In this document: positions 1-64,000 of the stretch, in pieces
Layout of the letters: each line of letters begins with the position of its first letter
Position numbering within the stretch: the first letter of the stretch is position 1
Origin: an uncultured Candidatus Rokubacteria bacterium
Lineage (GTDB): Bacteria; Methylomirabilota; Methylomirabilia; Rokubacteriales; CSP1-6
Assembly (NCBI GenBank): GCA_963762145.1
Contig: CAVXJS010000017.1
Span: 52,741-116,740 of the forward strand
DNA length: 64,000 nucleotides
Reading direction: 5' to 3'
Position numbers and translations under genes: made by a program
The notes under the pieces: generated by a model
Told to the model about the DNA's origin: nothing
Seen by the model: only the letters and a program-made list of their open reading frames with translations
The model's database searches: none

Positions 1-202
1 CGGCCAGGTGTCTCGGCGTATAGCTCCGGGGCGCCGCGGTCGGGGCCTTGGGGCCAACCGGCTCGCCACACTCCAGGCAGAACTTCGCCGAGCCCGGCAG
101 CTCGGCCTGGCACTTCATGCAGGTGAGGACCAGACGGGCGCCGCACTCCAGGCAGAACTTGGCCTGGGGCGGATTTTCATGCTGGCATCGTGGACACTGC
201 AT
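1..202 (-). CDS. 5' part (runs off window) of double zinc ribbon + adenylate/guanylate cyclase-AAA-TPR family protein
   Basis: Not in ORF track. Manual translation MQCPRCQHENPPQAKFCLECGARLVLTCMKCQAELPGSAKFCLECGEP...SYTPRHLA closely parallels the N-terminus of 52309..55686 (MRCPRCQHENP...YTPRHLA). Confidence 0.9.
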   Translation of the reverse strand, partial: MQCPRCQHENPPQAKFCLECGARLVLTCMKCQAELPGSAKFCLECGEPVGPKAPTAAPRSYTPRHLA

Positions 203-208
203 GCGGAG

Positions 209-269
209 ACCTTAGAGTGGCCGCGCGAAGCGGTCAAGGCTTGACCTGTGGCGGACAGCCTCCTATGAT
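209..269. promoter_or_regulatory. Back-to-back sigma-70-type promoters
   Basis: Plus strand: TTGACC(241-246)-N17-TATGAT(264-269). Minus strand: TTGACC(237-232)-N17-TAAGGT(214-209), 6 nt before the ATG at 202. The two -35 boxes form GGTCAA-N3-TTGACC. Confidence 0.65.
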
Positions 270-288
270 CGTCGCCGGCGTGACATCG

Positions 289-837
289 ATGTCTCATCTG
301 TTCGGCTCCGCTGTGCTGCTCTTGGTCACCTTCCTGGGAATTCCCATGCTGACGACCGCCGCCGAGGATATCGACATGGCGAAGGTCCGAGCGCTGGCGG
401 CACTTCCGGTGAACGAGATCTCCCGCGATTCCCCCGTGCGCGAGCTGCCCCGCGAGAGCTACTGGAAGACCATCCGCGAGAGCCCCGTGCCGGTCGCGGT
501 CATGTTCTATTCCGACGTCGATCCGGAATCGCAAAGGCTGGCAACCCTGGTGCGCTATGTCGCGATCAAGTACAAGGACAAGGTGGCTATCTATCGCGTG
601 ATGGTCGCGGCGAACGGCAAGCCCTCGAAAGCGATCGCGGCCGACTACGAGAAGAGCTATAGCCTGGACAAGACTCCGGGCATTCTGTTCTACGACAATG
701 ACTCGGGGAAGATGGTCCTGGAGGGCGAACAGTACGTCGACGCGAACTTCAAGGAGTTTCGCACCCCGAGCCTGCTGCTGTGGAAGGTCTACTACAACGC
801 GGTCTGCAGCTACATCGACAAGAACATCCTCGACTGA
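289..837 (+). CDS. Exported thioredoxin-fold protein lacking CxxC
   Basis: Signal peptide; PVAVMFYSDVDPESQRL sits where Trx has VxFYAxWCxxC; later TPGILFY resembles the cis-Pro strand. ATG at 289 follows the promoter. Confidence 0.65.
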   Translation: MSHLFGSAVLLLVTFLGIPMLTTAAEDIDMAKVRALAALPVNEISRDSPVRELPRESYWKTIRESPVPVAVMFYSDVDPESQRLATLVRYVAIKYKDKVAIYRVMVAANGKPSKAIAADYEKSYSLDKTPGILFYDNDSGKMVLEGEQYVDANFKEFRTPSLLLWKVYYNAVCSYIDKNILD

Positions 838-839
838 CC

Positions 840-1691
840 ATGGATCGGCCGGAGCCGAGCGAGGCGAGCGCGGCGGGCGCGGCGTGGACATCCGGAGACG
901 CGGCGAGCGCATGGAAGAGGGGGGCGGCGGCACGTGGCCGGGCCCTGGATCCGATGACCGAGCTGATGCTCGATCTGGCCGGGGTCACGGTCAGCAGTCA
1001 CGTGCTCGACCTGGGGGCGGGGACGGGCGACCAGACCATCTTGGCCGCCCGTCGGATCGGCCCGGGTGGCACGGTGCTGGCGACCGATATCTCCGCGGCC
1101 ATGCTCGCGCTCACGGAGGAAGCGGCCCGTGCGGCCGGCCTGCCGAACGTTCAGACGCGGGTGATGGATGCGCAGCGCCTCGACCTCGAGGCCGGCTCGT
1201 TTGACGCGGCATTGGCCCGCTTCAGCCTCCAGTTCGTCCCGGACGTCCAGGCGGCGCTGGCTGAAGTCCGGCGGGTGCTGAAGCCCGGCGGCAGATTCGC
1301 GGCGATGGTTTTCTCGGCGGTCGAGCGGAACCCGTTTCGCGCCGTCCCGCAGGCGATCGCCAGCCGTCTGGCCGGCAAGCCGTTCCCCGAATCTGGTCCC
1401 GGACAGTGGGCGCTCAACGATGCGACCACGCTCCGGGGTGCGTTTCAGCAGGCCGTCTTTCGGGACGTGGACGTCCGGCCGGTGCCGTTCGTCTACCGAT
1501 TCTCATCGCTCGCCGACGCCGTGCGGAATCTGGAGGAGGCGCAGCCTCCGCTCGTGAAGCTCATGCACGAGTTGAGCGAGGCTGACCGGGCCACCGCCTG
1601 GGCGGAGATCAAGCAGACGCTCCAGCCCTTCGTGGGGCCGGATGGGTTCGCAGCGCCGAGCGAAGCGTTGATCGCCGTCGGCATCGCCTGA
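840..1691 (+). CDS. Class I SAM-dependent methyltransferase (UbiE-like)
   Basis: VLDLGAGTG motif I, ATDIS, MDAQRL, FDAA, RVLKPGGRF. Confidence 0.9.
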   Translation: MDRPEPSEASAAGAAWTSGDAASAWKRGAAARGRALDPMTELMLDLAGVTVSSHVLDLGAGTGDQTILAARRIGPGGTVLATDISAAMLALTEEAARAAGLPNVQTRVMDAQRLDLEAGSFDAALARFSLQFVPDVQAALAEVRRVLKPGGRFAAMVFSAVERNPFRAVPQAIASRLAGKPFPESGPGQWALNDATTLRGAFQQAVFRDVDVRPVPFVYRFSSLADAVRNLEEAQPPLVKLMHELSEADRATAWAEIKQTLQPFVGPDGFAAPSEALIAVGIA

Positions 1692-1769
1692 CAGATTCGA
1701 AAGGAAGGGACCGGAAATAGTCAGACCCTTGCTTGCCGAGAGGGGTAGGGCGTGAGCTAGAATCGGCAC

Positions 1770-2090
1770 GTGGCGCATCGGTACCCGCTCGTATTCGCGA
1801 TCCTGATCTACCTCACGCTCGATCTGTCGATCCCCGCGATGCCGGGAGCGTTCGAGTTCGAGTGCGAGGACTCCGCGGAGGGCACGCGGGTGCGCGCTCG
1901 GTCTGCCGCCGAGGTCGTGGCCTTGCCCGCGTTGAGCCGCGATCCGGCGTCGGTGTGCGTACCATTGCGTCTCGAAGGTGATGAACGGCCCACACCGCAC
2001 GTGTCGGCTCAGCGGCGGGTGCGGCGCCTCGTCAGCTGGGATTCGCAGGCGCGGTACGAGATCCCGCTGTCCTCCGAAGACCCCCACTAG
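1770..2090 (+). CDS. Hypothetical small membrane-anchored protein
   Basis: N-terminal hydrophobic helix then LDLSIPAMPGAFEF; TAGAAT lies 6 nt before the GTG. Confidence 0.55.
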   Translation: MAHRYPLVFAILIYLTLDLSIPAMPGAFEFECEDSAEGTRVRARSAAEVVALPALSRDPASVCVPLRLEGDERPTPHVSAQRRVRRLVSWDSQARYEIPLSSEDPH

Positions 2091-2170
2091 TCTCTCCCGC
2101 ACGGTTTGGTGTCGGGCGACCCCTTGGCGGGGTCGCCTGTCCTGATCACTCCGGATACGAGGAGGCGACC

Positions 2171-2512
2171 ATGCCGAAAGTCGGACGCTTCGTCACCGAT
2201 CCCCGGGCCGGCGCGTACTGTCAGATCACGCTCGACAGCGGCGAGAAGGTCGTCGTCAACCACGAGAAGGGCGGCTTCAAGGGCGGTCCGCTGACGATCG
2301 AGGTCTCGAGGCTCATGGGCCTCCGCTCCGATCGGGTCTTCGCCTGCGACCTGGATACGCCACCGGGTCAGCGGGTGCTGGCCTGGCTGACTCGGGGCGC
2401 CGAGCCCGGCAGCATCGCCGCGACGCCGCTGGGGGCCGCGGTCGAGTTCGTCACGGACGCCGGGACGCTCGCCGAGCTGAGGGCGCGGTGCGCGGCGCTG
2501 GCGGCCGGCTGA
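2171..2512 (+). CDS. Hypothetical protein
   Basis: Strong SD (AGGAGG), GC3-biased codons, globular composition. Confidence 0.75.
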   Translation: MPKVGRFVTDPRAGAYCQITLDSGEKVVVNHEKGGFKGGPLTIEVSRLMGLRSDRVFACDLDTPPGQRVLAWLTRGAEPGSIAATPLGAAVEFVTDAGTLAELRARCAALAAG

Positions 2513-2539
2513 CGGTCGCGGGGAGCGTCAGGGGACCCG

Positions 2540-2566
2540 TGTCGAAACGGCGCCGGCCCGGACGAC
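2540..2566 (+). promoter_or_regulatory. ECF42-type sigma factor promoter
   Basis: TGTCGA(2540-2545)-N17-CGAC(2563-2566) upstream of an SRPBCC gene matches the recalled ECF42 -35/-10 consensus. Confidence 0.5.
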
Positions 2567-2614
2567 TACGTGATGACCTGTGACGATCTCCAACCAAGCC
2601 AAGGAGGCACTGAC

Positions 2615-3060
2615 ATGTCGACGGTACGTTTACACCGCTTTCTCAAGGCGCCGCCGGAGCGGGTGTACAAGGCCTTCCTCGACCCCGAGGCGAAGGCGAA
2701 GTGGCTGCCGCCGCACGGTTTCACGGGGAAGGTGCACCGGATGGATGCGAGGGTGGGCGGCGGCTACAAGATGAGCTTCACGAACTTCGGCACGGGCCAG
2801 ACCACAGCTTCGGCGGCACGTATGTCGAGCTGACGCCGCATGAGCGGATCCGCTACACGGACCAGTTCGACGATCCGAACCTGCCCGGCCAGATGCAGGT
2901 CACCCTCGAGCTCAAGGCGGTCATGACGGGGACGGAGCTGAGCATCGTGCAGGAAGGCCTGCCGCCCCAGATCCCCGTGGAGTTCGCGTACCTGGGCTGG
3001 CAGGAGTCCCTGACGCTTCTGGCCTACCTCGTGGAGCCGGAGATCCCCGCGACCCCTTGA
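2615..3060 (+). CDS. SRPBCC/AHSA1-like family protein (one frameshift near 2803)
   Basis: APPERVYKAFLDP..KWLPPHGFTG...GGGYKMSFTNF in one frame continues as HSFGGTYVEL.P.ERIRYTDQFDDPNLPG...GWQESL in another; SD AAGGAGG. Confidence 0.88.
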
Positions 3061-3092
3061 TGACGCAGCAGGCCGGTCTGTAGCTGCGGACC

Positions 3093-3196
3093 GTGTCAAT
3101 TTTTGGCTCAGCCCTGACACTTCGGGGGTGGTCACGCCTGCCCGCGTCTCCTATCGGTGGGAAGAGACAGGGGTTTTCCCTGGCGTGACCTTTGCT
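3093..3196 (+). promoter_or_regulatory. Sigma-54 (-24/-12) promoter with upstream inverted repeat (candidate enhancer-binding site)
   Basis: CTGGCGTGACCTTTGCT at 3180-3196 (GG-N10-GC, TTGCW); GTGTCA-N16-TGACAC at 3093-3120. Confidence 0.62.
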
Positions 3197-3227
3197 CCTG
3201 TCACCTTGGCTGGAGAGGTGACGGGGA

Positions 3228-3932
3228 ATGCCGAAGTTGACCCTGGTGAAGGAACGCAAGCCCCTGCGGGTGTTCGATGTGAACTCGTCCATCATCAACA
3301 TCGGGCGCGCGGAGGACATGCAGCTGATGATCGACGACGCCTCCGTTTCTCGCCGGCAGGCCCAGATCCGCTTTGGCGCTCAGGGCAGCTGGACGATCGG
3401 AGATCTCGGCTCGATCAACGGCACCTTCCTGAACGGGCAGCGCGTGACATCAACGCAGCCACTCAAGCGCGGCGACGAGATCTCGTTCGGCAAGTTCTCG
3501 TTGTTCTTCGACGGCGCCATCACCGAGCCGGCGAAGCCTGAGGCGGTGGCGGCGCCGAAGCCAGGAGGGGCGCTCACCGACACGGTGTACATGAGCGCCG
3601 AGGAGGCGGAGCGCCTGCGTCGCGCGGTGGCCCAGCAACGGCGCGCCCAGCTCCGGTGGGAGGCCAAGGGCCAGGACGGGACCTTCTTTCTGAAGGGCGG
3701 GGGCGCCCTGGTCGGGCGTAGCCCGCTGTGTGATCTTCAGGTGGCCGCCGGTCCAAAGCAGCATCTGCTCGTCCTGCGGACCCAGTTCGGGTTCGACGTG
3801 CGCAATCTCTCGTGGTGGTATCGCATGAAGGTCAACGGGTGGGCCCTGGAGCAGTCGACGCTCGAGAGCGGAGACGTGATCGAGATCGGCGGACTGCGCG
3901 TGACATTCCTCGACGAGCTCGTGGGGGCGTGA
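3228..3932 (+). CDS. Double FHA domain protein
   Basis: FHA1: IGR...VSRRQA...DLGSINGTFLNG...LKRGDEISFG. FHA2 is degenerate: VGRSPLCDL...MKVNG...LESGDVIEIG. Confidence 0.92.
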   Translation: MPKLTLVKERKPLRVFDVNSSIINIGRAEDMQLMIDDASVSRRQAQIRFGAQGSWTIGDLGSINGTFLNGQRVTSTQPLKRGDEISFGKFSLFFDGAITEPAKPEAVAAPKPGGALTDTVYMSAEEAERLRRAVAQQRRAQLRWEAKGQDGTFFLKGGGALVGRSPLCDLQVAAGPKQHLLVLRTQFGFDVRNLSWWYRMKVNGWALEQSTLESGDVIEIGGLRVTFLDELVGA

Positions 3933-3939
3933 GGTCACG

Positions 3940-5409
3940 GTGCCCGACGTGGTCGTCGATCGAATCAACCGTTACGAGATTCTGGCCGAGCTCGGTCGGG
4001 GCGCAACCGGTGTCGTGTACTGGGCCCACGATCCGGAGCTCGATCGACTCGTCGCCATCAAGACCCTTCGGCCCGCCCCCGAGCTGCCGGCGGAGCAATC
4101 CGGGATGCTTCAGCGGCGGCTGCGGAGCGAGGCGGCCGCCGTGGCGCGCCTCAATCACCCGAACATCGTCGCCATCCACGACATGGTCATCTGGCAACAG
4201 ACGCCGTGCGTGGTCATGGAATACGTCGAGGGATGCACGCTGGCGAGTCTCATCATGGAAGGCCCCCTGGCGCCGGGGCGGGCCATTCACATCGCCCTCC
4301 AGGTGTGTGACGCGCTGGAATACGCCCACGCGCTCGGCGTGGTGCACCGGGACATCAAGCCGGGGAACATCCTGGTGAGCGCCACCGGTGTGGCGAAGCT
4401 CGGAGACTTCAGCATGGCGCCGCGGACCGGCCAGGACGGCGAGGCCGCGGCCCTGGTGGGGACGCCGGGCTACATGGCGCCCGAGTCGGTCATGGACGGG
4501 GCCACGGACACGCGGAGTGACCTGTTCTCGCTCGGCGTCGTGCTCTACGAAGCGGTGGCCGGAGTGCGCGCGTTCCCCGGTGTGGATCTGGCGTCGGTGC
4601 TCTATGACATCGCGCACGTCGAGCCCGCATCGCCGCGAGAGTACAACGCCGCGGTCACTCCTGCGCTCGCGGCCGTCATCCGGCAGGCCATGGGCAAACA
4701 GCCTGGCAGCCGGTACGCGAGCGCCCGGTTGCTCGCGCAGGCTCTCCTCGCGGCGCGCGATGGCGGGGACGCGGCCCCGCGCCCCGGAGCGCGCTGGCCG
4801 GGTTGGCGATCGCTGATCGTCGCGCTGGTGGGCCTGGCGATCGCCGGGAGCTCGGTCGGGATGCTGGAGGTCCGACCGCGTGTCGAGCCGCCGGCCCAGG
4901 TGCCGGCCATGACCGTCACGGCGGCCGACGTCTCGGCTCGTCCGAAACGGGCGGGGCTGGATGAGACTCGCCGGCCGGTCGAGGTGAGCACCAGGGCGTC
5001 GGACGCGCCGGGCGCGATTCCACGTGCGGCGATTCCACGTCCGGAGAGGACTGGCCGCCGCGCTGTCGTCTCCCGTGCGCCTGAGGGGGGCCAGGCCGCG
5101 AGTCGCCCGGAGGGCTCGGTGCCGCTGCCTCGAGCCAGCGAGGCGGCCGAGACCGCGGCGTCGCCGCCGCAACGCCTTGGCTGCCTCAGCGTGAATGCGG
5201 TCCCCTTTGCCACCGTCCTGGTCGACGGCCAGGTGGCGGGGGAGACGCCCGAGGCATGTCTGCGGGTGAAGGTCGGGGAGCACCGGGTCCAGCTGCAGCA
5301 GGACGGCGATCGGAGCCCGGAGCGCGTGGTGCGGGTCGGCGAGCAGCACACGGCAGAGAACCCCGTGCGGCTGAGCTTTGATTTCAGGTCGCGGCGGTTC
5401 GGAGAGTGA
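3940..5409 (+). CDS. Membrane Hanks-type Ser/Thr protein kinase with C-terminal PEGA-like domain
   Basis: LGRGATGVVY, VAIK, HRDIKPGN, DFS (for DFG), GTPGYMAPE, DLFSLG; one TM helix; Pro/Ala linker; LSVNAVPFATVLVDG..GETP..VKVGEHRV. Confidence 0.95.
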   Translation: MPDVVVDRINRYEILAELGRGATGVVYWAHDPELDRLVAIKTLRPAPELPAEQSGMLQRRLRSEAAAVARLNHPNIVAIHDMVIWQQTPCVVMEYVEGCTLASLIMEGPLAPGRAIHIALQVCDALEYAHALGVVHRDIKPGNILVSATGVAKLGDFSMAPRTGQDGEAAALVGTPGYMAPESVMDGATDTRSDLFSLGVVLYEAVAGVRAFPGVDLASVLYDIAHVEPASPREYNAAVTPALAAVIRQAMGKQPGSRYASARLLAQALLAARDGGDAAPRPGARWPGWRSLIVALVGLAIAGSSVGMLEVRPRVEPPAQVPAMTVTAADVSARPKRAGLDETRRPVEVSTRASDAPGAIPRAAIPRPERTGRRAVVSRAPEGGQAASRPEGSVPLPRASEAAETAASPPQRLGCLSVNAVPFATVLVDGQVAGETPEACLRVKVGEHRVQLQQDGDRSPERVVRVGEQHTAENPVRLSFDFRSRRFGE

Positions 5410-6122
5410 GGATCACGATGAGCTGGAGCGCCAGGCATATCGGGCTGATCGCAGGGATGTGCAGCCTCGCGGTCTCGGGGTGCGCCACGCTGGACCAGAC
5501 GGCGGAAAGCGTGGGGACGCCGATGAGGTACGCGTGGGCGGGGGCGGATAGCGGACTCCGCGCGAATCTGCAGCAGGGCTTGACCCAGCTCGAAGCCGCG
5601 GATGCCCAGGGGGCGATGCGCTCGCTGAACCGGGCCGTCTGGGATCTGCAGCGGATCCAGGATCGCGGACTGCGCATGGATGAGCTCGCGCGGGCCCACC
5701 GGGCGATAGGGGATGTCTACTCTCGCGTGCAGAAGCCGACCTGGGCGGAGGACGAGTGGAAGCTGGCGGCGACATTCGCCGCACGGTCTCGTCAGGCGGC
5801 CGTGGCGGGAGACGAACCCTCGCCGCTCGATCGAGGCAAGGCGGCGTATATGTCTGCGCAGTTCCGCGACTCGGTGTCGTGGCTTCAGCGCGCGCTGGTC
5901 GACCTCGAAGAGGCGAACGACCTCGTGGCACGCGTGAAGCGCCTCGAGGAGACGCGCTGCTACCTCGGCTTCGCCTACGTCGCTCTCGGTCAAGAGGAGC
6001 GGGCCAAGGAGGAGTTCCAGCGCCTGGTGGCACTGGATGCGGCCGCGACGTTCTGCTCGTGCGCGGCGGCGCCAAAGATTCGCCGACTGATCGTCGAGGT
6101 GCAGCGGAGCATGCCGCGGTGA
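5406..6122 (+). CDS. TPR-like lipoprotein
   Basis: Lipobox AVSG-C; helical repeats, YLGFAYVALGQEERAKEEFQRLVALD; overlaps both neighbours by GTGA (alternative ATG at 5418). Confidence 0.8.
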   Translation: MRITMSWSARHIGLIAGMCSLAVSGCATLDQTAESVGTPMRYAWAGADSGLRANLQQGLTQLEAADAQGAMRSLNRAVWDLQRIQDRGLRMDELARAHRAIGDVYSRVQKPTWAEDEWKLAATFAARSRQAAVAGDEPSPLDRGKAAYMSAQFRDSVSWLQRALVDLEEANDLVARVKRLEETRCYLGFAYVALGQEERAKEEFQRLVALDAAATFCSCAAAPKIRRLIVEVQRSMPR

Positions 6123-6856
6123 AGGTCGAGGTGTTCGGCAAGACGGATCGAGGCCGCGCGCGCCCGGACAACGAGGACGCCTTCCTCGTCGCGGATCTGA
6201 CCGACTCGTGCGCGCTCCGGCAGTCCATCGTCCTGGAGCGAAAGGTGGGCGAGTGCGGTGTCCTCCTGGTGGTGGCGGATGGGATGGGCGGGATGGCGGC
6301 CGGTGAGGTGGCGAGCGACATGGCGACGCACACCATCTACACGCATCTGACCGAGCCGACGCGCGCGAAGGCAACCGAGCCCAGGCTGTTCGCGGAGCGG
6401 CTCCAGGAAGCGCTCGAGACGGCCAACGGCGATATCCACGGCTACGCCCTGGCGCACCCCGAGCTGCGCGGGATGGGCACGACCGCGACCGCGGCGGGCT
6501 TCCTGGGCGACTCGGTGTACGTCGCGCACGTGGGCGACAGTCGAGCGTACCTGGTCCGTGATCGGCGCATTCGCCAGCTGACGCAGGATCAATCGCTTGC
6601 CCAGCACGTGATCCTGCAGGCCCTCGGGCCCGCCACGGACGTGCGCGTCGCCATGACCCATCAGCGGGTGCAGCGCGCGGACATCCTGGTCCTCTGCTCC
6701 GATGGTCTGTCGAATGCGGTGTCGAGCGATGAGATCGCGGACGTCGTGTCGGGGGAAGCCGAGGTCTCTGCCGCGTGTGACCGTCTCGTGGCCCTGGCCA
6801 ATGAACGGGGCGGGGCCGACAACATCACGATCATCCTCGCTCGGGTCGCGCGGTAA
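6119..6856 (+). CDS. PP2C/PPM Ser/Thr phosphatase (Stp1-like)
   Basis: TDRGRARPDNED, VADGMGG, GMGTT, HVGDSRAY, LCSDGL, GGADNIT. Confidence 0.95.
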   Translation: MKVEVFGKTDRGRARPDNEDAFLVADLTDSCALRQSIVLERKVGECGVLLVVADGMGGMAAGEVASDMATHTIYTHLTEPTRAKATEPRLFAERLQEALETANGDIHGYALAHPELRGMGTTATAAGFLGDSVYVAHVGDSRAYLVRDRRIRQLTQDQSLAQHVILQALGPATDVRVAMTHQRVQRADILVLCSDGLSNAVSSDEIADVVSGEAEVSAACDRLVALANERGGADNITIILARVAR

Positions 6857-6865
6857 CGATCGCGG

Positions 6866-7696
6866 TCACACGCGAAGTCGGCGCTTCAAGATCCGAAGCC
6901 CGTTGTCCAGCGGGGCGACCAACCGGGCCAGGAAGCGGCCGACGCGACCCATCTCTCGGTACTTGGCCGCTTCCTGCTCCAGCCGCCGACACTGTCCGTC
7001 GAGGAGCGTCTCCGCGTGGGTGACGTAGTTATCCATGATGTTGGCCGGAATGCTCACGGTAGAAAGCAGAGAGGCGGCGTCTTCCGAGCGCACGTAAAAG
7101 CGATTGACACCATCAAAGAGCCCGAACCGATAGTCCGCCGCGACCAGCAAGTCTTCCCATAGCTGATGCGTGGGCTCGGGGGACCACGGCTTGGTCGCTT
7201 CGATGACCAGGATGCGAGGTCTCCACGTTCGAAAGTCGGCCCCGAGCAGCACCGCCCGCTCGTGCCCTTCCACGTCGATGGACAGGAAGTCGATCGTGCG
7301 CTCACCGACGTGCCGCTCGCACAGCTCGGCGAGGGTTAGCAGCGGAACATCGTAGGAGACCGCGGTGTGGCCCTTGTGCTGATATTCGAGGGCCTGTTTC
7401 CGGGAGAAGGTCGACAGCGCGACATCCTCCTTGATCTCGTAGAAGGTCGTCTCCCCGATCCGGTCCGAGATACCCGCGCAAACAAGAACGTCTCGCGGGC
7501 GCAGCGGTCGGAAGACCTCGGCGCGAGACGGGATGGGCTCGACGTTGACGCCGCACCATCCGCGATCGCTGAAATACTTGGTGTTCGACCCGAAAACCGG
7601 ATGACAGGCTCCGATGTCGATGAAGAAGCCGGTCTCCTGTTCGGCGAACGCCCGGCGCAGAACGACGTCCTCGCGATTTGACCCGTACGAGACCAT
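6866..7696 (-). CDS. FkbM family methyltransferase
   Basis: GFFIDIGACHP..SNT, GVNVEP, IDFLSIDVEGHE, RPRILVIEA, FDGVNRFY. Confidence 0.92.
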   Translation of the reverse strand: MVSYGSNREDVVLRRAFAEQETGFFIDIGACHPVFGSNTKYFSDRGWCGVNVEPIPSRAEVFRPLRPRDVLVCAGISDRIGETTFYEIKEDVALSTFSRKQALEYQHKGHTAVSYDVPLLTLAELCERHVGERTIDFLSIDVEGHERAVLLGADFRTWRPRILVIEATKPWSPEPTHQLWEDLLVAADYRFGLFDGVNRFYVRSEDAASLLSTVSIPANIMDNYVTHAETLLDGQCRRLEQEAAKYREMGRVGRFLARLVAPLDNGLRILKRRLRV

Positions 7697-7927
7697 TCGC
7701 TCGAGCAAGGCGCTCTCGCTCTAGTTCGGCTGGTTTGCCGTGCCGCGGTGGTGATGCGCCATCCGGTCGCATGGTGCAACGGGGGCTGCAGGAGGTCAAC
7801 CTCGGGCGGCTGCCCGCAAGCTTGCGATCCCGCGGGTAGCGTGTGCCGTTTTCCGTCAGGCCGCCCGACAGGACGTGACAATCTCCGCTCGCCCTTGCGG
7901 CTCCCGATCGCCTCGGGGAGCTCGCGC

Positions 7928-9196
7928 GTGACCGCGGACGCGGGGGAGCTCTCGGGGGTCCGGGCGCTGATCGTGGATGACAACGAGATCAACCGACAGG
8001 TGCTGCGTGAGCGGCTCGCGAGCTGGCGGATGCGAGCCGACGACGTGGCGTCTGCCACGGCGGCCCTGGCCGCGCTGCGGGCTGCGGCGGCGGCCGGTGA
8101 TCCCTTCGGCATGGTGCTCACGGACTTCGAGATGCCGGACGGAGACGGGGAGACGCTCGCCCGAGCGGTGCGCAGTGATCCGGTGTTGCGCGGGGTACCG
8201 ATGGTGCTGCTGACGTCGGTGGATCAGCCGGAAGGGACCGAGCACGTCCGGGCTGCCGGCTTCGGCGCCTACCTGGTCAAACCGGTCCGCGCCTCGCTCC
8301 TCATGGATGCGATGCTGACGGTCTGGAGCGGCCGGCTGGAGAGCGAGGCCCGGGAGATGGTGACCCAGGCGACGCTGACGGGGCGTCGGAGCGAGCGGGC
8401 ACCGGTCGAGACCGGGCCCGCCACCGCGCTCCACGTCCGGGTCCTGCTTGTCGAGGACAACGCAGTCAACCAGCAGGTCGCGACCGCGATGCTGGAGCAG
8501 CTCGGGGCCCGCATGGACGTCGCCGCCGATGGGAAGGAGGCGCTCGAGCAGGTGGCGCTCCTGCCGTACGACCTCATCTTCATGGACTGCGAGATGCCCG
8601 AGGTGGACGGGTACGCGGCGACCGCCGAGATCAGACGCCGAGAAGGCGGGGGCCGACGGATCCCGATCGTGGCGATGACCGCTCACGCCATGGAGGGGGA
8701 CCGGGAACGGTGCCTGGAAGCCGGGATGGATGACTACATCTCCAAGCCGGTGAGCCCCGCGGCCATCGCGGCCGCGGTCCGCCGGTGGGTGCGCGCGTCC
8801 GGCGCCGGCCGGGAGGCGGGGCCCGCCGGCACACCGCCCGCGGCCCTGGATGCTGCCCGGATCGCCCAGCTTCGGGCCACCCTTGGACGGGGGAACGAGG
8901 CCCCGTTCCGGCGGCTCGTCGAGACGTTCCTCGGTGACACGGGTGCTCGCCTCGGGGAGCTCCGGCAGTGCCTGAATCGCAAGGACGCGGCCATGGTGCG
9001 TCGGCTCGCGCACACGCTGCGAGGGAGCTGCCTGAGCCTCGGCGCGCTGCGCATGACCGAAGTGGCGAGCGCGCTGGAGCGCGCGTCTGCGCAAGGGGAT
9101 GGCGCGACGGCTGCCCTGATCGACCAGCTCGAAGCAGAGTTCCGACGGGCCGAGTCGGCGCTCTCTACCCTCCTCGAAGGGGGCCAGAAGTCGTGA
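7928..9196 (+). CDS. REC-REC-HPt protein (C-terminal half of a hybrid histidine kinase)
   Basis: ALIVDDN..TDFEMP..YLVKP; VLLVEDN..MDCEMP..YISKP; AHTLRGS HPt motif. No HisKA/HATPase domain; start uncertain. Confidence 0.88.
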   Translation: MTADAGELSGVRALIVDDNEINRQVLRERLASWRMRADDVASATAALAALRAAAAAGDPFGMVLTDFEMPDGDGETLARAVRSDPVLRGVPMVLLTSVDQPEGTEHVRAAGFGAYLVKPVRASLLMDAMLTVWSGRLESEAREMVTQATLTGRRSERAPVETGPATALHVRVLLVEDNAVNQQVATAMLEQLGARMDVAADGKEALEQVALLPYDLIFMDCEMPEVDGYAATAEIRRREGGGRRIPIVAMTAHAMEGDRERCLEAGMDDYISKPVSPAAIAAAVRRWVRASGAGREAGPAGTPPAALDAARIAQLRATLGRGNEAPFRRLVETFLGDTGARLGELRQCLNRKDAAMVRRLAHTLRGSCLSLGALRMTEVASALERASAQGDGATAALIDQLEAEFRRAESALSTLLEGGQKS

Positions 9197-9774
9197 AGAT
9201 CCTCCTGGTCGACGACGATTCCGCCGCCCGCATGGCTCTGGGTGATCTGCTGGAGCATGGCGGACACGAGGTCGTGACGACGACGGGAGGCCAGGCCGCC
9301 TGGGCGGCTGTTCAGGACGAGTACTTCCCGCTGGTGCTCCTCGACCGCATGATGCCCGACCTCGACGGGATCGAGCTGTGTCGCCGGATCCGGGCCCGGC
9401 GCCAAACCAGGTACACCTACGTGATTCTCGTGACCATGGTCGGCGGCAAGGAGCCGTACCTGGAGGGGATGAACGCGGGAGCCGACGACTATTTCAGCAA
9501 ACCCTTCGATCCCGACGAGCTGCGGGCGCGTCTCCGGGTGGCCGAGCGGGTGCTGAATCTACAGGACGAGATCGCGCATCTCCGCGGGCTCCTGCCCATG
9601 TGCGCTTACTGCAAGTCCATCCGCGACGAGCACGACGCCTGGATACCGGTCGAGCGGTACATCCAGGAGCGCACGCCCGCCTTGTTGAGCCACGGCATCT
9701 GCCCACACTGCTACACCTCGGAAGTCAGGCCGGAGATCGCGCGTCACCGCGCGGCTCGCAGGACCCACGGCTGA
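9193..9774 (+). CDS. Response regulator with C-terminal 4-Cys domain
   Basis: ILLVDDD..LDRMMP..DYFSKP then LPMCAYCKSIRD...SHGICPHC; GTGA overlap with upstream gene. Confidence 0.9.
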   Translation: MKILLVDDDSAARMALGDLLEHGGHEVVTTTGGQAAWAAVQDEYFPLVLLDRMMPDLDGIELCRRIRARRQTRYTYVILVTMVGGKEPYLEGMNAGADDYFSKPFDPDELRARLRVAERVLNLQDEIAHLRGLLPMCAYCKSIRDEHDAWIPVERYIQERTPALLSHGICPHCYTSEVRPEIARHRAARRTHG

Positions 9775-9786
9775 GGTCAGACCCGT

Positions 9787-10680
9787 CTATCGCTTCTCGA
9801 TGGTGCGGATCACCGCCGTGTAGTACGCCTCGCTCCATCCCGCGTCGGCGGTGGCCTCGAGCAGCCGCCGCGTCGTGCCCGCCTGCTCGAGCGTGACACC
9901 CGCAGACTCGGCCAGCTGGATGGCGTACGAGAGGTCCTTCAGGATGTACCGGGTGGGGAAGGCGCCCTCGGTCGGGTGATGGTCGGGTAGCAGCGACCTC
10001 ATGCCGTGGTTGCGGAGGACGAAGCTGTCGGCGGATCCCTTGGCGAGCGTCTCGAAGAGGACGCGCGGCTCCACCACGCCGGAGGCGCGGGCCACCGCGA
10101 GGGCCTCGGCGAGGGCGACCACGGTCTGGGCGACCACCATGTTGTTCATGAGCTTCACCGCCTGGCCCGCGCCCACCCCTCCGCAGTGAGTCACTTCGGA
10201 GCCCATGCACGCCAGGAGCGGGCGGAGCCGCGCAAAGAGCGCCGGCTCCCCGCCCACCATGATGCTGAGCGTGCCGTCGCGGGCGGCCTGGGCGGTGCGC
10301 GCGATCGGCGCGTCGGCGAAGGCGGCGCCGCGCCCGCCGAAGGCCTGCTGGAGCTCCCGCGCGAGGGCCACCGGGCAGGTGCTCATGTCGACTACCGTCT
10401 GCCCCGGCTTCACGAGGGCCGCGAGGCCATCGCCGGCGCCGAGGCAGACCGCGCGCACCTGAGGCTCTCCCGGTAGGCACAGGAACACGATCTCCGCGCG
10501 GCGCGCCACCTCGGCCACCGAGGCCGCGGCCTGCACGCCGTCGGCTGCGAGGGCAGCGAGCGGCGCCGGCCGCTCGTCGAAGGCCACCACCGTGGCCCCG
10601 GATTTTTTCGCCAGGTTTCGACACATCGCCTCGCCCATGACGCCGAGCCCGACGAATCCGAGCACTCCTGCTGTCGCCAT
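9787..10680 (-). CDS. NAD(P)-dependent beta-hydroxyacid dehydrogenase (3-hydroxyisobutyrate dehydrogenase family)
   Basis: GFVGLGVMG, VDMST, DAP, GAGQAVKLMNN, KDL. Confidence 0.92.
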   Translation of the reverse strand: MATAGVLGFVGLGVMGEAMCRNLAKKSGATVVAFDERPAPLAALAADGVQAAASVAEVARRAEIVFLCLPGEPQVRAVCLGAGDGLAALVKPGQTVVDMSTCPVALARELQQAFGGRGAAFADAPIARTAQAARDGTLSIMVGGEPALFARLRPLLACMGSEVTHCGGVGAGQAVKLMNNMVVAQTVVALAEALAVARASGVVEPRVLFETLAKGSADSFVLRNHGMRSLLPDHHPTEGAFPTRYILKDLSYAIQLAESAGVTLEQAGTTRRLLEATADAGWSEAYYTAVIRTIEKR

Positions 10681-10810
10681 GCCTGCCTCCCTTCGCCCTT
10701 GAACGGGCGTGCCGGCCCGATAGTAACTGGGTGGGGTGCAGATTGACAGGCGCGCGCGGCGCTGAGAGGATCGCTCGCCGACCGAGCATGGCAACGTCGG
10801 AGCGACACCC

Positions 10811-12835
10811 GTGACGAGCCCATCCGTGACCACGTCCCCCGCGCCGGAGCCGAGCGCGCCCCTGGCGAGCCGGCTCCGCTGGCTGCTCGGCGCCGGGGTC
10901 GGGGCCTGGGCGACCCTGTGTGGGTTCGCCGCCTTCGTTCTCATCCAGGGCAAGCTGGAACTCTCCGGGCCGCCCGTCGAAGGTCGCGGTGCGAGCTCCC
11001 CCGTCTTCGAGTTCGTGCTGGGCATCGCGGCGGCCGCGCTCGTCTCGTTCGTCGCCGAATCGCTCCACGAGCGCATCAAGGAGGGCCCACGAGCCGCCAC
11101 CGTCACCTTTCCGCGCGTGCTCGTGCTGATGCTCCTCCTCGCCGTCTTCGAGGTGTTCGCCTCCGCCGGCCACGAGATGGTCGACCACCTGGTCAAGACG
11201 CCCCTCGCCACGATCGCCGCCGACGTCCGGACTGCAGTGGCTCCTGCCACTCCGGCGGCCACGGCAGTGTCGCCCGCGCGGCCGCCGCGTCCCGTCGATC
11301 CGTTCGCCGAGGTGGTCCTCCTCGTGGGGCTCTGGGCGTCGGTCTCGGCCGTGCTCGGCCTGCGGCTGATGGGCCTGGTCCGGGATCTGCCGGCAAACTT
11401 TCGGTCGGTCGGGCGGGGCGCCCTTGAAGGGCTCTTGGCCGGCTTCCTCGTGGCGCCCTTGATCGTGGTGGGCGTCTTCCTCGCCGTGCGGCTCGGGGTC
11501 CACGTCACGACTGATCCGAAGGACGGCGGGGCCGGGATCCTCGCCACGCTCGTGCTCATGGCCGGGCTGGCCGTGGCGGGATGGGCATGGGGGCGCTCAC
11601 ACCGCCGCCTCGCGGCGGTCATCCTCGTCGCGGTGATTGCCTACGTGGTCCGGGCCCTCGATCAGGACCTGGCGCGGCTGGGCACGGTAGCGGTCCTGGC
11701 CGCGCTCGTCTGGGGCGTCCCCGCCACGGTGCTCGGCGCGCTCGCGCCGCTCCTGCGGACCCGAGCCGAGGAGCCCCGGCTCTGGGGCGGTCTCGCTGCC
11801 GGCACTGCCCTGCTCCTGATGCTCTTGACGGTGTGGCGGCTGAAGAATCCGGTTTTCTACGCGGTGGCGGTCGGGATCGCGCTCATCGCGGCCGTCTTCT
11901 TCTTCTGGAGAGGGTCGCCGGCGCGCCTCCGCTTCTATTGGCCCCTGCTGGCGATCGCGATGGCCGCGATGGTCTCGACCTTGACCTTCGTCGTCCAGTA
12001 CGCGACCTTCATGGGCGTCCTGGCGCAGTTCCATGCCCTCAACGCGGTGCCCGTCTTCCGGCCGAGCCCCATCGACCGGCTCCAGGCCGCGCTGGGAGAG
12101 TTCGCGCAAGGTCCAGACTACGAGAACAAGAAGATCCAGGAGCTGGTCCGACGGGCGCGAGATTTCTCACGGATGCCCCGCGACCGCCAGCTTGTCCAGC
12201 TGCCCGTTATCCAGGCCACCATCAAGGAAGTAGACCAGTCCCTGCGGGATGAGACCGCCGCCTACTACAAGGCCGGGCGAATGAAAGGCGTCATCACGCG
12301 AGATGAGGTGGAGGATCTCTACGGGGCGCTGGCCGCCGCCGTCAACGCCAAGGTCGGTCCGGAACGCGTGGGCCGGCTCGAGCTCTTGCTTGCGAAGGCC
12401 ACCGAGCTGCTCGAGACGGAGCGAGCCCGGCTGGCCAGAGCACCTGTTTCCCCCCTTCGCGAGCGAGCTCGTGCCGCCGGAGTCGTGCTACCTGATCCAC
12501 TCGAGCCGTTCGAGCACCTGCGGAGCGACGTCGAGCGGGAGGTCCGGGTCGCTCGCGGAGAGGCTGCGCCCGTCGCCCCCGTCAAGGTGGATCGCCGGGA
12601 CATCGGGATCCGCGTGGTGATTCCCATGGCGGCCCCGCTGACCGACCTGGGCGCCGCTCGTGAGCAGCTCGCCAAGGTGAGCGCGGAGGCGGAGGCGCTG
12701 CAACTCTGGCTCACCGGCCCCACCGCGCGCGCCCTCGAGCTCACGCTGGTGGGATCCTTTGGCTTCTGGATGACGGTCGGGCTGCTCGCCGCGTGGAACA
12801 TGGCGTTTCCGCTGGCTGACGCTGCTGAGGAGTGA
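10811..12835 (+). CDS. Large polytopic membrane protein of unknown function
   Basis: More than 10 hydrophobic segments, a ~230-aa charged helical region, then a final TM helix; GC3 bias; TTGACA at 10743. Confidence 0.75.
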   Translation: MTSPSVTTSPAPEPSAPLASRLRWLLGAGVGAWATLCGFAAFVLIQGKLELSGPPVEGRGASSPVFEFVLGIAAAALVSFVAESLHERIKEGPRAATVTFPRVLVLMLLLAVFEVFASAGHEMVDHLVKTPLATIAADVRTAVAPATPAATAVSPARPPRPVDPFAEVVLLVGLWASVSAVLGLRLMGLVRDLPANFRSVGRGALEGLLAGFLVAPLIVVGVFLAVRLGVHVTTDPKDGGAGILATLVLMAGLAVAGWAWGRSHRRLAAVILVAVIAYVVRALDQDLARLGTVAVLAALVWGVPATVLGALAPLLRTRAEEPRLWGGLAAGTALLLMLLTVWRLKNPVFYAVAVGIALIAAVFFFWRGSPARLRFYWPLLAIAMAAMVSTLTFVVQYATFMGVLAQFHALNAVPVFRPSPIDRLQAALGEFAQGPDYENKKIQELVRRARDFSRMPRDRQLVQLPVIQATIKEVDQSLRDETAAYYKAGRMKGVITRDEVEDLYGALAAAVNAKVGPERVGRLELLLAKATELLETERARLARAPVSPLRERARAAGVVLPDPLEPFEHLRSDVEREVRVARGEAAPVAPVKVDRRDIGIRVVIPMAAPLTDLGAAREQLAKVSAEAEALQLWLTGPTARALELTLVGSFGFWMTVGLLAAWNMAFPLADAAEE

Positions 12836-12839
12836 ACAG

Positions 12840-12874
12840 CCCCTCACCCTGCCCTCTCCCCGGAGGGGAGAGGG
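12840..12874 (+). repeat. REP-like intergenic palindromic element (CCCTCACCC..CCCTCTCCC..GGGAGAGGG type)
   Basis: CCCCTCACCCTG followed by perfect 10-bp stem CCCTCTCCCC-GGA-GGGGAGAGGG (12852-12874). Confidence 0.7.
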
Positions 12875-12916
12875 TGGGGAGGTCGCGGATCTGGGGGGAG
12901 TGCGCTAGCATGCGGC

Positions 12917-14182
12917 ATGCTTCTGCGGCTCCTGCTGGTCCTTGGGCTCGCGGCCATCACGGCTGGGACTGGCGCCGCGGCGGACCCGTCGGCGGTGACG
13001 TTCAGCCAGCACGTCGCGCCGCTGCTGCAGCAGCACTGCCAGGAATGCCACCGGCCCGGGGGCGGGGCCCCGTTCACGCTGGCCGAGTACCCGCACGTCT
13101 ACCAGCGGCGCCACAAGATTCTCGAATCGGTCGAGAAGCGGCGCATGCCGCCGTGGAAGGCGGTCTCCGGCTACGGGGATCTCGCGGGCGAGCGCCGGAT
13201 GTCGCCCGACGAGATGGCCACGATCGCGCGCTGGGTCGCCAGCGGCGCCCCCGAAGGTGATCCGCGCGACCTGCCGCCGGCGCGCGAGTTCAGGGCCCCG
13301 AGCGCGCTGGACGCGGCCGATCTCGTGCTGCGACCGGACCAGAGCTTCACGGTGGCGGGGCGCGGCGGCGACATCTACCGGTGTTTCAGCATCCCGACCT
13401 CGTTCCCGGAGGACCGCTACTTCACCACCGCGGTGGTCGTGCCGGGCAATCCCCGGATCGTCCATCACATGCTGGCGATGGTGGATTCCACCGGGGCGTC
13501 GACGCGGATGACGTCGGGCGGGATGGGGTCCGACGGTGCGTACGGCTATCCGTGCTTCGGAGGGCCGGGGTTCCGGATCGACGGCTACCTCGGCGGCTGG
13601 GCGCCGGGGGCCCGCGCGTGGGATCTGCCGGAAGGCGTCGGCATGCTCCTGCCGAAGGGCGCGCGGGTCGTGTTCCAGCTCCACTACCACAACGCGCAGC
13701 TCGCGGCGCAGACGGATCTGACCGAGCTCCGGCTGAAGGCGGCGAAGGGCCCGGTGCACCGGCGCCTGCAGTTCATGCGGGTCGGCCGATTCAACCTGAC
13801 GATCCCGGCCGGCCAGCCACGCTACCAGATCGAGGCGGGAACCCTCGTGACCCGGCCGATGCAGCTGATCGCCATCCACCCGCACATGCACATGCTCGGG
13901 CGTGAGATGAAGGTCTGGGCGGAGACGAAGGACAAGTCCGTCACCCCGCTGATCCACATCCCCGACTGGGATTTCCACTGGCAGGGCTTCTACTGGTTCC
14001 GCACGCCGGTGGCGCTGCCCGTCACCACCTGGATCGGGCTCACGGCGGCGTGGGACAACTCGGAGGGCAACCCGAGGAATCCGAACAAGCCGCCGCGGGA
14101 CGTGCACTGGGGCGAGCGCAGCGTCGACGAGATGGGGCACGCCGCCATCCTCTACACGTACGACGACGAGACGCTGAAGTAA
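12917..14182 (+). CDS. Exported cytochrome c + copper type II (PHM/DBH-like) monooxygenase
   Basis: Signal peptide; CQECH heme motif and MPPW; IVHHM, LHYHN, HPHMH, WDFHWQ and DEM copper-site motifs. Confidence 0.85.
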   Translation: MLLRLLLVLGLAAITAGTGAAADPSAVTFSQHVAPLLQQHCQECHRPGGGAPFTLAEYPHVYQRRHKILESVEKRRMPPWKAVSGYGDLAGERRMSPDEMATIARWVASGAPEGDPRDLPPAREFRAPSALDAADLVLRPDQSFTVAGRGGDIYRCFSIPTSFPEDRYFTTAVVVPGNPRIVHHMLAMVDSTGASTRMTSGGMGSDGAYGYPCFGGPGFRIDGYLGGWAPGARAWDLPEGVGMLLPKGARVVFQLHYHNAQLAAQTDLTELRLKAAKGPVHRRLQFMRVGRFNLTIPAGQPRYQIEAGTLVTRPMQLIAIHPHMHMLGREMKVWAETKDKSVTPLIHIPDWDFHWQGFYWFRTPVALPVTTWIGLTAAWDNSEGNPRNPNKPPRDVHWGERSVDEMGHAAILYTYDDETLK

Positions 14183-14191
14183 GGCGCCGGC

Positions 14192-15166
14192 GTGCGCGTC
14201 GGAGCGTTGGTCCTTGCCCTCCATCTGGTTGTTGCATCCTCCTCCGCCGTCGCGCAGCCGACCGGGAAGGTGCACCGGATCGGCCTGCTCAGGCACTTTG
14301 AGTGTCCGGATCCGTTCGGTCTGAAGGATCTGCGCGAGCGGCTGGGCGAGCTGGGCTACATCGAGGGCCGGAACATCGTCATCGAGTGCCGAGCCGCGCC
14401 CGGGAAGTGGGAGGAGCTCCCGGAGCTCGCGGCGGAGCTGGTGCGTCTCAACGTCGAGGTTCTGGTCACGGAAGGGACGCCGGCGAGCCTGGCTGCCAAG
14501 CAGGCGACGCGGCTGCTCCCGGTCATCATGGTGTACGTCGGCGATCCGGTGGCGAGCGGGCTCGTCAGCAGCCTGGGGCGGCCGGGCGGAAACGTCACCG
14601 GGGTGTCGATGAACGCCAACGAGATCGTCCGCAAGGACGTCGAGCTGCTCAAGGAGATCGCTCCCGGGCTCTCGCGCGTCGCGGTCTGGATGGATTCGAC
14701 GAATCCCAGCCACTTGCCGGCATTTGCCGCAATGGAAGCCACGGCTGACCGGTTGAAGGTCAGGCTGCAGCGGGTCGACGTTCGAACGGCGGCGGATCTC
14801 GACGGCGGCTTCGCGGCCACGCTGAGCCACCGGGCCGAGGCGATCGCGGTCTATCCGCTGAGCGTCACCCCGGTCGACATCAAGAGGATCGCCGATTTCG
14901 CGGTCAAGAACCGGCTGCCGACCGTGACGAACACCGCCGAGTACATCAAGGTGGGGCTCCTGGCCGGCTACGGGCCGAACGTCCCGGACCAGTATCAGCG
15001 CGCGGCGGCCTACATCGAGCGGGTCCTGAAAGGGGCCCAGCCGGCCGATTTGCCCGTCGAGCAGCCTACGAAGCTCGACCTCGTCATCAACGGCCGGACC
15101 GCGAAAGCGCTCGGGGTCACGCTGCCGCCGTCGATACGGTTACGCGCCGTGGAGGTCATCGAGTAG
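14192..15166 (+). CDS. Orphan ABC transporter substrate-binding protein (ABC_sub_bind family)
   Basis: LGYIEGRNIVIE, DPVASGLVSSLGRPGGNVTG, PADLPVEQPTK.DLVIN..TAKALG. Confidence 0.93.
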   Translation: MRVGALVLALHLVVASSSAVAQPTGKVHRIGLLRHFECPDPFGLKDLRERLGELGYIEGRNIVIECRAAPGKWEELPELAAELVRLNVEVLVTEGTPASLAAKQATRLLPVIMVYVGDPVASGLVSSLGRPGGNVTGVSMNANEIVRKDVELLKEIAPGLSRVAVWMDSTNPSHLPAFAAMEATADRLKVRLQRVDVRTAADLDGGFAATLSHRAEAIAVYPLSVTPVDIKRIADFAVKNRLPTVTNTAEYIKVGLLAGYGPNVPDQYQRAAAYIERVLKGAQPADLPVEQPTKLDLVINGRTAKALGVTLPPSIRLRAVEVIE

Positions 15167-15803
15167 GCGTCGAGGACGCCGGCTGGAGCCTCGCCGCGCC
15201 GCCTGGGGCGAGCGGCCACACGTAGCGGTCCCACGTGAGGCCGACCACGTCCATCTGGCCCTCCGCTCGCGCCCCCGAGCGTTCCGCGACGCGCCGTGAC
15301 CGGGCGTTCTGCGGAAGAATGGCCGAGATCGCGTAGGACAGCCGCAGAACGTCCCGCACGTAGTCGCGCACGCAACGCGCCGCTTCGGTCGCGAGACCGT
15401 GGCCCCAGACCGCGGGGTCGAACGTGTAGCCGAGCTCACACTCGAAGGTCAGCGCGGTGCCCGCGGGCGCCTCTTCGCGCCCGAACCAGCCTCTGCGAAT
15501 CCCGTGCTCGGGTGCCGCGGATTCGACCACGAGGTCCATCAGGCCGCAGCGCCCGATCAATCTGCCGTCGTCCTTGCGGAGGACCGCGAGATAGCCGAGC
15601 GCGAGCCGCTCATAGCTCGCGAGCGTGTACTGCAGCCATGCGGCCGTCTCTTCGGGCGAGCGCGGCCGGCCTCCGGGATAGAGATGCTGCGCGACTTCGG
15701 GTAGTGCGTGGATGCGAGTGAAGAAGGGCAGATCGTCAGGCGTGACGCGGCGAAGCACGAGGCGAGCCGACTCCAGCCGGTCCGTGCCGTGCGCCAGGGT
15801 CAT
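15156..15803 (-). CDS. GNAT N-acetyltransferase (RimJ/RimL-like)
   Basis: LESARLVLRR, IGRCGL, ELGY...WGHGLATEAA, N.RSRRVAER.G. Confidence 0.9.
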   Translation of the reverse strand: MTLAHGTDRLESARLVLRRVTPDDLPFFTRIHALPEVAQHLYPGGRPRSPEETAAWLQYTLASYERLALGYLAVLRKDDGRLIGRCGLMDLVVESAAPEHGIRRGWFGREEAPAGTALTFECELGYTFDPAVWGHGLATEAARCVRDYVRDVLRLSYAISAILPQNARSRRVAERSGARAEGQMDVVGLTWDRYVWPLAPGGAARLQPASSTPTR

Positions 15804-15862
15804 GGTGAGAAGCCGTGGCGGTTCGACATCGGTGGCCTTGGTAGACGGTTGAGAGCCCGCTC

Positions 15863-16897
15863 CTATGGCACCGTACCGGTGAGCTCGATCACTCGCCCGG
15901 TACGGAGGATGACGGCCTTGATCTCCTGGCCCGGTTTGAGCGTGGCCAGATGATCACGGATCTTGACCATGGCGGCGGGGCCCGTCGCGGCCACCCCTGC
16001 GACGGACAGGATGATGTCACCGCCCAGCACGATCTGCTGGCCGTCGATGGTGACGAGGCGGGTGCCGCCGCGCAACCCCGCCTCCTCGCCCGGCGAGCCC
16101 TTGGCCACGCTCTTGACGAGGTAGCCGCTCATGTTGTTGGGGACGTTGAGCAGGTCGGCCAGGTCATCGGTGAGGAACTGCCCTTCCAGACCGCCCCAGA
16201 ACGACTTCTTGGCGAGGAGGAGCTCCTGCGCGGTCTTCATGGTGACGACGAAGCCCAGGCCTTCGCTCCCGCCCGACTTCGAGATGTTGTGGCTGACGAT
16301 GCCGATGACGTCGCCCGCCGCGTTGAACATGGGCCCACCCGAGTTGCCGGTGTTGATGGTGGCGTCGGTCTGGAAGAACTCGGCCATGGGCATGGTCTTG
16401 TACACCGAGTTCGGAGCCCACCGGGCGCTGATGAGGCCCGCGCTCAGCGAGTAGCTGAGGCCGTAGGGGGCCCCCACGATGTAGACCGGGTCGCCCACCC
16501 GGACCGTGTCCGAGTTGGCCATCTTCGCCACCCGGGCCGCCGCGGGCACCCGGTCGATCTGGAGCAGCGAGAGGTCCGCCGCCGGCTCGGAGGCGATCAC
16601 GCGGGCCGGCATCGACTCGCCGCCCAGGAACTCGACCGTGATGTCGTTCATGGAGTGCACCACGTGGGCCGCGGTCATGATCTTGCCGTCCGCCGAGATC
16701 AGCACGCCCGAGCCGGTCTCGTTGAAGCGCGTCTGGCCGCTGGCCGTCACCTCGCTGCCCTTGGCCCGGATCACGACCACCGACGGGGTAACCTTGCGGA
16801 ACACGTCGCCGGGGGTCTGAGCCTCGGCGGCTCCCGGAATCGAGACCGCCGCCGTCACCGCCGTCACCGCCAGCACCATCGCCCACGCTGCTTTCAT
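15863..16897 (-). CDS. HtrA/DegP-like trypsin serine protease with PDZ domain
   Basis: Signal peptide; GSGVLI, TAAHVV, DLSLL, QTDATINTGNSGGP; C-terminal PDZ (GSPGEEAGLRG..GDIIL). Confidence 0.95.
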   Translation of the reverse strand: MKAAWAMVLAVTAVTAAVSIPGAAEAQTPGDVFRKVTPSVVVIRAKGSEVTASGQTRFNETGSGVLISADGKIMTAAHVVHSMNDITVEFLGGESMPARVIASEPAADLSLLQIDRVPAAARVAKMANSDTVRVGDPVYIVGAPYGLSYSLSAGLISARWAPNSVYKTMPMAEFFQTDATINTGNSGGPMFNAAGDVIGIVSHNISKSGGSEGLGFVVTMKTAQELLLAKKSFWGGLEGQFLTDDLADLLNVPNNMSGYLVKSVAKGSPGEEAGLRGGTRLVTIDGQQIVLGGDIILSVAGVAATGPAAMVKIRDHLATLKPGQEIKAVILRTGRVIELTGTVP

Positions 16898-16912
16898 GGC
16901 GGGCCTCCCTTC

Positions 16913-17611
16913 TTACTGAATCCAGCCCTGTTCCTGGAATCGCGGCTTCATCAGTCGGGCGATCTCCTTGGCCGTCGCCGCGGCTCTGCCCTCGATCCCG
17001 CTGCTGCCGCTCATCTCGCCGTGGGCCTTCATCCCGGTGCTCACGAGGAGGCCCGCCGGGTTACCGGTCGCGATGAGGCCGACGACTCCCACCGCCGCGC
17101 CGGGTGTCGTGTTCCCAGCGGCATCCACGGTGCCGGAGCCGAGCTTTCGCAGGCCCTGTGACGTCATCTGGAAGCCTTCGACCGCCGTCCGGAGCTCCGA
17201 CGCCCCGGCCCCGAAGCCGAGCGCCATGCGCCTGGTGGCGCTGCCCTCGTGCACCGAAAGGATGTAGCCCTTGATGATGACGTCGTTCAGCCTCGCCGGC
17301 GTGCCGATCGGGACCTCCGCGCCCGCGAGGCCCATGTCGCGGATCTCGGCGGCCAGGAGGCCGGCCAGGTGGGCGCCCAGCTGGCGGCCCGCCTGGATCT
17401 CCTGGGCGGTCTGTGGGGGGGTACCGGCAGTCTGGCTGGCAAGCTCCGGAGCATCCGCGGGCGTCGCGGCGAAGTTGTACACCAGGATGCGATTGGGCCG
17501 CGGGAGCTTGTCGGTCACGAGGATCCTTTGGTCGGCAACCTCGGTCGAGGCGCACCCCGCCATGAAAGCCAGAGCCAGCAGGCCCGAGACCATACGGCTA
17601 CGAGATCTCAT
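16913..17611 (-). CDS. Lipoprotein, DUF4410-like
   Basis: Lipobox MAG-C; EGSATRRMALGFGAGASE motif; SD GGAGGA. Confidence 0.8.
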   Translation of the reverse strand: MRSRSRMVSGLLALAFMAGCASTEVADQRILVTDKLPRPNRILVYNFAATPADAPELASQTAGTPPQTAQEIQAGRQLGAHLAGLLAAEIRDMGLAGAEVPIGTPARLNDVIIKGYILSVHEGSATRRMALGFGAGASELRTAVEGFQMTSQGLRKLGSGTVDAAGNTTPGAAVGVVGLIATGNPAGLLVSTGMKAHGEMSGSSGIEGRAAATAKEIARLMKPRFQEQGWIQ

Positions 17612-17853
17612 CGCAATCCTCCATGGCAAGACCGGTATGGTGGCGCGCGTTCATGCTGGTGACGGCAGTGTGCCGTCCAGCGCGGAACGGGTCAATAGGA
17701 CGAAGGTGCTATCGGCCGAGCGAGCTCGGCTACTGGGAGGACGGGACCAACGTCCCATAGACCCGGGGGCCCGGGTATGACGACCATGCAGCCAGGAGCC
17801 CCAGGAAGCCGATGACTCCCGGCGGGCCGAAACGTAGCGCTACCGCGAGTAGC

Positions 17854-18567
17854 CTACGCGTTCCGCTCCACCGGCACCTGGCGCCCCGGAAACTCGAAGA
17901 GCCGACATTCCCGACGCTCGAGATCCAGGGAGGCGTACGTCCGACGCCGCATGCAGTCGCCGGTGTTGAGGTAGACCCCGCCTCCGCGAAACTCGACGTG
18001 CCGCGCGACGTGAGTGTGGCCGAAGACGACGACATCGTAGCCGCCGCGTACGTGCGCCCGGGCGGCCTCCACGTGCACCGCGCCGCTGTCCTTGACGTAC
18101 ATCTCGTAGTCCATGCGATAGCTGTAGTTGTAGAGCTCTGGGAGCCCCATGCGCTTGAGCCGGTAGGTGAGCCACATGTAGAGCTCGACGAGGCGGATCC
18201 GGAGCGAGCTCTGGTAGGGGGATTCGTTCTCGTGGCCATGGGACAGCAGGATGCGGAAGTCCTTGTCCCCGCGCTCGGTGCGGGACGGAATGCCGCCCGC
18301 GCGCCAGGCCGCCATGTCGTGATTCCCGGTCAGGATCGTGTACCGGCTGGACCGGAAGCGGTCCGTGATGTCGCGGTACTGCCGATCGAAGCGATCGTAT
18401 TCCGCGAGCCCCTTCCAGGGCAGGGCGGGGTAGTAACACTCGAGCACGTCTCCGAGGAGAATGATCTCATCGTGCTCCCGCTCGAGATGGTCCAGGAAGC
18501 CGGCGAGGCCGTCGGGCTGGAATTCCTCGGCGCCGATGTGCAGATCGGAGATGACCGCGATGCGCAT
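17854..18567 (-). CDS. Calcineurin-like metallophosphoesterase (LpxH-like)
   Basis: ISDLHIG, LGD, GNHD, HGH, FGHTH, YLNTGD. Confidence 0.92.
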   Translation of the reverse strand: MRIAVISDLHIGAEEFQPDGLAGFLDHLEREHDEIILLGDVLECYYPALPWKGLAEYDRFDRQYRDITDRFRSSRYTILTGNHDMAAWRAGGIPSRTERGDKDFRILLSHGHENESPYQSSLRIRLVELYMWLTYRLKRMGLPELYNYSYRMDYEMYVKDSGAVHVEAARAHVRGGYDVVVFGHTHVARHVEFRGGGVYLNTGDCMRRRTYASLDLERRECRLFEFPGRQVPVERNA

Positions 18568-18603
18568 GGCGACTACCCGGCCACCGCCTGGAGTCGACCT
18601 CCG

Positions 18604-19917
18604 TTACTTGACGAACGTCAGGCTGCAGGGGCGGGCGTCGTCGTTGCGATTGCCGGCCCCGCGGGTGTCCTCGAAGACGGCGTCGACGCGATAGGCGTAG
18701 GCCGCGCCCTGCGCCCCCTTGACCGCGTTCCGCGAATCGCCCACCGTCCCGCGGGCGTCGAGGCTGGCCTTCCCGTCCGGCTGGATCTTCCCGCTGAGCA
18801 TCAGCGAGCCCGGCTGGCCGGCGTCGCCCAGCTGCGCCACCAGCGCCCCTTCCTTCACCTGTGCGGTCAGCCGTCTCGTATAGGCAGAGGCGGTCCCGTG
18901 GGCCGGGCAGTGGACCGTGACGTTCCAGGCGCCGTCGAAGCGCGTGAGAGCCGGCGCCCGGGGCGGCTGACTCACGCTGGCCAGCCGCTGGCGGGCCAGC
19001 GTGGCGAACGTCCCCTGCGGATATTGCTTGAGGTAGGCCTCGAATCCCGCGGGATCGGGGCTGTCCTTGATCGACATCCAGAACAGGCCCTCGCGATCGG
19101 GCGCCGGCGCGGGTGCCGACACCGCCGCGGTCGTCACGTTGACGGTCACGTTGACGACGAGGTCTCCGGTGAGCGAGGAGGATTCCCACGGTGTCTGGGC
19201 ACCCTTCGACCGGCGGGCGACGTTGATCCGGACCCGCTTGAACACCTCCTCGATCTTGAGGCCGGGCTCGCGCAGCGCCTCCAGCAGCTCCTCGGTGTAG
19301 AGCCCGTTCTTGCCGTCCCCGTCCGCCGCCACCGATCCCGGCGCGGTGGCGTACGCCACCAGCGTGCCCCGCGCCGCGTCGACTGCGGCGAGGCCCCGGG
19401 AGGCGCCACGCATCCGGCGCTCGAAGGGGTTGTTGCGGCAGGCATCGAGCACCACGATGTTGACGCGATTCTTCGCCTCGGCCATCTGCTCGAGCAGCAG
19501 CTCCACGTCGACGGCGGCGACTCGGGTGGAGGCCTCGTCCTCGATGTCGGCGTCGACCGGCACGAGGTAGTTGCGCCCGCGGACCTGCAGCCCGTGGCCC
19601 GCGTAGTAGAAGGCGCCGACGCCGCCCTCGGCGAGGCGACGCCCGAACTCGACGATCGCCGCCTCCATCGTGCGCTTGATGGCGTTCTCGTGGACGAGGA
19701 CGGTGAAGCCGAGCTCCTTGAGCCGCTGGGCCATCGCCCGCACGTCGTTCACCGGGTTGCGCAAGGGAGACTCGCGGTAGGCGCTGTTGCCGATCAGCAG
19801 GGCGAGCCGGGGCTCCTCGCGCGGCGCCTGGGCCGGGACGGACGACGCCAGGGCGAGGATCCCCAGGGCGACGGCGGAGACCGTCCCGAGGCGCCGCCAC
19901 CCGCTCACATTCGGCAT
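18604..19917 (-). CDS. Exported caspase-family (C14) protease with helical linker and C-terminal beta domain
   Basis: Signal peptide; ALLIGNSAY..LRNPVND, YAGHG (His), LDACRNNPF (Cys), YATAPG, QTPW; FEAYLKQYPQGTFA. Confidence 0.92.
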   Translation of the reverse strand: MPNVSGWRRLGTVSAVALGILALASSVPAQAPREEPRLALLIGNSAYRESPLRNPVNDVRAMAQRLKELGFTVLVHENAIKRTMEAAIVEFGRRLAEGGVGAFYYAGHGLQVRGRNYLVPVDADIEDEASTRVAAVDVELLLEQMAEAKNRVNIVVLDACRNNPFERRMRGASRGLAAVDAARGTLVAYATAPGSVAADGDGKNGLYTEELLEALREPGLKIEEVFKRVRINVARRSKGAQTPWESSSLTGDLVVNVTVNVTTAAVSAPAPAPDREGLFWMSIKDSPDPAGFEAYLKQYPQGTFATLARQRLASVSQPPRAPALTRFDGAWNVTVHCPAHGTASAYTRRLTAQVKEGALVAQLGDAGQPGSLMLSGKIQPDGKASLDARGTVGDSRNAVKGAQGAAYAYRVDAVFEDTRGAGNRNDDARPCSLTFVK

Positions 19918-20032
19918 CCGGTCCTCCCCCTCGCGACAAGAAGATGAGCCTGAACGACGATACCATCGCACATTCTCTGCAGGGCGGGTTTTGAACGTGG
20001 CACCAGCAGCGGATCTGCTAGGCTGAGGCCCC

Positions 20033-20782
20033 GTGTTCACGCTCCTGCCCATCGCCGCGCTGGGATTCTTCCTCGGGATCCGTCACGCGACCGACCCGGA
20101 CCACGTGATCGCGGTGAGCACGATCGTGAGCCGCGAGGGCCGCGTCCAGACCGCCGCCCTGATCGGGGTGCTGTGGGGGATCGGCCACACCTGCACGATC
20201 CTGCTGGTGGGGGGCGGCATCGTATTGTTCGAGGTGGTCATCCCGGCGCGGGTGGGTCTCACCATGGAGCTCACGGTGGCCCTCATGCTGGTGTTCCTCG
20301 GTGGAGCCACCGTGATCGGGATCCTCCGGCCGCGGGGGCACCATCACGTCCACGGCGATTACGTCCACGCGCATCCGCACGGACATCCGCGGACCGACCA
20401 CGGCCACGGCGAGCAGGAGACGCCGCTGGCCCGGCTCGACCGGCGATTCGGTCGGCTCGGCCTCTACCACGCGGTGCGCCCGTTCGTGGTGGGCGTGGTG
20501 CACGGGCTCGCGGGGTCCGCCGCGGTGGCCCTGCTGGTGGTCGCGACCATTCACGACGCGGTACTCTCCCTGGCCTATCTGCTCGTGTTCGGCGTCGGGA
20601 CGATCGTGGGCATGATGCTGATCACGGTGGCGATCGCGCTCCCCTTCGCCTACACCGCCCGGCGACTGCTCGGCGTGAACCGATCGCTGGCCCTCGCGGC
20701 CGGGCTGCTCAGCGTCGCCTTCGGGCTCTTCCTCACGTACCAGATCGGCTTCGTGGACGGCCTCTTCACGGGTCGGGGGTGA
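20033..20782 (+). CDS. NiCoT/UreH-like nickel/cobalt transporter
   Basis: GIRHATDPDH, WGIGH, His-rich loop, GVVHGLAGSAA, FGVGTIVGM. Confidence 0.9.
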   Translation: MFTLLPIAALGFFLGIRHATDPDHVIAVSTIVSREGRVQTAALIGVLWGIGHTCTILLVGGGIVLFEVVIPARVGLTMELTVALMLVFLGGATVIGILRPRGHHHVHGDYVHAHPHGHPRTDHGHGEQETPLARLDRRFGRLGLYHAVRPFVVGVVHGLAGSAAVALLVVATIHDAVLSLAYLLVFGVGTIVGMMLITVAIALPFAYTARRLLGVNRSLALAAGLLSVAFGLFLTYQIGFVDGLFTGRG

Positions 20783-20868
20783 AGCGTCCGGACAAGGACC
20801 GCGGGCCTTCCGAATTTGCTATGCTCCGGCCGCGGGCGTGGCGACAGAGCTCGCGGAGGAGGATCTGC

Positions 20869-21609
20869 GTGGGGAATCCAGAAGGTCTCGATCGCCGAGC
20901 GTTCATCCGGGCCGCGGGAGTGGCGGGCGCCGGCGCGCTGGTAGGCGCGGTGCTCCCGGCCCGCATCGCCTGGGCCGCCTCGCTGACCAAGGCGGAGCGC
21001 GACCGGATGACGCCGGACGACGTCATCCAGCTCATGAAGAAGGGCAACGAGCGCTTCCGGACCGGGCAGAGGACGACGCAGGACTTCCTGGCGCAGCAGA
21101 GAGCGAGTGCGAAGGGGCAGTATCCGGCCGCGGTGCTCCTGAGCTGCATCGATTCCCGGGCGTCCGCGGAGACGATCCTGGATCTCGGCATCGGCGACGT
21201 GTTCAACACGCGCGTGGCCGGCAACGTCGTCAACGACGACGTCCTGGGGAGCCTGGAGTTCGCCTGCAAGGTATCCGGCGCGAAGGTCGTGCTGGTGATG
21301 GGCCACACCGCGTGCGGCGCGATCAAGGGCGCCATCGATCGGGTCCAGCTCGGCAACCTCACCGGTCTGCTCGCGAAGATCCAGCCGGCGGTGGACGCCA
21401 CCCCGTATCAAGGCGAGCGCTCCGCGAAGAACTACACCTTCGTGGACGCGGTCGCCCGGAAGAATGTCGAGCTCGCCATGGCCGAGATCCACAGCCGTAG
21501 CGCGGTGATCGCCGAGCTCGAGACCAAGGGCGTGGTCAAGATCGCCGGGGCGATGTACAACCTGGAGTCGGCGGTGGTCGACTTCCTGCGCCCGGCCTCC
21601 GGACGATAG
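20869..21609 (+). CDS. Tat-exported beta-carbonic anhydrase
   Basis: DRRAFIR Tat motif; GNERF, CIDSR, RVAGN, GHTACGA; SD GGAGGAGGA before the GTG. Confidence 0.93.
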   Translation: MGNPEGLDRRAFIRAAGVAGAGALVGAVLPARIAWAASLTKAERDRMTPDDVIQLMKKGNERFRTGQRTTQDFLAQQRASAKGQYPAAVLLSCIDSRASAETILDLGIGDVFNTRVAGNVVNDDVLGSLEFACKVSGAKVVLVMGHTACGAIKGAIDRVQLGNLTGLLAKIQPAVDATPYQGERSAKNYTFVDAVARKNVELAMAEIHSRSAVIAELETKGVVKIAGAMYNLESAVVDFLRPASGR

Positions 21610-21615
21610 CGCCTC

Positions 21616-21993
21616 CTATTTTTGTATCGCGAAGTCTTCCAGCTCGAAGATCTGCCGGATCTCGATCACGTCTCCGTCACTCGCCGGGCACCGCTGCGCC
21701 CACTTCATGACCTCTTCCTTCGACTTCGCCTCGACCAGCCAATAGCCACCGAGCACTTCCTTTGTCTCGATGAAGGGGCCGTCGGTCACGGTTGGCTTTC
21801 CCTTTGCGAAGGATACCCGGGCGCCCGTCGTGACCGGGTGGAGGCCGTTCAACGACAATATCTTGACGGACTTGGCCATTTCATCGTTGAAGCGGCCCAT
21901 CTCGGCCACCTTCTCGGGATCGGGCACAAACCCGGGATCCACCTTCTTGCCGCCCTGGTAAACGGCTGGAATCATCAGCATCATGAATTTCAT
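21616..21993 (-). CDS. YciI/DGPF family protein
   Basis: VTDGPFIETKEVLGGYW, WAQRCP, IEIRQIFE. Confidence 0.93.
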   Translation of the reverse strand: MKFMMLMIPAVYQGGKKVDPGFVPDPEKVAEMGRFNDEMAKSVKILSLNGLHPVTTGARVSFAKGKPTVTDGPFIETKEVLGGYWLVEAKSKEEVMKWAQRCPASDGDVIEIRQIFELEDFAIQK

Positions 21994-22059
21994 CGTATGT
22001 CTCCTTGGTCGCAATTGATCCTTCACTCATGTCGGCACCCCCAGCGTTCGACATTCGCG

Positions 22060-23067
22060 TCAAACGTATGGCAGGACGCGGTCGCCGAAGAGCCGGATCG
22101 CCTCCATGATCTTGTCGTGGGGCGGCCCACCCGAATGGGCGTGGCGGAGCCGGAGCAAGAACGTGCTCGCGCCGGTGGCCTTCTGCCAGCGCTGGAATTC
22201 CCGGATGCAGGTGTCGGGGTCCCCCAGGATCAGGCGATCCGGGGCGAGAGTGTCCAGGGTGAACTCCGAGTCGGCGGAGAGGTTGCGGAACTCGGCCAGG
22301 CGATTCTCCCAGTAGTAGCGGTAGGCGGTCATCACGTGCGGGCCGTAGACGGCGTCGGCCTCGGCGCGCGAGCGAGCGACCCACGCATCCCGCATCTGGA
22401 CGACCTCGGCCGGCCGGCGGGCCTCGCGCGCGGCTTCCTTGTAGACGTCGGCGAGACGCGTCGCGTTCGCCAGACCGGTGCTGGGCGTGCCGACGAAGCC
22501 GTCGGCGATCCGGCCGGCCCGGCGGGCGGCCGCGTCGATGCTGGCGCCGATCCACAGTGGCGGCCCCGACTTCTGGTAGGGACGGGGACGGATCTGGACG
22601 TCCTCGAGCGTGTAGTGCTTGCCGTGGAACGAGAACGGCTCGCCCGCCCAGCAGCGGCGCAGGATCTCGATGCTCTCCTCGAACCGCCCGGCGCGGTCCT
22701 CCATGGGGACGGAGAACGCGCGGAAGTCGGCGGGCTGATAGCCGATGCCCACGCCCAGGATGACCCGCCCCTTGGAGACGAGGTCGAGCGTGATGACGTC
22801 CTCGGCCACGTGCACCGGATGATGGAGCGGCAGCAGGATCACCGAGGTGCCGACCCGCAGCCGCGTCGTGCGGGCGGCCACCGCGGTGGCCACGATCAGC
22901 GGCGAGGGGAGGAACCCGTCCTGGTCCTGGTGGTGCTCGCCGAAGAAGCAGGAGTCGAAGCCGCTGGCCTCGGCCAGCTGGGCCTCGGCGATGACCTCGT
23001 CGATGCAGCGATCGAGCTGCTCGCCCCGCGGCGGATTGGCGATCGAGCTGTAGAGGCCGAATTTCAT
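22060..23067 (-). CDS. LLM class flavin-dependent oxidoreductase
   Basis: GFDSCFFGEHH, PLHHPVHVAED..TLD.VSKGR..LGVG.GY. Confidence 0.93.
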   Translation of the reverse strand: MKFGLYSSIANPPRGEQLDRCIDEVIAEAQLAEASGFDSCFFGEHHQDQDGFLPSPLIVATAVAARTTRLRVGTSVILLPLHHPVHVAEDVITLDLVSKGRVILGVGIGYQPADFRAFSVPMEDRAGRFEESIEILRRCWAGEPFSFHGKHYTLEDVQIRPRPYQKSGPPLWIGASIDAAARRAGRIADGFVGTPSTGLANATRLADVYKEAAREARRPAEVVQMRDAWVARSRAEADAVYGPHVMTAYRYYWENRLAEFRNLSADSEFTLDTLAPDRLILGDPDTCIREFQRWQKATGASTFLLRLRHAHSGGPPHDKIMEAIRLFGDRVLPYV

Positions 23068-23075
23068 GGCGCCGC

Positions 23076-24728
23076 TCAGGCCGCGACCTTCATGCGGCAG
23101 AAGCAGGAGGCCTTCACCGGCACCTCCGACCGGGCCTGCGCCAGGTCGAGGCGCTGCTTGATCAGGGCGGCCTCCACCGTCTCGCCGCGCCGGGTCAGGC
23201 ATTCGTGCAGGCCGTGCAGGCTCCAGAGGTTGTCGGGATGCTGGCAGGCGCGGCTGAGCTTGCCGTCGAGGCCGAGATCCGAGCGGTAGATCGCCTCGGC
23301 CTCGGCGACCCGGTCCTGCTCCAGCAAGAGCGCGCCGAGCGCGTGGCGGGTCGGCTGCATCCAGCCCCACGGCTCGTCGTAGGGCAGCGCGTCGTCGAGC
23401 TCGACCGAGCGGCGCAGATGGGCGAAAGCGACCTCGTGGTTTCCGCGCCGGTACTCCAGCTCGCCGTTCAGCATCTCCTCGGCCACCGCCAGCAGGTCCC
23501 GGACGGTATTGTTGTGCACCCGCCGGCTCTCCGGCACCCGCCGCTTCGCCTCGATGAACGCCGCCTTGGCCGTCTCGGCCTGGGCGATGTGGCCGAGCGC
23601 CGAATGGGCCACCGCCTGGGCGTAGAGCATCATCGCGACGGTCGAGCAGTAGAGCTCGCGGTCACGCGGCAGCTCCTGGGCGATGATCTCCTGCCACTTC
23701 CCGAAGCGCACCAGCACGTGCTGCTTCACCGACAGATAGCCCTCGACGAAATCGGCCATCGGCGGCGAGGGGATGCGCAGGAGCGCCTCCGGCGTGGTGT
23801 CGATCAGCTCCTGCGCCGCCTCCATGGCCGCCCCGTACTGGCCGAGGAACATGGCCCCGTAGACCGCGAAGTGGTAGTCGTGCGTGCGGTAGAGCGCGTA
23901 GACGTTCAGCGCCCCCTCGCGGGCCAGGAACTTGCGGTCGACCGCGATCGCCTTCTGGTTGTAGACCAGCACGTCGCGGTAGTGGCCGCAGAGCACGTCG
24001 ATGTGGGTCGGCATGTGGATCAGGTGCCCGGCATCCGGCACCAGATCGCGCAGCCGGTCGCCCGCCCGCAGCGCGCGCTGCGGGAAGGGCGACATCTCCA
24101 TCAGGTGAACGTAGAGATGCAGGAGCCCCGGGTGGCTCCACGAGGCGGGGATGTCGCGGAAGGCGCTCTCCAGCGCCTCGACCGCTTCCGCCGTGCCGGC
24201 ACCGTCGGCGATGCCCCCGGTCTTGAGGTTCCACATCTGCCAGGGCGTCAGGTTCATGATCGACTCGACGAAGACGTGGCGCACCTCGAGATCGTCGTGG
24301 TTGGCCCGGAACACCTCGCGCATGGCCTCCGCATAGGCGGCGTCCCACGGCGCCTGGTCCTCGATGGCCTCGCGCTGCGGATAGCGCGCGGGCAGGGCGC
24401 GGATCAGCGCCCGCTCGACCGGGCTGGCCCCGTCCGCATGGGCGAGCGCGCCCTGCATCGCGTCGTAGGCAGCGGCGAGCGCGGCGGCCTTGCCGGCCGG
24501 ATCGTAGCGGTACCAGGGCAGGTTGTAGTTCGGCCCGGCCGCATAGGAGATGCCCCAGTAGGCCATGGCGCAGTCGGGGTCGAGCGCCAGGACCTTCTCG
24601 AAGCAGGCGATCGCCTCGGCGTGGTTGAAGCCGAAGAGCCAGTTGAGGCCCCGGTCGAACCAGAGCTGGGCGTCGGGCACGGCGGTCGTGACCTTGCGGG
24701 TGTACGAGCCGAGGTCGTAGTAGTCCAT
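23076..24728 (-). CDS. TPR-like all-helical protein with conserved His cluster
   Basis: FNHAEA..F..DPDCAMAYWG...GPNYN; HPGLLHLYVHLME; GHLIHMPTHID; YDEPWGW.QP.RH. Confidence 0.88.
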   Translation of the reverse strand: MDYYDLGSYTRKVTTAVPDAQLWFDRGLNWLFGFNHAEAIACFEKVLALDPDCAMAYWGISYAAGPNYNLPWYRYDPAGKAAALAAAYDAMQGALAHADGASPVERALIRALPARYPQREAIEDQAPWDAAYAEAMREVFRANHDDLEVRHVFVESIMNLTPWQMWNLKTGGIADGAGTAEAVEALESAFRDIPASWSHPGLLHLYVHLMEMSPFPQRALRAGDRLRDLVPDAGHLIHMPTHIDVLCGHYRDVLVYNQKAIAVDRKFLAREGALNVYALYRTHDYHFAVYGAMFLGQYGAAMEAAQELIDTTPEALLRIPSPPMADFVEGYLSVKQHVLVRFGKWQEIIAQELPRDRELYCSTVAMMLYAQAVAHSALGHIAQAETAKAAFIEAKRRVPESRRVHNNTVRDLLAVAEEMLNGELEYRRGNHEVAFAHLRRSVELDDALPYDEPWGWMQPTRHALGALLLEQDRVAEAEAIYRSDLGLDGKLSRACQHPDNLWSLHGLHECLTRRGETVEAALIKQRLDLAQARSEVPVKASCFCRMKVAA

Positions 24729-25025
24729 GTGATCCTCCATGACGGCGGAGTGGCGGCGACGATCCGACTCAATGGGGTCTTCCGGCCCGGCCGATTATGC
24801 CACGAGGACGGCGGCAGGCGTACCGGGCGCCCTCACGACGCAGGCATCGCGAGGCAGCATAGGCAGGTGCATTCTTCTCGCACCCGCGTCGAACCTCGTG
24901 TCGATCCAGGGCAGATCTGGGCTACAGAAGAATTCCGCCAGCAGCTCTTCCAAAGGCCGTCACTCTGGCGAACCAACTCTGGTACCCGGACCAGGGGACG
25001 GTTGTCCCCGAGGGCACGTTCGTCC

Positions 25026-26690
25026 CTAACGGTCGAGCCAGACGGCCATCATCCGCCCACCGTAGTCGAAGCCGTTGTTGGGCCCGTAGTTCTTCACGTA
25101 AGGTTCCCACGCCGACACGACTCTCTGCGAGGCGTCGTAGAGATAGTAGGCGTGGTGTGCCGCGTGGCGCTGGATGTCGAAGATGAGGTCGCGGCGTTTC
25201 TTCTCGTCGAAGGTGCGCCGCTGGAGCCGGAGCATCTCGGTGAGCTTGGGGTCGTCGACACCCGCGGCGTTGAGCGGCTGGCCCGGCATGAAGGTCCGGT
25301 AGAGGTAAGCGTCCGGGTCGATCCAGGCTCCCCGCAGGCCGAACATCATCTTGTCGAACTTGCCGTAGATCGTGCTGGAGATGTAGGCGCCGTACTCCTT
25401 GAGCTTGAGATCGGTGTCCATCCCCGCCGCCTTGTAGTTCTTGAGGGCGATGCTCATGCGGTCCACGTAATCCGGACCGTAGCCGGCCGTGCTCTCGCAG
25501 GACACCTTGAACCCGCTGGGAAGGCCGGCCTGGGCGAGGAGGCGCTTGGCGGCCGGGATGTCCTGCTCGTAGAGCTCGCGCCCTTCGGGGGTCAGCTCGG
25601 CAACCGGGATAGACCACTCCGCCGAGGCCGCGGGGACCGCCATGTTGGGGGCGCCCTGGCCGAGGGCGTGCGGGCTCGACTCGAGGAACTCCCGCCAGTT
25701 GCTCGCGCGCCCCATGGCCCGGCGCACGCGAACATCCTTGAAGGGCTCCTGGTCCAGCTTGACCGCCGTGTAGCCTCCGGTGAACCAGACGTACTCCGCG
25801 GTCTGGAGCCCGGTCTTGCGAGGCCGGGCGATGTCGAGATCGGTACGCCGGACGACCTGCTGGTACTCGGGCCCGAAGTCGTATTTTCCCGACAGCCACC
25901 CGGAGAAACGAGAAGCCGGGTCGGCATCGATGGTGAGATCCACTCCGTCCACGTGCGGCAGGCCCGCCACGAAATAGTGGGGGTGGCGGACGAAGGTCAT
26001 GCGCACGTTAGGTTCGTGGCGCTCGAGCATGAACGGTCCGGTGCCGATCGCCGCCTCCGCCTTCCTGAGATCGCCGAACTTCTCCACCGCCTCCCTCGCG
26101 ATGATCCACGTGGAGGTGGCGGCGAGGGCGTCCATGAACCACGCGAAGGGCTCGGACAGGGTGAACTTCACGGTGTAGCGATCCACCGCCTCGATGCGGT
26201 CCACCATCTCGAGCACGGGACGGTTGCCATTCCCCTTGATGGTGAGGAAGCGCTCGTACGTGTACTTGACGTCCTCGGCCGTGAGCTCCCGACCATTGAC
26301 GGGCGGCTTCGGGTGCCAGCGGACGCCCTTCCTGAGCTTGAAGACGTAGGTGGTGTCGCTGGGCTGAGTCCAGGACTCGGCCAGGTCCGTCTCCACCGGA
26401 TAGGTGCCGGGCTTCACCATTGGGCCCGCCTTGACCTTCATGAGGCGACTGTAGATGAAGGAGAGGGGGATCATGGTCGCGAAGGAGATGGTCTGATGCG
26501 GGTCTAGCCCGACCGGATCGAGCTGGTGGGCAAGGCGAAGGACGCCCCCTCGCTTGGGCATCTGGGCGACGGCCGAGCGCGGGGCCGCAAGATCCGTGAC
26601 CGCGATGACGCCTCCTGCCGCGACCGCGGTGGCGCCGAGCTTGAGAAGATCACGGCGAGTGGGGGCGGTGGAGTCAGGGGACCTGTCCAT
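25026..26690 (-). CDS. Tat-exported ABC substrate-binding protein, family 5 (orphan)
   Basis: TRRDLLK Tat motif; PKRGGVL, DLAESW, KLRKGVRWH..PPVNGRELTAEDVKY, GTGPF, DVRVRRA. Confidence 0.93.
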   Translation of the reverse strand: MDRSPDSTAPTRRDLLKLGATAVAAGGVIAVTDLAAPRSAVAQMPKRGGVLRLAHQLDPVGLDPHQTISFATMIPLSFIYSRLMKVKAGPMVKPGTYPVETDLAESWTQPSDTTYVFKLRKGVRWHPKPPVNGRELTAEDVKYTYERFLTIKGNGNRPVLEMVDRIEAVDRYTVKFTLSEPFAWFMDALAATSTWIIAREAVEKFGDLRKAEAAIGTGPFMLERHEPNVRMTFVRHPHYFVAGLPHVDGVDLTIDADPASRFSGWLSGKYDFGPEYQQVVRRTDLDIARPRKTGLQTAEYVWFTGGYTAVKLDQEPFKDVRVRRAMGRASNWREFLESSPHALGQGAPNMAVPAASAEWSIPVAELTPEGRELYEQDIPAAKRLLAQAGLPSGFKVSCESTAGYGPDYVDRMSIALKNYKAAGMDTDLKLKEYGAYISSTIYGKFDKMMFGLRGAWIDPDAYLYRTFMPGQPLNAAGVDDPKLTEMLRLQRRTFDEKKRRDLIFDIQRHAAHHAYYLYDASQRVVSAWEPYVKNYGPNNGFDYGGRMMAVWLDR

Positions 26691-26850
26691 GGAGGCCTCC
26701 TTGTCTGGTTCGGGCGGTTCTCGGCGAGGTCTTGTCGGGGTCGTCGCTCCTCCGTGCCCTTCGGCTCGGCACGTGGGAATCGGGGCTGAGATTGCGGACA
26801 CTCTGGGACGGGGCCCCGTCAATGTCAAGGGCACGCCCCGCGCGGTCCGT

Positions 26851-26905
26851 TTGACAAGCCGAGGGTCCGTCCCCTAACGTTGACCCAGCCAAACGCTTAG
26901 TCAAC
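26851..26905 (+). promoter_or_regulatory. Sigma-70-type promoter with overlapping palindromic operator
   Basis: TTGACA(26851)-N18-TAACGT; GTTGAC-N15-GTCAAC (26879-26905) with inner AGC/GCT symmetry over the predicted start site. Confidence 0.55.
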
Positions 26906-26945
26906 AGGTTGGCAGCGTACCGGAGTGGCAGCAGAGGAGCCGACG

Positions 26946-28074
26946 ATGGCTAAACCGATCATATCCGCCGACTCGCACATCACGGAGCCGCCGGACACGT
27001 ACACGGCCCGGATCGAGCGGCGCTTCAAGGACCGCGCGCCCCACGTCGTCCGCGACCCGAAGCGCGGGGACCTCTTCGTCATCGAGGGCATCGACAAGCC
27101 GATCCCGATGGGCCTGGTCGCCGCCGCCGGCAAGCCGGCGGAGGAGCTGACGAAGTTCGGCGCGCGCTTCGAGGACATGCACCGCGGCGGCTGGGACCCG
27201 GAGGCGCGCCTCGCGGACCAGGAGCGGGACGGCGTCGCGGCCGAGGTGCTCTACCCGACGGTCGGCATGATGCTGTGCAACCATCCCGACGTCGAGTTCA
27301 AGCAGGCGTGCTTCGACGCCTACAACCTGTGGATCGCCGAGTACTGCGCCACGCATCCGGACCGGCTCATCGGGGTCGGGCCAGACCGCGGTGCGCTCGG
27401 TCGCCGACGGCATCCGCGACCTCGAGCGGATGAAGGCCCTCGGGCTCCGGGGCGTCATGATGCCCGGCAATCCCGGCGTGGCCGACTACGACGACCCGAT
27501 GTACGACCCGCTCTGGGAGGCGGCGGTGGATCTGGCCTGCCCGCTGAGCTTCCACATTCTCACGAGCCAGCAGCGACACGTTCCGGGTGCGCGGGTCCGA
27601 AGATCAACGCGTTCATGTCGATCATCCGCGGCTGCCAGGACATCATCGGCACGTTCATCTTCAGCGGCGTGTTCGAGCGCCAGCCGAGACTCCGGCTGGT
27701 GTGCGTCGAGGCCGACGCGGGCTGGGTACCCCACTTCATGTACCGCATGGACCACGCGTGGGAGCGTCACCGCTACTGGCTGACCGGAGGGCCGCTCACC
27801 CGGCTGCCGAGCGAGTACTTCCGCGAGCACATCTACGCCACGTTCCAGGACGACTGGGTGGCCTTCCAGGTGAAGGACCTCTGCAATATCCGCCGGCTCA
27901 TGTGGGCGAACGACTTCCCGCACAGCGATTCCACGTGGCCGAATTCGCAGGCGGTGCTCGCGAAGCAGGCCGGCGCACCTCACCGAGGCGGAGCGCGACC
28001 TCATCCTCCACGACAACGTGGCCGAGCTCTACGGGCTCGGCGTCGGCGCGCCGACGGGCGGAGGCGCCTCGTGA
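26946..28074 (+). CDS. Amidohydrolase_2 family protein (frameshifts near 27380, 27575 and 27970)
   Basis: ISADSHITEP, DGVAAEVLYPT, PLSFHIL (shifted frame), VEADAGW, MWANDFPHSDSTWP, ILHDNVAELY. Confidence 0.9.
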
Positions 28075-29213
28075 AGGTCGGGGTCGCCCTCAACATGCTC
28101 CAGAAGCCGGGGCTCTCGGACGCCGCGGTGTTCGCCGAGCACATGGCGCTGGGCGACCTCGCCGAGCCCCTGGGCTTCGACTCGCTCTTCGCCCTCGAGC
28201 ACCACTTCACCGGCTACGCCATGTCGCCCTCTCCGATCCAGCTGCTCAGCTACTACGCGGGGCGCACGAAGCGCATCACGCTCGGCACCGCGGTCATCGT
28301 GCTGCCGTGGCACGATCCGATCCGGGTGGCCGAGCAGATCGCCCTCCTCGACGTGATGTCGGGGGGCCGCTGCCTGTTCGGGTTCGGGCGGGGCGCGGCG
28401 AGCGTCGAGTACGCGGGCTTCCGCATCCCGATGGAGGAGGCCCGGCCGCGGTTCGTGGAGGCGGCGAAGATCATCGTCACCGCGCTCACCCAGGACGCGT
28501 TCGAGTGGGAGGGCGAGTTCTTCCGGATCCCGCGCACCTCGATCCGCCCGCGTCCGATCTCGCATCCCGAGCGCCGCTTCTACGCGTCGTCGGTGAGCCC
28601 GGAGTCCGCCGAGATCATGGCGAAGCTCGGCTTCGGGATCCTCGTCATCATGCAGAACGAGTGGCCGAAGGCGGCCCAGGACATCCACCGATACCAGGAG
28701 CTGTCGCGGAGCGTCGGCCACGCGCCGCGCCCGCCGATCATCCTCACCAACGTCTCGGTGGCGGAGAGCCGGGCCGAGGCGCACGAGCGCGCGGGATGCT
28801 ACCTCGCGCGCAAGTGGGACTCGATCGACACGCACTACCACTTCTCGGACGGCCACCTCGCGAACGTGAAGGGGTACGAGTTCTACGGCGGGATGGCGAA
28901 GACGTACTCGAAGATGAAGGACGAGAGCTACCGGAAGAAGGCGACCGAGTTCTACGTGAAGATCCAGGTGACCGGCACGCCGGACGACTGCATCCAGCAG
29001 GTCGCCGAGCTGCGCCGGCTCACCGGCCTCGATCATCTCGTCACCGAGTTCGGCTTCGGCGGCATGCCGCACGAGGAGGCCGAGCTCAACATGCGCCTCT
29101 TCGCGGATCGGGTGGTGCCCGTCCTGCAGCGGGACTCGGCGTTCACGCGCGCCGAGAGCCCGGTCGACGCCGGCGAGGTGTCATCGGGACCCGGCGTCTT
29201 CGCTCCCGCGTAG
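28071..29213 (+). CDS. LLM class flavin-dependent oxidoreductase
   Basis: GFDSLFALEHHFTGY, LPWHDPIRVAEQIALLD..SGGR..FGFGRG; GTG overlaps the upstream TGA. Confidence 0.93.
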   Translation: MKVGVALNMLQKPGLSDAAVFAEHMALGDLAEPLGFDSLFALEHHFTGYAMSPSPIQLLSYYAGRTKRITLGTAVIVLPWHDPIRVAEQIALLDVMSGGRCLFGFGRGAASVEYAGFRIPMEEARPRFVEAAKIIVTALTQDAFEWEGEFFRIPRTSIRPRPISHPERRFYASSVSPESAEIMAKLGFGILVIMQNEWPKAAQDIHRYQELSRSVGHAPRPPIILTNVSVAESRAEAHERAGCYLARKWDSIDTHYHFSDGHLANVKGYEFYGGMAKTYSKMKDESYRKKATEFYVKIQVTGTPDDCIQQVAELRRLTGLDHLVTEFGFGGMPHEEAELNMRLFADRVVPVLQRDSAFTRAESPVDAGEVSSGPGVFAPA

Positions 29214-29234
29214 CTCCCTACCTGAGAGGCCGAC

Positions 29235-30952
29235 ATGACCTACGACCTGGTGATCCGCGGCGGCACCGTGGTCGATGGCTCCGGGCTCCCGCGCTACCGC
29301 GCCGACGTGGGCATCCGCGGGCGATCGCATCGCGCGCATCGGCACCATCCACGCGCGGGGGCGCGAGGAGGTCGACGCGCGCCACCAGGTCGTCGCGCCC
29401 GGCTTCATCGACGGCCACACCCACATGGACGCGCAGGTGGCGTGGGATCCGCTCGGCACGTGCTCGTGCTGGCACGGGGTGACCAGCGTCGTCATGGGCA
29501 ACTGCGGCTTCACGCTGGCGCCCTGCCGGCCCGACGAGCGGCACCTGGTCGTGCGCAACCTCGAGCGCGCCGAGGACATCCCGGCCGAGGCGATGGAGGC
29601 GGGCATCGACTGGACGTGGGAGACGTACGCGCAGTACCTCGACGCCGTCGCGCGCTGGCCGAAGGGCATCAACTACGCGGGCTACGTCGGCCACTCGGCG
29701 CTGCGCACCTACGCCATGGGCGAGCGCGCGTTCTCCGAGCCGGCCACCGCCGCAGGACCTGGCGGTGATGAAGCGCGAGCTGGCGGACGCGCTGGCCGCG
29801 GGGGCGATGGGGTTCACGACCTCGCGCACCCGCAACCACGAGACGGCGGACCGGCGGCCGGTGGCCAGCCGCGTCGCCGAGTGGGGCGAGGTGCGCGAGC
29901 TGGTGCGGGTGATGGGCGACCTCGGCGCGCGGCATCTTCGAGATCGCCGGCGAGGACACGGGCCGCGACCCCGACCGCCAGCGCGACTACCTCGGCCGGC
30001 TGCGCGATCTGGCGGTGGAGACCGGCGTGCCGGTCACGTGGGGCATGTTCAGCTCGCGCTTCGCGCCGGACGCCTGGCGCGCGTACTTCGACCATGCTCG
30101 ACGAGACCGCGCGCGCCGGCGGGCGCATGTTCGCCCAGGTGCACAGCCGCGCGCTCGCGGTGCGTGCTCTCGTTCGAGACGCGGCTGCCCTTCGACCGCC
30201 TGCCCGAGTGGCGCGAGCTGCGCCGGCGCCCGCTCGACGAGCAGCGCGCTGCTCCTGCGCGACGCCGACGTGCGCCGGCGGCTGGTGAAGGCGGCCGCCG
30301 AGGCGGAGTACGGCCGCGTCGTCGGCGCCGAGGCCCGGAAGCCCGACTACGAGTGGATCGATGCTCATGGAGGATCCGTGCGGACCGCACCGGTCGATCG
30401 CCGAGATCGCGCGCGAGCGCGGCGTGGATCCGGTGGAGGCCATGATCGAGCTCGCGCTGGAGCGCGACCTCAAGGCGTTCTTCGTCCAGCCGCTGTTCAA
30501 CGAGAACCTCGACCACGTGCTGGAGATGATGAAGCACCCGCGCTCGGTGGTGACGTTCTCCGATTCCGGCGCGCACGTCTCCCAGATCATGGACTCGTCG
30601 CTGCAGACCCAGGTGCTCGCCTACTGGGTGCGCCGCCGCCAGGCGCTCACCCTCGAGGAGGGCGGTGCGGATGCTGAGCCTCGAGCCGGCGTCGGCGTGG
30701 GGCCTCCACGAGCGCGGGCTGCTGCGCGAGGGGCTGGCCGCCGACGTGATCGTCTTCGATCCCGACCGCGTGGCCCCCGACATGCCCGAGGTGGTGAACG
30801 ACCTGCCCGCCGGCGCCCGGCGCCTGCGCCAGAAGGCCACCGGCTTCCACGCCTCGATCGTCAACGGCCAGGTGGTGCTGCGCGACGGGGAGCACACGGG
30901 CGCGTTCCCCGGCCGCGTCCTCCGCGGGCCCCTCGCCGGGGCAGGCCGCTGA
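29235..30952 (+). CDS. N-acyl-D-amino acid deacylase family amidohydrolase (multiple frameshifts)
   Basis: YDLVIRGGTVVDGSG; APGFIDGHTHMD; GVTSVVMGNCGF; SDSGAHV; RGLLREGLAADVIVFD; DLPAGARRL, spread over alternating frames. Confidence 0.9.
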
Positions 30953-30965
30953 GTCGACGCGGCGC

Positions 30966-31433
30966 ATGATTCCCGATCGGGTAGTGGAGGCCTTCGAGGG
31001 CCCGGCCTATGTCCAGATCGGGAGCCGGGACGAAGCACTCCGACCCAAGCACACGATGGCGGTCGGCGCCATGGTCCACCCCGATCGGCAGACGGTGACC
31101 GTGTTCGTCCCGGCCGCGCGCTCCGAGCGGGTGCTGCGCGACCTGACGCGGAACGGTCGGATCGCGGTCAACGCCGGGCTCGCCAGCCACGAGGCCTATC
31201 AGCTCAAGGGGACGTACATCTCGTCGCGGCCCACCGACGACGCCGACCGGGCCCGCCAGGAGGTCTACCGCGCTGCGCTGCTGCAGTCCGCCCTCGAGGC
31301 CGGGTATCCGGAGGGCCTGGCGCGAAGCTTCTGCCTGGGCTACGCCTATGCGCCGGGCGTGGCGATCACCTTTCGCGCGGAGGAAGTGTTCCTGCAGACG
31401 CCCGGCCCCGGCGCCGGCACCCGCCTCTCCTGA
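30966..31433 (+). CDS. Pyridoxamine 5'-phosphate oxidase-like (flavin split-barrel) protein A
   Basis: IGSRD..LRP, DLTRNGRIAV, HEAYQLKG, EEVFLQTPGPGAG. Confidence 0.78.
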   Translation: MIPDRVVEAFEGPAYVQIGSRDEALRPKHTMAVGAMVHPDRQTVTVFVPAARSERVLRDLTRNGRIAVNAGLASHEAYQLKGTYISSRPTDDADRARQEVYRAALLQSALEAGYPEGLARSFCLGYAYAPGVAITFRAEEVFLQTPGPGAGTRLS

Positions 31434-31450
31434 GAGGAGCGCCGCGCCCC

Positions 31451-31885
31451 GTGGGGATCCTTCCGGACGAGATCAAGGCGGCGATGCAGGGGGTGATCCC
31501 CTCGCACGTCGTGACGTGCTCGCGTGACGGCACCCCGAACGCGAGCGTCATCTCGCAGGTCTACTACGTGGACCCCGATCACGTGGCGCTCTCCCACCAG
31601 TTCTTCAACAAGACCAAGCGCAACATCGAGGAGAACCCGCGGGCGGCGGTCTCGCTGATCAGTCCCGAGACCTTCGACTCGTGGGACCTCGACCTGGAGT
31701 TCGTGCGATCCGAGACCAGCGGGCCGGTCTTCGAGGTCATGGAGATGCAGATCGAGGCCATCGCCTCCATGGTGGGGATGAAGGGGATCTTCAAGCTGCG
31801 CGCGGCCGACATCTTCCGGGTCGCCGCCGTGACGAAGACGGTCGGCGAGCGGATCCCGCCCGCGGAGATCCCCGCGCCCCGCTGA
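31451..31885 (+). CDS. Pyridoxamine 5'-phosphate oxidase-like (flavin split-barrel) protein B
   Basis: TCSRDGTPN, VALSHQFFNKTKRNIEENPRA. Confidence 0.88.
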   Translation: MGILPDEIKAAMQGVIPSHVVTCSRDGTPNASVISQVYYVDPDHVALSHQFFNKTKRNIEENPRAAVSLISPETFDSWDLDLEFVRSETSGPVFEVMEMQIEAIASMVGMKGIFKLRAADIFRVAAVTKTVGERIPPAEIPAPR

Positions 31886-31900
31886 GGCGGCGGGACCAGA

Positions 31901-33232
31901 GTGGCCACCGACCCTCGCGATACGTCGGATCTCCGAGAGCAGATCGCCCAGAACCAGCAGGCGATCGATCGGCTCAACCGCGACCTCGCCCGGCGGTCCG
32001 ACGAGATCCGGATCATCCAGCAGATCTCCTCCGAGATCACCTCCACGCTGAACCTCGACGAGGTGCTCGGGATCGTCCTGCGGGCCATGGACACCGTGCT
32101 GGGCTTCGCGCACTCGATGATCCTCCTCAAGGACCTGGGCGACGACCTCCTGCGGGTCGCGGCGACCCGCGGCTACGGGGACCAGCCCGCCGGCGCGCCG
32201 GTGCGCCTGGGAGAAGGCGTCATCGGCGTCGTCGGCGAGCGCCGGCGGATGATGCGGATGGGCAACATCGGCGCCAGCATGCGCTATGTCAAGGGCGTGC
32301 GGGCGCGGATGGAAGCGTCCGGCGAGGTCGCCCCGTCCGAGGCCCCCACCGCGGTCTTGCCCGGCCTGGCGGACGCGCAGAGTCAGCTCGCCCTGCCGCT
32401 GACCGTCAAGGACCGGCTGGTCGGGGTGCTGGCGGTGGAGAGCCGCACCCCGAACGCCTTCGACGAGCTGGACGAGGTGCTGCTGCGCATCGTCGGCAAC
32501 CAGGCGGCGACCGCGATCGACAACGCCCGCACCTATCAGATGGTGGACCAGCTCGGCCGCCTGAAGCGCTTCTTCTCGCCTCAGCTCGCCGACCTGATCA
32601 TCCGGGGCGGGGCCGACGATCCCTTGAAGACGCACCGCCGCGAGATCACCGTCGTCTTCCTCGACCTCCGCGGCTTCACCGCCTTCGCGGAGACCTCGGA
32701 GCCCGAGGAGCTGATGGGGGTGCTGCACGAGTACCATGCCGAGATGGGGCGGCTGATCCTCGCGCACGAGGGCACGCTGGAGCGGTTCACCGGCGACGGG
32801 ATGATGGTCTTCTTCAACGATCCGCTCCCGATGCCGGACGCCGCGGAGCGCGCGGTGCGGATGGCGGTGGCGATGCGGGACCGGGCCGCCGAGCTGAGCG
32901 TCGGCTGGCGCCGCAAGGGGTACGAGCTGGATCTGGGCATCGGGATCGCCAAGGGCTTCGCCACGATCGGGGCCATCGGGTTCGAGGGCCGCTGGGACTA
33001 CGGCGCCATCGGCACCGTGACGAACCTGGCCGCGCGCCTTTGCGCGGAGGCCAAGCCCGGGCAGATCCTGATCGCGCCCCGGGTGCTCCTGGAGATCGAG
33101 GCCCTCCTGGAGGTCGAGGAGCTGGGGCTCCTCACGGTGAAGGGCCTGGCGAGGCCGGTCAAGCCCCTGAACGTCGTGCGGCTCCGGGACGCGGCCAACA
33201 AGTTTGCTGCGCAGGACCCGGCCACGGGGTAG
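31901..33232 (+). CDS. Coiled coil-GAF-class III nucleotide cyclase
   Basis: GAF (GEGVIG..., SQLALPL...LVGVL, AIDNAR); cyclase FLDLRGFT, ERFTGDG, DYGAIGTVTNLAARL. Confidence 0.93.
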   Translation: MATDPRDTSDLREQIAQNQQAIDRLNRDLARRSDEIRIIQQISSEITSTLNLDEVLGIVLRAMDTVLGFAHSMILLKDLGDDLLRVAATRGYGDQPAGAPVRLGEGVIGVVGERRRMMRMGNIGASMRYVKGVRARMEASGEVAPSEAPTAVLPGLADAQSQLALPLTVKDRLVGVLAVESRTPNAFDELDEVLLRIVGNQAATAIDNARTYQMVDQLGRLKRFFSPQLADLIIRGGADDPLKTHRREITVVFLDLRGFTAFAETSEPEELMGVLHEYHAEMGRLILAHEGTLERFTGDGMMVFFNDPLPMPDAAERAVRMAVAMRDRAAELSVGWRRKGYELDLGIGIAKGFATIGAIGFEGRWDYGAIGTVTNLAARLCAEAKPGQILIAPRVLLEIEALLEVEELGLLTVKGLARPVKPLNVVRLRDAANKFAAQDPATG

Positions 33233-33278
33233 GATTCAGCCGCCACGCCCCTCGAAACGGAACGAGAGGAGAGAGACC

Positions 33279-34745
33279 ATGCACAGGCCCGTGCGGTTTG
33301 CCGATGACATCGAGCCGCTGGTGCAGTTCATCGAGGAGACCGACCCGGGCCGGATCCTCGAGGCCACCCTGGCCAAGCTGCGGGACGGCCTGTCGGTCAA
33401 GAAGCTCCTGACCGCGTCGGCGCTCGCGGTCACTCGTTCCTCGGACCTGCCGCCCGGCCACCACGGCGGGCCGCTGCACCCGCTCGTCGGGCTCCACGCG
33501 CTCCACCACACCGTCGAGCGGGTGTCGGGCGAGCAGCGATTCCTGCCGATCCTTCAGCACGTCGCGCTGTCGAACAAGCACATCAATCACCCCGGCATGG
33601 GCCCGTACATCCTGGCGGATGCCGAGCCGGTGGACGTCGGGCGGCGTCGAGGCCACGAAGAAGGCGTTCTTCGCCGCGCGTGGATCGCGGCCTGTACAAC
33701 GCGCGCGGATCACGCACTTCCTCTGGCTCTGGGACAACATCCCGCACGGCGAGGCGCTGGACCTGCTGCTGACCGTGGCGATCCCGAAGAACATGCTCGA
33801 CGATCACTACTTCATCTTCCCCATGTTCACGTGGCGCGCCCTCGACTGGCTGGGACGCGAGCACACGCCGTTCCTGATGCGTCCCGCCGTCCGCTACGTC
33901 AGCCGGTTCCCCACGCCGCCCGCGCTGCGGGACATCGAGCCGCTGCTCGACGAGTACGAGCTCCTGAAGCGTCCGCTCGGGTTCCACACGAGCCCGGATG
34001 AGACGCCGGCGATCGGTCGTCCTGGGCGAGGCGATCACCCGGTGCGACGCCTATGCCGAGATCCCGAGGATGCTCGCGAAGGCCCTCGCGGACGGTCTGT
34101 CGCTCCAGGGCACCGGCGAAGCCTTGTCGATCGGGGCCGCCGGCCTGTTCATGCGGTCGCTCACCGGCAATCCGATGGACGTGCACCTGCACACGGGCGT
34201 GAACCTGCGCCGGTATCTCCTGAAGCTGGAAGGGGTGAGCCTGCGGAACAAGCTGCTGGCGCTGCTGACGTGGCACACCGGTCCCGAGGTGCGCTCGACG
34301 CAGAACCGCATGGAGCCGCCGCCCCAGCCGGATCCGGCGGCGGTCGCGGCGCTGCCCCATCGCACCCAGGCCGCGCTGCTGGATGCGCTCGCGGAGAGCA
34401 TCTACACGCAGCCGCCGACCGACTGGTCGAAGGTCACCAATCTCGGGCTGATGCGCGCGGTGCCCGAGGTGAAGAACACCGTGAACCTCGCGCAGCAGTA
34501 CGCCGACCTCGGGTACGACCCGGATGCGCTCATCAGCCGTCTGGCCGACGATCGTCGTGCACGACAACTTCACCGAGATGCACGCCTTCAAGCACCATCA
34601 GGCGACCATCGAGGAGTTCCACGCCACCCGGCTTCCGTGGCGCTGGCGCCACCTCGTGAGCGCGGCGCAGGCGTCGGCCATCTCCTACGGCAAGAACATG
34701 GAGATCTACGAGGAGGCGGTCGAGCTCCTCCACGCGCAGAGCTAG
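33279..34745 (+). CDS. His-rich helical hypothetical protein (multiple frameshifts)
   Basis: SD GAGGAG; coding-like segments GHHGGPLH, LDDHYFIFP, NPMDVHLHTG and HDNFTEMHAFKHHQA in successive frames. Confidence 0.78.
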
Positions 34746-34770
34746 AGGAGGGGCCCGAGGGGCCCGCGTC

Positions 34771-35127
34771 TCAAAGGCGCGTGACGTTCGCCGCCACGCA
34801 CATCCAGCCGGCCCCGCGTCGCGCCCACACGTCCGTGTAGCGTCCGGCACCGGGCTGGCCGTCCGCCTTGGTGTACGTGGTGCGGGCGTGGATCAGCGCC
34901 ACGTCGCCCAGCACGCGGATGAGCACGTCCTCGATGTCGAGGTTCTTGACGGTCGACCCGCGCCCGATCTGGGCCAGGAAGCCCGCGCGGTCCAGTAGCG
35001 AGCAGTCGGGGTTGGTGTTGACGAAGTCCGCGGAGAGGTTCGCGTCGAACCACCGCACGTCCGCCTCGCTGACCGATCGGATGTACTCGCGATTGAGCGC
35101 CTCGAGCGTCGCCTGGTCGGTGGCCAT
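34771..35127 (-). CDS. NTF2/DUF4440 family protein
   Basis: LEALN..Y, DF..TNPD.S..D.AGFL..I, GDVALIHA, GRYTDVW.RR..W.CV. Confidence 0.9.
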   Translation of the reverse strand: MATDQATLEALNREYIRSVSEADVRWFDANLSADFVNTNPDCSLLDRAGFLAQIGRGSTVKNLDIEDVLIRVLGDVALIHARTTYTKADGQPGAGRYTDVWARRGAGWMCVAANVTRL

Positions 35128-35129
35128 GG

Positions 35130-35501
35130 TCAGCACCTCGTGAAGTGGGCGGACACGCAGAGCCAGCGCCCGTTCCGCCGCTGCCAGATGTCGGTGTAGC
35201 GTCCCCGGCCGTGGCTGCCGTCGGGCCGCGTGTCCTCGAAGCTCGCGTGGATCAGGGCCACGTCGCCCACGCGCTGGACCGAGACCTCGGGCGCCCGGAA
35301 TCGCGTGACGTTATGGGGCCGCCCGATGCGGGCCAGGAAGCCCGCCTTGTCCACGAAGGAGCCGTCGGGGTTGGTGGCGCGGTAGTCGTCGGCCAGGTGC
35401 TCCGCGTACCAGGCCACGTCGGACTTCTCCGCCGCGAGCAGATATCCCCGGTTCAAGGCCTCGAGGGTCCCGAGATCGTCCGCGTTGCTCGCCATGGTCA
35501 T
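35130..35501 (-). CDS. NTF2/DUF4440 family protein (paralog of 34771..35127)
   Basis: C-terminal part of ORF 35130..37310: LEALNRGY, TNPDGSFVDKAGFL, GDVALIHA, GRYTDIW; SD AAGGAGGA. Confidence 0.9.
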   Translation of the reverse strand: MTMASNADDLGTLEALNRGYLLAAEKSDVAWYAEHLADDYRATNPDGSFVDKAGFLARIGRPHNVTRFRAPEVSVQRVGDVALIHASFEDTRPDGSHGRGRYTDIWQRRNGRWLCVSAHFTRC

Positions 35502-35547
35502 TTCCTCCTTCCATCGTCGTTCGAGCACGGCTATCCTAGGCCCGATG

Positions 35548-35592
35548 CTGGCACCTAGGAAGAGCCAGTTTTCGAAGGATCGAAGGGGCCAG
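35548..35592. promoter_or_regulatory. Candidate MocR-family operator
   Basis: CTGGC(35548) inverted to GCCAG(35564), plus direct repeat GCCAG(35588) in similar context (GAAGAGCCAG / GAAGGGGCCAG). Confidence 0.55.
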
Positions 35593-35618
35593 ATCGGCCG
35601 GCCCCCCGGCGCGGCGCC

Positions 35619-37073
35619 GTGCTGCTGAGCCTGCGGGACGCGACCGGGCCACTCTATCGCCGCGTCTACCTGGCGCTCAAGGCCAAGATCCGGGCCGGCG
35701 GTCTGGGCCCGGCCACGCGGGTTCCTTCCACGCGGGCGCTGGCGCGGGACCTCGGCGTGTCGCGTAACACCGTGATGCTGGCGTACGAGCAGCTCGCCGC
35801 GGAGGGCTACCTGGTGAGCCGGCACCGCGGCGCCACCTCGGTGGCGGGCGTGGCGCCGCCGCGCCCGGCCCCGCCGCCCGCTCGCCCCCCGGCGGAGCGT
35901 CCCGCGCCGATCTCCGCCTACGCGCGGCGTCTGACCGCGCGTCTCGACCTCGCGCCCTCCGGCCGGCCCGGCCCCCGCGCCGCGCTCCGCTACGATTTCC
36001 GCTACGGCCGGCCCGCGGTGGACGAGTTTCCCCGCGAGATCTGGCGCCGGCTCCTCGCCGCGCATGCCCGCCGCGCCTCCTCCGACGCGCTCGGCTACGG
36101 CTCGCCCGCCGGCCACGGCCCGCTGCGCGTGGCGCTCGGCGAGTACCTCGGGCGGGCGCGCGGAGTGGTGAGCGACCCGGATCGCATAGTCGTCGTGAAC
36201 GGGACGCAGCAGGCGCTGGACCTGATCGCGCGCGTGCTGCTCGATCCCGGTGACGGCGCGGTGGTGGAGGAGCCGCACTACCCCGGCGCCACCATTCCCT
36301 TCGAGGCGGTGGGCGCCCGTCTCCTGCGCGTGCCGGTGGACGGGGCCGGGCTCGATCCGGCCCGGCTGCCGCCCGCCGCGGAGCACCCGCGGCTGGCCTA
36401 CGTGACGCCCTGTCATCAGTTCCCCAGCGGCGTCATCATGCCGGTCGAGCGGCGCCTGGCCCTGCTCCAGTGGGCGTCCCGCGTCGGCGCCTGGGTCGTC
36501 GAGGACGACTACGTGAGCGAGTTCCGCTACGAGGGGCGTCCGCTGGAGGCGCTCCAGTCGCTGGACCGCGACGAGCGGGCGATCTACCTGGGGTCCTTCT
36601 CGAAGACCCTGTTCCCCGCGCTGCGCGTGGGCTATCTCGTGCTGCCGCGCGCGCTGGTGCGCCCCTTCCTTGCCGCCAAGTGGGCGGCGGATCGCTTCTC
36701 CGCCCCGCTCTACCAGGAGGCGCTGGCCGAGCTCATCACCAGCGGCCAGTTCGAGCGCTATCTCCGCCGCGCGGGCGCGCGGAACGCGGGCCGCCGGCGG
36801 GCCCTCATCACGGCGCTGCGGGAGTCCTTCGGCGGCCGCGTGGAGGTCGCGGGCGAGAACACCGGCGTGCACCTGGTGGTCTGGCTGAACGACGTGCGCT
36901 CGCGGGACCTGGACGCCCTCATCGCGCGGGCGGCCCGGGCCGGCGTGGGGATCTACCCGGTGGCGCCGTACTACGCCGCGCCGCCGCGCCGCGCCGGCCT
37001 CCTCTTCGGCTACGCCGCGCTCACGGAAGGGGAGATCCGCGCGGGCGTGCGCCGGCTGGCCGAGCTGCTCTAG
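35619..37073 (+). CDS. MocR/GabR family PLP-dependent GntR regulator
   Basis: PSTRALARDLGVSRNTV..AYEQL.AEGY; YVTPCHQFPSG; EDDY.SEFRY; GSFSKTLFPALRVGY. Confidence 0.95.
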   Translation: MLLSLRDATGPLYRRVYLALKAKIRAGGLGPATRVPSTRALARDLGVSRNTVMLAYEQLAAEGYLVSRHRGATSVAGVAPPRPAPPPARPPAERPAPISAYARRLTARLDLAPSGRPGPRAALRYDFRYGRPAVDEFPREIWRRLLAAHARRASSDALGYGSPAGHGPLRVALGEYLGRARGVVSDPDRIVVVNGTQQALDLIARVLLDPGDGAVVEEPHYPGATIPFEAVGARLLRVPVDGAGLDPARLPPAAEHPRLAYVTPCHQFPSGVIMPVERRLALLQWASRVGAWVVEDDYVSEFRYEGRPLEALQSLDRDERAIYLGSFSKTLFPALRVGYLVLPRALVRPFLAAKWAADRFSAPLYQEALAELITSGQFERYLRRAGARNAGRRRALITALRESFGGRVEVAGENTGVHLVVWLNDVRSRDLDALIARAARAGVGIYPVAPYYAAPPRRAGLLFGYAALTEGEIRAGVRRLAELL

Positions 37074-37128
37074 GAGCCAGTGCGTCTTGGCGCCCAGTAC
37101 GGCTCCGGCTGGCGGTAAGATGCAGCGC

Positions 37129-37818
37129 ATGACCGAGCTCGACGTGCTGGAAGCGATCCATACCGCCCGCGCGGTGCGCCGATTCAGGCCGGATCCGGTG
37201 CCCGAGGCGCTGATCACCCGGATCCTCGACGCGGCCATCCGTGCGCCGTCGGCGGGGAACGCGCAGAACTGGGCCTTCCTCGTCGTTCGCGACCCGGAGC
37301 AGCGGGGCAAGCTGGGCGCGATCTACCGGAAGGCGTCCGACATCGCGAGCGCGATGTACGCGGCCCGGGGCCGCCCGCCCCACCTGAGCGAAGAGCAGTT
37401 CGGCCGCCTGATGTCCTCGGGCTCGTTCCTGTGGGACCACATGGCCGACGCCCCCGTGATCCTGGTCCCCTGCCAGGCCCAGCCGAAGCTGCCCGCGCCG
37501 GAGGCGCTGCCGGCCGACGTGCGCGCGCGCTACGCCGAGGAGCAGCGCTACGTGGAGCGCATTCGCGGGGCCAGCATCTATCCCGCCGTGCAGAACATCA
37601 TCCTCGCGTGTCGGGCCTTCGGGCTCGGGACGACGATCACCACGAACCACATCCGCTGCGAGGACGAGATGAAGGAAGTCCTGGGGGTGCCCTCCGATGT
37701 CCACACGTTCGCGCTGATGCCGATCGGTTACCCGCTCGACAAGTTCGGCCCGATGGCTCGGCGACCGGTCGGCGAGGTCGCCCACGCCGACCGCTGGGGG
37801 CGCCCGTGGCCCGCGTGA
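37129..37818 (+). CDS. Nitroreductase family protein
   Basis: RAVRRF.PDPVP, RAPSAGNAQNW.F, GASIYPAVQNIILACRAFGLG, PIGYP. Confidence 0.92.
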   Translation: MTELDVLEAIHTARAVRRFRPDPVPEALITRILDAAIRAPSAGNAQNWAFLVVRDPEQRGKLGAIYRKASDIASAMYAARGRPPHLSEEQFGRLMSSGSFLWDHMADAPVILVPCQAQPKLPAPEALPADVRARYAEEQRYVERIRGASIYPAVQNIILACRAFGLGTTITTNHIRCEDEMKEVLGVPSDVHTFALMPIGYPLDKFGPMARRPVGEVAHADRWGRPWPA

Positions 37819-37835
37819 CCGGGACCGGTGCGAAC

Positions 37836-38201
37836 GTGACCATACGATTGATTCGGTGTGTGGCGCTGGCGGGCCTGCTGCTCTCGTCTCCCGCCGCGGG
37901 CCAGGCCCAGGACGCAGCGACCACGTCCCTGCGAGTCCGGTGGGACGTGGATCAGCCGGTCGCCGGCCTCCTGACGGTCTGCGGGCGCGTGTTCAACGAC
38001 CGACCCATGACCGCCGTCGGCGTTCGAGTGCGGGCCGAGGGCCTCGATCAGAGTGGCGCCGTGGTGAGTCAGCGCGAGGGGCAGGTGCTCGGCCAGATCT
38101 CGTCTGGCAGTGCCGGGCTCTTTTGCATCACCATGGCCGCAGGTCCGGCGACGTTCCGCGTCACCGTGATCAGCGCCGGCTGGACCAGCGACGGCTCCTG
38201 A
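37836..38201 (+). CDS. Exported Ig-like (FxLYD-like) protein
   Basis: Signal peptide; V.GRVFN...VRVRAEGLDQSGAVV pattern. Confidence 0.65.
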   Translation: MTIRLIRCVALAGLLLSSPAAGQAQDAATTSLRVRWDVDQPVAGLLTVCGRVFNDRPMTAVGVRVRAEGLDQSGAVVSQREGQVLGQISSGSAGLFCITMAAGPATFRVTVISAGWTSDGS

Positions 38202-38248
38202 GCCGCAGTTCACGCGGCCAACGGTCGACCAGAACCAGGAGGCAATGA

Positions 38249-38635
38249 ATGGCACGCACCGCGATCCAACCCAGCGACATGGCGGATCCTCGGCCCCGCT
38301 ACACCCATGGCTGGCGCGTCGGCAACACGGTCTACGTCGCCGGTCAGCTCGCGCTCGACAAGGACGGCAAGCTCGTCGGGCCGAACGATATTCGCGCCCA
38401 GACCCGACGCGTCCTGGAGAACATGCGCCGCGTCCTCGAGGGCGGTAAGGCGAGCCTCGCGGACGTGGTGAAGGTGACCGTGTTCGTGACGGACATCCGG
38501 TACCGGGAAAGCTACGGTGAGGTGCGTCAGGAGTTCTTCCCCGCCAACCCGCCGGCCAGCACCCTGGTGCAGGTGGCCTGTCTCGCCATCCCCGGTGCGC
38601 TGATCGAGATCGAGGCGGTGGCCGTGATCGACTAG
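38249..38635 (+). CDS. RidA/YjgF family protein
   Basis: VYVAGQ, DVVKVTVF.TD, PASTLVQV..L..PGALIEIEAVA. Confidence 0.93.
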   Translation: MARTAIQPSDMADPRPRYTHGWRVGNTVYVAGQLALDKDGKLVGPNDIRAQTRRVLENMRRVLEGGKASLADVVKVTVFVTDIRYRESYGEVRQEFFPANPPASTLVQVACLAIPGALIEIEAVAVID

Positions 38636-39039
38636 AGGCCCGCCATCTGGCAGACGATCCGCCACTCGGCCTCCGAGACCGGCTGGACCGACAGGCGGGG
38701 GATCCTGGCCAGCGCCATGCCGGCGAGGCGCCGGTCCGCCTTGATCTGATCGAGGCCGACCGGGGTGGGGAGCGCCTTCACCGCGGCGACGTCGACGGCG
38801 CGCCAGGCGGAGTCGGTCGAGTCCGGGTGCGCCTCCGCGATCACCCGGACGATGCCGACGATCGCGCGCTCCTTGCCGGTGTGGTAGAAGAACGCCTGCT
38901 CGCCCTTCTTCATGGCGCGCAGGTGCTTCTGGGCCGAGTGGTTGCGGATGCCCGTCCATTCCGCGCCGTCGCGCCCCTTCGCGACCTGCGCGGCCCACGA
39001 CCAGTCGTCCGGCTCGGATTTCAGGAGCCAATGAGCCAT
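38632..39039 (-). CDS. EVE domain protein
   Basis: HWLLKSEP..WS, WTGIRN..A..HLRAMK.G..AFFYH, RLSVQPV. Confidence 0.95.
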   Translation of the reverse strand: MAHWLLKSEPDDWSWAAQVAKGRDGAEWTGIRNHSAQKHLRAMKKGEQAFFYHTGKERAIVGIVRVIAEAHPDSTDSAWRAVDVAAVKALPTPVGLDQIKADRRLAGMALARIPRLSVQPVSEAEWRIVCQMAGL

Positions 39040-39157
39040 GGCACTCCATCCTCTTTACTACACCTGCACGAAGTCCGGCAACGGCCCCGTTGCGGGCGCC
39101 GATCCCGCAACTTGACAGGACTCGATCGGCGCGGACACTCCAGAGCAGGAGGGCGCG

Positions 39158-39604
39158 ATGACGACGAGATCAGGGCCGTTCTGGGATGGGGTCGAAGGGC
39201 GAGCGCCGATACCGCGTGCCGCAGCCACGCTGGGGCTCGAGTTCATCGGCGCGGACCCGGAGAAGGGCACGATCGAGCTCGCGTTCGCGGCGAAGGAGGA
39301 CTTCACCAATCCGGCGGGCAACGTGCTCGGGGCGTTCGTCGCGGCGATGCTCTACGACACGGTGGGACCGGCCCTGCTCGCGACCCTCGAGCCCGACCAG
39401 TTCCAGTCGACGGTGGAGATGAACGTGAGCTTCTTGCGGCCGGTTCGCCCCGGACGGGTGATCGGCAAGGGACGCGTCGTTCACCGGGATGGCGACATGG
39501 CGTTTCTCGAGGCCTCGCTGCTCGACGGTCACGGGACCCTCATCGCCACCGCCACCGCGACCGCTCGGGTCATCGACCTCGCCCGGGCCCGGTCCGCGCC
39601 CTAG
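39158..39604 (+). CDS. PaaI family thioesterase (hotdog fold)
   Basis: FTNPAGNVLGAFVAAML.DTVGPA, FLRPVRPG. Confidence 0.88.
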   Translation: MTTRSGPFWDGVEGRAPIPRAAATLGLEFIGADPEKGTIELAFAAKEDFTNPAGNVLGAFVAAMLYDTVGPALLATLEPDQFQSTVEMNVSFLRPVRPGRVIGKGRVVHRDGDMAFLEASLLDGHGTLIATATATARVIDLARARSAP

Positions 39605-39613
39605 GAGCGGGAG

Positions 39614-40018
39614 ATGACCCGGATGAGTGATGACGAGCGCCAGATCCGGCAGGTCGTGGCGACCTGGATGGCGGCCACGAGGACGGGAGACCTCGACGCC
39701 GTCCTGAGCCTGATGGCGGAGGACGTGGTGTTCCTGCGGGCCGGGCACCCGCCGATGATCGGCAAGGCCGCCTACGCGGCCGCGGCCGCGCAGGCAGGCT
39801 CGGTGCGGTTCGACGGGACGAGCGACATCCAGGAGATCCAGGTGGTCGGCGACTGGGCCTTCATGTGGACGAAGCTGACCGTCGCGGTCACGCCGCCGGC
39901 CGGCGCCCCGATGACGCTGGCCGGGCCCGTCCTGTCCGTGCTCCGGCGCGAGGAAGGCCGGTGGGTCCTGGCGCGCGACGCGAACATGCTGACGCCCACG
40001 CCCGCCGTCAGCGCGTGA
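39614..40018 (+). CDS. SgcJ/EcaC (YybH, NTF2-like) family protein
   Basis: DERQIRQVVATWMAA...GD...LMAEDVVFL, GDWAFMWT, WVLARDAN. Confidence 0.88.
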   Translation: MTRMSDDERQIRQVVATWMAATRTGDLDAVLSLMAEDVVFLRAGHPPMIGKAAYAAAAAQAGSVRFDGTSDIQEIQVVGDWAFMWTKLTVAVTPPAGAPMTLAGPVLSVLRREEGRWVLARDANMLTPTPAVSA

Positions 40019-40090
40019 TGCGGATCGTCGTCGGTATATGATGGCCGACACCGCGACTGCGAGATCGTATCTGCCGGACGGGAGGAAGCC

Positions 40091-41144
40091 ATGAAGGGTG
40101 TCGTGTTCCTCGGAGACCGCAAGCTGGAGCTCAGGGAGTTCGCCGACCCGACCCCGGGGGCCCGGGACGTCATCCTCGAGATCAAGGCCTCGGGCATGTG
40201 CGGCAGCGACCTGCACAACTATCGCGCCCCGGCCCAGCCGGCCGGCGCGGTGACCGGGGGCATCAAGCGGCAGGCCGGGGTGATCGCCGGCCACGAGCCC
40301 TGCGGCGTGGTGGCGGCGCTGGGCGCCGGCGTGACCGAGAAGGAGGCGCGGGTCGGCCAGCGCGTGATGGACCATCACTACGACGGCTGCGGCACCTGCA
40401 AGCACTGCCGGGCAGGCTGGACGCAGATGTGTCTCGAGGGAACGGTGGTGTATGGCTCGGGCGGGAACGGCGGGCACGCCCGGTACATGAAGGTGCCGGT
40501 GTCCACGCTGGTGCCCCTGCCGGACTCGCTCTCCTTCGTGACCGGCGCGGCGATCTCCTGCGGCACCGGCACCGCCTGGGGCGCGCTCCGGCGGGTGAAC
40601 CTGCAGGGCGGGGAGACGATCGCCATCTTCGGCCAGGGCCCGGTGGGCCTCTCGGCGACGCAGCTCGCGGTGGTGATGGGCGCGCGCGTCCTCGCCATCG
40701 ACGTCGCTCCGGAGCGGCGCCGGCTCGCGCGCGAGTTCGGAGCCCACGAGGTCATCGATCCCGGCGCCGGCGACGTGGTGGCGGCGATCCGCGACCTGAC
40801 CCACGGGGAAGGCGCTCACAAGACGCTCGACGCCTCCTCGGCGCCGGAGGCGCGGGCCGCGGCGGTGCGCTCGGTGCGGTCGTGGGGGACCGCCTGCTTC
40901 GTCGGCGAGCGCGGCCAGGTGACGCTGGACGTGAGCCCCGGATCTCCTGCGCCGGCAGGTGACGCTCGTGGGCTCCTGGACGTTCTCGAAGCAGGGACAG
41001 GCCGAATGCGCCGAGTTCGTGGCGGACCGACGCGTGGAGGTGGAGAAGCTCTTCACGCACCGCTGGAAGCTCGACCAGGCGGAGGAGGCCTACAAGCTCT
41101 TCGACACGCAGACGACGGGCAAGGCGGTCATCCTGCCGGCCTGA
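40091..41144 (+). CDS. Zinc-binding MDR dehydrogenase (frameshift near 40938)
   Basis: GMCGSDLH, GHE, CGTCKHC..C, GQGPVG; C-terminus VTLVGSWTFS..GKAVI in shifted frame. Confidence 0.92.
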
Positions 41145-42222
41145 GCGAGGGGACCTTCTTCCAGGCGCGCACCACCGGCAGGACCTCCTTCGCGTAGAGG
41201 CGCAGCCCGGATTCGGCCAGGTCGAGCGGGGTGCCGCCGAAGCGGAACGAGGTGGCCAGCTCGAAGTCGCCCACGATGGTCCGCCGCTCCTCGAGCGTGC
41301 GCAGGATGCGGTCGGGCGTGCCCCACACCGCGGCCTGCATGAAGGCGGAGACGATCCCGTCCATCCCGATCTCCCGGGCCATCGCGATCTTCTGCGCGTA
41401 GGCGTCGTACCCCTTCACGGTGCTGAAGTGGGGGCCCAGCAGCTCGTAGTGATAGAAGTTGCTCTCCACGAACTTCCCCATGTACCGGCGGGCCGTCTCC
41501 TCCGCGCCGTCCATGGTGGGCGTGCACACGCAGAAGTCGGCCAGCAGGGGAGGCCCCGCCTCCTTGCCGTGCATCTCGCGCACCAGGTCGCGGTGCTTCT
41601 GGATGGCCGGCATGCGCATGGGCCAGGGCCGGTCGGCGAACATGACCATTCTCGCGTCGAGGCGGGCGGCCGAGACCACCGAGTCGTCCGACGAGGCCAC
41701 CGCGTACACGCGGTCGTCGAAGGTCCGCGTCGGACGCGGGCGGATCTCGGTCCGCGGCTGCGGATAGAACGGCCCGTCGCCCTCCATGAACCCGGTGCGG
41801 AGGCCCCGCAGGATCATCGCCGCGGCCTCATCGAACCGGCCTCGCGACTCGTCCATGGTGCCGCGGAAGGCCTCGAACTCCCGCCGCGCGAGGCCGCGGC
41901 CCATGCCGAGGCGGAGACGGCCGCGGCTCAGGTGGTCGAGGACGGACGCCTGCTCGGCGACGCGCAGCGGATCGTGCCAGGGCAGGATCACGGCGGCGGT
42001 GCCCAGGCCGACCTCCGGGCACTCCGCGGCCAGATAGGACATGAGCTGCAGGTTGTCCGGGCAGAACGAGTAGTCGTTCCCGTGGTGCTCAACCGACCAC
42101 AGTACGTCGAAGCCGAGGCCGGCGGCCAGGCGCGCGAGGCGCAGCTCCTCGTCCCAGGCCTGCTCGTCCGATACGTCGCTCCACCCGTAGGTGGCGAAGA
42201 TCATCTGCAGGCCGACGTCCAT
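41128..42222 (-). CDS. LLM class flavin-dependent oxidoreductase
   Basis: GFDVLWSVEHH, LPWHDPLRVAEQ..LDHLSRGR..LGMGRG. Confidence 0.93.
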   Translation of the reverse strand: MDVGLQMIFATYGWSDVSDEQAWDEELRLARLAAGLGFDVLWSVEHHGNDYSFCPDNLQLMSYLAAECPEVGLGTAAVILPWHDPLRVAEQASVLDHLSRGRLRLGMGRGLARREFEAFRGTMDESRGRFDEAAAMILRGLRTGFMEGDGPFYPQPRTEIRPRPTRTFDDRVYAVASSDDSVVSAARLDARMVMFADRPWPMRMPAIQKHRDLVREMHGKEAGPPLLADFCVCTPTMDGAEETARRYMGKFVESNFYHYELLGPHFSTVKGYDAYAQKIAMAREIGMDGIVSAFMQAAVWGTPDRILRTLEERRTIVGDFELATSFRFGGTPLDLAESGLRLYAKEVLPVVRAWKKVPSLRPAG

Positions 42223-42287
42223 CGCGTCCTCCCGGGAGCCATGATTTCATAACAATTGGGCCTACGCTACGCTGGAGAGGAACGACG

Positions 42288-42563
42288 ATGAGATCTCCGC
42301 GTGGGTCGAGCAGGGGTGTTCTCGTGGCGGCGGGGCTTCTGGCGCTCTGCGGCTGTACGACCACGTGGTCTCGACCCCACACGTCCATCGCGGAGTTCCA
42401 GCGCGACGACAGCGCGTGCCGGCACATGAGCACGCGCATCGTCGTGGTCTCGCCGGCGCTGACGCGTGACTACGTGGGCCCGACCCAGTACCGGCGCTGC
42501 ATGGAGGACGAAGGCTACACGATCGGGGGCTCGTGGCCGGGATCGGCGGGGTGGATGGACTGA
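42288..42563 (+). CDS. Small lipoprotein
   Basis: Lipobox LCG-C; W.RP..FQRD..AC ... YRRCMEDEGY; SD present. Confidence 0.75.
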   Translation: MRSPRGSSRGVLVAAGLLALCGCTTTWSRPHTSIAEFQRDDSACRHMSTRIVVVSPALTRDYVGPTQYRRCMEDEGYTIGGSWPGSAGWMD

Positions 42564-42565
42564 CG

Positions 42566-43229
42566 CTACCGTCCGGCGAGGGCGCGGTTCTCCAGCCGGC
42601 TCAGGAGCCGGACGACGGGCCAGAGCATCGCGAAGTAAATGATCGCCGCCACCACGATCGGGGTCGGGTTGTAGGTGATGCTCTGCGCCTGGCGCGCCTG
42701 GTAGAGGAGCTCGGGTACCGCCACCACGCTGCCGAGCGAGGTGAGCTTCACCACCTCGAGCGTGTTGGAGAGCAGATCCGGCAACACGTTGCGCACCGCC
42801 TGGGGCAGCACGACGTAGGCCATGGCCTGCAGGCGCGAGAGGCCGGTGGAGCGCGCGGCCTCGACCTGGCCCGCCGGCACGGAATCGATGCCCGCTCTCA
42901 GAATCTCGCCGTAGTAGGCGCCGGTGTTGAGGAAGAAGGCGATGGCCACGCAGGCGAAGCCGCCCAGCTCGAGCCCCGCGAACGGCAGGCCCGCGAACAG
43001 GAGGACGAGGAGCACCAGAGGCGGGAAGGCGCGGAAGAAATCGACCCACGCCATCAGCGGCCAGCGCACGCACGGGATACTTCACGCTCGCGAGCAGCGC
43101 CAGGATCAGCCCGCCGAACAGGCCGAGCGGGACCACGAGCAGCGACAGCAGCACGGTGTTCCGGAGCCCCGCGAGCACGATCGGCCAGGACGCGACGATG
43201 ATCTCCGGGTTGAAGAAGGTCTGGATCAT
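42566..43229 (-). CDS. Polar amino acid ABC permease (frameshift near 43072)
   Basis: MIQTFFNPE..; FRAFPPLV; [24 protein letters not shown]; VVLPQA. Confidence 0.92.
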
Positions 43230-43909
43230 CGCTTCCACGCGAACTTCGTCTCGACCCAGCGGCCCGCTACCACGACGGGGAAGAAGAGGACGAGGTAGGC
43301 CGCGGCGCCCATCATCAGCGGCGAGGGATTGTAGGAGTTGGACATCGCCGAGCTCGCCTGGCCCAGGATCTCGGTGACCGCGACGACGGTGCCGAGCGCG
43401 GTGCCCTTGGTGATGGCGATGGTGCGGTTGGTGAGCGGGGGAATGGTGAGCCGGAGGGCCTGGGGCAGCACGACGTTCATCAGGGTCTGGCCGAACGAGA
43501 GGCCGGTCGAGCGCGCGGCCTCCCACTGGCCTCTGGCCACCGAGGTGATGCCGGCCCAGAAGATCTCCTCCGAGAAGGCCATCAGCACGAAGGCCAGCGA
43601 CAGCCAGGTCGAGACGAAGCCGGAGGGCGAGAGATCGATGCTGGGCAGGCCGAAATAGATCAGCACGATGATGACCAGGGGCGGCAGCGAGCGGAACAGG
43701 TCGACGAGGAAGATGATCAGCCAGTTGAGCGGCCGGACGCCGAGGCTCCGGAGCAGCGCCAGGGCCAGGCCGGCGCCGATGCCGGTGACGACGATGAGGA
43801 CGGCGAGCTCGATCGTGACCACCACGCCGGACAGGATGTCCGGCAGGTACCGGAGCATGACCTTCGCGTTGAAGAAGGTGTCGGTGAAGCGCTCCCAGTT
43901 GCCGCTCAA
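43226..43909 (-). CDS. Polar amino acid ABC permease
   Basis: [32 protein letters not shown]. Confidence 0.93.
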
Positions 43910-44645
43910 TGCCGCTGGATCTGGCCGATGAAGGCTCGGGTGCGCTCGTGGGCCGGGGCCTCGAAGATCGCGGCGGGCGGCCCCTCCTCCACGATGGCCC
44001 CCTCGTCCATGAACACGACCCGGTCCGCCGCGTTGCGGGCGAAGCCCATCTCGTGGCTGACCACGATCATGGTCATGCCGCTCTCGCGCAGGGAGCGCAT
44101 GACCTCGAGCACCGAGCCCACCAGCTCCGGATCGAGCGCGCTGGTCGGCTCGTCGAACAGCATGACCCGGGGCTCGAGCGCGATCGCGCGCGCGATGGCC
44201 ACCCGCTGCTGCTGGCCGCCCGAGAGCTGGCCCGGGGTGTGGCCGGCGCGGTCGGCGAGGCCGACCCGCTCCAGCGCGGCCCGTCCCAGCGCCTCGGCCT
44301 CGACCCGCGACTTCCCCGCGACCTTGCGGAGCGCGAGGGTCACGTTGCCGAGCGCGGTCATGTGCGGATAGAGGTTGAAGGACTGGAACACCATGCCGAT
44401 GCGCTGGCGGGCGTGGTTGATGTCCGTCCGCGGGTCGAGCATGTCGATGCCGTCCACCACGACCTGGCCGGAGGACGGCTCCTCCAGCCGGTTGAGGCAG
44501 CGCAGCAGGGTCGACTTGCCGGAGCCCGACGGCCCGATGACGAAGACCAGCTCGCGTTCGGCCACCCGGAGATCGACGCCCTTCAGCACGTGAAGGGCGC
44601 CGAAGTGCTTGTGGATGCCCGCGCGCGTCGACGATCGGCCGCCAT
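43906..44645 (-). CDS. Polar amino acid ABC ATP-binding protein (GlnQ-like; indels in first codons)
   Basis: [50 protein letters not shown]. Confidence 0.93.
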
Positions 44646-44653
44646 CCCTCAGG

Positions 44654-45505
44654 TCAGTTGCACCTGAGCTCGTGCGGCGTCGGGTCGTAGCCCGGCATGC
44701 CCGGCACGCCGTAGCCGGGCGTGATCACCACCTCGAGGCCGTCGGCGGGCGGCTTGCGGCCGAACCACTTCTCGGACATCTTGGCGATCGTGCCGTCCTT
44801 CTTCATGCAGTCGAGCGCATCCTGCAGCTCGGCGCGGAGCTTCGGGTTGCTCTTCGGCACCGGCGCGGCCCAGTGGGCGCGGGTGTCCTTGAGCTCGAGG
44901 TCGGCCACGAACTGGGGGTTCTTCGACGCGGCGTAGACGATGGTGGTGTTGCCCCCGAGCGTCGCGTAGGCGCGGCCCGACAGGACGGCCTGCGTGGCGT
45001 CCGGCTGGGTGTCGTAGACCTGCACCGTGAAGCCGTGCTCGGCGGCCTTGGCCTTGGACAGCGTCTCGTAGGGCGTGCCCTTGTTGACGGACACCGACTT
45101 GCCCTTGAGATCGGCCCAGTCCTTGATCGGCTCCGAGCCCTTCTTGATGCCGAACTGGTAGGCGGTCCAGAGATAGCCCGCGGTGAACAGCATGTTCTCC
45201 GCCCGCTCCTTCGTCACCGTCGTGGGCGCGGCGATGAAGTCGTAGCGGCCGGACTGCATGCCCGGGATCAGGGTCGAGAAGCTCACCGCGTCGATGCTGA
45301 TCTCGCGCTTCATCCGGCGCGCCACCTCGGTGAAGAGGTCGATCTGGAAGCCCTCGACGCCGCCGCCCATCTTGGGCATCGCGTGCGGCGCGAAGGTGCC
45401 GTCGACGCCCGTCCGGAGCGGGGGTAGCTTCTCCTGGGCGAGCGCGGGGCCCGCGCAGAACATGGCTCCCAGTGCAATGGCGGCAAGGCGACGTCGCATC
45501 ATCAT
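44654..45505 (-). CDS. Polar amino acid ABC substrate-binding protein (SBP_bac_3)
   Basis: Signal peptide; [33 protein letters not shown]. Confidence 0.92.
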
Positions 45506-45622
45506 GACCCTCCGTGGCGGTTGGAATCGCATCCCGGGGAGCATATCACCACGTGGGGCGATCCTCGCGCGCCGGGCTGCGCTATACTCCGGCCGGCTCA
45601 GGACCGAGCCAGGAGGCGTCCC

Positions 45623-46720
45623 ATGGAGATCAAGGCAGCCGTCTGCCGCGCGACGCACGCGCCGGTGGGCATCGAATCCATCGACATCGACCGACCCATG
45701 GGCCGCGAGGTGCTCGTCCGCACCGTCGCCACCGGGGTCTGCCACAGCGACCTGCACGTGGTCGACGGTGACGGCCGGTTCCCGCTCGACCGCGGCATCG
45801 TGCTGGGACACGAGGGGGCGGGCATCGTCGAGGCGGTCGGCGACCAGGTGACCGCGTTCCGTCCGGGCGACCACGTGGTGGCGTGTCTCTCCGGGTTCTG
45901 CGGGAGCTGCGCCCAGTGCCTCAGCGGGCACCCCAATGTCTGCGTCGGGGGGGCGGTGGCGCGCGGCGAGTCGGCGCCGCCCCGGCTGTCGAAGGAAGGG
46001 CACGGCATCCCGTCGTTCGCCGGTATCGGGAGCTACGCCGAGCGCATGCTCCTGCACGAGAACTCGGTGGTGAAGATCGACGACGACCTGCCGCTGGATC
46101 GGGCGGCCCTGGTGGGCTGCGGCGTCCTCACCGGCGTCGGTGCCGCGCTCCGCAGCGCGGGACTCGAGGCCGGGCAGACGGTGGCCGTCTTCGGCTGCGG
46201 CGGTGTCGGGCTGTCGATCGTGCAGGGGGCGCGCATCGGCGGCGCCCGGCAGATCATCGCGCTCGACCGGTTCGACGGCAAGCTCGAGATGGCGCGGCGG
46301 GTGGGCGCGACCCACGTCGTCAACACGTCGAAGGACGATCCGGTCGAGGCGGTGCGCTCGCTGACTGGCCGGGCCGGCGTGGACCACGCGTTCGAGGCCG
46401 TCGGCAACACGACCCTCGTGCGTCAGGCCATCGAGAGTCTGGCGGTCCGGGGCACCGCCACCATCGTCGGCGTGCTGCCGCCCGACGCGAAGATCGAGTT
46501 CCCCTGGATGGCCATCCGCCCCGAGTGTCGCGTGCAGACCTCGCGCATGGGCGGCAACCGCTTCCGCATCGACATTCCGCGGTATCTCGACTTCTACCGC
46601 CAGGGCCGCCTGCTGCTCGACGAGATGGTCACGCGCCGCGGCCGCCTCGACGACCTCAACGAGGCCTTCCGCGCGATGAAGGCGGGCGAGGTCGCCCGCA
46701 CCGTCTTGACCTTTGACTGA
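45623..46720 (+). CDS. Zn-dependent alcohol dehydrogenase (class III-like)
   Basis: GVCHSDLH, GHEGAG, CGSCAQC..C, GCGVLTG.GA, GCGGVG; SD AGGAGG. Confidence 0.94.
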   Translation: MEIKAAVCRATHAPVGIESIDIDRPMGREVLVRTVATGVCHSDLHVVDGDGRFPLDRGIVLGHEGAGIVEAVGDQVTAFRPGDHVVACLSGFCGSCAQCLSGHPNVCVGGAVARGESAPPRLSKEGHGIPSFAGIGSYAERMLLHENSVVKIDDDLPLDRAALVGCGVLTGVGAALRSAGLEAGQTVAVFGCGGVGLSIVQGARIGGARQIIALDRFDGKLEMARRVGATHVVNTSKDDPVEAVRSLTGRAGVDHAFEAVGNTTLVRQAIESLAVRGTATIVGVLPPDAKIEFPWMAIRPECRVQTSRMGGNRFRIDIPRYLDFYRQGRLLLDEMVTRRGRLDDLNEAFRAMKAGEVARTVLTFD

Positions 46721-46850
46721 GGGCGCGGGCGACTGAACGGGCTCCCGCCTCCCTTGACAGGCGGGTACCCTGCGGCACATCCTGTCGCGCGGCGGCAGCT
46801 GGCGGGCTCGAGAGAAGCGCACGGACCTGGTCAACGGAGAGGAGGCGGCA

Positions 46851-47957
46851 ATGAAGCTCTTCAGCGTCGGCAGGATCACGGTAGCGGTCCTGTTCGCCTC
46901 GATCGGGTTCGCGGTGGCCCAGACGGTGCCGGGCCCCACGTCCGAGAAGCCCTTCGACGAGAAGTGGGCGCCCTCGAAGTGGGGCGCGACCGACCGCGCC
47001 GGATCGGCCAATCACACGAACAACCCGGCGATGATCGCGCGCGCCCTCGCCACGATCAAGCAGAACAAGGCCATCACGATCGGGAAGTACTACCATAGCG
47101 AGGCCCCGGCCTTCGGCCCGCGGGGATGGCAGCTGAGCATTCCCGGCACGCCGACCGGAGGCCCCTTCGGCAAGAACGCGCTCGTCTACCATGACGAGCT
47201 CGTGACCACCGAGATCGGCCAGATCCAGACCCAGTTCGACGGTCCCGGACACATCGGCGTCAACACCTCGAAGGGCCCGATCATGTACAACGGGGTGAAC
47301 GCCTGGGAGGCCTACGAGCGCGGCGCTGGGGCCCGCGTGGTCGGCATGGGCCCCCTGGGAGTGGAGCACGTGGGCGAGCTCGGGTTCGTGTGCCGTCTCG
47401 TCGTGCTCGACGCCGTCGCCTACAAGAAGTCCAAGGGGTTGATCCCGGCCGGTGCCGAGATGCTGCCGATTCCCACCAAGCCTGGCGACCCCGGCATCGT
47501 GACCGCGGACGACGTCAGGGGTATCGTCCAGATGCAGCGCCTCCGGGAGATCGGCCCGGGCGACTGCGTGGCGCTGCACACCGGGCAGGGCAACAGCTGG
47601 AGCAACGACCGCTACAAGTCCATGAAACCCGAGCAGCGCAAGGCAGCCCGCGACCTCTTCAGTCAAGGCGAGCCCGGATTCGGGATCAGCGCCTGCGAAT
47701 ACATGGCAACGCGTGACATCGCGCTGACGTTGTGTGATACCTCCGCGTGCGATGCTCAGCCCTCGGGCGAACAGGGGCCGGATTTTGCGGTTCCCTGCCA
47801 CACCGAGATGCAGACGCGACGCGGTATCTGGAACATGGAGAACGTCGATACCAAGTCACTGGTCGACAAGAAGGTCCTGGAAGGAGCATTCATCTGGGCG
47901 CCCCTCCGCATCATCGGTGCCACCGGCTCGCCGGGCAACCCGATGGTCCTCTACTGA
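46851..47957 (+). CDS. Exported cyclase family (kynurenine formamidase-like) protein
   Basis: Signal peptide; WGATD..GSAN, TQFDGPGH, GDCVALHTG, GIWNMEN, APLRIIGATGSP. Confidence 0.88.
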   Translation: MKLFSVGRITVAVLFASIGFAVAQTVPGPTSEKPFDEKWAPSKWGATDRAGSANHTNNPAMIARALATIKQNKAITIGKYYHSEAPAFGPRGWQLSIPGTPTGGPFGKNALVYHDELVTTEIGQIQTQFDGPGHIGVNTSKGPIMYNGVNAWEAYERGAGARVVGMGPLGVEHVGELGFVCRLVVLDAVAYKKSKGLIPAGAEMLPIPTKPGDPGIVTADDVRGIVQMQRLREIGPGDCVALHTGQGNSWSNDRYKSMKPEQRKAARDLFSQGEPGFGISACEYMATRDIALTLCDTSACDAQPSGEQGPDFAVPCHTEMQTRRGIWNMENVDTKSLVDKKVLEGAFIWAPLRIIGATGSPGNPMVLY

Positions 47958-48029
47958 CCGAGCCAGAGCCTACGGCCGGCCCCGCGGCGGCTGCTCTCCG
48001 CGGTGCCGGCTGAGGCAACCGGAGCGCCG

Positions 48030-49172
48030 CTACCAGAGCTCACGCGAGGCGAGGCGCGCGCCCTCGGCCAGGGTCGCCAGCTTCGCCCACACGATGTCGG
48101 GGTCCACCGCGGCCTGGCCGACCCAGGTACCGAACCCGCAGTCGGTGCCGGCCAGGACGTTCTCGCGCCCGACCAGCCGCGCGTAGCGGCCGATCCGCTC
48201 CGCGACCAGCTCGGGGTGCTCGATGAAGTTGGTCGTCGAGTCGATCACTCCGGGGATGATGAGCTTGTCCGGGGGCAGCTTCACGCGCTCGAAGACCCGC
48301 CACTCGTGCCCGTGCCGGGGGTTGGCGGCTTCGAAGGAGACGGCCTGGGGCCGGGCCGCGAGGACGAGGTCGAGGATGTCGGCGAGGGGCACGTCGTAGT
48401 GATGCGGCCCCTCGTAGTTGCCCCAGCACAGGTGGATGCGGAGCTGCGCGGGCGGGATGTTGGCCACCGCGTGATCCAGCGCCGCGAGGTGCAGGCGGGC
48501 CATCTTCCGGAACTCCTCCAGGCCGAGGTCGGCGAACTGGATGTGGCGGCCCATGCCCAGGTCCGGACAGTCCAGCTGCAGGGTGAAGCCGGCCCGCGCC
48601 ACCGTCTCGTACTCGTGGCGCATGGCCTCCGCGATCGCGAACAGGTAGGCCTCGTGGTTGCGGTAGTGGTCGTCTCTGAAGAAGAGGGAGATCACGCCGG
48701 GGGACGCCGCGCTCATGAACACGTCCTGGACCTCGACCGAGCGGAGCGCCGTCTTCAGATTGTCCACGTCGACCTGGGCCGCCTCCCGGTCGCGCAGCCC
48801 GATCGGGCCGGTGCAGGCCGGTGTCTTCCGGCGCGACCGGCCCGGATCGTTGAAGACCCGCTTGGCCATCTCCGGAAAGTCCACCAGGTCGCGGTACTGG
48901 AGCGCCTGGCTGGTGCCGTCGAACCCGCTCAGCCGGTCCTTGATGTAGGTGGCATAGCTCGGCTTGCTCAGCTCTCCGTCGTTGACGACGGTGATGCCGG
49001 CGTCGGTCTGCTTGCGGACGATCTCCGCCACCGCGGCGCGAATGCGCGCGGCCAGCGCGGGCCCGTCGACCGGCACCCCTTCCTCCCGCGCGAACATCAT
49101 GCGGATCAGGTCGGCCGGCCGTGGGAGGCTGCCGGTGTGGGTCGTCAGGATGCGGTCGAGGCTGCGTTTCAT
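48030..49172 (-). CDS. Cobalamin-independent methionine synthase II family (single-barrel MetE-like) protein
   Basis: TTHTGSLPRP, DGE, LQLDCPDL, HLCWGNY, EAANPRH.HEW, DCGFG. Confidence 0.93.
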   Translation of the reverse strand: MKRSLDRILTTHTGSLPRPADLIRMMFAREEGVPVDGPALAARIRAAVAEIVRKQTDAGITVVNDGELSKPSYATYIKDRLSGFDGTSQALQYRDLVDFPEMAKRVFNDPGRSRRKTPACTGPIGLRDREAAQVDVDNLKTALRSVEVQDVFMSAASPGVISLFFRDDHYRNHEAYLFAIAEAMRHEYETVARAGFTLQLDCPDLGMGRHIQFADLGLEEFRKMARLHLAALDHAVANIPPAQLRIHLCWGNYEGPHHYDVPLADILDLVLAARPQAVSFEAANPRHGHEWRVFERVKLPPDKLIIPGVIDSTTNFIEHPELVAERIGRYARLVGRENVLAGTDCGFGTWVGQAAVDPDIVWAKLATLAEGARLASRELW

Positions 49173-49194
49173 CGCTCGGATCCTCCGGGGCGCA

Positions 49195-49521
49195 TCAGGG
49201 ATGCGGCCCCCACGGGGCCGCGGTCAGGAGCTTGACCTCCTGGGACATGAGCAGGGGCCGGAACTTCACCGCGAAGCCTTCGACGAAGTCCTTGTTGGCG
49301 AAGACCGCGGCCCAGTGCGCGCGACGGTCGGCGTCGTCGTCGAACTTCCAGAGATGGACGAGCTGATTGACCATGCCCGTGTCGGCCTGGAAGTAGCCGA
49401 TCAGCTTCTTGTCCTGGCCGCCCTTCTGCAGCGCGGGGTAGCCGAGCTCGGTATAGAGCTTGACCGCCTCGCCCATCTTTCCGACGTGCAGCGTGTAGGT
49501 CCGCATCTCGTAGAGTGCCAT
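49195..49521 (-). CDS. NIPSNAP family protein
   Basis: YEMRTY, G.VNQLVHLWKFDDDADRR; SD AGGAGG. Confidence 0.92.
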   Translation of the reverse strand: MALYEMRTYTLHVGKMGEAVKLYTELGYPALQKGGQDKKLIGYFQADTGMVNQLVHLWKFDDDADRRAHWAAVFANKDFVEGFAVKFRPLLMSQEVKLLTAAPWGPHP

Positions 49522-49577
49522 GGGTTCCTCCTGGGGTTGGTGGGGCCTATGGTGGGGCCTGACTCCCGAGGCCGGGC

Positions 49578-51197
49578 TCAGCCGAGCCGGCGGCGGGCCT
49601 CGGCGCGCAGCTCGATCTTGCGGATCTTGCCGCTCGACGTCATCGGATAGGCGTCGACGAAGAAGACGTGCTTGGGGATCTTGAAGCTCGCGATGCGACC
49701 CCGCAGACGCCCGAGCAGCGCGTCGGCGGGCAGGTGGTGGCCCGGCTCGCGGATCACGAACGCCACCGGCACCTCGGCCAGGCGCGGATCCGGGTAGGCG
49801 ACCACCGCCGCGTCGCGGACCTCCGACATGTTCCGCAGATACGCCTCGACCTCGGCCGGCGACACGTTCTCGCCCCCGACCTTGAGCATGTCCTTGTAGC
49901 GGCCCATGAACACGAGGTATCCGTCGTCCCGGATGACGGCCATGTCCCCGGTGTGCATCCAGCCCTCGGGGTCGATCGCGGCCGCGGTGGCCTCGGGCTT
50001 GTCCCAGTAGCCGTCCATGACGGTGTAGCCGCGCACGAGCAGCTCGCCGGGCACGCCGGGCGGCTGCTCGGTTCCGGTCTCGGGGTCGATCACCCGGTGC
50101 TCGCAGTCGTTCATGGGGTACCCGGAGGCGTGCACGCGCTGCTCGCGGGTCGAGGACGCGGGGTCGCAGGAGACGAAGGCCCACGTCTCGCTCATGCCCC
50201 AGCCGCTCACGGTCGGACCGAACACGTCCTGCACCTGGTCGGCGATCGGCACCGTGCTCAGGACGCCGGAGGGCAGGGTGCCGAGGCGCAGGGCGAGCCG
50301 GCGCGGCCGGCGCGCCTGCTCGGTCAGCAGGTCGAGCCAGTGCGCCTCGAACCCGTGGAGGACGGTGGCCCGCTCCTGCTCGGCCAGATCGAGGGCGCGC
50401 TCGGCGTCGAAGACGTCCATCAGGATCTGCTTGGCGCCGACCAGCACCGCGCCCATGGTGATCTCGGAATAGCCATAGATGTGGAAGAGAGGGAGGTAGC
50501 TCATGTGGACGTCGTGCATCGTCATGCCGAACAGCTGGGCCCGCTCGTGCGTGTTGCGGATCGGGCGATGCGAGTGCACCGCGCCCTTGGGATGGCCGGT
50601 CGTGCCCGAGGTGTAGCAGATGACCATGCGCCCGTCCGGATCGACCGCGGTCTTGCGGGCCGCGAGGGCCGGCGCGTCGACGCCGGCGCCGGCGTTCATG
50701 AAGGCCGTCCAGTCCGTGGCGTGATCGAGGCGGGGCTCGCCCAGGACGACCACCCGCCTCAGATCCGGATACCCGTCGACGGCCAGCGTTCCGTCGCCGC
50801 GGCGGGCCAGGGCGGGCATGGTCTCCATCAGCATGCCCTGGTAGTCGACCGGTCCCGACCGGTCGAGGGTGATCAGCGTCCCGCTGCGGGACTGGCGCAG
50901 GGTGTACGCGACGTCGTCGGTGCGGTAGCGGGTGTTCAGCGGGACCAGGCAGGCGCCGATCTGCGCGACCGCGAACATCACGAACACCCATTCGGGGCGG
51001 TTCGTCATCCAGAGCGCGACGTTCTCGCCGGGCTCCACGCCGAGCGCCATCAGGGCCCGCGCGACGCGGTCGGTCTCGGCGTTCAGCTCGGCGTACGTCC
51101 ACCGCCGGGATTCGAAGACCAGGGCCTCGCGCGGCCCCCAGCGCCGAGCCGCTTCGTCCAGGATGCCGCCCAGCGTGCGCTTCCGATCCCACTCCAT
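49578..51197 (-). CDS. AMP-binding acyl-CoA synthetase
   Basis: YTSGTTGHPKG, WGMSET, WMHTGD, GRYKDMLKVGGENV, SGKIRK. Confidence 0.95.
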   Translation of the reverse strand: MEWDRKRTLGGILDEAARRWGPREALVFESRRWTYAELNAETDRVARALMALGVEPGENVALWMTNRPEWVFVMFAVAQIGACLVPLNTRYRTDDVAYTLRQSRSGTLITLDRSGPVDYQGMLMETMPALARRGDGTLAVDGYPDLRRVVVLGEPRLDHATDWTAFMNAGAGVDAPALAARKTAVDPDGRMVICYTSGTTGHPKGAVHSHRPIRNTHERAQLFGMTMHDVHMSYLPLFHIYGYSEITMGAVLVGAKQILMDVFDAERALDLAEQERATVLHGFEAHWLDLLTEQARRPRRLALRLGTLPSGVLSTVPIADQVQDVFGPTVSGWGMSETWAFVSCDPASSTREQRVHASGYPMNDCEHRVIDPETGTEQPPGVPGELLVRGYTVMDGYWDKPEATAAAIDPEGWMHTGDMAVIRDDGYLVFMGRYKDMLKVGGENVSPAEVEAYLRNMSEVRDAAVVAYPDPRLAEVPVAFVIREPGHHLPADALLGRLRGRIASFKIPKHVFFVDAYPMTSSGKIRKIELRAEARRRLG

Positions 51198-51250
51198 AGG
51201 CGGGGTGATCCTGCCAGAGACGCGCGGAGGGGTCAAATGCCCGGCGCGGC

Positions 51251-51279
51251 TTGCCCCCGGAGGCCGGACCCGGTACGAT
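51251..51279 (+). promoter_or_regulatory. Sigma-70-type promoter for a leaderless transcript
   Basis: TTGCCC-N17-TACGAT, 7 nt before ATG 51287; no SD. Confidence 0.55.
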
Positions 51280-51286
51280 CGCGCGC

Positions 51287-52291
51287 ATGAACTTCGGACT
51301 GATCGTCTCGAAGCAGCACCCGCCGGGCGTGTCCATGGTCGATCGCTTCCGCGAGCACGTCGAGCAGGTCCGGGCGGCCCGGGACGCGGGCTTCGACCTC
51401 ATCGTGATGGGGCAGCACTTCCTCTCGACGCCGTTCCAGGAGGTGCAGAGCCTGCCCGCGCTGGCGCGGCTCGCCGCGGAGACGGGCACCATGCGGGTCG
51501 GCGCCACCGTGGTGCTCCTGCCGCTGTTCAGCCCGGTGGACGTGGCCGAGCAGGTCGCCACCCTCGACGTCATCACCGAGGGCCGCTTCATCTTCGGCGT
51601 GGGCCTCGGCTATCGCGAGGAGGAGAACGAGGCATTCGGGGTGGCGCCCAAGGAGCGGGTGGGGCGTCTGGTGGAGAGCCTGGAGGTCATCAAGCGCCTC
51701 TGGTCGGAGGACGAGGTGACGCACCACGGCCGCTTCTTCCACCTCACCCGGGCGCGCATGATGCTGCGCCCGGTGCAGCGGCCGCATCCCCCGATCTGGT
51801 TCGCGGCCAACAACGATGCCGCGGTGGTGCGGGCGGCGCGCCTGGGCGACACCTGGGTGATCAACCCGCACGCCAAGCTCGCGGTGCTCGAGCGGCAGAT
51901 CGGGGTATACCGCGAGGCGCTGCGCGCGGCCGGCCGGCCGTTTCCGGCCGAGCTGCCGATCATCAAGGAGCTGTACGTGGCCCCCGATCGCCGCTCCGCG
52001 CTCCAGGAATGCCGGCCGTTCCTCGAGGCCAAGTACAAGGCCTATGCCTCGTGGGGTCAGGACAAGGCGCTGCCCGAGGGCGACAGCTTTTCCCACGAGT
52101 TCGAGGAGCTCGTGGCGGACCGCTTCATCGTGGGCGATCCCGACGACGCCGTCCGCGAGATCAAGCGCTACTCGGAGCGGCTCGGCGCCAACTCCTTCAT
52201 CTTCCGGGTCCAGTGGCCAGGGATGGAGCAGGCCAAGGTGCTGCGCACCATCGAGCTCCTGGCCACTCGCGTGTTCCCCGCGCTGCGCTGA
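51287..52291 (+). CDS. LLM class flavin-dependent oxidoreductase
   Basis: GFDLIVMGQHFL, PVDVAEQVATLDVITEGRFIFGVGLGY, PVQRPHPPIW. Confidence 0.93.
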   Translation: MNFGLIVSKQHPPGVSMVDRFREHVEQVRAARDAGFDLIVMGQHFLSTPFQEVQSLPALARLAAETGTMRVGATVVLLPLFSPVDVAEQVATLDVITEGRFIFGVGLGYREEENEAFGVAPKERVGRLVESLEVIKRLWSEDEVTHHGRFFHLTRARMMLRPVQRPHPPIWFAANNDAAVVRAARLGDTWVINPHAKLAVLERQIGVYREALRAAGRPFPAELPIIKELYVAPDRRSALQECRPFLEAKYKAYASWGQDKALPEGDSFSHEFEELVADRFIVGDPDDAVREIKRYSERLGANSFIFRVQWPGMEQAKVLRTIELLATRVFPALR

Positions 52292-52308
52292 GGCCCGGCG
52301 CGCTCCCG

Positions 52309-55300
52309 TCACCTCAGCCGGCTCGCTTCCGCCTCCGCCTTCTGCAGCCAGTACCGCATGTCCATCTCGCGGTACATCGTCATCGCGGTCCCGAGCCGCT
52401 CGTAGGCCTCCTGCCGCCGGCCGGTACGCCAGTGGAGCTGCCCGATCCCCAGGTGGCAGTGCGCGATCAGGGGACGCATGCCGTGGGCCTCCGCGATGGC
52501 CATGGCGTCACGGAAGTGCGCCTCGGCGCGCTCGGCCTGCACGGACCCGTCCTTCGAGACGATCTCCCCGAGCAGCCGCAGGGCCCACGCTTCGTGTCCA
52601 CGCTCGCCGCGCTCGCGGGCCAGGGCGACCGCCCGGTGCGCGGTCTCGAGGGCTCGGTCGACTCTCCCGCTGAGCACGAGCGTCTCGCCGAGGTGGATCT
52701 GGCGGACCGCCTCGTACACCGCGAGGCCCGAAGCCGCCGCCTGGGCGATCCCTTCGTGGTGCAGGGCACTCGCCTCCGTGAGCTGCCCGCCGAACGCATA
52801 CGCCGATCCCAGCCACCCCGCGGCGGCCGCGAACAATGTCCGGAAGCCGCCCCCGCCTTTCGAGAGCGCGACGGCATCCTCGAGCACGCCCCGGGCGCGC
52901 ATCCAGTCACCCTGGCGCAGCGTCGCGATCCCGAGGCCGATCTTGGCCACGACCCGGTAGAACGGATGCTCGAGCGCGTCGGCCTCCCGCACCCCCTCCT
53001 CCGCGGTGCCCATCGCCTCTTCGAACAGTCCGAGCTCGGCGAGGTTCCACACGAGCCAGGAGCGAGAGTAGTTCGACAGCAGCGCCGGATTCGCGAAGCG
53101 TCCCTTGCGCCGCTCCACCGACCCGGGCACGGTGTTCGGTCGAACGATGTCGGCGCTGCGTCGATACTGTCCGATCGCGTGACAGATCATGCCGAGATGC
53201 GTGGTCGCCTCGAGCAGGAGGCCGGGGGCCGCGAGCTTGCGCGCGCTGTCGAGGGCCTGCTCCCCGTATTCGAGGGCGCGGTCCAGGGCGCCCACGAGGA
53301 AGTAGTGCTCCGCGATGTAGGTCATCGCCCGGGTGTGCCGGCGCTCGTCCTTGACTCGCAGCGCCATCTCGCGCGCTTCCTCGAGCCGGGCGAGCAGCTC
53401 CCGGACCTCTCCGTACTGCGCGAGCGTGTTCCGGATGCCGAACCGCAGATCGATGCCAGTGGTGATCGCGCCTTCGCTCTCCGGGAGGTGACGCAGCGCC
53501 GCCAGGGCTTGCTCGAAGCACGTCGCAGCTTCACGCAGGGCGCCCTGCTCCACGGCTTGAATCCCGGCCTGGGTGGAGTACATGACGGCCCGGTCCCACG
53601 CCTCGCCGCGAAGCAGGTGCTGGGCGAGGGCCGCGACGTGCTGGCTGAGCCGATCGGGCGGCGCCTCCTCCATCACCGCGGCGATCCGGAGATGAAACTC
53701 CCGGCGGCGGCCGAGGAGGAGACCGCGGTAGGCGACGTCGTGGGTCACCGCGTGCCGGAACGCGTACTCCTGCTCCGGCAGGAGACGCTCTTCATAGAGG
53801 AACTCGCCCGCCTGCAGGCGCCCCAGGCTGGCCTGCAGGTCCTGGTCCGGTAGCCCCGCGACGGCCCGGAGCGCGGAGACGGGCACACCGGTCCCGATCA
53901 CAGAGGCGATCTGCAGCACGTACTTGTCTTCCGGCATCAGGCGATCGATCCGGGCCGCCAGCAGCGTCTGGAGGGTGCCGGGGATCTCGAGCCCCGTGAT
54001 CGGCGCGGCCAGGGTGTAGGACCCCCGGTAGCCCGCCAGCGCGCCGGTCTCGACGAGGGTGCGGATGCTCTCCTCGAGGAAGAACGGGTTCCCGTCGGCC
54101 CAGGCGGTGAGGCGATGCTTGAGAGGGTCGAGCAGCGGGTCGTCGCCCAGGAGGGCCCCGAGGAGCCGTTCGGCGCTCGCGCCCCGGAGCGGATCGATCC
54201 GCAGCTGCGAGTAGTACGTCCGGTTGTTCCAGCTGTGGTGGTATTCGGGCCGGTAGCTGAGCAGGAGCAGCACCCGGGTCTTGGGCAGGCTCTCGACCAG
54301 CGTGTCCAGCACGATCTGCGTCTCCGAGTCGACCCAGTGGAGGTCCTCGACCACGATCAGGAGGGGCTGCCGGCGGCTCTCCTGGAACAGCACGCGCCGG
54401 ATGGCATCGAGTATCCGGTGGCGGCGATGGAGCGGATCCAGCTCCTGCCATTGACTGTCATCCGACACGACACCGAGGACCGACAGAAGGGCGGGGAGCT
54501 CCGACAGGAGCGCGCGATCGAGACCCTCGATGGTGCTCGTGGCCTTCTCGAGGGTCGCGGGAATGTCGTCCATCGGCTCGATGTGGAAGTACGAGCGCAA
54601 GAGCTCGATCGTGGCGAGGTAGGGCGTGTCGGTCCCGTAGGAGAGGCAGCTGGCTTCGAGCAGCGTGAAGTCCCGGGCGGATTCGGAGCGCGCGAACTCC
54701 CACAGGACCCGGGACTTGCCCACCCCGGCCTCACCGACGACGGAGACCACCTGGCCGAGCCCGCTCCGGGCGAGGGCGAGCGCCTGCTCGAGCTGAGCCA
54801 TCTCGCCGGCCCGGCCCACGAACCGCGTCAGGCCGCGCGCCGCCGCGGCCTGGAGCGTCGTGCGGACGGCCCCGACGTCGACCAGCTCGTAGGCCTCGAC
54901 CGGCTCCTGAAGACCCTTGACCGGGATCCGGCCCAGAGGCCTGGTGACGACGTACCCCTGGGTGAGATCGAGGGTGTCCGCGGAGATGAGAATCGAGCCC
55001 GGGGTCGCGGCCTGCTCCAGTCGAGAAGCCAGGTGGGTCGTCATGCCGACCGCGGTGTAGTCGATCTTCAGGTCCGAGCCGATCGATCTCACGACGACCT
55101 CGCCGGAATTGAGGCCGACCCGGATCTGGGGTGCGGCCCGGCCCGGCCCGGCCACCGCGACGCCGTGCGCTCGTAGCGATTCCTGCATCCGGAGGGCCGC
55201 GAAGCACGCGCGCACCGCGTGGTCCTCGTGGGAGATCGGCGCGCCGAAGAGCGCCATGATGCCGTCACCCATCACCTGATTGACGGTACCTTCGTAGCGG

Positions 55301-55686
55301 TGGACCGCGTCCATCATCTGCTCGAGCACGGGATCGAGGATCCGGCGCGCCTCCTCGGGATCCTGTCCGGCCAGGAGCTCCATCGATTCCTTCATGTCCG
55401 CGAACAGCACCGTCACGCGCTTGCGCTCGCCCTCGAGGAGGCTCCTGGAGGAGCGAATCTTCTCGGCGAGATGCCGGGGCGTGTAGGTGTGGGGGGAATC
55501 GAACCGGACGGGAGGCGATCCCGGTCGATCAGTCTGGATCAGGGACAGACCGCAGTTTCCGCAGAACTTCGCACCCACCCGGTTCGCTTCACCGCAAGCG
55601 GAGCAGGTGACTTCGAGACGGGTTCCACACTCGTCACAGAAACCAGTCTCGCGCGGGTTCTCGTGCTGACAGCGCGGACACCGCAT
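52309..55686 (-). CDS. Double zinc ribbon-class III cyclase-AAA (STAND-like) ATPase-TPR protein
   Basis: Four CxxC; LFAD, MGDG, DYTAVG..HLASRL; GEAGVGKSR; VEDLHW.D; GNPFF.EE; C-terminal TPRs. Confidence 0.95.
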   Translation of the reverse strand: MRCPRCQHENPRETGFCDECGTRLEVTCSACGEANRVGAKFCGNCGLSLIQTDRPGSPPVRFDSPHTYTPRHLAEKIRSSRSLLEGERKRVTVLFADMKESMELLAGQDPEEARRILDPVLEQMMDAVHRYEGTVNQVMGDGIMALFGAPISHEDHAVRACFAALRMQESLRAHGVAVAGPGRAAPQIRVGLNSGEVVVRSIGSDLKIDYTAVGMTTHLASRLEQAATPGSILISADTLDLTQGYVVTRPLGRIPVKGLQEPVEAYELVDVGAVRTTLQAAAARGLTRFVGRAGEMAQLEQALALARSGLGQVVSVVGEAGVGKSRVLWEFARSESARDFTLLEASCLSYGTDTPYLATIELLRSYFHIEPMDDIPATLEKATSTIEGLDRALLSELPALLSVLGVVSDDSQWQELDPLHRRHRILDAIRRVLFQESRRQPLLIVVEDLHWVDSETQIVLDTLVESLPKTRVLLLLSYRPEYHHSWNNRTYYSQLRIDPLRGASAERLLGALLGDDPLLDPLKHRLTAWADGNPFFLEESIRTLVETGALAGYRGSYTLAAPITGLEIPGTLQTLLAARIDRLMPEDKYVLQIASVIGTGVPVSALRAVAGLPDQDLQASLGRLQAGEFLYEERLLPEQEYAFRHAVTHDVAYRGLLLGRRREFHLRIAAVMEEAPPDRLSQHVAALAQHLLRGEAWDRAVMYSTQAGIQAVEQGALREAATCFEQALAALRHLPESEGAITTGIDLRFGIRNTLAQYGEVRELLARLEEAREMALRVKDERRHTRAMTYIAEHYFLVGALDRALEYGEQALDSARKLAAPGLLLEATTHLGMICHAIGQYRRSADIVRPNTVPGSVERRKGRFANPALLSNYSRSWLVWNLAELGLFEEAMGTAEEGVREADALEHPFYRVVAKIGLGIATLRQGDWMRARGVLEDAVALSKGGGGFRTLFAAAAGWLGSAYAFGGQLTEASALHHEGIAQAAASGLAVYEAVRQIHLGETLVLSGRVDRALETAHRAVALARERGERGHEAWALRLLGEIVSKDGSVQAERAEAHFRDAMAIAEAHGMRPLIAHCHLGIGQLHWRTGRRQEAYERLGTAMTMYREMDMRYWLQKAEAEASRLR

Positions 55687-55754
55687 GCCGGGAGCCTCCC
55701 CGCGCCTCGCTTGGCAACCAGTGACGCGAGCTTAGTCCTCCGCGATCAGGCGGG

Positions 55755-56192
55755 TCAACCGCGTCGTGACGGGAGCGCCGCGACGAAGGTGCCGCTGATG
55801 AGGGTCTCGCCCTTCTGGTTGACGGCCTCGAGCTCGCCCTCCACCAGCTTCTCGCCCGCCTGCTCGAGCTTGCGGGTCACGGTGCCCCGGCAGACCACGT
55901 CGTCGCCCGGCCAGGCCCGCGTCGAGAAGCGCACCTTGTAGCGCCGCACGTTGGGCCGTCCCGCGAACGCGGTGACCACCCGGCTCAGGATGCCCGCGTT
56001 GAGCATGCCCATGGCGAACACGGTGGGGTTCCCCGAGGCCTCCGCGAAGGTCTGGTCGTGATGGATCGGGTTGAAGTCGCCGGAGGCCCCCGCGTACCGC
56101 ACGAAGTCGGTCCGGGTGAGCTTGTCGACGCGGATCTCGGGCAGGGCATCGCCCTCCTTGACGTCTTCCCAGAAGCGCTTGGTCGCGGGCAT
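55755..56192 (-). CDS. MaoC family dehydratase (catalytic subunit)
   Basis: RYAGASGDFNPIHHD, AMGML. Confidence 0.92.
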   Translation of the reverse strand: MPATKRFWEDVKEGDALPEIRVDKLTRTDFVRYAGASGDFNPIHHDQTFAEASGNPTVFAMGMLNAGILSRVVTAFAGRPNVRRYKVRFSTRAWPGDDVVCRGTVTRKLEQAGEKLVEGELEAVNQKGETLISGTFVAALPSRRG

Positions 56193-56207
56193 GGCGGCGG
56201 TCTCCCT

Positions 56208-56666
56208 CTAGTCCTTGACGACCTGGCCGGTCTCGATGCCGACGGCGCGCGCGCGGGCCACCAGCGCGCCCTTGGCGTTGCGGTACTCCGTCTCCGTCAC
56301 CGCGAAGGTCATGGAGCCGCCGCGCTTGCCCGGCTTCTCGTACACGTCGACGATCTTGCTCACCGCGGTGAGCACGTCGCCCGCGTGGATGGGGGCGAGG
56401 AACTCGAACTCCTGCTCCCCGTGCAGCACGCGCTTGAGGTCGAAGGGCAGGCGCGGCCGGCCCCGCCCGTCGTCCCAGTGCGAGACGGTCTGCAAGAATG
56501 TCACCGGCGGCATGATCCCGCCGGCCTCTTTCGCCGCGTGGCCCTCGTCGTAGTACAGCGGATCATCGTCCTTGATGGCGCGCGCGAACTCCTGGATCTT
56601 GCCGCGCTCCACGTGCATGGTCACGGGCTCGCCCGTCCTGCCGATGGCGCTCTTGTCGACCGGCAT
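56208..56666 (-). CDS. MaoC-like dehydratase, N-terminal/FAS1-type subunit
   Basis: VERGKI.EFA.AI..DPLY.D, PP.TF, LHGEQEFE...PI.AGD. Confidence 0.9.
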   Translation of the reverse strand: MPVDKSAIGRTGEPVTMHVERGKIQEFARAIKDDDPLYYDEGHAAKEAGGIMPPVTFLQTVSHWDDGRGRPRLPFDLKRVLHGEQEFEFLAPIHAGDVLTAVSKIVDVYEKPGKRGGSMTFAVTETEYRNAKGALVARARAVGIETGQVVKD

Positions 56667-56702
56667 CGCATCCTCCTGGGGTGGCTCGGCGTCGCGAGCC
56701 GG

Positions 56703-58313
56703 CTAGGTCGCCGGGATGAGCCGGAGCACGTCCTGGCCCACCACCGGCTTGACGAGGTGTGCGTCGAAGCCCGCCTCGGCCGACCGCTGTCGATCGGCGT
56801 CCTGTCCGTAGCCGGTCAGCGCGACGAGCCGGACGTCATGGCCGAGGCGCGCCCGCAGTGTGCGGGCGACCTCGTAGCCGTCCACGTCCGGGAGGCCGAT
56901 GTCGACCAGGACGAGGTCGGGACGGTCGTCGAAGACCAGGGCCATCCCGTCGCGCCCCGTCGCCCCGGCTCGCACATCGCATCCGAGCAGGCGCAGCGCC
57001 ACGACGAGCGCCTCGCGCCCGTCCGCGTTGTCCTCGATGACGACGATGCGCCGCGGCGGGGCGTCTTTTGCCGCCGGCCCGGCGTCGGGCGGCAAGGGCC
57101 TCGAGGTGATGGGCAGGCGCATCGTGAATTCCGCGCCGGCCTCGCCGCGCCCCGCCTTCACGGTTCCGATATGGAGCTCCACGATCCGCCTGACCAGGCT
57201 CAGCCCGATGCCGAGCCCGCCGCTGGTGCGGGCCAGCGTGGGGTTGGCCTGGGTGAACAGATCGAAGATGGCGTCCATCTTGTCCGGCGGAATCCCCGGG
57301 CCGTTGTCGCTGACGCGCAGGACGGCCTCGGTCCCCTCCGCGGCCAGCGTCAGCGAGATCGAGCCGCCGACCGGCGTGTACTTGCTGGCGTTGTCGAGCA
57401 GATTCCCGATGGCCTGCTGGAGGCGATCGGCGTCGCCGAGCACGATGATGGGCTCGGACGGAAGGGAGAGCGCCAGGTTCTGCTGCTTCTCCTCGATCCG
57501 ATGGGACTGCTGCTCCAGGGAGCGAGCCGTGAGGGCCCGGAGATCGACCGGGACTCGCTCGAGCTCGATACGGCCCCGGGTGAATCGCGCGGCATCGAGG
57601 AGGTCGTCGAGCAGCCGGGAGAGGTGAGCGGTCTGACGATGGATCACCGCTCGGGCCATCGCGGGCATCGGATCGTCGGTGGCCGTGTGGTCCAGGATGC
57701 TGACCGCGTTGACGACGGCGCCGAGCGGATTGCGAAGCTCGTGGGCGACGGTGGCGAGGAACTCGTCCTTGGCCCGGTTCGCCGCTTCCGCGTCGCGCCG
57801 GGCCGCGCGCTCTCGCTCGAACAGCTGCTTGCTCGCGACGTCGGCGTGGGCGCGGTCGAGGCCGAACGCCACGTACTGGCCGACGAGGGTCGCGGTGTTC
57901 AGCTCCTCATCGCTGAAGTCGTGCACGAGATCGTAGTAGAGCATGAACTTGCCGATCAGACGGTGCTTGTAGGTCAACGGAATGAAGGCGAGAGCCCGGA
58001 TGCCTTCCGCGGTGATCACATCCCGAAACGCATTCAGGGTTGGCTCCGCGAGAACGTCCGGGATCGCGATCGGGACGGGGTTCTCGACATCCGCGGCCCA
58101 CGGGGAGTGGCCCTCCACGGTCGCCCGGTAGCGCGCCGAGAGCCCACGCGCGGCGCGGAAGCGCATGATCCCTTCGTCGTCGAGCAGAAGGATCCCGGCT
58201 CGGTGCGCGCCGGTGCTCGCCATCACCGCGTCGATGGCGGGTTCGTAGATCGCACCGGGTCCGTCGGCGTCGGAGACGCAGTCCGCGAGCCGGGAGAGGA
58301 GGCGCGGGTCCAT
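56703..58313 (-). CDS. Soluble hybrid histidine kinase (GAF-HisKA-HATPase-REC)
   Basis: ANRAKDEFLA..AHELRNPL, NLLDNASKYT, DNGPGI, GGLGIGL, IEDN..DIGLP, HLVKP. Confidence 0.95.
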   Translation of the reverse strand: MDPRLLSRLADCVSDADGPGAIYEPAIDAVMASTGAHRAGILLLDDEGIMRFRAARGLSARYRATVEGHSPWAADVENPVPIAIPDVLAEPTLNAFRDVITAEGIRALAFIPLTYKHRLIGKFMLYYDLVHDFSDEELNTATLVGQYVAFGLDRAHADVASKQLFERERAARRDAEAANRAKDEFLATVAHELRNPLGAVVNAVSILDHTATDDPMPAMARAVIHRQTAHLSRLLDDLLDAARFTRGRIELERVPVDLRALTARSLEQQSHRIEEKQQNLALSLPSEPIIVLGDADRLQQAIGNLLDNASKYTPVGGSISLTLAAEGTEAVLRVSDNGPGIPPDKMDAIFDLFTQANPTLARTSGGLGIGLSLVRRIVELHIGTVKAGRGEAGAEFTMRLPITSRPLPPDAGPAAKDAPPRRIVVIEDNADGREALVVALRLLGCDVRAGATGRDGMALVFDDRPDLVLVDIGLPDVDGYEVARTLRARLGHDVRLVALTGYGQDADRQRSAEAGFDAHLVKPVVGQDVLRLIPAT

Positions 58314-58334
58314 CGGACTTGGTTTCGGAAGTGA

Positions 58335-58363
58335 AGTATAGAGGGGCCACCTACCCTTGGCAA
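58335..58363 (-). promoter_or_regulatory. Sigma-70-type promoter of hybrid kinase
   Basis: TTGCCA-N17-TATACT on the minus strand. Confidence 0.6.
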
Positions 58364-58503
58364 CTCGGTAGGGAGCTAGTACACTGCCCGTGCCTTCCGA
58401 CGCGCCACGGGTTTGACGGACGCACAGCGTCACGGCACCTCGGCATCTGGCTCTGTCTTCCCTTCCGTGCGCGGGTGTTCGATCCCCGCCGAGGATGAGC
58501 CAA

Positions 58504-58777
58504 ATGGATGAGGCGGAAGTCCGGCAGAGGGTCGTGGATCGGCTTCGAGGACGGGAAGCTCCCGGGTCAGCCTCCGGATCGCCTGTGGGGAGGCCCGGGA
58601 GTCAATGCCCCGTGTGCCGTCTGTGACCGGCCGGTCAGAACGGACGAGATGGAGTTCGAGGTGCAGTTCGCGCGAGACGGAGGCGCTCCCCATTTCGACG
58701 TGTTTCACGTCCACACCCGCTGCTACGCGGTGTGGGAGCTGGTCCGAGGAGATCAGTCCGGAGCAGGCTCCGCGTGA
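58504..58777 (+). CDS. Small putative Zn-binding protein A (probable frameshift near 58546)
   Basis: MDEAEVRQRVVDRL|DGKLP..PDRLWGGPG..APCAVC...EMEFEVQF...HVHTRCYAVWE. Confidence 0.72.
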
Positions 58778-59025
58778 GCGAGCGGTCACTCCGGGACCTG
58801 GTCAAGGCGCAGCTTGGGGACGGCCGTCTTCCCACGCAGCCGCCGAGACGCGTCTATGGAGGCCTCGGCATCGGGGCGCTGTGCCGGATCTGTGGCCGGC
58901 CGGTGGGAACGCACGAGAACGAGCTGCAGGTGCAGTTCATGCCGGATCCGGACCCGCTGAGCATCGTCATCTTCCATCTGCACGCCCCCTGCTACGCGGC
59001 ATGGGAGCTGGAGCGGTCGGGCTAG
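58774..59025 (+). CDS. Small putative Zn-binding protein B (paralog of A)
   Basis: DGRLP..PRRVYGG.G.GALCRIC...ENELQVQF...HLHAPCYAAWE; GTGA overlap. Confidence 0.75.
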   Translation: MSERSLRDLVKAQLGDGRLPTQPPRRVYGGLGIGALCRICGRPVGTHENELQVQFMPDPDPLSIVIFHLHAPCYAAWELERSG

Positions 59026-59026
59026 T

Positions 59027-59242
59027 TCAACGGCGGCTGCGCCGCTTGCGCGGGACTTTCTTGCCCTTCTTGCGCGCCTCGGATAGTCCGATCGCGATGG
59101 CCTGCTTGCGGCTCTTGACCTTGCCGCCCTTTCCGCCTTTGCCGCTTCTCAACGTGCCACGCTTCCGGCGCCGCATGGCGCCCTCGACGTCCTTGCTGGC
59201 ACCCCGGCTGTACTTCCGCTTGCGAGACTTTCTTGCCGCCAC
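59027..59242 (-). CDS. Small basic protein, DUF6496-like
   Basis: GTLRSG..GKVKSRKQAIAIGLSEARKKGKKVP; SD GGAGGAGGA. Confidence 0.85.
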   Translation of the reverse strand: MAARKSRKRKYSRGASKDVEGAMRRRKRGTLRSGKGGKGGKVKSRKQAIAIGLSEARKKGKKVPRKRRSRR

Positions 59243-59255
59243 TGGAGTCCTCCTC

Positions 59256-61013
59256 CTAGATCAGCTCGCGTACCTTGTCCGCCAAGATCGTCATCGCGAT
59301 CTTCTCCCGATTGGGCTCGCCTCGGATCAGCGACTTCGCGAAGCTGCACCGTCTGCTTCGACCGTCACCTTGGGGGGCATCGGCGGCTCGAACGGATCCA
59401 CCACGGCCTGGACGACCACCGGCCCGGGGGCCGCGAGCGCGGCGTCGAGGGCGTCGCCGCACTCGGCCGGGTTCTCGACCGTGATGCCGGTGCCTCCGCA
59501 GGCCTCGGCGAAGGCGGCGAAGTCGATCGGGTGGAGCTCGCACGCCGTACTCGGGATTGCCGAGGAAGACCATCTGCTCCCACTTGATCTGCCCCAGCGT
59601 GCTGTTCTTCACGACCACCACCTTCACGGGCAGCCGATACTTCACGCAGGTCGCGAACTCGGCCATCAACATCGAGAAGCCGCCGTCGCCGACGAAGGCC
59701 ACGCACCTGGCGCTCCGGGATACGCGATCTGCGCCGCGATCGCGTAGGGAAGCGCGTTGGCCATGCTGGCGAGGTTGCCCGACACCGAGTGCATCTGCCC
59801 GCGCCGCGCCGGGATGTGGCGGGCCCACCAGGTGGTGATGGTGCCGCTGTCGCACGCAGACGATCGCGTCGTCTGCGCAGGCGGAGGCCCAGCTCCCGGG
59901 CGACGACCTGCGGCTTCATCGGCTTGTCGCGCGAGTCTCGCGCTCGTCGCATCAGCCGGCGCCAGTCCTTCATGCCCTCCTGGGCCTGCTCGAGGAACGC
60001 GCGGTCGGTCCGTGCGATCGAGGAGCGGAGCGAGTGCGTGCGAGCGTGGCCGGCTGTCGCCGATCAGTCCGACCTCGACGGGATAGCGCAGGCCGATCCG
60101 CATCGGGTCGAGCTCGATCTGGACCGCCCGCGCCTGACCGGGCTTCGGGGTAGAACTCGATGTACGGGAACGACGTGCCGACGATCAGCAGCGTGTCGCA
60201 CTCCTCGATCGCCTCCTGCGACGGCCGCGTGCCGAGCAGGCCGATGCCGCCGGTGGTGTACGGGCTATCGTCGGGCACCGCCGCCTTGCCCAGCAGCGGC
60301 TTGACGATCGGCGCGCCGAGCGCTCGGCTACCGCTCCAGCTCGTCCGTCGCGCCGAGCGCGCCGCGCCCGGCGAGGATGGCGATCTTCTTTCCGCCGTTC
60401 AGCACCTCGGCGGCCTCTTGCGGAGCTTCGTCTCGGCGGCAGCCGAGCGCTGCGCGCCCAGGCGTCCGACGTGTGGTGGGGGACGTTGCGCTTCGAGCGC
60501 GTTCCGACCTGCATCTCCTGGACGTCGACCGGGAACGTGACGTGCGCGACGCCGCGATAGGCCAGCGCGGTGCGGCACGCGAGATCGACGACGTTCTCGA
60601 CGTGGGCCGGGCCCATGACGCGCTCGTTGTACGTGCCACGTCCATGAACAGCCGATCGAGCGTCGACGTCCTGCTGCGTGTGCGTGCCGATCAGGTCGTG
60701 AATAGGCCAGCCCGGTGATGGCCAGCACCGGCTGGCCGTCGAGCTTGGCGTCGTAGAGCCCGTTGAGCAGGTGGATGCCGCCGGGTCCCGAGGTGGCCAG
60801 GCAGACGCCGAGCCGCCCGGTGAACTTGGCGTAGCCGCAGGCCATGAACGCCGCGGACTCCTCGTGGCGGACCTGCACGAAGCGGATGCGGTCCTGCCGC
60901 GTGCGCAGCGCCTCCATGATGCCGTTGATGCCGTCGCCGGGCAGGCCGAAGACCACGTCCACGCCCCAGTCGTGAATGGTATCGATCAGGACATCGGCTG
61001 CGGTGTCTGCCAT
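59256..61013 (-). CDS. poxB: ThDP-dependent pyruvate oxidase/dehydrogenase (heavily frameshifted)
   Basis: FGLPGDGING, VRHEESAAFMA, TSGPGGIHLLNGLYDAK, GGIGLLGT, SGNLASMANALPYAI, GDGGFSML, LGQIKWEQ across frames. Confidence 0.88.
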
Positions 61014-61024
61014 GACCGTTCTCC

Positions 61025-61333
61025 TCAGGTGAGCACGGGACCGTCGAGGACCCGCCGCAGCCGCTCCGCGGCCTGCGCGCAGGCGGTCGACCGGTCGTAT
61101 GCGCCCCGGAGCTGAAGGGTCGAAGCGGCTCGGTCGAAGAACTGGAGCAGGTCGCGGGCATCCTCCTCCGTACAGCGCACGCGACGCAGATCGCTGTCCC
61201 CGGTCTCGGCCGCGGCGTTCTCGATGGCGACCTTCGTCTCCGGCCGGAGCGAAGAATCGCCCTGTCCGTCCACACCGGCGATCGCGATCTGGCAGGCCAC
61301 GTCCTCGATGGGCACATCGGGCGCTGGACTCAT
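61025..61333 (-). CDS. Hypothetical protein
   Basis: GC3-biased ORF, SD-like AAAGGGGA, ends 11 nt before poxB. Confidence 0.65.
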   Translation of the reverse strand: MSPAPDVPIEDVACQIAIAGVDGQGDSSLRPETKVAIENAAAETGDSDLRRVRCTEEDARDLLQFFDRAASTLQLRGAYDRSTACAQAAERLRRVLDGPVLT

Positions 61334-61365
61334 GGATATCCCCTTTTTGAACGAGATCGGATTGC

Positions 61366-61382
61366 AGCAAGGGATGTGCCGC
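61366..61382 (-). promoter_or_regulatory. Sigma-54 promoter (leftward)
   Basis: Minus strand CGGCACATCCCTTGCT (GG-N10-GC). Confidence 0.62.
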
Positions 61383-61562
61383 GCCGCCAGCCTTCTGTTC
61401 CGGGCATGCAGTGTCATTGGCGCCCGACGGGTGGATCGTTCATCCGGATCGGTCAAGGTGACTCAGCAAAGCTGCCGACTGCCGCTGGAAAAAAACTACC
61501 GCTGCGCTGCCTCGTGACCCCGACGGAGGCCGCGGCTTCGCCGATTCGCAGACGCCGACGCC

Positions 61563-61579
61563 CTGGCATTTGCCTTGCT
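61563..61579 (+). promoter_or_regulatory. Sigma-54 promoter (rightward)
   Basis: CTGGCATTTGCCTTGCT (GG-N10-GC). Confidence 0.65.
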
Positions 61580-61638
61580 GCACGCGTCAATACGCTCCCG
61601 AGCGCCGAAGGAACGAGCAAGCGGCAAAGGAGGGCTCC

Positions 61639-61806
61639 ATGGAGCCACGAGAGCCATTTGACGAAGAGATCCCCATCTTCGACGAGATCGACGGCGACTG
61701 GATCGAGGAGGAGGATGACGACGACCTGGCATACGCCTTGAACTTGAAGCGGCGCGCCAGCGAGGAGGAGCAGGACGAAGGTCAGGCCCGGGAGGACCTG
61801 TTGTAG
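61639..61806 (+). CDS. Small highly acidic protein (55 aa)
   Basis: SD AAGGAGG; MEPREPFDEEIPIFDEIDGDWIEEEDDDDLAY... Confidence 0.68.
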   Translation: MEPREPFDEEIPIFDEIDGDWIEEEDDDDLAYALNLKRRASEEEQDEGQAREDLL

Positions 61807-61822
61807 GCGCGGGCGCTACCGG

Positions 61823-62245
61823 TCAGGTCGCCTTGCCGTCGGTGGGCGCGCCGCCGGGGTTGAAGGGCGGATCGTCGTCCGGGATCTCCGGGACTCCGCG
61901 GTCGATGTTGGAGGAGACGTACTTGCGCATGCTGAAGCAGCGGTTTCCGTGGCTGGCGGTGTCGCCATCCTGGAACTTCACCGGCCGGCGCTCGCCTTTG
62001 TCCCCCGGCCCTTTGGTTCCGGGCTTGTACTTCACCATGAAGTGCAGGTGAGAGAACAGGCTGATGCCACGTTGCCGGCCGCCGCGATCGATGCCCCGCG
62101 TGGACGTGGAGCGGGTTGGTCGCGTTGGCGGCGGCGGGAATCCCGGCGGCGATCTCGGTGACCCCGCCCTTGCGCAGGTGAAGGTACTCGGCCACCGACT
62201 CGTCCTTGTGCTCGACGTGGATCTCGTTGGGCGTTTGCCACACGT
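61823..62245 (-). CDS. 3' fragment of M23 family metallopeptidase (frameshifted, cut at junction)
   Basis: NEIHVEHKDESVAEYLHL ... HVHAG|IAAAGNV|ISLFSHLHFMV, the M23 YxHL and HLHF motifs. Confidence 0.75.
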   Translation of the reverse strand, partial: TCGKRPTRSTSSTRTSRWPSTFTCARAGSPRSPPGFPPPPTRPTRSTSTRGIDRGGRQRGISLFSHLHFMVKYKPGTKGPGDKGERRPVKFQDGDTASHGNRCFSMRKYVSSNIDRGVPEIPDDDPPFNPGGAPTDGKAT

Positions 62246-62250
62246 GGTTT
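62236..62250. other. Compositional breakpoint / probable chimeric junction
   Basis: GC-rich to AT-rich switch within a few bases; genes on both sides lack their 5' ends. Confidence 0.9.
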
Positions 62251-62557
62251 TTATTTCAATTGATCCAGCTCGCCATCGATTAACAGCGATACATCAAAGT
62301 AATTGATGGATCTGATTCGCAACTGGATTTTTGGTATGTGGTAGTAAAGATCAAGTTGATTAGTCTTGACAGTCGGTGTGCTTTACATAAAAGTGATACA
62401 GCAAGATATTCAAAACGATAAAAATTATCAAATGGATCACAGTGGCACCATTTTATTATTGGATCCAAAAGGCCAGCTTTATGCCGTATTTTCAATGCCA
62501 CATGATGTGAGCGCAATTGTAAAAGATTATGAAGCTATTGTGAGCGAGTATGGGTAA
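62245..62557 (+). CDS. 3' fragment of SCO1/SenC family copper chaperone (frameshifted)
   Basis: VVFISIDPAR ... YQMDHSGTILLLDPKGQLYAVFSMPH. Confidence 0.85.
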
Positions 62558-62594
62558 AAATAGTAACTTCTCACTGGTGAACTTGCTGGAGGGT

Positions 62595-62655
62595 ACCTCT
62601 CCCCTTGTGGGAGAGGTCGATTCTCGCGTGTTTTTCGCGAGAAGCGGGTGAGGGG
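62595..62655 (+). repeat. REP-like composite palindromic element
   Basis: ACCTCTCCC-N5-GGGAGAGGT stem, TTCTCGCG-N7-CGCGAGAA stem, then GGGTGAGGGG; GC-rich island in AT-rich DNA. Confidence 0.75.
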
Positions 62656-62694
62656 TAATAAAACAAATTAAATTTTTATTTACATTAATCAATC

Positions 62695-63160
62695 ATGAAC
62701 ACCGAAATTTTCAACGAAAAAGATATCTGGCGTCCACACGTCACAGTGGCCGCTGTTGTTGAGCGCGACAATAAATTTTTATTAGTCGAAGAAATCGTCA
62801 ATGGCCAACTGGTTTACAATCAACCCGCAGGTCATTTAGAAGAAAACGAAAATATTGTTAATGCCGTCATACGCGAAACACTAGAAGAAAGTGCTTGGCA
62901 TTTTGTGCCGCAGCATTTAATTGGTATTTATTTTTATAAAACCAGCAGTGGCATTACTTATCAACGAGTTTGTTTTGTTGGCGAATGTGTAAAACACGAA
63001 CCATAATGTGAACTCGACACCGCAATTGTGCGTAGCTTATGGCTCACACGTGATGAACTGATTGCTGAATCAAAGGAAACTACGCAGCCCCATGGTGATG
63101 CGCTGTATCGATGATTATCTTAAAGGCGTGCGCTATCCCTTAGAACTAGTTGCTGAGTGA
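62695..63160 (+). CDS. nudJ: NUDIX hydrolase NudJ/YmfB (internal stop at 63004 and a frameshift)
   Basis: PHVTVAAVVE...FLLVEE...NQPAGHLE..E....AVIRETLEES; after the stop LD..I....WLTRDEL..|LRSPMVMRCIDDYL.G.RYPL. Confidence 0.85.
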
Positions 63161-63236
63161 ATGAATTCTCGCTGAATAAAACCTTAAGGTTAGTTTCCTA
63201 TAATGACTGAAGGCTAATCAAGCAAACGAGGGTGTT

Positions 63237-63516
63237 ATGTCAAAATGTTGTAAAGGTTGTACTTGTGGATATTGTATAACCGCGGTTTTAGTTTCGAGTG
63301 TGTTTGGTGTTTTGATGGCGCTCGGTATTTTAGGTCATTGCAAAGAGCTCATCATCAGAAAAAGGAGCAGTAGAAGCTGCTGCAACAGCAGGAGTTATAA
63401 CAGCGGGTGTATGTGCTCTTCTGTTTTCTCTCTATGCATGTGTTCGAGTGCCTGCACCTGCGCAGCCACAGCTTAGCAGAAATGAAAACTCCGCATCTTG
63501 CTGTTGTCGTCCTTAA
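63237..63516 (+). CDS. Small two-TM Cys-rich protein (frameshift near 63336)
   Basis: SD GAGG; MSKCCKGCTCGYC + TM | ..AGVITAGVCALLFSLYAC + ..SCCCRP-stop after one frame change. Confidence 0.5.
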
Positions 63517-63575
63517 GTTGTTGCGAAGTAGTTATTGTTGTAAAGTGATGCAGCTGTTTTTTTTAGGAGTGAGTT

Positions 63576-64000
63576 ATGCCTAATTGTTTTTTCAGTTTTA
63601 CTCGATGTTGGCCGTTGAAAATGACTGTTGTAGGTGTTGTGTTTGGGGGATGTTTTTGCGGCAAGAGAGGCGAACCCTGCTTATCTTGCGTTGATTGGGG
63701 CGGGGATAGTGCTTGATCTACTTTTGCGTGGCTGTGCAAAATGCAAAGAAGATATGCAGCAGCCTGCTCCAATGCAAGCCGCTCCACAACAAGCAGCAGT
63801 TGCTCTTCATGCTCCTCCGTTAGTAATTCCAGCGCAAGAAAGTTCCACCACTATAACGGTTGAAGGTAGTGTAGCATCGCCACTACAAGCCCCTCTTCCA
63901 GGAGCGGTTAACCAAGAAGGATCTCAATTAAATGCACGCCACGCAACATATAGAGCGAGCCACGTAGATTCTCCTTCTGCTTCTCATGCTCCGCCTCCAC
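63576..64000 (+). CDS. Membrane protein with Pro/Ala/Gln-rich tail (frameshift near 63660; runs off window)
   Basis: SD AGGAG; MPNCFFSF..VVGVVFGG | AYLALIGAGIVLDLLLRGCAKCKEDMQQPAPMQAAPQQ.., open to the window end. Confidence 0.5.

Follow-up and report, generated by a model that had tools for sequence, protein, structure and literature searches.

Bacteria read their interior and their surroundings through modular domains such as PAS, GAF, H-NOX and globin, and to our knowledge new bacterial input modules are rare. In the NifL-NifA system of Azotobacter and Klebsiella, an effector with a GAF is controlled, through protein-protein contact, by a redox-sensing flavoprotein encoded separately; NifL senses through PAS-FAD, and the GAF of NifA binds 2-oxoglutarate. 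H-NOX proteins stand alone beside kinases or cyclases in some organisms and are fused to the output in soluble guanylate cyclase. The haem of DevS and DosT is located in the GAF itself, and cyanobacterial CyaB2-type cyclases carry tandem cAMP-binding GAFs. The solved small relatives of the split-barrel fold, which is the fold at issue here, are homodimers.

Within a window of 64,000 nucleotides from an uncultured Candidatus Rokubacteria bacterium, we examined three genes, A, B and C, and we consider it likely that A, B and the GAF of C form one cytoplasmic input module, which here controls a class III cyclase (Table 1). The earlier note had described two PNPOx-like genes and a GAF-cyclase gene separated by 15–17 nt, none of them encoding a transmembrane helix. 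All three ORFs are intact and lie exactly where they had been placed, with spacings of 17 nt (A to B) and 15 nt (B to C), and the Kyte-Doolittle maxima of 19-residue means (1.08, 1.05 and 1.56 for A, B and C) agree with the absence of a transmembrane helix. Compared with five relatives, both split-barrel genes are under purifying selection (dN/dS 0.20–0.32 for A and 0.09–0.29 for B). A scan of positions 30300–33700 for sigma-70 promoters and terminators found none, where shuffled sequences gave 0.2 and 0.5. A 2366-nt contig from an RNA library matches positions 30964–32796 at ~90% identity and represents a relative's A, B and most of C; it is weak evidence, since such libraries can contain DNA and a contig does not amount to a transcript. 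The RNA-library runs X17, X18 and X20 covered the stretch only partially, and we discounted the high depth at 32520–33086 as a signal of the locus because it stems from the conserved cyclase sequence of other organisms.

Table 1. Features of the A-B-C locus, in positions of the window
Feature	Position	Strand	Description and basis
Gene A	30966..31433	+	155 aa, divergent PNPOx-like split barrel; ORF list and Pfam
Gene B	31451..31885	+	144 aa, clear split barrel; Pfam and AlphaFold
Gene C	31901..33232	+	443 aa: N-terminal helix, GAF, class III cyclase
N-terminal helical segment of C (residues ~1-50)	31901..32050	+	Precedes the Pfam GAF match; sequence
GAF of C (residues 50-207)	32048..32521	+	Module-specific subtype; Pfam GAF_2
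Helical insert (C residues 121-143)	32261..32329	+	Part of a ~30-residue insert ending at conserved Y129 ... P154-G-L
Class III nucleotide cyclase domain (C residues 247-415)	32639..33145	+	Pfam Guanylate_cyc

The three genes are conserved as a unit. Among 41 related genomes, A and B occurred in exactly the same 10, each in single copy, and the order A-B-C was identical in 9/9 B-carrying relatives, with two loci ending at a contig edge inside A. Soil and marine bacteria commonly carry the module, which was found on at least 589 genome stretches and at least 483 metagenome stretches. The co-occurrence of A, B and this GAF, which the earlier note had asked to check, held up in the best 80 of each: at the genome loci, drawn from many phyla, A lay directly upstream of B at 77/80 (contig ends account for two of the three misses) and the module GAF directly downstream at 79/80, while among the metagenome loci with room on the respective side A was upstream at 67/67 and the GAF downstream at 49/49. 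All-versus-all clustering of flanking ORFs at the 80 loci revealed no other conserved neighbour gene, and the window's own flanking genes were found at 0 of 89 other loci. At locus L081 (Azospirillum oleiclasticum) a fused relative lacks an adjoining A, and at locus L028 A, a second A-type gene (A') and B stand beside a GGDEF gene with no GAF; the module can thus occasionally do without A or without the GAF. Cultured, tractable carriers include Rhizobium etli CFN42 (RHE_RS24895/24900) and Azospirillum lipoferum 4B (AZOLI_RS23320/23325), both of the DNA-binding class described below, and Denitromonas halophila; in these the module proteins carry no more specific annotation than 'hypothetical', 'PNPOx family' or 'GAF domain-containing'.

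Natural fusions join the same parts. The earlier note's expectation that other bacteria carry B joined to this GAF subtype proved accurate: B-GAF fusions make up 115 of the best 120 longer B relatives. Five of the 120 look like A-B two-domain proteins, which we did not count as true fusions because they may be frameshift read-throughs, at least two of them (P0122 and P0216) having junk-like linkers. The architecture of B followed by GAF and a tail is present in 138 of the proteins surveyed, and in P0259, P0347, P0364 and P0366 a single chain runs from A through a linker to B, GAF and tail, with the QTPGP motif of A intact. P0266 is a B-GAF-protein kinase, and P0254 joins B to an Hpt domain with no GAF. 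The four-domain model of P0364 (651 residues) has a mean pLDDT of 89.0 and a pTM of 0.76, which, for a model built on a partly unpaired alignment, is only an indirect sign of fixed domain packing.

The output of C is a clear class III cyclase, matching Pfam Guanylate_cyc (E 1.3e-19), and its closest solved counterpart is the cyclase domain of Pseudomonas aeruginosa CyaB (3r5g, E 1.4e-34). Two metal-binding Asp residues and the transition-state Asn and Arg, with roles assigned through the alignment with CyaB, are kept in the window's cyclase and in 43/43 module cyclases. At the position of the substrate-specifying Lys, 25 of these 43 have Arg and 18 have Lys; the window's cyclase has Arg, as do all 25 of its clade, and retains the Asp that partners this Lys in specifying ATP. 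The product is probably cAMP, with uncertainty arising from the Arg in place of the specificity Lys. That A, B and C are chance neighbours, or a Pycsar-type anti-phage cyclase system, is extremely improbable. Their co-conservation and the fusions exclude a chance neighbourhood. C does match the PADLOC PycC models (2.6e-18), but this reflects generic class III homology, the match to CyaB being the stronger; A and B match no PADLOC model and no effector-like gene is conserved beside the module, and we rejected a Pycsar defence system on these grounds.

Across the 80 genome loci the same GAF subtype, alignable throughout, is followed by different outputs. Cyclases fall into three lineages, with Arg (16 loci), with an HD domain (10 loci) and with Lys (9 loci); the others are a sigma-54 AAA+ with Ser/Thr kinase (15 loci), a His kinase (7 loci and one interrupted gene), a PP2C phosphatase (2 loci) and a fused DNA-binding-like tail (16 loci and one broken gene), to which the single GGDEF locus without a GAF can be added. 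On a tree of B plus GAF the output classes are clustered, needing 7 changes for 8 groups against a mean of 51.5 when shuffled. This census bears out the suggestion that outputs are exchangeable and, as far as sequence can tell, at least eight kinds of signalling output have become connected to one sensor unit. The tail domain has no match in Pfam, NCBIfam or PDB sequences; by eye, the modelled order of its strands and helices looks like an OmpR/PhoB-type winged helix. As a hint at the signal, hemerythrin or cytochrome c genes adjoin 7/16 loci of the DNA-binding class, and also the Rhizobium etli pair.

B is the better defined of the two split barrels. It matches Pfam PNPOx_N (PF01243) with an E of 3.3e-9 and 37.6 bits, above the cut-off of 28.1, and AlphaFold models it with confidence as a split barrel (pLDDT 91.4, pTM 0.83). 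Foldseek returned 109 PDB matches to this model at E <= 0.001, of which those listed are all split barrels; the best include HupZ (7kq2, E 7.4e-9, TM 0.63/0.74), an FMN-binding protein (3in6, TMq 0.72), the F420 reductase 3f7e, 1axj and the haem-handling HutZ. At the level of sequence, A and B match solved proteins only marginally (E 0.02–0.1). B carries the motif ALSxQFFNKTxxN, with C23 and H44 almost invariant and K54 present in 344/348 sequences, and this loop aligns with the basic loop of 3f7e and HutZ, which we take to be cofactor-holding.

A is a more divergent, probable member of the same fold. Its match to PNPOx_N is weak (E 0.026, 15.3 bits, below the cut-off applied to B), and its public annotation is 'hypothetical protein'; within the A family, 14/32 members match at E <= 0.01 and the two A-type proteins of locus L028 exceed the cut-off. 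Profile-profile comparison of A with B (hhalign) gave a probability of 82.7% and an E of 9.5e-6, with 84 columns aligned at 18% identity, the A profile aligned with HupZ over its full length, C-terminal motif included (E 0.044), and in the P0364 model the strand and helix order of the A part matches a split barrel. On these profile comparisons A and B are distant paralogues. The cofactor loop conserved in B is missing from A, which has instead the motif SHExYQxKG (H75, Q79, K81, G82) and a C-terminal QTPGPGAG; among 97 sequences H75 is kept in 91, K81 in 96 and QTPGP in 88–90.

Because split-barrel relatives bind haem, FMN or F420, the fold does not name the ligand of the module. F420 is unlikely as a common ligand: B scores only 27.7 bits against TIGR03618 (cut-off 79.05), and CofH scores above its cut-off in the genome from which the window comes (447.8 bits) but in 0/5 module-bearing genomes of other phyla. 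Flavin is one of at least two candidate ligand classes, haem being another. For haem, PMC11602992 places the axial His of the HugZ/HutZ haem oxygenases in a C-terminal loop; the conserved H75 of A sits in a strand, and B terminates shortly after its last strand, without a conserved C-terminal His.

The GAF of C matches Pfam GAF_2 (E 4.7e-15, 56.4 bits, cut-off 28.6). Its nearest solved relative by profile is PtsP (3ci6, E 1.2e-17; also 3trc), and its best NCBIfam neighbour is NifA, far under the NifA cut-off. Against 3ci6 and 3trc the GAF profile matches in two pieces, 2–93 and 123–174, leaving ~29 positions without a counterpart. In the P0364 model the equivalent stretch is predicted to form a helix (residues 436–452) and then a loop to a conserved LPGL; together with the split profile, this corroborates the helical insert that the earlier note had read in the GAF. 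The insert is conserved, with Y129 in 220/237 and P154 in 233/237 sequences. A mutual-information scan of B against the GAF (240 pairs, Neff 107) ranked B98 and B99 with C122 highest, and insert positions were not enriched among the top 50 pairs (10 against 9.8 expected), in an analysis that shared ancestry confounds. Ahead of the GAF, residues 8–49 of C have 67% hydrophobic residues at a/d positions by a crude heptad count, and the N-terminal helix is a possible dimerisation or docking helix.

These features suggest how the module might work. A and B would pair as a heterodimer, as known split-barrel members form dimers, and the pair would offer a single, asymmetric site for a ligand or cofactor. 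To this site B would supply its conserved loop, where relatives hold a flavin phosphate or haem propionate, and A, its own loop lost, would contribute H75, K81 and the C-terminal QTPGPGAG loop. The dimer may then dock on the specialised GAF, probably through the helical insert and the N-terminal helix, such that a change in the ligand (its redox state, gas binding or occupancy) would pass from the GAF along the linker helix into the dimeric cyclase, altering cNMP synthesis. Our data show the genes and their folds, the strict co-conservation, the fusions, the swapping of outputs and the intact catalytic residues; the heterodimer, its docking, the nature of the signal and the direction of regulation are inferred.

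An unlikely alternative is that A and B act as an oxidoreductase or haem degrader that makes or uses the ligand of the GAF, an enzyme and its receptor that the fusions merely keep together. Haem oxygenases encoded next to bacteriophytochromes are an analogue of such a pair. In its favour, the nearest folds to B include enzymes, among them the F420 reductase and the haem-handling HutZ and HupZ, and GAFs bind ligands themselves, the nearest solved relatives here being of PtsP and NifA type; haem degraders also exist within the split-barrel superfamily, as PMC11602992 describes. Several features argue the other way: A lacks the cofactor loop of B, as would be expected of a sensor more than of a symmetrical enzyme, this GAF subtype is without the conserved Cys that a covalent bilin binder needs, B (mean column identity across phyla 61%) is more conserved than most enzymes of the fold, and the four-domain fusion was modelled as a single compact body.

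Quite unlikely, too, is that the GAF is the true sensor and that A and B only modulate it, for example as a partner that stabilises or inhibits it or as a chaperone that loads a cofactor, while sensing nothing themselves. Haem-binding GAFs are known, and those of DevS and DosT appear when this GAF is compared with the PDB; PMC11602992 describes a proposed role as haem chaperone for HupZ, to which the fold of B is most similar. Locus L028 with its GGDEF gene and P0254 with its Hpt domain carry B with no GAF, so that there B is hardly a mere helper of the GAF.

The reading we prefer is that A, B and the GAF act as one input unit, and this unit is widespread in bacteria and apparently undescribed. 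We found no description of a split-barrel/GAF sensor family in NCBIfam or in the openly accessible articles that our search covered, and atlas annotations of the module proteins read only 'PNPOx family' and 'hypothetical protein'. We suggest, tentatively, that the A/B heterodimer and the insert-bearing GAF may constitute a new, phylum-spanning family of cytoplasmic haem or flavin sensors for oxygen, nitric oxide or redox state. If so, its reach would be comparable to that of H-NOX, FixL-type PAS or globin-coupled sensors, with one input feeding cNMP, c-di-GMP, His-kinase, Ser/Thr-kinase, PP2C and transcriptional outputs. Finding the ligand would assign a signal to hundreds of kinases, cyclases, phosphatases and regulators together, and the natural split and fused forms would allow the control of a GAF by an accessory sensor to be studied directly.

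Set beside described systems, the module shares single features with each. The best fold matches of B, namely HupZ, HutZ, the Desulfovibrio FMN-binding protein and MSMEG_3380, are likewise small single-domain split barrels, but they share 15–20% identity and are uncoupled from GAF proteins. The GAF of PtsP (EI-Ntr) is the closest solved GAF, but it lacks the insert and stands in another protein context. DevS and DosT resemble the module as cytoplasmic GAF sensors with kinase output, although their match is limited to C-terminal positions of the GAF profile (126–178) and they have no accessory split-barrel pair. CyaB and cyanobacterial CyaB2 (1ykd is among the GAF matches) have in common with C the layout of GAF followed by class III cyclase; the module differs in its Arg for Lys, its single insert-bearing GAF, and A and B, which have no counterpart there. 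NifL-NifA, in which we know of no split barrel, B-like fusion or family of swapped outputs, offers the parallel of a separate sensor protein and a GAF effector, with NifA also the closest NCBIfam family to this GAF. H-NOX has an unrelated fold, acts as a single protein and not a pair, and has no GAF adaptor, but like the module it is a small cofactor sensor that is encoded beside varied outputs and elsewhere fused.

The three genes of the window, encoding the split-barrel proteins A and B and the GAF-cyclase C, were found to be intact + strand open reading frames separated by 17 nt (A/B) and 15 nt (B/C), and a hydrophobicity scan of all three identified no stretch of membrane-helix strength, in agreement with the earlier note's description of closely spaced genes without a transmembrane helix. 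The GTG start of B follows an AGGAG motif by approximately 10 nt. Against Pfam, B matched PNPOx_N clearly (3.3e-9) and A weakly (0.026), with 14 of 32 A-family members reaching PNPOx_N at E <= 0.01, and C contains a GAF domain at residues 50–207 and a class III cyclase at 247–415. Aligned with hhalign (probability 82.7%, E 9.5e-6, 18% identity), A and B are distant paralogues. The low dN/dS against five relatives (0.20–0.32 for A, 0.09–0.29 for B) indicates that both are real, constrained genes. Genes in the flanks of the module (window 26925-30952 and 33204-34840) run through several frames in succession, with A, B and C intact between them, and these breaks reflect either many single-base indel assembly errors or pseudogenes. 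Window ORF 26925-29213 contains a luciferase-like monooxygenase gene, which lies just upstream of the module. The window's genome has a G+C content of ~70%, the closest B relatives carry Methylomirabilota/Rokubacteria names in their sources, and soil metagenomes from several studies contain the stretch. A relative ~90% identical is represented in an RNA library by one 2366-nt contig covering A, B and most of C, a weak sign of expression.

Coordinates of features in the window and in loci carrying a B relative in other genomes or metagenomes (L-handles)
Feature	Position	Strand	Remark
Gene A	30966-31433	+	intact ORF, 155 aa
Gene B	31451-31885	+	intact ORF, 144 aa
Gene C	31901-33232	+	intact ORF, 443 aa
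Amidohydrolase + luciferase-like monooxygenase stretch	within window 26925-30952		upstream of module; broken across frames
Amidohydro_3 gene	~29235-30952		upstream flank; broken across frames
Unnamed gene	~33204-34840		downstream flank; broken across frames
Arg for Lys	window 32786-32791 (C residues 296-297)	+	also loci L001-L025, whole Rokubacteria-type clade
TTAGG-type repeats, three or four at 11-bp spacing	L059 and L065 8104-8141	-	just upstream of hemerythrin gene
TTAGG-type repeats, three or four, 11-bp spacing	L146 4415-4441; L166 4480-4517; L168 145-171		40-90 nt upstream of A, three metagenome loci

Among 41 related genomes B was present in 10, and in all nine carriers besides the window's own genome A, B and C were adjacent with their order kept, the contig ending inside A in two. 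Searching the same 41 genomes with an A profile returned the identical 10, each with a single copy adjoining B. Across a sample of the phylum B was found in 18/201 genomes (9/104 of the high-quality ones), so that the module is accessory. A cross-phylum scan with one genome per species yielded at least 589 stretches encoding a B relative. In this survey of the neighbourhoods of B homologues, of the kind that the earlier note proposed, local profiles placed A directly upstream in 77 and the module GAF directly downstream in 79 of the best 80 of these; two of the three loci missing A are contig ends, and one (L081) is truly without it. Scanning metagenome contigs independently yielded at least 483 stretches; among the best 80, every locus with over 520 nt of upstream sequence carried A (67/67), and every locus with over 750 nt of downstream sequence carried the GAF (49/49). 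The flanks of the module in the window matched none of the other 89 loci, and no further conserved gene was found beside the module in the best 80 genome loci.

The earlier note's statement that B is fused to this GAF subtype in other bacteria is correct: 115 of the 120 best longer B relatives are B-GAF proteins of ~455–490 aa, and local profiles show B, the GAF and, at the C-terminus, a tail (T) of ~120 residues in 138 proteins. Additionally, four 50%-identity representatives of 629–660 aa (P0259, P0347, P0364 and P0366) carry A, a linker, B, GAF and T in a single chain, with the QTPGP of A in place. One protein (P0266) is a B-GAF-protein kinase and another (P0254) a B-Hpt-sugar transferase. 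Five proteins that look like A-B two-domain chains may owe this to frameshifts and were left out of the fusion evidence. The natural fusion P0364 was folded from a 94-row alignment whose rows were 4 full fusions, 60 proteins of the B-GAF-T type and, unpaired with these, 30 of the A type. For the 651 residues the mean pLDDT was 89.0 and the pTM 0.76, and confidence was low in the linkers only; for four domains, this pTM suggests that the model fixes the domains relative to each other, which supports the assembly indirectly.

All output classes can be aligned over the GAF subtype and its insert, and the part behind the GAF differs, consistent with the exchangeable outputs proposed previously: cyclases, kinases, a phosphatase, AAA+ and T tails all occur behind it.

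Outputs in the best 80 genome and best 80 metagenome loci (GAF not assessable in 15/80 metagenome loci)
Output	Genome loci	Metagenome loci
Cyclase with Arg at specificity position (window's type)	16/80	15/80
Cyclase then HD domain	10/80	
Cyclase with Lys	9/80	
Sigma-54 AAA+ plus Ser/Thr kinase	15/80	18/80
HisKA-HATPase kinase	7/80 + one interrupted gene	1/80
PP2C/SpoIIE phosphatase	2/80	2/80
Fused B-GAF-T	16/80 + one broken gene	9/80
GGDEF gene after A, A', B, without GAF	1/80	
Frameshift-broken	2/80	
Tail cut at contig end		20/80

On a B+GAF tree (82 rows, quick search) the output classes cluster, with 7 changes for 8 groups against a shuffled mean of 51.5, and a branch with 99% support separates the fused T class from all split forms. 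Output swaps were therefore a handful of events at deep branches of the family, after which every form spread, between phyla as well. The combination of module GAF, sigma-54-type AAA+ and Ser/Thr protein kinase, seen in one chain of ~790–900 residues at loci L032, L034, L042, L050 and L053, is an unusual output that is common in Vicinamibacterales. In an alphaproteobacterial locus (L028 4912-7251), B is preceded by two A-type genes and followed by the gene of a GGDEF diguanylate cyclase without a GAF domain, suggesting that the split-barrel unit can couple to an output without GAF too. At another locus (L027 6477-9332), an insertion of ~1.2 kb splits the GAF-histidine kinase gene in two halves.

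The nearest solved GAF in a profile search was that of PtsP (1.2e-17), the match splitting in two around ~29 profile positions. This break supports the insert that had been read from the sequence as helical, and the equivalent stretch of the P0364 model is a helix (residues 436–452) followed by a loop to LPGL. The insert holds Y129 (220/237), ends at P154-G-L and is 31–34 residues long in 30/32 sequences. The cyclase domain of C is nearest P. aeruginosa CyaB (1.4e-34), and it retains both metal Asp as well as the transition-state Asn and Arg. In relatives a Lys, with a partner Asp, specifies adenine. The window has Arg at this Lys position, as do all 25 members of its clade (25/43 module cyclases), the partner Asp being kept, which makes the nucleotide product of the Rokubacteria-type lineage uncertain.

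Judged by its sequences, the conservation of B is unusually strong, with a mean column identity of 61% over 32 sequences from many phyla; N30, S35, D41, Q50, F51, K54, N58, G91 and F94 are kept in 344–348 of 348 sequences, C23 in 313/348 and H44 in 320/348. In A, H75 (91/97), K81 (96/97) and a C-terminal QTPGPxAG (88–90/97) are conserved, Q79 and G82 are kept too, and the cofactor-type loop of B is not. AlphaFold models B with confidence (pLDDT 91.4, pTM 0.83), and Foldseek groups the model with small single-domain split barrels, including HupZ (7.4e-9), the FMN-binding protein 3in6 (TMq 0.72), the F420 reductase MSMEG_3380, a Desulfovibrio FMN-binding protein and HutZ. The ligands of these neighbours are haem, FMN or F420, and according to PMC11602992 the split-barrel superfamily also takes in haem sensors that are not enzymes, and a protein proposed to be a haem chaperone.

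A CofH match above cut-off lies beside a CofD match in the window's genome (contig C19 301241-305287), and on gene content the organism probably makes F420. F420 is an unlikely common ligand, since B falls far below the TIGR03618 cut-off and CofH was above cut-off in 0/5 module-bearing genomes from other phyla. Hemerythrin genes adjoin 4/16 and cytochrome c genes 3/16 of the loci of the putative DNA-binding class (T), and the module pair of Rhizobium etli CFN42 likewise has a cytochrome c gene behind it; these neighbours hint at oxygen, NO, iron or redox as the signal. The strand/helix order of T in the P0364 model would fit a winged helix. A set of three TTAGG spaced by 11 bp (<= 1 mismatch) was found in 3/17 T-class genome loci versus 0/63 others, and such repeats, confined to T-class loci, are operator candidates for the B-GAF-T regulator.

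No NCBIfam model reached cut-off for A, B-GAF-T or the fusions. Public sources name the proteins of the module 'hypothetical protein', 'PNPOx family protein' or 'GAF domain-containing protein', and full-text searches of the open literature found neither a description of a sensor built from split barrels and a GAF nor a mention of the Rhizobium etli locus tags. Together, gene order, co-occurrence and natural fusions strongly support a three-part cytoplasmic sensor with exchangeable outputs. We infer that A and B may form a heterodimer that would dock on the GAF and respond to a flavin or redox signal. The module would be a modular signal-transduction input in which known folds are brought together in a new arrangement.
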